Source: Promethearchaeota archaeon
GTDB taxonomy: Archaea > Asgardarchaeota > Lokiarchaeia > Sigyniarchaeales > Promethearchaeaceae
Assembly (NCBI GenBank): GCA_016933055.1
Contig: JAFGBS010000002.1
Location: 90,001 to 122,000, forward strand
Reading direction: 5' to 3'
Length of the DNA: 32,000 bases
A program made the position numbers and the translations under genes. Of this stretch, positions 1-32,000 are shown in pieces. The notes under the pieces are model-generated. The model was not told the DNA's origin. It saw only the letters and a list, made by a program, of their open reading frames with translations, and searched no databases. How positions within the stretch are numbered: the stretch's first letter is position 1; each line of letters opens with the position of its first letter.

Positions 1-8760: not shown

Positions 8761-8768
8761 TTTTTTTT
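8761..8768 (+). terminator. Oligo-T tract, candidate archaeal terminator after the Rag-like gene
   Basis: T8 run 8 nt after the stop at 8752. Confidence 0.35.
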
Positions 8769-8791
8769 ACTAGGCATTCATTATCATTCTC

Positions 8792-10363
8792 ATGAATCCT
8801 CATGAATCTTTTATTGTTATTTTAGATTTTGGGGGTCAATACACCCATCTCATCAGTCGAAGAATTAGAGATTTAGGGGTATACTCGGAAATTCGACCCT
8901 TTAATGTAGGGATTTCCAAAATAAAGGAGATTCCGAATCTAAAAGGGGTAATACTTTCTGGAGGACCCTCTAGTGTATATGATCCCAATGCTCCTCATCT
9001 GGATAAAAAATTACTCGAGTATTTTATTAATAAAAATATTCCTATACTCGGATTATGTTACGGGCATCATATGATTGCTCAGATGATGGGGGGAGTAGTA
9101 AAAAATGAGGATAATAAAGAATTTGGTAAAACTACTCTTAGCGTAATTCGTTCAGAATCCTTGATGGAAGGATTACAAGAACAAGAAATTGTATGGATGT
9201 CTCATGGAGATCAGATAGAATCTTTACCCGATGGATATAAAATTTATGCGAAAACGGTAAATTGTCCAATAGCAGCTTATGGATCTGACGATAAAGGAGT
9301 GTATGGATTACAATTTCATCCCGAAGTTGTGCATACTTTATCAGGAAATAAGATTTTGTCCAATTTTTTATTCTTAATTTGCAAATGCAAGAAAAGCTGG
9401 AAAATGGAGGATTGGATTACCAAGGCAATTAAAGAAATTCAAGATGTAGTGGGAAAAGAAAGTGTATTATTAGGATTATCGGGAGGAGTAGATTCATCAG
9501 TTACAGCACGTTTACTTCAAAAAGCAATAGCTGATCGCGTTCATCCAGTATTTGTGAATAACGGATTACTCCGCGAAAATGAAGAGAAAGAAATCATCGA
9601 TACCTTCCAAGAACAATTGAAATTTAAGAACTTTCACTATGTAGATGCTAGCAATCTATTTTTAGAACGTTTGGTTGGAATTACGGATCCCGAGGAAAAA
9701 CGAAAGATTATTGCAAATACATTCATTGAAGTGTTTGAGGAAAAAGCTGCCGAATTAAAGCACCAATACCCAAATATCACCTATCTTGCTCAAGGAACTA
9801 TATATCCCGATCGGGTGGAGAGTTCAGCGACTTCTATAGCGAGTAGTAAAATAAAATCTCACCATAATGTGATTTTACCAGATAACATGCTATTGAAATT
9901 GATTGAGCCGCTACGTGATCTCTATAAAGACGAAGTTCGCAAGATCGGCAAGGATTTACTCCCAGATTATTTGATAAATCGTCAACCATTTCCCGGACCT
10001 GGCTTAGCGGTTCGTTGTATAGGAGAGATCACCAAAGTAAAACTAGCCATTCTGAAAAAAGCGGATCTTATTGTGAGAGAGGAGATTGAAAAGATCCCAG
10101 GACTACAAGATACCCTATGGCAATATTTTGCGGTTTTTTTACCTGTAAAGACTGTTGGAGTAATGGGAGATGCCCGTACATACGAATCTGTTTGTGTTGT
10201 ACGAGCAGTGCAGTCCAAAGATGCTATGACCAGTAACTTTGCAAAACTCGATTGGGAACTTTTAGAAAACATATCCTCCCGAATCATTAATGAAGTGAGA
10301 GGAATAAATCGAGTGGTTTATGATATCAGTAATAAACCTCCCAGCACCATCGAATTTGAGTGA
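8792..10363 (+). CDS. guaA: GMP synthase (glutamine-hydrolysing), single-chain GATase + ATP-PPase
   Basis: LDFGGQYTHLI, SGGPSSVY, GLCYG (catalytic Cys), QFHPEV, SGGVDSS, KSHHNV, RQPFPGPGL and NRVVYDISNKPPSTIEFE. Confidence 0.97.
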   Translation: MNPHESFIVILDFGGQYTHLISRRIRDLGVYSEIRPFNVGISKIKEIPNLKGVILSGGPSSVYDPNAPHLDKKLLEYFINKNIPILGLCYGHHMIAQMMGGVVKNEDNKEFGKTTLSVIRSESLMEGLQEQEIVWMSHGDQIESLPDGYKIYAKTVNCPIAAYGSDDKGVYGLQFHPEVVHTLSGNKILSNFLFLICKCKKSWKMEDWITKAIKEIQDVVGKESVLLGLSGGVDSSVTARLLQKAIADRVHPVFVNNGLLRENEEKEIIDTFQEQLKFKNFHYVDASNLFLERLVGITDPEEKRKIIANTFIEVFEEKAAELKHQYPNITYLAQGTIYPDRVESSATSIASSKIKSHHNVILPDNMLLKLIEPLRDLYKDEVRKIGKDLLPDYLINRQPFPGPGLAVRCIGEITKVKLAILKKADLIVREEIEKIPGLQDTLWQYFAVFLPVKTVGVMGDARTYESVCVVRAVQSKDAMTSNFAKLDWELLENISSRIINEVRGINRVVYDISNKPPSTIEFE

Positions 10364-10369
10364 TAGTGA

Positions 10370-10644
10370 AGTCTCGATTATCCATTAATCTATGCTTTTA
10401 TAAGCGGGTTGGCAGAACCAGTAGGGGGCTTAATAGCGTATGGTACAATCTTCCCCTTTTTATCAGGTACTATTTCTACAATGATGCTAAATTTTATGCT
10501 ACTACTAACAGCAGGTATCATGATGTATATTTTGGTTGATGTACTTATCCCAACAGTGAAGATAATTGAATACAAACACACGAGCATTATTGATTTTTCT
10601 CTGGGGGGATGGTGTTAATTAGGATTACGATAACTTTTCTTTAA
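10370..10644 (+). pseudogene. 3' remnant of a ZIP/ZupT-family transporter, 5'-truncated and frameshifted
   Basis: Reads ...YAFISGLAEPVGGLIAY...LTAGIMMYILVDVLIPT...HTSIIDFSLG, then in another frame across the G6 run (10603-10608) MVLIRITITFL* (TAA 10642-10644). It is collinear with the last three TMs of the adjacent intact ZupT. Three stops (TGA TAG TGA, 10361-10369) lie immediately upstream. Confidence 0.75.
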
Positions 10645-10646
10645 TG

Positions 10647-11513
10647 TTATAATAATAATAGGGTCATTGCCATTATTAGCATCCCAACCACAATTCCTGC
10701 TATAGTGAGATGTCCTTTTTTATCATATTTTTGCGCTGTTGGTAAAATCTCATCTAAGGAAATATACACCATCACACCCGCAATAAATCCGAGCATACCT
10801 CCAATTATTTGATCATTTAAAAAGGAAAATAGAATCAAATAGCCTAATGCGGCGCCCACTGGTTCAGCTGCACCTGAAAGAAATGAATACCAAAATGCTT
10901 TTTTCTTATTACCCGTAGCGTAATAGATTGGAATTGAAACGGAAATGCCTTCGGGAATGTTATGAATGGCAATTGCTATCATCAGTACTATACCAAGAGA
11001 TGTGTCGCGCAAAGCTGTACCAAAAGTAACAAGACCCTCGGGAAAGTTATGAATGGCGATTGCAAACGCGGTAATTAATCCAGTTTTCATCAAATCCTTT
11101 TTAGAGGATTCTGATATTTTCAGTTCTTTTTGTGGTTGTCGTTTTATTTGTGCTATAGGCGGAGTTCGCGATTGTTCAGCATCTTCTTCTCCTTCCATTA
11201 CAATGACGATGTGATGGGGATTTTCAACTTCGGGGATGATTAGATCTATCAGCCACATAAATCCAACACCAATAAAAAACAAACTTATCCCCCAAACCTC
11301 TCCCCACACACCTTGGGTTATTCCAATGGCCTCGATTGCTTGTGGTAATAATTCCACGAAAGAGATATAGGTCATTACTCCTCCCGATAAACCCAATGCA
11401 AATGATAAATATTCAATTTTAGGTTTCTTAATAAAATAGGCGATCAATGAGCCAATACCTGTGGATAAACCGGCAATAATTGTAAGTAAAAACGCAATTA
11501 TGACTGAATTCAT
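10647..11513 (-). CDS. zupT: ZIP-family divalent metal transporter
   Basis: GLSTGIG N-terminus, twin metal-site motifs HNFPEG and HNIPEG, SGAAEPVG and DEILP. AAGGAG ribosome-binding site upstream. Confidence 0.92.
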   Translation of the reverse strand: MNSVIIAFLLTIIAGLSTGIGSLIAYFIKKPKIEYLSFALGLSGGVMTYISFVELLPQAIEAIGITQGVWGEVWGISLFFIGVGFMWLIDLIIPEVENPHHIVIVMEGEEDAEQSRTPPIAQIKRQPQKELKISESSKKDLMKTGLITAFAIAIHNFPEGLVTFGTALRDTSLGIVLMIAIAIHNIPEGISVSIPIYYATGNKKKAFWYSFLSGAAEPVGAALGYLILFSFLNDQIIGGMLGFIAGVMVYISLDEILPTAQKYDKKGHLTIAGIVVGMLIMAMTLLLL

Positions 11514-11570
11514 AATGAATCTCCTTTTTTTTGGTTTTAATACAATTTTTACACAACAATACTAAGTATT

Positions 11571-14126
11571 ATGTCCTCCTTTTCAGAAAACTATTTGTAT
11601 AGGAAGAAACATGTTGAACTATTAAAAAGTAAGATGAGTAAAATGGAACCAGTACATTATTTGTTGCATTTGGAACCAGATCTTGAAAAATTTGTTTTTC
11701 TCGGTACAACTCAAATCACTATTCTTTCCGACGATACCATCGGGAAAGTGGTTCTCAATGGAAAATTCCTCAATATTTTGTCTTGCAAAATTAAGATAAA
11801 CGAGGAATACATTGCATGTGATTTTGACTATGATGAAAACAAAGAGGAAATAGTTGTTAAATTTCCACAAGAAATCTCTGGAAATTTTGAGATAAAGATC
11901 CATTACAAAGGAGAATTGAATGATAAACTACTAGGATTTTATAGAAGTAGTTATACAATAGAGGGACAAGAGGAAACAAAATATATTGCAACCACTCAAT
12001 TCGAAGAACGTTACGCTCGATGGGCTTTTCCTTGTTTTGATCAACCCCGATATAAAACTCCTTTTGATATTGAGTTTGTTATTAATGAGAATTTGACAGG
12101 AATTTCAAACTGTGCAGTTTCTGAAGAAATTATGCTTGAGAATGGTAAAAAGCTAGTGAAATTTGAACAAACTCCAAAGATGTGCACGTATTTATTGTAC
12201 TTTGGTGTAGGTGAATTCGAATATGTTGAGCAAAAAAGCGAGAATCTTACCGTTAGAGTGTATACTACTCCTGGAAATAGTCAATATGGGGAGTTAGGTC
12301 TGGAAATTAGTAAAAAATCTATAGAAATATTGGAAGAATTGACGGGAATTCCATACCCCATTTCAAAAATAGACAATATTGCAGTAAAAGATTTCCAATT
12401 TGGAGCTATGGAAAATTATGGAGCAGTGACCTATCGAGAACCGCTGATATTAGTTTATCCTGGAAAAACCTCAAAGTCATCCAGAACTCAAATTGTAATT
12501 GTTATTTGCCATGAAAATTCCCATATGTGGTTTGGTAATTTGGTTTCTCCAGCAGATTGGCAATATGTTTGGCTTAATGAGAGTTTTGCTTCATATTTTG
12601 AACGGGTTGTGACAGATCGTATTTATCCAGAGTGGAATATTTGGGATGACTTCATTTTGGATTCTACTCTTGGAGCTTTAACTCGAGACTCACTGATTAA
12701 CACTTTTCCTATAGAACTTCCGGGAGGAAAACCAATTGATATCAACACCGCTACGGCTCCAATAATTTATGACAAAGGCGCTTCTATCATAAGGGTTCTA
12801 AGTGATTTTTTGGGTGAAGAAAAATTCAAGTTGGGAGTTAAAAGTTTCCTGGACAAATATAAGTTTGATATAGCCAACACCGAACAATATTGGGCGGCTT
12901 TTGAGGAAGCTACGGGTGAACCTATCAAAAAATTTGCCGATTCGTGGGTTCATCAAAAAGGATACCCATTTATTACCGCGCATAAGGATGGTAATATTCT
13001 CAAATTACAGCAAGCTCGGTTTACTTATCTTCCTCACGAAACAGATACAACTTGGCTGATTCCCATATCCTATACTTTGTTCCTTAGCGATGGTACTCAA
13101 TTGGATAAAAAAACTGTAATGGAAGCTGCAACGATGGAAGTAGAATTGCCTGAGAATACGGTCACATACAAACTCAATACCCAACAAAAAGGTTTTTACC
13201 GCGTCTTATATACTGATGGCAATTTTGAAAAACTGGGTGAACTTATTGTTGAAAAGAAATTATCCCATCTGGATGTGTTTGGAATTCAGAACGATATTTT
13301 CAGTTTTACAATCCGTGGAGATTTCTCAGTTGACAAATATTTGGATTTTCTGAGTAAATATTATTCCCAAGAAGATAGTTATTTATCCTTACGAAACATT
13401 TCCGGAAATTTGAATTCACTTTATTTCTTTATGGATTCTAAACGCTCCCGTATCGCAGAAATTGGCCGAACAATGTCTGATCGTTACTTAGAGAAAATAG
13501 GACTAGAACCAAAAGAAGATGATAGTTTAGAAACCTCCCGAATACGAAATATCTTGTTATGGTCTTCTTTTATATTTGATTCCAAATTGGTGAAAAATTT
13601 TGTGAAAGGAAAATATGATGACTTTAAGAAGGATACTCCTATTCATGCCGACATTCTTAGTACTATGTACAGATCTTTTGCTGCCTATGATAAAAACTCG
13701 AAACATCTGTTTTTCAAAAAGCTAATGGACCCGAAAACCACAGGACAAGAACTATTATATCTGTGCCAAGCGATCGGAGAGGTTCGAAGTGAGCAAGATC
13801 TCAAAGAAATTCTGGACATGGTTTTAGACAAGATGCCATTGAATGTAAGATACATTCCCATATTAGTTGCTGCACAAAATGAAACAACCAAACCATGGTT
13901 ATGGAATTGGTATAAAGAACATGCAGCTATTCTAAAAGAAAAACTAACTCCCATGAATTTGGGGACGGTTCTAGTTGGACTTGCTTTCCATTCCGGTTTA
14001 GGAAGAGAAGAAGATGTGGGGATGGTGTTAGAAAAACTTGCGCAAGAAATGCCGGATCGAGAAGATGACATTAACATGGCTTTAGAATTGTTAAAGGTGT
14101 ATTCCACGGTACTATTCCGTAACTAA
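11571..14126 (+). CDS. M1-family zinc aminopeptidase (PepN / tricorn-interacting factor-like)
   Basis: GFYRS, TQFEERYAR.AFPCFD, GAMENYG, HENSH (HExxH) followed by WLNESFA, and IYDKGAS. The true start may be M22 (11634). Confidence 0.93.
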   Translation: MSSFSENYLYRKKHVELLKSKMSKMEPVHYLLHLEPDLEKFVFLGTTQITILSDDTIGKVVLNGKFLNILSCKIKINEEYIACDFDYDENKEEIVVKFPQEISGNFEIKIHYKGELNDKLLGFYRSSYTIEGQEETKYIATTQFEERYARWAFPCFDQPRYKTPFDIEFVINENLTGISNCAVSEEIMLENGKKLVKFEQTPKMCTYLLYFGVGEFEYVEQKSENLTVRVYTTPGNSQYGELGLEISKKSIEILEELTGIPYPISKIDNIAVKDFQFGAMENYGAVTYREPLILVYPGKTSKSSRTQIVIVICHENSHMWFGNLVSPADWQYVWLNESFASYFERVVTDRIYPEWNIWDDFILDSTLGALTRDSLINTFPIELPGGKPIDINTATAPIIYDKGASIIRVLSDFLGEEKFKLGVKSFLDKYKFDIANTEQYWAAFEEATGEPIKKFADSWVHQKGYPFITAHKDGNILKLQQARFTYLPHETDTTWLIPISYTLFLSDGTQLDKKTVMEAATMEVELPENTVTYKLNTQQKGFYRVLYTDGNFEKLGELIVEKKLSHLDVFGIQNDIFSFTIRGDFSVDKYLDFLSKYYSQEDSYLSLRNISGNLNSLYFFMDSKRSRIAEIGRTMSDRYLEKIGLEPKEDDSLETSRIRNILLWSSFIFDSKLVKNFVKGKYDDFKKDTPIHADILSTMYRSFAAYDKNSKHLFFKKLMDPKTTGQELLYLCQAIGEVRSEQDLKEILDMVLDKMPLNVRYIPILVAAQNETTKPWLWNWYKEHAAILKEKLTPMNLGTVLVGLAFHSGLGREEDVGMVLEKLAQEMPDREDDINMALELLKVYSTVLFRN

Positions 14127-14665
14127 ACTACCCATTTTTCCATGAGTAATTCATCTATATATTTTTTTTTCATATAAAACTGTTTTTGACGTATGCCAAT
14201 TTTTCGAAAACCTAATTTTTCATATAAATGAATGGCATAAGTATTAGTAACCAAGGTTCCCAAAACAATTTTCATTTTTCCGTTTTTCTTGGATTCTTCA
14301 ATAGCAAATTCAATTAAGTGACACCCTAGTCCCAGATTGCGGAAAGATTTGGAAATGATGATTCCCAGAAGACCTACATGTTCAGAAGCTTCCCATTCAT
14401 CATGGTGGATGGTACATTGCCCAACGATCGTCTTGTGGTTGGAGGTTGAATATTCTGCTACAATACACAAGTTATTATATCCGACTAATTCATTATACCA
14501 ACTGATTTTCTCGAATTTGTCTATTACTTTGGTGAATGAGGGCTGATATATTCCCTCCTCAATAACTTCATTATAATTATCCCATATATCATCCAAGTCC
14601 TCTTTGAGGATGTGTCGTAGGAGGATACGATTATTGTTTTTCAAGATAATGGTTTTTTGCGACAT
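14123..14665 (-). CDS. GNAT/RimJ-like N-acetyltransferase
   Basis: LGIIISKSFRNLGLG (acetyl-CoA binding motif A), N..AI.LYEKLGF and ELLMEK. Its stop overlaps the aminopeptidase stop. Confidence 0.85.
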   Translation of the reverse strand: MSQKTIILKNNNRILLRHILKEDLDDIWDNYNEVIEEGIYQPSFTKVIDKFEKISWYNELVGYNNLCIVAEYSTSNHKTIVGQCTIHHDEWEASEHVGLLGIIISKSFRNLGLGCHLIEFAIEESKKNGKMKIVLGTLVTNTYAIHLYEKLGFRKIGIRQKQFYMKKKYIDELLMEKWVV

Positions 14666-14777
14666 TTCAATCGAGTGAGATAGTGGTGCAAAGGTTTTTT
14701 GGAAGAAGATTCAAAGTTTTCTTTAAATTGTATCAATTAAGAAATGAAGAAAAATAAACATACAGAATTTGAGAATT

Positions 14778-15134
14778 ATGAGTCAAAAAGAAAATGAAAA
14801 AAAGGATCCCGATCATCCCATCAGTTTGGAAGAAGCGTTACAATCTAAACTTGCGCAAGAAAAACGCTTATTGGGACAAGATTTAGATTCGGACGAGAGA
14901 ACAATTATGGCTTGTTATCAAGAAAAAAATCGATTGATTCTTGATCGAATTTACATAATTTTCAATCAGACCCGAAAGAATTTGGATCTGTCATTAAAAA
15001 CCAAGTCAGAATTACGGGATAGGCTTGGAAGCCTTGCAGAGAAAGGATATTTGCGTATTGAAGGTTTTGTGTATGACGGAGAGGAAAGAGAAGCGTTTAT
15101 ATTGACTGAAAAAGGTGAAGAACTCGTTAAATAA
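14778..15134 (+). CDS. Hypothetical protein with predicted winged-helix fold
   Basis: ELRDRLGSLAEKGYL...REAFILTEKGEEL is a typical wHTH recognition helix and wing. ATG 14778 preferred over TTG 14769. Confidence 0.55.
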   Translation: MSQKENEKKDPDHPISLEEALQSKLAQEKRLLGQDLDSDERTIMACYQEKNRLILDRIYIIFNQTRKNLDLSLKTKSELRDRLGSLAEKGYLRIEGFVYDGEEREAFILTEKGEELVK

Positions 15135-15216
15135 GCATATTAGATGCTTTTATTATTTTCGTATTTGGCATATAATATAGGTTTAATTAACTACTATACT
15201 CTTAACGTGAACTATT

Positions 15217-17013
15217 ATGTCTGAATCTGATGAAAATTATGGAAATATACATGCTACGGAACATAAGGAAAAACCCTCCCGTTCTGGATTGTGTATTACA
15301 TTTTATCTAGTGTTATCCATTTCTTGTTTTACTTTAATGATCGGCGGATTATGGGCAATTATGGATATAATCCAACCTACAGGAAAATGGGAATGGTTTA
15401 AAGACCTCGGGATAATGTTACAAATCATCATCGCTGGTGGTTTTGGTATTATTGGTATTGGGGGTGTTATAGTACTTTGGTTACTGTATCCCAAAGGAAC
15501 ACGCCTTATCCATAAAATGCTATATCCTCCCATTACTAAAGAACAATTCGAAAAAGGCACTTTTCTTGCACGTTTTATAACTGCAGGTCTATTAATATCC
15601 ATTTTTATCATTGTTGTTGGTTTTGTACTTGCATTTATCGAATGGATTGTTGCAGAAGGCGGAGTAAGTTTTATCGGGTTCCTAAAATCCACACCTAACG
15701 GGTTACTTATTATGCTTTTCTCTTCGATGTTACTTGTATTCACTATTCTGGTAATTGTGTTTGTTTGGGTGTGGATTAACGGATATCAGAAAACTCTCAA
15801 ATTAATCTCGGATAACAATGCACGGATAGACAGAGCCCAAGTAAAGAAACTTGAATGGAATTCGGGTGTTAGTTTCTATATTATCGTTTTAATAAGCGTA
15901 TTGGGAGTAGCCCTAGGGGGTGCCTGGTATGGAATGGACATTTTTGTGTTTCCCATTGATTGGACGAACTTTGGAACTACCTTTTTAGTAATTGGTGGAT
16001 TAGGGAGTTTAGTATTTCTAGTTCTTATTGGGGGGTTAGTTCTATTCAGTCTAGGCAGCTATAAGATTAGTCATATGCTGTTTGCGCGTAAAGGGAAAAT
16101 CTCAGAAGAATTAGACACTCAGGATAAAAATTTAGCAGATTCGATTACAGTGACTTTGCTTATCGCAATCGCCCTCCTTATCATCGGTGCAATGGGCATG
16201 TTAGTGGATTACTTGATGAAGTTAGCGGAAGAGCAGTCCGGGGGGACTTTTCTTGAATGGCTAGTAACCTTGCCATCGTATGGGATATGGACGGTTTTAT
16301 TTAGTGGAATGCTATTTGTTGGAATTTGGGTTATGATCTTCATAATTTACGTATGGACCCATGGGTATTTCTTTTTTTTCAATGCGAATGCCAGAAAAGT
16401 GTTGCGAGATAATGAAAAAATTGAACGCGATAAGCATAATAACGCTCAAGTAGCATTTGGAGTGATCATTTACGTTCTAATCTGGTTGTGTGTATTTGGT
16501 ATTATATATGGAGCGATCTGGTGGGGAATGGAAGAATTTTCCGCACAATGGACCGACTCTACGACCAGAATCTCCTTAAAATTCCTAATTATTGAATCCA
16601 TGGGAAGTGTGTTCTTTCTTTTACTTACAGGGGGTTTGCTATTCGCTCGAAGATTAGTATTTTTTATCAGTAAAATGCTATTTGTTCGAAGAGAAGACAT
16701 TCCAGACAACGTAGAAAAACAAGATAAAGTAATTGCCCAAATCATAACTATTACTCTATTGGTGGCCATCGCATTAGTAGCGGTGGGTTCGTTTGGATTA
16801 TTAGTGCAGTTCTTGATAAATAGGTCTCTTGCACTATTAGGGATGGAAAACCTTATCGAAATTATTACATTTTTACCAAATGGTGTTCTATCGATGATAG
16901 CGAGTGGTTTATTGCTTATTTCTATTTGGATTTTGATTTTCGTTATTTTTGTGTGGACAAATGGGTACTATTTCTTCTATATTCGCTTCCTTCGAAGTAT
17001 TGCAAAGCAATGA
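15217..17013 (+). CDS. Uncharacterised polytopic membrane protein, ~12 TM, three tandem ~190-aa modules
   Basis: Twelve long hydrophobic segments. Modules start near Y30, Y221 and Y419 and end in WINGY, WTHGY and WTNGY. Confidence 0.8.
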   Translation: MSESDENYGNIHATEHKEKPSRSGLCITFYLVLSISCFTLMIGGLWAIMDIIQPTGKWEWFKDLGIMLQIIIAGGFGIIGIGGVIVLWLLYPKGTRLIHKMLYPPITKEQFEKGTFLARFITAGLLISIFIIVVGFVLAFIEWIVAEGGVSFIGFLKSTPNGLLIMLFSSMLLVFTILVIVFVWVWINGYQKTLKLISDNNARIDRAQVKKLEWNSGVSFYIIVLISVLGVALGGAWYGMDIFVFPIDWTNFGTTFLVIGGLGSLVFLVLIGGLVLFSLGSYKISHMLFARKGKISEELDTQDKNLADSITVTLLIAIALLIIGAMGMLVDYLMKLAEEQSGGTFLEWLVTLPSYGIWTVLFSGMLFVGIWVMIFIIYVWTHGYFFFFNANARKVLRDNEKIERDKHNNAQVAFGVIIYVLIWLCVFGIIYGAIWWGMEEFSAQWTDSTTRISLKFLIIESMGSVFFLLLTGGLLFARRLVFFISKMLFVRREDIPDNVEKQDKVIAQIITITLLVAIALVAVGSFGLLVQFLINRSLALLGMENLIEIITFLPNGVLSMIASGLLLISIWILIFVIFVWTNGYYFFYIRFLRSIAKQ

Positions 17014-19404
17014 TTACTTTTTTTCTTTATTATAATCATATTCTGCGATTTCACGTATTTTTTTTGCTGTTTTTTTTCCAATACCCGGGACTTGTTCTAG
17101 TTCGTCCTCAGCTGCAGTAAATATATTCTCGAGTGTTGAAAATGCTGTAAGTAGTTCTTGGGCTCGATATATATTAATCCCTGGTATTCCCGATATAATC
17201 TGCTCTTGCGCTTCTGCTTCCGAGGTAGTTTTTTTCGTATATACTTTGCCAATTGGAGTTTTCTCTTGATGGATTTTTTTTTCCAGTGCGATTAAGAGAT
17301 CAGCGGTTTCTGTAGCCGATTGAGTATACAACACACTTATCCGCATGTTCACGATGATACTGGCTAGCGCTCCTAAAATTGCGGTTTTTGATATGCTGAA
17401 TTGGTTAACTGGATTGCCTTCCAAGATAAGAATAGGAATATGAAAACTCTGAGAAAGATGATGTAATTCATCAAATAATCTTCCATCTTTAAGTGATTCT
17501 ACAAAATCAGAATCGGTTTTACGCTCTACTCCTACTTGTTCAGATAAGATATAATCTGCTACATTGAGAGTTTTTAATATTACGTCCATACCTTTCACAG
17601 CGAGCTCACGAACTACTGGTGATTGTGTTTCGCGGGTATCCGCAATAATGACTTGGCGTTTGGATTGAGAATCAGATGAAGGAGAAGAGTTTGATTGCTC
17701 TGTAACAGAGAGAAGAATTTCTGCATCCTTGATGCTATTTTCTTCTGATTCATGCATGAAATCTAGAATATTACCCATTTTTTGTTTTTTGGTAGATTTT
17801 TTTACTCCATTTTGTCCCGATGTACTTGTGTGAGAATTATTATAGTTTGCTAACACATGTTTCATTCGTTTTTCGCGTTTTTTTTCCGTATAATAATATC
17901 CTTCTTCTCGAGTTCCTTTTGCCATGAGAATATATAATTTACCTTCACTTTGCCTTCCTGTCCTACCACGGCGTTGTATAGTTCGGATTTCACTGGGTAT
18001 TACATCATAGAATATCACCAAATCACATTCTGCAATATCTAATCCTTCTTCTGCAACGCTAGTTGCTACCAGAGTGTTGATATCACCTGCACGGAATAAA
18101 TCCAGCTTTGCAATCTGTTCTTTTTGCGTCATCCCCTTCTCAATCTTTCTCCCTTTCTTCCGAGCTTGCTGTCCGATAAATTTCTCCGCTATTATGGACT
18201 CCGTATTATTGATAAACTCGACAATAGAATCTACCGTATCTCGAAAATTCGCAAATATCAATACTCGGGAATCTGGATTTTGTTGAAACTGTTGGTTTAG
18301 TAGATCTCTAATTTTTATTAATTTAGGATGCACAAAATCAGATTCCACTAAAGAACGAACTAATTGCATAGCCTTGCGATATTCTGTTGATTGCATTAAT
18401 TCATGAAGAGATTTTGAGGCTTTAGGAGTTTTTAATTCCGCTATGCACTTTTGATGGTATTTGTATAACGGATCGATTCCTTGGGCTTCCAGTAATTCCA
18501 GCATATGGGAAACTCGAATAGAATTCGATACTACTTTTTTCAAATAAAATGCATTTGTTAATTCCTCACTTGAAGCACTGGTGTCCCGAATCTTAAAGTC
18601 AATCCTCCGAGAGGAGGCAAGCAAATCTTTACGTGAAATTTTATTCAGACTGTAATGATCTAGAAAATTACTATTATATAGTTCCTTTTGGAAGATCTTC
18701 AGCATCGATTCCAAAATTTTCTTGGGTTGAAGGTATTCATTGGGAAGCTGAATTGGAATCCAATTCATCTGTACATCTTGGACATAAGGGGCTACATCGG
18801 GGCTTGTTTCCGAACGAATTTCTACATTTGAAATGTATAAATTTTCGCATACTTCTTGAATTTTTTCCTCATCCCCCCCCGGGGAAGCACTCATTCCTAG
18901 AATCAGACCGTGCGGATATTCTTGGTGATACATTTTCGCAATAAAGGTGTAAGCATAATCTCCCACTGCTCGATGGGCTTCATCAAATATAATCAAAGAA
19001 ACTTCCTTTAGATCTATTTTCTTATTTATAATATCATTTTGTAGAATTTGAGGAGTCAAAAACGCAATGGACGCATCGAGATATAATGTCTCTCGTTTTG
19101 TTGGAGGAACGGTTAACATAGGAAGTTGCCATTCTTCCAAGGTACTCATTTCAATAAATGATTGCTGGTGTTGTGCCACTAAAGGTTTTGTAGGAGCAAG
19201 AAATAAGATTTTTTTATCAGGTACTTGGGAATGAGTATATAATGCAAGCATGAGTGCAATAATGGTTTTTCCCATTCCCGTAGGGAGAACGACCAATGAA
19301 TTCTTTCCGATGCAAGATGCAAAAATGTTGGTTTGATAATCCCGCTGTTTCACTAGATTAGATTTAATAAAGGGTAGATCTAAAAATGTATCAGTATCGC
19401 TCAT
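17014..19404 (-). CDS. hef: Hef: FANCM/ERCC4-like SF2 helicase fused to XPF nuclease and HhH2
   Basis: PTGMGKT, DEAHRA, MSASPG, ATSVAEEGLDI, QRRGRTGR. Nuclease motifs ADTRE, ERKT..DF..S..DGRL. C-terminal IPGIN and VPGIGKKTA helix-hairpin-helix pair. Confidence 0.95.
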   Translation of the reverse strand: MSDTDTFLDLPFIKSNLVKQRDYQTNIFASCIGKNSLVVLPTGMGKTIIALMLALYTHSQVPDKKILFLAPTKPLVAQHQQSFIEMSTLEEWQLPMLTVPPTKRETLYLDASIAFLTPQILQNDIINKKIDLKEVSLIIFDEAHRAVGDYAYTFIAKMYHQEYPHGLILGMSASPGGDEEKIQEVCENLYISNVEIRSETSPDVAPYVQDVQMNWIPIQLPNEYLQPKKILESMLKIFQKELYNSNFLDHYSLNKISRKDLLASSRRIDFKIRDTSASSEELTNAFYLKKVVSNSIRVSHMLELLEAQGIDPLYKYHQKCIAELKTPKASKSLHELMQSTEYRKAMQLVRSLVESDFVHPKLIKIRDLLNQQFQQNPDSRVLIFANFRDTVDSIVEFINNTESIIAEKFIGQQARKKGRKIEKGMTQKEQIAKLDLFRAGDINTLVATSVAEEGLDIAECDLVIFYDVIPSEIRTIQRRGRTGRQSEGKLYILMAKGTREEGYYYTEKKREKRMKHVLANYNNSHTSTSGQNGVKKSTKKQKMGNILDFMHESEENSIKDAEILLSVTEQSNSSPSSDSQSKRQVIIADTRETQSPVVRELAVKGMDVILKTLNVADYILSEQVGVERKTDSDFVESLKDGRLFDELHHLSQSFHIPILILEGNPVNQFSISKTAILGALASIIVNMRISVLYTQSATETADLLIALEKKIHQEKTPIGKVYTKKTTSEAEAQEQIISGIPGINIYRAQELLTAFSTLENIFTAAEDELEQVPGIGKKTAKKIREIAEYDYNKEKK

Positions 19405-19563
19405 TGCACTCAGTCTGTGTTTCTTTGATCTAGGATCTTTGTTAGGTATAGAAGCGTTATTATTGCGACATTAGTAAAGAAGAAGAGTGTAAAAGTGAGA
19501 AAAGGATGTGTCATCGGGAGCGAGGGGGGAGATTTCCCATTAAGTATTAATGTCAGATATAAA

Positions 19564-19668
19564 TAGGGAAGGAGGGAATTGAACCCTCGATCTCCAGTGT
19601 GTGAGACTGGCGTTATTTACGGTTTTCAACGCAACAAAGGGCTGAAATAACCACTAAACTACTCCCCT
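19564..19668 (-). tRNA. tRNA-Val(CAC) with a 32-nt intron in the D-loop (intron about 19617-19648)
   Basis: Acceptor AGGGGAG/CTTCCCT with discriminator A; anticodon arm CCAGT-CTCACAC-ACTGG; T arm GAGGG-TTCAATT-CCCTC. Removing 32 nt gives a 73-nt cloverleaf whose D-arm (GTTT AGTGGTTA TAAC) parallels the intron-less paralogue. No encoded CCA. Confidence 0.9.
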
Positions 19669-19702
19669 TATCTTGATCTATCTTACAGATCTATCTCGGT
19701 TA

Positions 19703-19719
19703 TTTTAAGAAATTTGCGG
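19703..19719 (-). promoter_or_regulatory. Candidate BRE/TATA promoter of tRNA-Val(CAC)
   Basis: Minus strand reads CGCAAATTT-CTTAAAA about 35 nt upstream of the mature 5' end. The same CGCAAATT element precedes the purB TATA. Confidence 0.4.
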
Positions 19720-19804
19720 ATTACTGCACAATCTGAAATGGAAAAATTAAAATTTAAGCAATAATATGCGAAACTTATCACTTCTTTTGTTAGGTCTCAT
19801 AGCT

Positions 19805-20101
19805 ATGGTATACTCGAGAATTAAGCGCGAAAAATTAGAAGAAGCAAGAGAAAAAATTACGGTCGGCCCTGTTTTTTTGACTCGCTATGAACGTGCGCGA
19901 ATAATTGGGGCGCGCGCACTTCAAATAAGTTTAGGAGCGCCTATTTTAACTGATATCAGTGGTAACAGCGTTGAATTGGATTCCATGAAAATAGCAGAAA
20001 AAGAATTATTGTCAGGAATATTGCCACTTACCATCAGACGAACTCTTCCCAGTGGAAAATATCAGGACATTCCTCTTTCGTGGCTTTATATGGAAGATTA
20101 A
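19805..20101 (+). CDS. rpo6: DNA-directed RNA polymerase subunit Rpo6 (K / RPB6-like)
   Basis: [22 protein letters not shown]...[17 protein letters not shown], the RPB6/RpoK signature. ATG 19805 preferred over 19766, whose extension looks non-coding. Confidence 0.95.
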
Positions 20102-20106
20102 AAAAA

Positions 20107-21621
20107 TTATAACAATTCTTCCCAGATTCCAGAATCGGCGATTTTGGAATACACTTCTTTAGCGATTTTATAGAGCTTTTCGTATTTTTCTACAGCCTTT
20201 GGATTGGGTGTCCATTTCTTGGTTATATTTGCAATTGACTCTGCGGCATCTACGATGTTCTTATAATCACCAACCCCGTAACTTGCTAAAATGGCTGCGC
20301 CAACGGCTGTACTCTCCTCTAATTCCCCACGACCACACGGAATATTCAACACATCTGCCATAATTTGATTCCAAATATCACTACGAGATCCCCCACCTGT
20401 TACTCGTAATTCTAGGATGTGACTTCCTAATTCACTAAATACATCAATGTTCTTCTTTACTTCATAACAAGTGCCTTCTAAAATTGAGCGTAACAGATCT
20501 TTGCGCTCATGACCGAGAGCCAATCCTAAGAAGACTCCGCGTGCATTGGGATTCCAATGAGGAGCACCTGCCCCCACCATATGAGGTACAAATAGTAGTC
20601 CTTTAGCACCTGGAGGAGACTGCGCAGCAAGCGAATTCATGATTTCATAGGGATCGATATTTTTCTGTTTTGCTTTTTGCACTTCATCCGTACACATCAC
20701 ATCCCGTGCCCAACGATAGGCAGATCCTGTAGTGAAGATACTCGCTTCCTGTACCCATGCACCAGGAACTGCATGACAAGAACATAACACTCTTTTATTC
20801 GGATCGAATTTAGGCTTATTAAGAAATCCTAAAATAAAAGATCCCGTTCCTGTGGTACATTTTGTTCGACCTTCTTGAGAAACCCCTACCCCCAATGCAG
20901 CACACTGTTGATCTCCCCCACCTGCAACCACAATAGTATTACCATCGAATGCAGTATCTTTTGCGATGATAGGACCTATTTGTGTTCCACTCGGTACGGC
21001 TTCCGGCATTTTATCCAAATCCAAACCCAAGTTCGTGGCAATATCTTCATCCCATTTTAAATTCTTAATGTTGAATAGCATCGTTCGGGATGCGTTTGAA
21101 TAATCTGTCATCCATTTACCTGTTAGTTTCATTACAATAAAGTCGTGTACGAGTAAAAATTTATGAGTGTTCTGATAAATTTCTGGTTTATGGTTTTTTA
21201 TCCATAAGATTTTGGAAGAGGAAAAATAGGGATCAACCGTTAGACCTGTTTTTTCGTAGATGGAATCAACACCTATACTTTTCTTAATAAAATTACATTC
21301 CTCTGTGGTCCTTCGATCTTGCCATACAATGGCATTGTGTAATGGAATACCTTTGCTATCAACGGGTACGATAGTCTCCCGTTGATTTGTGATAGCCACA
21401 CTTTTAATATTTTTAGATTTTACTTTTCCCTTTTTTAGAGCAATTTTTATGGTGGTTTTCAACGCATTCCACCAAAGGTTTGCATCTTGTTCCACCATTA
21501 CTGGTGTGGGAAAGAATGATTCCCATTCTTCATAATGTCGAGATACTTCCTTTCCTTCCTCATCAAATACAATTGTACGACATCCAGTTGTTCCTAAATC
21601 CAATGCACAATAATAATTCAT
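20107..21621 (-). CDS. FGGY-family carbohydrate kinase (glycerol kinase/xylulokinase-like)
   Basis: LDLGTTG, TNQRET, WQDRRT, DPYFS, TDYSNASRTMLFNI, GDQQ, GAPHWNPNARG and GGGSRS. The start could be 21621, 21627 or 21630. Confidence 0.9.
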   Translation of the reverse strand: MNYYCALDLGTTGCRTIVFDEEGKEVSRHYEEWESFFPTPVMVEQDANLWWNALKTTIKIALKKGKVKSKNIKSVAITNQRETIVPVDSKGIPLHNAIVWQDRRTTEECNFIKKSIGVDSIYEKTGLTVDPYFSSSKILWIKNHKPEIYQNTHKFLLVHDFIVMKLTGKWMTDYSNASRTMLFNIKNLKWDEDIATNLGLDLDKMPEAVPSGTQIGPIIAKDTAFDGNTIVVAGGGDQQCAALGVGVSQEGRTKCTTGTGSFILGFLNKPKFDPNKRVLCSCHAVPGAWVQEASIFTTGSAYRWARDVMCTDEVQKAKQKNIDPYEIMNSLAAQSPPGAKGLLFVPHMVGAGAPHWNPNARGVFLGLALGHERKDLLRSILEGTCYEVKKNIDVFSELGSHILELRVTGGGSRSDIWNQIMADVLNIPCGRGELEESTAVGAAILASYGVGDYKNIVDAAESIANITKKWTPNPKAVEKYEKLYKIAKEVYSKIADSGIWEELL

Positions 21622-21716
21622 GATCATCACAATTTTTTAATTTAATAAATACAAATCTAATTCGTTCTAACAAATTATATAGTTTCGTTTAATATTTTAC
21701 TATAAAGGGGTAGAGT

Positions 21717-21962
21717 ATGGAGATAAGCAAAATACAAAAATTTCTGAAGAATTTGCATAAATTTGATCCGAAAAAAGAGGAATTGGATTATTTTGAAATG
21801 GTCAAAGACCATGTTAATAATCTAAAGGACCTTATCAAATACCACAATGGACAATTGGATGTTGCCATAGGACAGATCTTTCTCGATTTGTTGCAATTCT
21901 GCAACATGGAAGGCATCGATTTAGAAACTGTGTTGAAGGATAAGTTACGATTTGGATTATAA
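21717..21962 (+). CDS. Small MazG-like all-alpha protein, apparently lacking the catalytic acidic residues
   Basis: MEISKIQKFLKNL...CNMEGIDLETVLKDK matches the archaeal MazG-like scaffold (MEI.E.Q..I.E.Y...LAN..GIDLEEA...K). The EExGE and EExAD motifs read DHVNN and VAIGQ. Confidence 0.55.
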   Translation: MEISKIQKFLKNLHKFDPKKEELDYFEMVKDHVNNLKDLIKYHNGQLDVAIGQIFLDLLQFCNMEGIDLETVLKDKLRFGL

Positions 21963-22198
21963 AATAAAAAATCTAATTTTTTTTACTACCACTTACCCTC
22001 CCATGAATTTTGAGCGTTACATTCTCATACTACCCTAAAAGTCGTTTTCGTTATCCTAAGAATAACTACAATAGTTTTTAGGATAGGAGGTCCTAACACC
22101 CTACCCGATGCTATTTTTGACGTTTAACGTTGTACTGCGATATAATTACCTTAAAACCTCTCAATCTTAAACATGTAGGACAGAATAGATGTAGACTA

Positions 22199-22864
22199 TT
22201 ATTTTGCTTTTTTCTTCGAAAATCCACATTGTGGACAAACCAATTGGGTAAATCCGACTTCATACCCTTCCAATCCCACTAATTCTGCATTACACACAGG
22301 ACATCGGGGGGAATAAGTAGGGAACCACTGTCCTTGAACATTAGGAGTAACTTTTAAATTATTAATCCAATTAGAAAATTGGTACATTTGAGGATTCAAA
22401 TTCATAGTTTTTTGTGCTTGTCGTGCTTCTTTTGGAGAAGATACGACTACAGCAAGGGATTTGATTTTATCCGGTTGATTGAGTAAGGTTAATGTCGCTA
22501 ATATTCCAGGTTTTCCCTCATTTCGTAAAAATTCTGCAAATTCTGGGGGTCCCACCCCAGCTAGTGCTCCATTCCCTCCATATTCCACTGCACGAGAAAA
22601 CAATATGTAAAAGTATCTCTCCCGGAAATCTTCTGCCCATACAAAAATCCATTGATGGGGTTCAAATTCTTGATTGTGGGAATCTACTATTCGCCTTAAC
22701 CCACTTTCGGCAAAATACCGTTGATCTGTTTGTATGTTCATAACAAGGTGCTGGAAAAATAGTTTTGCAATAGTGGGATAGCTACCATATATATCCTGTA
22801 TATCGGTAAGTTGCAGGGTCTGGGGGTGTTGTTTCCAACTAACAACGACATTGATGGTAAACAT
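22199..22864 (-). CDS. Hypothetical protein with C-terminal zinc ribbon
   Basis: 221-aa ORF ending CPVCNAEL...LVCPQCGF. No family recognised for the N-terminal ~180 aa. Confidence 0.7.
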   Translation of the reverse strand: MFTINVVVSWKQHPQTLQLTDIQDIYGSYPTIAKLFFQHLVMNIQTDQRYFAESGLRRIVDSHNQEFEPHQWIFVWAEDFRERYFYILFSRAVEYGGNGALAGVGPPEFAEFLRNEGKPGILATLTLLNQPDKIKSLAVVVSSPKEARQAQKTMNLNPQMYQFSNWINNLKVTPNVQGQWFPTYSPRCPVCNAELVGLEGYEVGFTQLVCPQCGFSKKKAK

Positions 22865-22914
22865 AATAACTGTCCATTTGAGTTTTTGGGTTATTTCGTT
22901 ATGGAAATAAGAAA

Positions 22915-22987
22915 TGGAGCCGGAGAGAATTGAACTCTCGACATCCGGTGTGTAAGACCGGCATCATAACCACTAGATCACGACTCC
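22915..22987 (-). tRNA. tRNA-Val(UAC), intron-less
   Basis: GGAGTCG/CGGCTCC acceptor with discriminator A; D-arm ATCT AGTGGTTA TGAT; anticodon arm CCGGT-CTTACAC-ACCGG; T arm GAGAG-TTCAATT-CTCTC; 73 nt, no encoded CCA. Confidence 0.96.
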
Positions 22988-23065
22988 TTGCATTTGTACT
23001 TAGGTATGACGACTATCCTAGAGGAGTGACCCTCTAGATGATTGACTTAATAGTTGGGGAACAAA

Positions 23066-23869
23066 TTAATTTTTCGAATTTTTGGATTGATACAATTCTA
23101 CAATATTCTGGGGGCGGAACATTGAGAATTGCGTATTCTTTAAATGCGGTCCTATATCTGCGAGAATTCCGGGTGCGGAAGTACCCTGTTTCAAGTATAC
23201 TACTGTTTCTAAAAATCCCATCCGTTCGATGATAATATAATCAGGATAATGCTTAGTGAATTTGATGGCTTTTTTTATACGTTTTCTGGGTTCTCCTGAG
23301 GAAAAAAGCATTTCAAATCCATCTGAAATCCACATCTGAATCATATCTAAGGATTTCTTAGCCAGTCTGCATTCTGCTTTTGAGTTATCCCGATCAACAT
23401 GAGTAATTTCAAAATACATAGGCATATTCTCAAAAAATCCATAGGCATTTACGAGTTGTCTTTTGGAAACCTTGTGATTACTGCATAATTGCGCTCGCAT
23501 CTCAAATAACGGATACAACGCATCTTTCTCAGGTTTCTCTATCCCGCAATCAATGAATAATCCAAAATTTACCGTTTCCGGGTCTCGAAATCGTCCTCTT
23601 ACAATTTGACCGGGTTGAAGAGATTCAAATTCATAAATTGTTCCAAATTCATGAATAAGATAATTTTTTACGAATTTTTCATCTTTCCCTTTCATAGCAA
23701 TCATGGGTCGATTTCCCGGTTGATGCAAACCTACATATTCGAACTCCACCTCATATTCTTTAGTCTTTTGCGAGATCAATTGTAGAAGAGCTCTAGATAG
23801 ATAGTTCTCATCCACGATTTTTTGGGGGGAATAAGAATAGAAATTGTCTAGAAGAGTCAGTAGGAGCAT
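23066..23869 (-). CDS. DUF2110-family archaeal protein (contains S1/OB-like segment)
   Basis: G+DE....NYL..EFG, RGRF.D...V.FGLFIDCGI..P.KDAL.PL, ERMGFLETVVYLKQGTSAPGILADIGP match the family pattern as I recall it. Confidence 0.75.
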   Translation of the reverse strand: MLLLTLLDNFYSYSPQKIVDENYLSRALLQLISQKTKEYEVEFEYVGLHQPGNRPMIAMKGKDEKFVKNYLIHEFGTIYEFESLQPGQIVRGRFRDPETVNFGLFIDCGIEKPEKDALYPLFEMRAQLCSNHKVSKRQLVNAYGFFENMPMYFEITHVDRDNSKAECRLAKKSLDMIQMWISDGFEMLFSSGEPRKRIKKAIKFTKHYPDYIIIERMGFLETVVYLKQGTSAPGILADIGPHLKNTQFSMFRPQNIVELYQSKNSKN

Positions 23870-23943
23870 CCGTTTTCACAGTAGATGAGTTTGTAAACAC
23901 ATTTATGTAGGAAAAAATATGAATTTTGGGAATTTGTTTTTAT

Positions 23944-23949
23944 TTTAAG
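23944..23949 (+). promoter_or_regulatory. TATA-like box of the profilin-like gene (probably leaderless)
   Basis: TTTAAG ends 25 nt upstream of ATG 23975. Confidence 0.4.
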
Positions 23950-23974
23950 CGGAATTTATTATAATTTAACGATC

Positions 23975-24358
23975 ATGTATGAAGATTTACTTGAAAAGTT
24001 TGAGATGTTTCGAGAAAAGCATTACGAATTCACGGGATTAATAATATGCTCTAATCAAGGTGATATTTTATTTACCACGCAATCTTTGGAATTAAGTTCT
24101 AGCGATTGTCAACAAATTATAAATTCGTGGCTACACTCCGCTGAACAACTTAACTTACACGAGATCCGCTATACGATTTTAAAAACTGATATCTACCAAT
24201 TTGCTGCATTAAATCCACACCTAAAAAAAGGGATCGTCGGTTCTATGGATAGAGAATACAATTATGCCATTGGTTTTGTGGACACCGAAACGAATCCCGA
24301 AAATTCGTTACTTCTTTCCTCCATCGAATTAAACAAACTCGTGTGGAATATGAATTAG
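23975..24358 (+). CDS. Asgard profilin-like protein (divergent)
   Basis: 127 aa with profilin secondary-structure pattern: GLIICSNQGDILFTTQS / IINSW / LNLHEIRYTILKT / KGIVGSMD / YAIGFV / C-terminal helix. It resembles Loki-type profilins (IAII...G.IV.QT.NW, I.GIKY.I, GHIVG, IAYV.P). Confidence 0.62.
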   Translation: MYEDLLEKFEMFREKHYEFTGLIICSNQGDILFTTQSLELSSSDCQQIINSWLHSAEQLNLHEIRYTILKTDIYQFAALNPHLKKGIVGSMDREYNYAIGFVDTETNPENSLLLSSIELNKLVWNMN

Positions 24359-24523
24359 TTACTTTTTTCTTGTTTTAGAAAATTATTTATTATGCAATTT
24401 ATTTCACTAACTAACGAGTGTGTAAAAAAGATCGTTATTGAGTAAAAGAACGAATTAAATTAAAGCATTAGAAATTAATATTGAGCACCTTAGGATGACA
24501 TAAAGGAGTAAAAGGTAAAAATC

Positions 24524-25243
24524 ATGTTTTCGAGAACGGGAAATGGATATGACCAATCAGTTTCGATGTTCAGCCCAGATGGGCGCTTGTTTCAAGTTGA
24601 ATATGCCATTGAGGCGGTTAGAAGAGGGACAACAGCAATTGCAGTACGAAATGAAGATAGTGTTATATTTGCTGTAGAAAAGCGAGGAAGCAATCCTCTT
24701 CAAGAGCGATTGGGCTCAGAAAAGATATTTAAGATTGATAACCACATCGGTGCTGCGATTGCGGGTTTAACGGCTGATGCACGAGCATTAATCGATCAAG
24801 CGCGTATTCAAGCACAAATTAATATTTTAAATTATGATGAAAAAATCTCTGTTGCAGATGTTACTCGTGAAATCTGTGATCAAGCACAGCAATATACCCA
24901 AATTGGGGGACGACGTCCTTATGGAGTGTCATTGTTGATTGGTGGGATTGATCCCAAGGGAGACCCCCAGATATTTATGACCGATCCATCAGGAGCCTAT
25001 TGGGGTTATTTTTCATGTGCAATCGGTTCTGGACAACAAAATGCTCGAACATTTTTAGAAGAAAATTATAAGAAAAACATGAAATTTGAAGAATTGCTTA
25101 AACTTGCGGTTAGAACGATAAAACAAGTTCTGGAATCGGAAATCACTGATGAGATGTTTGAAGTTGCTTATATACGCAAAGAAAATCTGGATTTAACAAT
25201 CCTAAGTACTGAAGAAAAACAAAAACTCCTCAAAGAAATCTAG
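24524..25243 (+). CDS. psmA: Proteasome alpha subunit
   Basis: GYDQSVSMFSPDGRLFQVEYA, KIFKIDNHIG, GLTADAR, RRPYGVSLLIGG, DPSGAY and AIGSG. Confidence 0.97.
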   Translation: MFSRTGNGYDQSVSMFSPDGRLFQVEYAIEAVRRGTTAIAVRNEDSVIFAVEKRGSNPLQERLGSEKIFKIDNHIGAAIAGLTADARALIDQARIQAQINILNYDEKISVADVTREICDQAQQYTQIGGRRPYGVSLLIGGIDPKGDPQIFMTDPSGAYWGYFSCAIGSGQQNARTFLEENYKKNMKFEELLKLAVRTIKQVLESEITDEMFEVAYIRKENLDLTILSTEEKQKLLKEI

Positions 25244-25326
25244 GTAGAAGGTAAACAGAAACAGAAATTTCTATTTTTTTGTTCTTTATATTCAGTGAGG
25301 ATCTAATAGGATAGAAGGTAAAAAAT

Positions 25327-26136
25327 ATGTCTTTAAGATCTGGTGGAGAAAAACGAGTTGATTTGGGCAAATTTACCATTGCCCGGTTATACAAGCAAAA
25401 TAAGAATGTAGAAATGATTGTAGAGCCGGAACAGGCATGGAATGCAAAAAAGAAAATTGACGCTCACATCCGTGCACTTAAAGAAGAGAATGAAAACGCA
25501 GAATTTAGTCTGGAAGACCTAAAACAAATGCCAGAAATCGACATTAATAATATTTTTGAAGGTTTTATTGTATTTGAAGACGCTATGCGTGGAAAAGAGC
25601 ATTCTGATTCAGATTTAGAACAACTCTTCGGTAGTACGGATCCGGTGGAAATTGCATACCAAATGCTCTATGATCGAGATACAGAATGGCAATGGACGAA
25701 AAAACAAAGAGATGAAAATTTTGAAAAGAAGAAGCGTCAAATTATTGCAATCATTGCAAAAAATTGCATAAATCCCCAAACTAAAAAGCCTCATCCCCCG
25801 CAACGAATAGAGAAAGCTATCACCGAAGCAAAATTTAATATTGATATTATAAAATCTGCGGAAGAGCAAGTAAAGAATGTAATTAGTGCAATTTCGTCAA
25901 TAATTCCCATCCGTATGGAAAATATTGAGTTAGCTGTAAAAATTCCAGCTAGTTATGCAGCAAAATCTTATAATATTGTGGAACGTTACGGTAAAATTAA
26001 AAAGGACGAATGGCAGAATGATGGGTCATGGGTAGGAATCGTGGATCTTCCTGCAGGCATGGAAGCAGAATTTTTAGATAAGATAAATAAGCTTACCCAT
26101 GGCCGTGTACAAATAAAAATACTAAATCGATCATAA
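25327..26136 (+). CDS. Ribosome maturation factor SBDS/Sdo1 with an insertion in domain I
   Basis: VF.DA..G, FGSTD..EIA, INPQTKKPHPPQRIEKA, AEEQV..VIS.I..IIPIR and W..DGSW...V..PAG; syntenic position after psmA. Confidence 0.93.
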   Translation: MSLRSGGEKRVDLGKFTIARLYKQNKNVEMIVEPEQAWNAKKKIDAHIRALKEENENAEFSLEDLKQMPEIDINNIFEGFIVFEDAMRGKEHSDSDLEQLFGSTDPVEIAYQMLYDRDTEWQWTKKQRDENFEKKKRQIIAIIAKNCINPQTKKPHPPQRIEKAITEAKFNIDIIKSAEEQVKNVISAISSIIPIRMENIELAVKIPASYAAKSYNIVERYGKIKKDEWQNDGSWVGIVDLPAGMEAEFLDKINKLTHGRVQIKILNRS

Positions 26137-26146
26137 TTGAGAAAAA

Positions 26147-26887
26147 ATGACAGAAAATAATCATGAAATTCGTGAGATCGTCATCCCAGGGGAAATATTA
26201 ACGGAAGATAAGAGTTTTATTCCTGGGAGAGGCGCTATTCGACAAGGGGATAGAATTATCTCCATATATATCGGATTGAAAGAAGTCCGAGGAAAATACA
26301 TCAATGTTGTTCCTTTACGCGGTAAATATCGTCCAGAGATCGGTGATAAGGTGATCGGGAAAATCGTTGATATTACTAGCGTAAAATGGCGGGTTGATAT
26401 TAATGCAAAAGACACCGGGATTTTAAAACCCCGTGATGCCATTGACGTCTATGATAAACGTTCACAACGAGGAAGAAAAAAATCATCCAGAGAACTTGAA
26501 GCAGAAGCGATGAAGATGTATGAATTGGGAGATATGTTAATCGCTAACGTAGTTTCTGTGGATCGGGTGAGTGATCCCGTATTAACTACTGTGGGAGAAT
26601 CACTCGGGAAAATTGATGAAGGGACTATTATTGGTATCGATGTTCCCAAAATCCCACGCATTATTGGAAAAAAAGGTAGTATGATTAAGTTACTGAAAGA
26701 TTTAACTACTTGCCGTTTATTTATTGCAAAAAATGGATTGGTGTGGGTTAAGGGGGCCACGTCCGAATATGAAAAATTATGTATTGAAGCAATTCGAAAA
26801 ATCGAGCGAGAAGCTCATACTACAGGATTAACTGATAGAATAAACTATTATATTCAAGAAAAGAAAAAGGAAAGAGGTTTAAAATGA
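26147..26887 (+). CDS. rrp4: Exosome RNA-binding cap subunit Rrp4 (S1 + KH)
   Basis: VIPGE.L, YRPEIGDKVIGKI, WRVDIN, PRIIGKKGSMI and A.NG.VWV. Confidence 0.96.
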   Translation: MTENNHEIREIVIPGEILTEDKSFIPGRGAIRQGDRIISIYIGLKEVRGKYINVVPLRGKYRPEIGDKVIGKIVDITSVKWRVDINAKDTGILKPRDAIDVYDKRSQRGRKKSSRELEAEAMKMYELGDMLIANVVSVDRVSDPVLTTVGESLGKIDEGTIIGIDVPKIPRIIGKKGSMIKLLKDLTTCRLFIAKNGLVWVKGATSEYEKLCIEAIRKIEREAHTTGLTDRINYYIQEKKKERGLK

Positions 26888-27840
26888 CGATATTAATACC
26901 AGAAGAATACCCCAAAAAACTGATAGATAAAAATGGGAAACGATTAGATGGACGAGCTTTGGATGAATTACGACCTTTCAGTTGTAAAATTGGGGTTCTT
27001 GCCAATGCTGATGGTTCAGCTTATGTGGAGCATGGAAAAAATAAAATCTATGCCGGTGTGTATGGACCTCGAGAGGTTCACCCCCGACATTTGGCACGAC
27101 CCGATAGAGGAATTATCCGAGTAGATTACCGGATGACCACCTTTTCCGTCCATGAACGGAAAAGCCCTGCTCCCAATCGACGAGAACGAGAAATATCAAA
27201 GATAATCGAAGATGCGTTAGCACCCACGTTATTTTTGGAATTATACCCCAATTCAGCTATTGAAGTATATGTACAAGTAATAGCTGCCGATGGTGGAACA
27301 CGCTGTGCAAGTACGACAGCCGCTTCCCTTGCACTGGCAGATGCGGGTTTACCGCTGAAATCATTGGTAGCAGCCGTTGCAGCAGGAAAAGCGGATGGTG
27401 AAATTATATTAGATTTGGGAGATCTGGAGGATAAAGCAGGAACGGCAGATGTTCCGGCAGCAGTACGCATGATTGATGAAGAATTCACTTTACTTCAATT
27501 CGATGGGGAGATGACTCCTGAGGAGTTTGAAAAATCTATTAAACTCATTAAAAAAGGTGCTCGAGAAATATTTGCAAAACAAACTGCAGCAATAAAGGAA
27601 AAATTTGATACTGTACGCAAAGAAACGGAAGAAGAGAACAAAAAGATTGAAAAATTGGTACCGCCTGAAGAAAAAATAACCCATGCGAGTGGTACTAAAG
27701 AAGAAGAAAAAGCTGGAGAAGAGAAATCAGATAAAGCAGAGGAGATCAAGGAAGAAAAAGAAGACCCCTCAGATACAAAAGAAGAAGAAAAGAAACCGAA
27801 AAAAGAGAAAGAGGAAAAGAAATCGGAGGAGAATAAATAA
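26884..27840 (+). CDS. rrp41: Exosome catalytic subunit Rrp41 with ~70-aa highly charged C-terminal tail
   Basis: RLDGR..DELRP, ADGSAY.E.G.NK, GPREVHPRH, RRERE.S, DGGTRCA and DL..LED; ATGA overlap with rrp4. Confidence 0.96.
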   Translation: MTILIPEEYPKKLIDKNGKRLDGRALDELRPFSCKIGVLANADGSAYVEHGKNKIYAGVYGPREVHPRHLARPDRGIIRVDYRMTTFSVHERKSPAPNRREREISKIIEDALAPTLFLELYPNSAIEVYVQVIAADGGTRCASTTAASLALADAGLPLKSLVAAVAAGKADGEIILDLGDLEDKAGTADVPAAVRMIDEEFTLLQFDGEMTPEEFEKSIKLIKKGAREIFAKQTAAIKEKFDTVRKETEEENKKIEKLVPPEEKITHASGTKEEEKAGEEKSDKAEEIKEEKEDPSDTKEEEKKPKKEKEEKKSEENK

Positions 27841-28658
27841 TGGATACCCCCCAAGTCATTTCTACTGTCCAAAGGAAATACATATTGGATTTATTAAAAC
27901 AAGGAAAAAGAATGGATGGAAGAGGCTTTTTAGACTTCCGTGAAGTAAGAATTGATGACGATTTAATTCCGAAAGCAGAAGGGTCCGCATCAGTACATTT
28001 AGGAGACTCATTCATCATCACAGGGATAAAATATGATGTAGGAACACCATTTCCAGATTCCCCAGATGAGGGTGTAGCTACATGTATGGCAGAATTCATT
28101 CCCTTTGCCTCTCCTATGTTTGAAAGTGGTCCCCCAGATGTCGAAGCCGTTGAAGTTGCACGTGTTGTAGATCGAGGAATCCGTCATGGAGATTGTATTG
28201 AATATAAAAAACTCTGCATAAAAGCAGGAGAATTAGTATACATTTTGTTCATTGATATGTATGTAATGAACCATGCTGGTAATTTAATTGATACTGGTGC
28301 GATCTCATCTATGACAGCTTTGTTAACAACAAAATTACCCACAGCTAAAATTGAAGATGGGAAAGCAGTATGGAATGGGGGGTATATGCTAGTTCCCATC
28401 AATCAAATTCCCCTTTCTGTGACCTTTGGAAGAATCCAAGATTATGTATTCGTTGATCCGGTTATTGACGAAGAACTTGTGCTAGATGGTCGTGTTTCTT
28501 TTGCAGTTAATGAGAAAGGTCAAATTTGTTCTATGCAGAAATCCGGAGAAATAACTTGGACAGAAGAGGAACTGATTAAATATTCCAAGATAGCTGTAGA
28601 AAAAGTGAATGAATTGCGAAATAAATTAAATTTGCGGCAATATGTGCCAAAACTCTAA
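27840..28658 (+). CDS. rrp42: Exosome subunit Rrp42
   Basis: RMDGR...DFR, AEGSA.V.LG, PFPDSPDEG, ESGPP, ARVVDRGIR and GNLID; TAATG overlap with rrp41. Confidence 0.96.
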   Translation: MDTPQVISTVQRKYILDLLKQGKRMDGRGFLDFREVRIDDDLIPKAEGSASVHLGDSFIITGIKYDVGTPFPDSPDEGVATCMAEFIPFASPMFESGPPDVEAVEVARVVDRGIRHGDCIEYKKLCIKAGELVYILFIDMYVMNHAGNLIDTGAISSMTALLTTKLPTAKIEDGKAVWNGGYMLVPINQIPLSVTFGRIQDYVFVDPVIDEELVLDGRVSFAVNEKGQICSMQKSGEITWTEEELIKYSKIAVEKVNELRNKLNLRQYVPKL

Positions 28659-28659
28659 A

Positions 28660-28672
28660 TTTTCTTTTTTTT
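28660..28672 (+). terminator. T-rich tract after rrp42, candidate terminator or attenuator
   Basis: TTTTCTTTTTTTT just after the stop. Confidence 0.35.
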
Positions 28673-28762
28673 ACGATGCGTTCGGTATCTTTAGCGTGTG
28701 ACAAAATTTTTTAACTATCGCAAATACGCCTATTCATCTCTTTCATCAAGTGAACATAGATC

Positions 28763-29050
28763 ATGGCAAAAACTAAGAAAATGGGAATAACGGGTCGATA
28801 TGGTACGCGTTATGGATCACGTATACGTAAACGTGTACGCCAAGTTGAGGAATCCATGAAAGCACCTACGAAATGCCCCGTATGTGAAACCAAGGTATCC
28901 AAGAGAATCAGTACAGGTATTTGGTATTGTAAAAAATGTGGTGCAAAGTACACGGGAGGTAGTTATACACAAATGACTCAACCAGGTCTTGAATCACAAC
29001 GGATAGCCACTCGTGTCCAACGAGAACTTGAAGAAAAGTCAAAAGAATAA
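28763..29050 (+). CDS. rpl37ae: 50S ribosomal protein L37Ae (eL43)
   Basis: GRYGTRYG..IRK, CPVC...RISTGIWYCKKCG and TGGSY. Confidence 0.96.
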   Translation: MAKTKKMGITGRYGTRYGSRIRKRVRQVEESMKAPTKCPVCETKVSKRISTGIWYCKKCGAKYTGGSYTQMTQPGLESQRIATRVQRELEEKSKE

Positions 29051-29085
29051 TTCTCATAATTTTTCGATTTACTGGAAGTTGCTAC

Positions 29086-29349
29086 ATGCAAAAGTGGGTT
29101 ATTTATTGCGATCTAACCTTGGAATTTAAGTCCGCTCAAGATGCTTCTATATTTTATTCTTCCTATCTTCCCGAACATGGTACAATGCCTAAGAAACGAT
29201 CTAAGGTAACCTTAGCACAAAATGAAGCGAAAATTATATTTTCAGTAAAAGCGATGGATATCACTGCTTTCCGAGCTACCATCAACTCTCTACTGCAATT
29301 TAGTAATGTTGTGTTCCGAATTGTGGAAAAGGTTGATTCATTAAAATGA
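29086..29349 (+). CDS. pcc1: KEOPS complex subunit Pcc1
   Basis: 87 aa; RSKV.L......I.F.V.A.DITAFRATINSLL motif; conserved position before prefoldin beta. Confidence 0.8.
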   Translation: MQKWVIYCDLTLEFKSAQDASIFYSSYLPEHGTMPKKRSKVTLAQNEAKIIFSVKAMDITAFRATINSLLQFSNVVFRIVEKVDSLK

Positions 29350-29397
29350 TAAAATTCAAATGGTGGTAGATATAGGTCTATTTATCGCCAACAAAGG

Positions 29398-29766
29398 ATG
29401 AAAGAAATGTCTAACCAAAAAATCCCTCCGGCTCTCCAAGAGGAAATTAACCAAGCTCAAAAACTTGAAGAAGAATTACAAGTATTAAACTCCACAATTA
29501 GAGTCACCAAGAATAATATCACTGAAATAGAAAGTACGATCAAAGAATTAACAGAAACCGAAGACAACGTGGTGGTTTACAAGCTTGTAGGGCGTATTTT
29601 CATTAATTCTGAAAAACCTAAAGTTCTGGAGGATTTGAAAGATGATCTTAGTAACTTAGAAATGCGTCTTAAACGATTTGAGCGTAATTACGAGTCAAAG
29701 AAACAACAATTCGAAGAATTAGCAAAAAAAATAAATCAAAAAATACAAACTCAGTCGCAGGCCTAG
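29398..29766 (+). CDS. pfdB: Prefoldin beta subunit
   Basis: IPP.LQ, coiled coil, VYKLVGRIFI beta-hairpin, second coiled coil. The start may be 29407. Confidence 0.92.
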   Translation: MKEMSNQKIPPALQEEINQAQKLEEELQVLNSTIRVTKNNITEIESTIKELTETEDNVVVYKLVGRIFINSEKPKVLEDLKDDLSNLEMRLKRFERNYESKKQQFEELAKKINQKIQTQSQA

Positions 29767-29820
29767 ATCAAATAGAATTTAAAATACTCACTCTAATACG
29801 GTTGAGTTTTAGAAAGCAAC

Positions 29821-29839
29821 TGTTTTTCTTAGTTTTTTT
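29821..29839 (+). terminator. T-rich tract ending the superoperon
   Basis: TGTTTTTCTTAGTTTTTTT about 55 nt after the pfdB stop. Confidence 0.35.
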
Positions 29840-30026
29840 AACTTTATAATATCCATTTCCTGTAGATTCTTCGATAAAGGATTGTAAATAGCTTATTAAA
29901 GGATCCCTATAGGGATTGAATTACCTAGTAGTTCTGTAGTCTTATTTTCTAAGCCATCATCATCCATTATTATACGGGGAATGAGTTAATGAAATACTTA
30001 AATCAATTGCTAACGAGTCTTATGGT

Positions 30027-31076
30027 ATGGTTCACAAGATCAAAGTTGGACTTATTGGTTCGGGATTTATTGCAGAACATCACGTAAATGCCTACAAGCG
30101 ATTACCTAATGTAGAAATAATGGGAATTTCATCTTTAATGAAGCAAGAAGCTAAAAAATTAATGACAAAATATTCGATTCCAGGAGAACCCTTTGCCGAT
30201 TATACCAACCTATTGAAAATGGACCTAGATGTAGTATCGTTATGTATTCCCAATTTCCTTCACGAAACTGTTGGAATTGAAGCCTTAGAAGCACAAAAAC
30301 ACGTTTTAGTAGAAAAACCATTAACACGTACGACTAAAGAAGGAAAAAATTTGATCAAAACTGCAGATCGGACTGGAAAATCCATCTATTATTGTGAGAA
30401 CAATATGTATGCACCCTCATTTAGTAAGATAAAGGAAATAATTAAGGAAGGGGCTCTGGGTTCTATCTATATGGGAAGAGGTAAAGAGCAACATTCTGGT
30501 CCTCATAGTCAGTGGTTTTATAAAAAGAACGCATCAGGAGGAGGTGCATTGCTTGATCTAGGAATCCATGATATTGCTTTATTGCGTTGGTATCTTGATT
30601 CTAGAGTAGAAAGAGTATTTTGTCAAACAACCACCATCCAACCGGATAGAGGAAAATTTGGTAAGTGTGAGGTAGAAGATAATGCGATGGGCATATTATA
30701 TTTCGAAAATGGAGCCCAAGTGGTAATCGAAGAATCATGGACTGCACCAGGAGGATATGATATGAAAATCGAATTGTATGGTACAAATGGACAAATTATA
30801 GCGGACCCGTGCAGAATGACTCCAGTAACTGTCTACAGTGAAACTGGATATGGATATGCTGTAGAAAAAGCTAGTACTACCGCAGGATGGACCTTTCCCG
30901 TACCCGATGAACCACACACTTTTGGTTATCCCCAAGAGATTGCTCATTTCATCCATTGCATTAAATATGAGAAAAATCCACTAAGTCCTGGTACCTTCGG
31001 TTTAGAAATTCTTCAAATAATAGAAACCATGTACACGTCAGCCAAAACAGGAAAGATTGAACAGGTTCAATATTAA
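30027..31076 (+). CDS. Gfo/Idh/MocA-family NAD(P)-dependent oxidoreductase
   Basis: VGLIGSGFIA, HVLVEKP, GGGALLDLGIHD and VEDNA. TATA-like CTTAAA at 29997-30002. Confidence 0.9.
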   Translation: MVHKIKVGLIGSGFIAEHHVNAYKRLPNVEIMGISSLMKQEAKKLMTKYSIPGEPFADYTNLLKMDLDVVSLCIPNFLHETVGIEALEAQKHVLVEKPLTRTTKEGKNLIKTADRTGKSIYYCENNMYAPSFSKIKEIIKEGALGSIYMGRGKEQHSGPHSQWFYKKNASGGGALLDLGIHDIALLRWYLDSRVERVFCQTTTIQPDRGKFGKCEVEDNAMGILYFENGAQVVIEESWTAPGGYDMKIELYGTNGQIIADPCRMTPVTVYSETGYGYAVEKASTTAGWTFPVPDEPHTFGYPQEIAHFIHCIKYEKNPLSPGTFGLEILQIIETMYTSAKTGKIEQVQY

Positions 31077-31077
31077 T

Positions 31078-31641
31078 TTAATTGGTGATAATGGTCGAAG
31101 AGACTTTCATATTCACAGAAGCTTTTAATACCGTTTCTACCAATTTGAAAAAAGCCTTATCAATCTGAATATTTTCTTTTGCAGAGGTTTTAAGAAAGGA
31201 AAAAGCATTAATGCGGTTAGAAATCTGTTGAATGTCGTTATTGGAAATATCCTCTTGAAGATCACATTTATTTGCAATTAGCAAGGTAGGGATAGTCTCA
31301 GAAACATACTCCCTCGCATCCTTGTACCAAAAGTCTTGAATCTGATAAAATGTCCGTTTTCGACTTAAATCCCCCACAAATATCAAACCTTGACTTCCTG
31401 AATAATAGGTTTTGCGCATTGTTTCCCATCGGTCCTGACCCGCAACCTCAAATATATTGAGAGATACTAAATACGATTCATCATCGAGAGATAATTCGAT
31501 TTTCTTGATAAATACATTTGATCCTATAGTGGGACGATAATCACGTGCAAAAAGATTATCAACATACCGACGTATGAGTGAAGTTTTGCCCGTAGCGAAA
31601 TCCCCTATAATGCAAATCTTCATTTTTACTAATTGTGTCAT
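31078..31641 (-). CDS. Rab-like small GTPase with atypical ExxG G3 motif
   Basis: G1 GDFATGKTS, G2 PTIG, G3 FEVAGQ, YYSG, G4 ANKCD, G5 KTSAK. ATG 31641 preferred over 31680. Confidence 0.88.
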   Translation of the reverse strand: MTQLVKMKICIIGDFATGKTSLIRRYVDNLFARDYRPTIGSNVFIKKIELSLDDESYLVSLNIFEVAGQDRWETMRKTYYSGSQGLIFVGDLSRKRTFYQIQDFWYKDAREYVSETIPTLLIANKCDLQEDISNNDIQQISNRINAFSFLKTSAKENIQIDKAFFKLVETVLKASVNMKVSSTIITN

Positions 31642-31811
31642 ATGCCAACTATTCCCCTTGAAAGAAGAACGTATGATCACTCTTTTAATAGATACTTATT
31701 GGAAACTTTTTAAAAATAATTTAAATTCCCCAAATAATCACCATGACAGTTAATGATTTAAGATCGTGGTTCATTTTTATTGTCATAGAAAACTAAAAAA
31801 AAGTGAACAAT

Positions 31812-32000
31812 ATGAGTTTTTGGAGTGAAATTGATGATTTAATCGACAAGGGAAAGACAGACAAATCCGTGAAAATAGTAGCACAAGAATTAATTGATAT
31901 TCGGGCAGAAATGATCGAAGACAAAGCGAAATTAGAAACCCTTGAAATGGAATATGAAAAATTAAAGGAAGAAAATGCAGAACTGGCGAATTTGGCAGCT
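31812..32000 (+). CDS. N-terminus of a coiled-coil protein, truncated by the window edge
   Basis: ATG 31812 is open to the window end: MSFWSEIDDLIDKGKTDKSVKIVAQELIDIRAEMIEDKAKLETLEMEYEKLKEENAELANLAA, with heptad pattern. Divergent from the GTPase gene. Confidence 0.6.
   Translation, partial: MSFWSEIDDLIDKGKTDKSVKIVAQELIDIRAEMIEDKAKLETLEMEYEKLKEENAELANLAA

Follow-up and report, generated by a model that had tools for sequence, protein, structure and literature searches.

Within the window, by which we mean the whole 32,000-nt stretch of DNA analysed, a reading frame that starts with ATG and occupies positions 15217..17013 of the forward strand (stop codon included) encodes a 598-aa protein with 12 transmembrane (TM) helices. 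Full-length orthologues with the same three-module architecture were found in JGI, ENA and NCBI sources (n = 8, identity 65–79%). The N-terminal tail (aa 1–24; 15217..15288, +), predicted to be cytoplasmic by the positive-inside rule, carries the sequence MSESDEN, whose columns are invariant across the eight orthologues. Lysine and arginine residues number 34 in the predicted cytoplasmic segments versus 6 outside; two of these segments are the basic linkers 1 (aa 189–219; 15781..15873, +) and 2 (aa 382–413; 16360..16455, +), with six K/R each. Under the same rule, this distribution predicts an N-in topology for all three modules, which would thus be parallel, with both ends of each module in the cytoplasm. 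The cores of the TM helices contain hardly any polar residues, and none at all in 4 of the 12; such apolar cores would fit a hydrophilic pore poorly.

A small winged-helix-like ORF (14769..15134, +), whose true start is likely the ATG at 14778, lies directly upstream of the membrane gene and gives a weak match to HTH_34. A 76% identical copy occupies the same position in the second genome of the genus (G234), and a 46% identical copy, with PadR/HTH_34-like matches, lies upstream of a two-module gene in genus g73. This ORF is possibly a local regulator that would be functionally linked to the membrane gene. Comparison with a same-genus genome gave a pN of 0.21 for the whole membrane gene against a saturated pS of 0.72 (0.15–0.24 against ~0.72–0.75 by module), the linkers also being conserved. 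The gene is a real, selectively maintained one for an integral membrane protein, with all three modules under purifying selection. A profile scan found no second copy of the family in the window's genome.

The protein is composed of three modules of ~190 aa: module 1 or M1 (A-type, aa 21–205, TM1–4; 15277..15831, +), M2 (B-type, aa 206–400, TM5–8; 15832..16416, +) and M3 (B-prime, a B-type duplicate, aa 401–598, TM9–12; 16417..17010, +). Smith–Waterman local scores were 170 for M1/M2, 124 for M1/M3 and 345 for M2/M3. Relative to shuffling inside blocks of 12 residues, by which the hydropathy profile is preserved, the scores correspond to z = 10.1, 7.2 and 18.0, respectively, and the observed scores were reached by 0 of 500 such shuffles; relative to full shuffles, z was 18, 10 and 44. 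An HMM built from the module profile matches the ORF three times (E = 8.4e-58, 5.3e-45 and 2.3e-44; 186, 150 and 148 bits). The threefold repeat of the original prediction, which could have failed for lack of statistical support, is thus well beyond what shared hydropathy gives.

The motifs listed in that prediction were all found: GGLWAIMD/GGAWYGMD/GAIWWGME in the first TM helix of the modules, LIHKML/KISHML/FISKML after the second, ITAGLLISI/ITVTLLIAI/ITITLLVAI in the third, PNG/PSYG/PNG before the fourth and WINGY/WTHGY/WTNGY at the end. They are conserved columns of a wider family, whose signature comprises G..W...D where TM1 ends on the outer side, PTGK...F within loop 1, K/R-G following TM2, a G preceding TM4 and W.NGY following it. 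M1, the most conserved module (mean identity 78%), carries this ancestral signature complete (G43, W46, D50, P54-T-G-K57, F61, K93-G94, G162 and W186-x-N-G-Y190). M2 and M3 retain G, W, D/E, G and W.(H/N)GY without PTGK...F; D50, PTGK and F61, 94–100% conserved in single-module proteins and in M1, are lost in both. Conserved positions are mostly glycines and aromatic residues at the two membrane interfaces. Acidic and amide residues are also among them, with D50 near-invariant at the outer end of TM1 and Q/E142 and E/D143 at that of TM3; these residues are one lead towards a conduit, possibly for cations, another being the adjacency of znuBC/dtxR in the Harpocratesius genus. No helical periodicity that could mark a lining or a lipid face was detected in the conservation, and its lack of a helical face pattern speaks against a lining. 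The protein contains no strict glycine-zipper motif.

It had also been proposed that the two halves of each module resemble each other. Pairwise, half-module against half-module, this similarity is not significant (z from −0.7 to 1.5). At the level of profiles derived from an alignment of 86 module sequences, half A and half B match with an hhalign probability of 97.5% and a score of 60.9 over 86 columns; control scores were 15.5 for the reversed profile, a mean of 17.3 (SD 3.9, maximum 25.5) for block-shuffled columns and a mean of 9.9 for fully shuffled ones. Each module is thus an old duplication of a hairpin (TM, short helix, TM), detectable at the profile level only, and together with the module scores this bears out the hierarchical build of an unknown 12-TM protein, (2-TM × 2) × 3, that had been predicted. 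In module 1, profile comparison and structure model delimit hairpin 1a (aa 21–108; 15277..15540, +), which consists of TM1, the short interfacial helix KWEWFKD and TM2, and hairpin 1b (aa 109–205; 15541..15831, +), which consists of TM3, the short helix FIGFLKS and TM4 and ends in WINGY.

The AlphaFold2 model of the single module (pLDDT 91.7, pTM 0.81) contains four long helices and two of 7 residues, in the order long helix, 7-residue helix, long helix, repeated twice; hairpin 1a is modelled as H4-32, H37-43 and H46-82, the short helix joining the next TM helix after two residues. Searches with this model returned nothing from the PDB at E ≤ 0.001 with Foldseek (best TM-score <0.3), nothing above a TM-score of 0.34 in an ESM Atlas shape search, and, among the 48,161 chains compared by VIA-align, nothing better than Z = 5.6 (coiled-coil hairpins), which is under the stated noise level for helical proteins. 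Judged from the model, the module fold is without a convincing counterpart among solved structures, and the Foldseek search recommended at the outset matched no known transporter fold. At full length, AlphaFold2 with the 8-orthologue alignment gave an unusable model (pLDDT 42, pTM 0.24), and the ESM Atlas's own model has a pTM of 0.46. A predicted complex of three copies of a stand-alone module scored 0.00, a value that counts neither for nor against self-association.

Sequence searches of Pfam, NCBIfam and the PDB gave no match above threshold. A profile search retrieved >500 proteins. None of them carries a Pfam domain, and almost all are unnamed or, where a source names them, 'hypothetical'. 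The family is undescribed and matches no Pfam, NCBIfam or PDB entry. The statement that the protein has no transporter signature agrees with the Pfam searches, in which no transporter model scored at its curated cut-off. Two single-module proteins bear the automatic JGI name 'sterol desaturase/sphingolipid hydroxylase'; the window's protein has no His-box, and such a Pfam match is absent in all family members scanned. The claudin-like 4-TM family SUR7/PalI (PF06687) was likewise rejected, its match being limited to module 1 at 16.9 bits (E = 0.0054; cut-off 29.6) and to 1 of 25 family members. Language-model neighbours were unnamed Asgard clusters, DUF3169 (0.75–0.78) and a cluster named DUF4013 (0.79), none of them outside the noise range. 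DUF4013 (PF13197) is also the UniRef name given to NEF87_002429, the two-module homologue of Ca. Lokiarchaeum ossiferum, and its members, from archaea and bacteria, resemble the family described here in being small polytopic membrane proteins without known function. The PF13197 HMM (gathering cut-off 26.9 bits) had no match at E up to 10 in the window's protein, the L. ossiferum homologue and four others, and none when the locus was scanned in five genomes. When the module profile was compared by hhalign with one Asgard DUF4013 member (35.2 bits to PF13197), a single sequence on the DUF4013 side, the probability was 7.5%. In the literature, no mention was found of NEF87_002429 or UYP46144, and nothing relevant on Asgard transmembrane repeat proteins.

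The family was found in 6 of 6 genomes of the window's own taxonomic family and in 69 of 69 of its sister family. A full sweep of the own family raised the former count to 13 of 14, the single genome without a match being 74% complete. The rest of the class yielded two weak or broken matches and the rest of the phylum none (0 of 223 genomes). Among the Asgard genomes searched, the family is confined to Lokiarchaeia, and it is present in nearly every genome of the order Lokiarchaeales, where it is close to single-copy. An exhaustive HMMER scan gave 60 representatives, each with one to three modules and never more. Three modules in one frame of 595–600 aa occur only in the window's genus (genomes G000 and G234), G234 having the same frame and conserved synteny. 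Two-module fusions, in frames of 430–515 aa, characterize the family's six other genera without exception; Ca. Lokiarchaeum ossiferum is among the species that have one. The search for stand-alone modules that had been suggested was successful, as single-module homologues of ~190–250 aa were recovered and are the usual form in the sister family, which has single genes of ~200 aa and ~255 aa and, in three genomes, tandem separate genes.

In a phylogenetic tree of modules, a single clade (SH-aLRT 96) unites the C-modules of two-module proteins with M2 and M3, and within it M2 and M3 are nested as a clade of their own (SH-aLRT 100), while M1 groups with the N-modules of the nearest two-module relatives (SH-aLRT 100). 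Because M2 and M3 are sister duplicates of a C-module while M1 joins the N-modules, the tree indicates a history from A-B to A-B-B' and not a triplication. The module tree is unrooted, and the direction from single to fused is set by parsimony.

Genes adjacent to the family vary with lineage. In the sister family, an FGGY sugar kinase gene immediately precedes the single-module gene at 20 of 20 loci, and a HerA-like ATPase is a further neighbour. In the window, the neighbours are the winged-helix ORF and Hef; the FGGY kinase is 3 kb from the membrane gene, and the orthologue of the HerA-like gene is not linked to it in this genome. The kinase linkage is lost in the family's other genera, where gcvT is a neighbour together with either znuBC/dtxR or PFK; in the Harpocratesius genus, the family's gene is preceded by znuB, znuC and a gene for a DtxR-like repressor, all on its own strand. 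These neighbourhoods, varying as they do between lineages, do not consistently indicate a partner or a substrate.

We propose, with a probability of roughly 0.55, that the modules of this undescribed family are protomers of one laterally packed assembly, fused in series as one, two or three per chain. A hairpin was duplicated into a 4-TM module of ~190 aa that stands alone or as A-B in relatives; in the window's genus, the B module was duplicated once more to give A-B-B', 12 TM helices forming six parallel hairpins. Since single-module homologues stand alone, the three-module protein plausibly consists of covalently joined protomers. The modules would pack side by side, and since all repeats are predicted to be parallel, they may form a bundle or a ring that is pseudo-symmetric by rotation about the membrane normal. 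Fusion would fix which protomers are neighbours and permit their specialization, M1 holding the ancestral outer-loop motif that M2 and M3 have lost. Channels and rings are typically built of parallel repeats, and carriers of inverted ones. On function we can be only tentative: the assembly might be a channel-like conduit, possibly for cations, whose mouth would consist of the acidic or amide residues that each module conserves where its first and third TM helices end on the outer side. Somewhat more speculatively still, it might be a new kind of ring or pore assembly with a protomer fold not seen among solved structures, its stoichiometry set by gene architecture through fusion of one, two or three protomers per chain, in the manner of ATPase c-rings, and its acidic outer ring serving as a cation-selective mouth.

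A role as a structural organizer of the membrane is hardly less conceivable than a conduit, though likewise doubtful. Modules would then lie side by side in open-ended or variable arrays that organize or stiffen the membrane, tetraspanin- or MARVEL-like by role and not by ancestry, and the number of fused modules would be free to vary. That one, two and three modules are all tolerated accords with this, as do the very apolar TM cores of a protein almost wholly embedded in the membrane, the concentration of conserved glycines and aromatics at the two interfaces, and the near-universal, close to single-copy occurrence in one order, where neither an enzyme nor a transporter is a constant partner. 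However, the protein is without a soluble interaction domain, and near-invariant D50 and K57 suggest a specific site over generic packing.

The original prediction was of a covalently fixed pseudo-trimer of a normally homo-oligomeric 4-TM protein. Its first element, fused protomers, is made plausible by the stand-alone modules; a strict trimer is not supported, as the commonest fused form has two modules and A, B and B' are unequal. A closed ring of three modules, with a three-fold pseudo-axis and a central pore, mimicking a homotrimer of single-module proteins, is accordingly improbable to us, although one chain does contain three parallel modules that agree in size and topology, and stand-alone modules exist. 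Two-module fusions, present in six genera that include the nearest relatives of the three-module clade, are prevalent and probably the older fused state; such chains cannot make a trimer of modules without leftovers. The loss of the outer-loop motif from M2 and M3 and the full-length AlphaFold2 prediction (pLDDT 42), which gave no three-fold model, also argue against it.

A monomeric 12-TM secondary transporter, in which the three repeats form a single translocation path as in mitochondrial carriers, is less probable again. The number of helices suits it, the hairpins, whose two TMs are joined by a short helix, are similar in outline to carrier repeats, and the FGGY kinase of the sister-family loci and of the window could be read in its favour. 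However, relatives normally have 4 or 8 TM helices, so that 12 are not required, and the kinase linkage does not extend to the family's other genera. Neither the protein nor its relatives have a Pfam transporter match at the curated cut-off, the carrier motif PX[DE]XX[KR] is absent, and TM-scores to MFS and other transporters are ≤0.37 (the module model used being of good quality and the full-length one of poor quality). That the frame arose from an assembly or sequencing error merging three adjacent single-module genes like the tandem ones of three sister-family genomes, or is a decaying gene, is extremely improbable given its uninterrupted recurrence in eight proteins from three sources, its conserved synteny in G234, the conserved linkers and a pN far below pS in every module.

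Returning to fused protomers of a laterally packed assembly, the family offers a natural series of hairpin, 4-TM module, tandem genes, two- and then three-module fusion and module specialization, which is useful for asking how pseudo-symmetric membrane proteins emerge from oligomers. As an unannotated protein that is order-wide and absent elsewhere among the Asgard archaea searched, it is probably tied to an envelope or physiology specific to Lokiarchaeales. The Asgard archaea in culture, which are used as models of the archaeon ancestral to eukaryotes, belong to this order, and localization and expression of the two-module homologue NEF87_002429 are testable in culture in Ca. Lokiarchaeum ossiferum. 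Should the assembly turn out to be a channel or ring of a new type, it would represent an additional fold class; a mere structural filler would be a tidy case of a known evolutionary principle.

Three known systems invite comparison. Two-pore-domain K+ channels have 4 TM helices and two pore hairpins per chain; they share with this family the order TM, short helix, TM, twice per 4-TM unit, and protomer fusion as an evolutionary route. Unlike them, the protein lacks the TxG[YFL]G filter motif and has no Pfam ion-channel match at the curated cut-off, and the gap of only two residues after the modelled short helix would leave no re-entrant filter loop. Mitochondrial carriers (SLC25, Mito_carr) have three parallel repeats of this kind, and the tandem arrangement of TM, short amphipathic helix and TM with rotational pseudo-symmetry is common to both; however, six hairpins are present here instead of three, relatives work with two or four per chain, and there is no PF00153 match or PX[DE]XX[KR] motif. 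The proteolipids of V/A-type ATPases differ in sequence, with no ATP-synt_C (PF00137) match at E up to 10 and hence no sequence relation, and the Foldseek matches to Vo c subunits were at chance level (E = 2.4–8, TM-score 0.21–0.28) and did not appear among the top VIA-align results. Unlike c subunits, the hairpins here have no mid-membrane carboxylate in their second helix (TM2, TM4, TM6, TM8 and TM12 have no acidic residue, and TM10 has E460 near its outer end only), the hairpin turn is predicted to be extracellular and contains a short helix, and no ATPase genes are nearby. In architecture the two are alike, both leading from a 2-TM hairpin through a 4-TM unit to lineage-specific numbers of fused, parallel repeats. 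Among proteolipids, F-type c has a single hairpin and V-type c has two; there are three in K of Methanocaldococcus jannaschii, and Methanopyrus kandleri has 13 in fused form. One ring assembly can, in proteolipids, accommodate differing numbers of fused hairpins.

The 598-aa product of ORF 15217..17013 (+) is a conserved all-membrane protein of parallel repeats in a hierarchical order; the repeat unit exists elsewhere as an independent gene. Its three modules (M1, M2 and M3; aa 21-205, 206-400 and 401-598, each of about 190 residues with four TM segments) were compared with one another against shuffles in blocks of 12 residues, a control that keeps the hydropathy profile; z-scores were 10.1 for M1/M2, 7.2 for M1/M3 and 18.0 for M2/M3, and none of 500 block shuffles reached the observed scores (z = 18, 10 and 44, respectively, against full shuffles). 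The similarity among the modules is far above chance, as the original prediction of a three-module repeat had it, and every motif which that prediction listed was found in the protein. The two similar halves that it described within each module gave no signal in pairwise comparison (z from −0.7 to 1.5) but stood out clearly when their profiles were compared on a module alignment of 86 sequences (hhalign 97.5%, score 60.9 across 86 columns; control scores: reversed half 15.5, block-shuffled columns 17.3 ± 3.9 with a maximum of 25.5, fully shuffled 9.9). On the same alignment, AlphaFold2 gave a confident model of module 1 (pLDDT 91.7, pTM 0.81), with helix 4-32, short helix 37-43 and helix 46-82, followed by helix 96-126, short helix 132-138 and helix 141-184. 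Module z-scores, half-module profiles and model together therefore confirm the hierarchy (2-TM hairpin x2) x3.

Lysine and arginine are in excess in the predicted cytoplasmic segments (34 in 189 residues versus 6 in 97 of the predicted outer loops), so both termini are cytoplasmic and the three modules, i.e. six hairpins, all run parallel. Comparison of the gene with that of the same-genus genome gave a pN of 0.15–0.24 per module with pS saturated at ~0.72–0.75, so M1, M2 and M3 are all maintained by selection. Mean identity among eight orthologues is highest for M1 (78%), followed by M2 (71%) and M3 (67%).

The module family is undescribed, and neither sequence nor fold links it detectably to anything else. 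Neither Pfam nor NCBIfam matched the 598-aa protein, a PDB sequence search with it was empty, and searches with the module model stayed at noise level (Foldseek against PDB, E >= 2; ESM Atlas shape search, TM <= 0.34; exhaustive VIA-align run, best Z 5.6). The signature of mitochondrial carriers and the K+ filter of K+ channels are both absent from the 598-aa protein. Among 1.84 billion representatives scanned exhaustively with HMMER, 60 were relatives, none longer than ~606 aa, and domain counting revealed one-, two- and three-module proteins among them. A profile search of the module family returned >500 proteins, none with a Pfam domain; those that carry a name at source are almost all 'hypothetical', and the named ones are from Asgard MAGs. 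Two single-module proteins (P0115 and P0117) bear an automatic JGI name, 'sterol desaturase/sphingolipid hydroxylase', which was not reproduced; the 598-aa protein (P0001) has no His boxes. Likewise, the UniRef name 'DUF4013 domain-containing protein' of NEF87_002429 (P0198), the family member from Ca. Lokiarchaeum ossiferum, could not be reproduced: PF13197 matches neither the protein nor the locus in five genomes, and the module profile reached 7.5% probability against a genuine Asgard DUF4013 member.

In a phylum-wide sample of 301 genomes, the module family was present in 6/6 genomes of the window's own family and 69/69 of the sister family in the order Lokiarchaeales, and in 0/223 of all remaining families. 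Outside the order, two weak, broken matches were seen in two other families of the same class (G237:C110:28605-28991, E 1e-14, interrupted by 2 TGA stops; G294:C204:81253-81820, E 3e-14, interrupted by 1 TAA stop); these could be genes in decay or relatives that have diverged a great deal. When the own family was swept in full, 13 of 14 genomes were positive, the lone genome without a match being only 74% complete; the window's genome, itself 91% complete, carries the gene once. The other named member has two modules and belongs to Ca. Harpocratesius repetitus, an archaeon placed by its describers in Lokiarchaeia, Lokiarchaeales, Prometheoarchaeaceae (PMC8813620). Many single-module proteins lie in MAGs (records JBHL...) labelled Thor-, Hod-, Hermod-, Odin- or Heimdallarchaeota at NCBI; the taxonomy-guided genome search detected the family in only one class of the phylum, and these labels are probably at odds with the real placement.

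Architecture follows lineage. Sister-family genomes have separate single-module genes, usually a ~200-aa gene plus a divergent ~255-aa one at an unlinked site (two ~200-aa genes stand in tandem in three genomes); all six other own-family genera have one two-module ORF of 430–515 aa; the three-module ORF occurs only in the two genomes of the window's genus. In an unrooted maximum-likelihood tree of 82 modules, C-modules of two-module proteins form one clade with M2 and M3 (SH-aLRT 96), in which M2 is sister to M3 (100) and the pair stands next to the C-modules of its closest two-module relatives (88); the N-modules of these relatives group with M1 (100). These groupings show the third module to be a duplicate of the second, the history being A-B -> A-B-B' (A, N-module; B, C-module; B', M3). 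Because the tree is unrooted, the proposed direction from single to fused rests on parsimony. A near-invariant outer-loop signature (D50, P-T-G-K57, F61) is common to module 1 and the stand-alone proteins and is lost from M2 and M3.

No gene partner is constant across lineages. The window (GC ~36%, low) is archaeal DNA, and the membrane gene is preceded by an M1 aminopeptidase (11571-14126, +), a GNAT acetyltransferase (14123-14665, −) and a small winged-helix-like ORF (14769-15134, +), and followed by a convergent gene (17014-19404, −) for a 796-aa Hef helicase/ERCC4 nuclease with HhH. No spacer separates the two convergent genes, their stop codons ending at 17013 and 17014 (window 17011-17016). 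Further upstream, the gene at 10647-11513 (−), 3.7 kb before the membrane gene, encodes a ZIP zinc transporter, and two genes in tandem at 2818-5595 (+) encode TldD/PmbA metallopeptidases of 471 and 453 aa. The unit of wHTH, membrane gene and convergent Hef is common to the window's genus and genus g73 (L099), at most a hint of local regulation by small HTH proteins. Typical Asgard housekeeping genes fill the rest: an intact archaeal proteasome/exosome superoperon (proteasome alpha, SBDS, Rrp4, Rrp41 and Rrp42; 24524-28658, +), prefoldin beta (29398-29766) and eukaryote-like small GTPases, namely one of the Ras family that ends in a zinc ribbon (6678-7292, −), a 402-aa Gtr1/RagA-like GTPase (7544-8752, +) and another Ras-family GTPase (31078-31680, −).

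In the sister family, an FGGY sugar kinase (XylB-like, at 376 bits below the cut-off of 380), the ~200-aa single-module gene and a HerA-like (DUF87) ATPase of ~503 aa follow one another on the same strand in 20/20 loci (sister-family loci L004-L023 and L028-L032, e.g. L030:4710-8565). A ~225-aa unannotated protein, homologous to window ORF 22199-22864, usually precedes this triad. The window retains the kinase gene at a distance of 3 kb from the membrane gene, but on the opposite strand, and the HerA-like orthologue is on another contig. The ~255-aa paralogue always has before it, on the same strand, a ~150-aa protein (L033:5882-6319, L034:7533-8009, L035:7560-8012) with a LITAF-like zinc ribbon, one TM segment and a second zinc ribbon at the C-terminus; domains of the LITAF-like kind are known elsewhere from membrane proteins of eukaryotic endosomes. 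The Harpocratesius genus (Ca. H. repetitus L025:2587-7522, also L026 and L027) has znuA on the divergent strand, then znuB (ABC-3), znuC (ABC ATPase), a DtxR/MntR-like repressor and, last, the two-module gene, followed by gcvT; a link with metal homeostasis or uptake is possible, at most hinted at, for this genus only. In L. ossiferum the two-module gene stands between phosphofructokinase and gcvT. These blocks are synteny of limited depth.

We propose that the modules would be protomers of one laterally packed assembly, fusion fixing neighbouring protomers and letting them diversify. With parallel repeats the expected pseudo-symmetry is rotational, around the membrane normal; channels and rings have this geometry, inverted-repeat carriers do not. 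A channel-like conduit is the leading reading (probability roughly 0.3): near-invariant D50 and the pair Q/E142-E/D143, at the outer ends of TM1 and TM3, could make the acidic mouth of a ring, although the almost wholly apolar TM cores count against a water-filled pore. A structural membrane organiser is a slightly less probable reading. Since chains of one, two or three modules are all viable, the assembly would be open-ended or size-variable, or would hold a number of modules that 1, 2 and 3 all divide. The original prediction is supported in part: fused protomers agree with the independent gene found elsewhere; the closed pseudo-trimer, which overlaps with the conduit, is not supported and rather improbable, a strict trimer fitting the dominant two-module form poorly. 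A monomeric transporter is unlikely, and an artefact hardly credible.

The module family itself is undescribed, but the evolutionary principle that it illustrates is already well known. The closest precedent in principle, with no detectable homology, comes from ATPase proteolipids, whose chains hold 1, 2, 3 or 13 hairpins depending on lineage.
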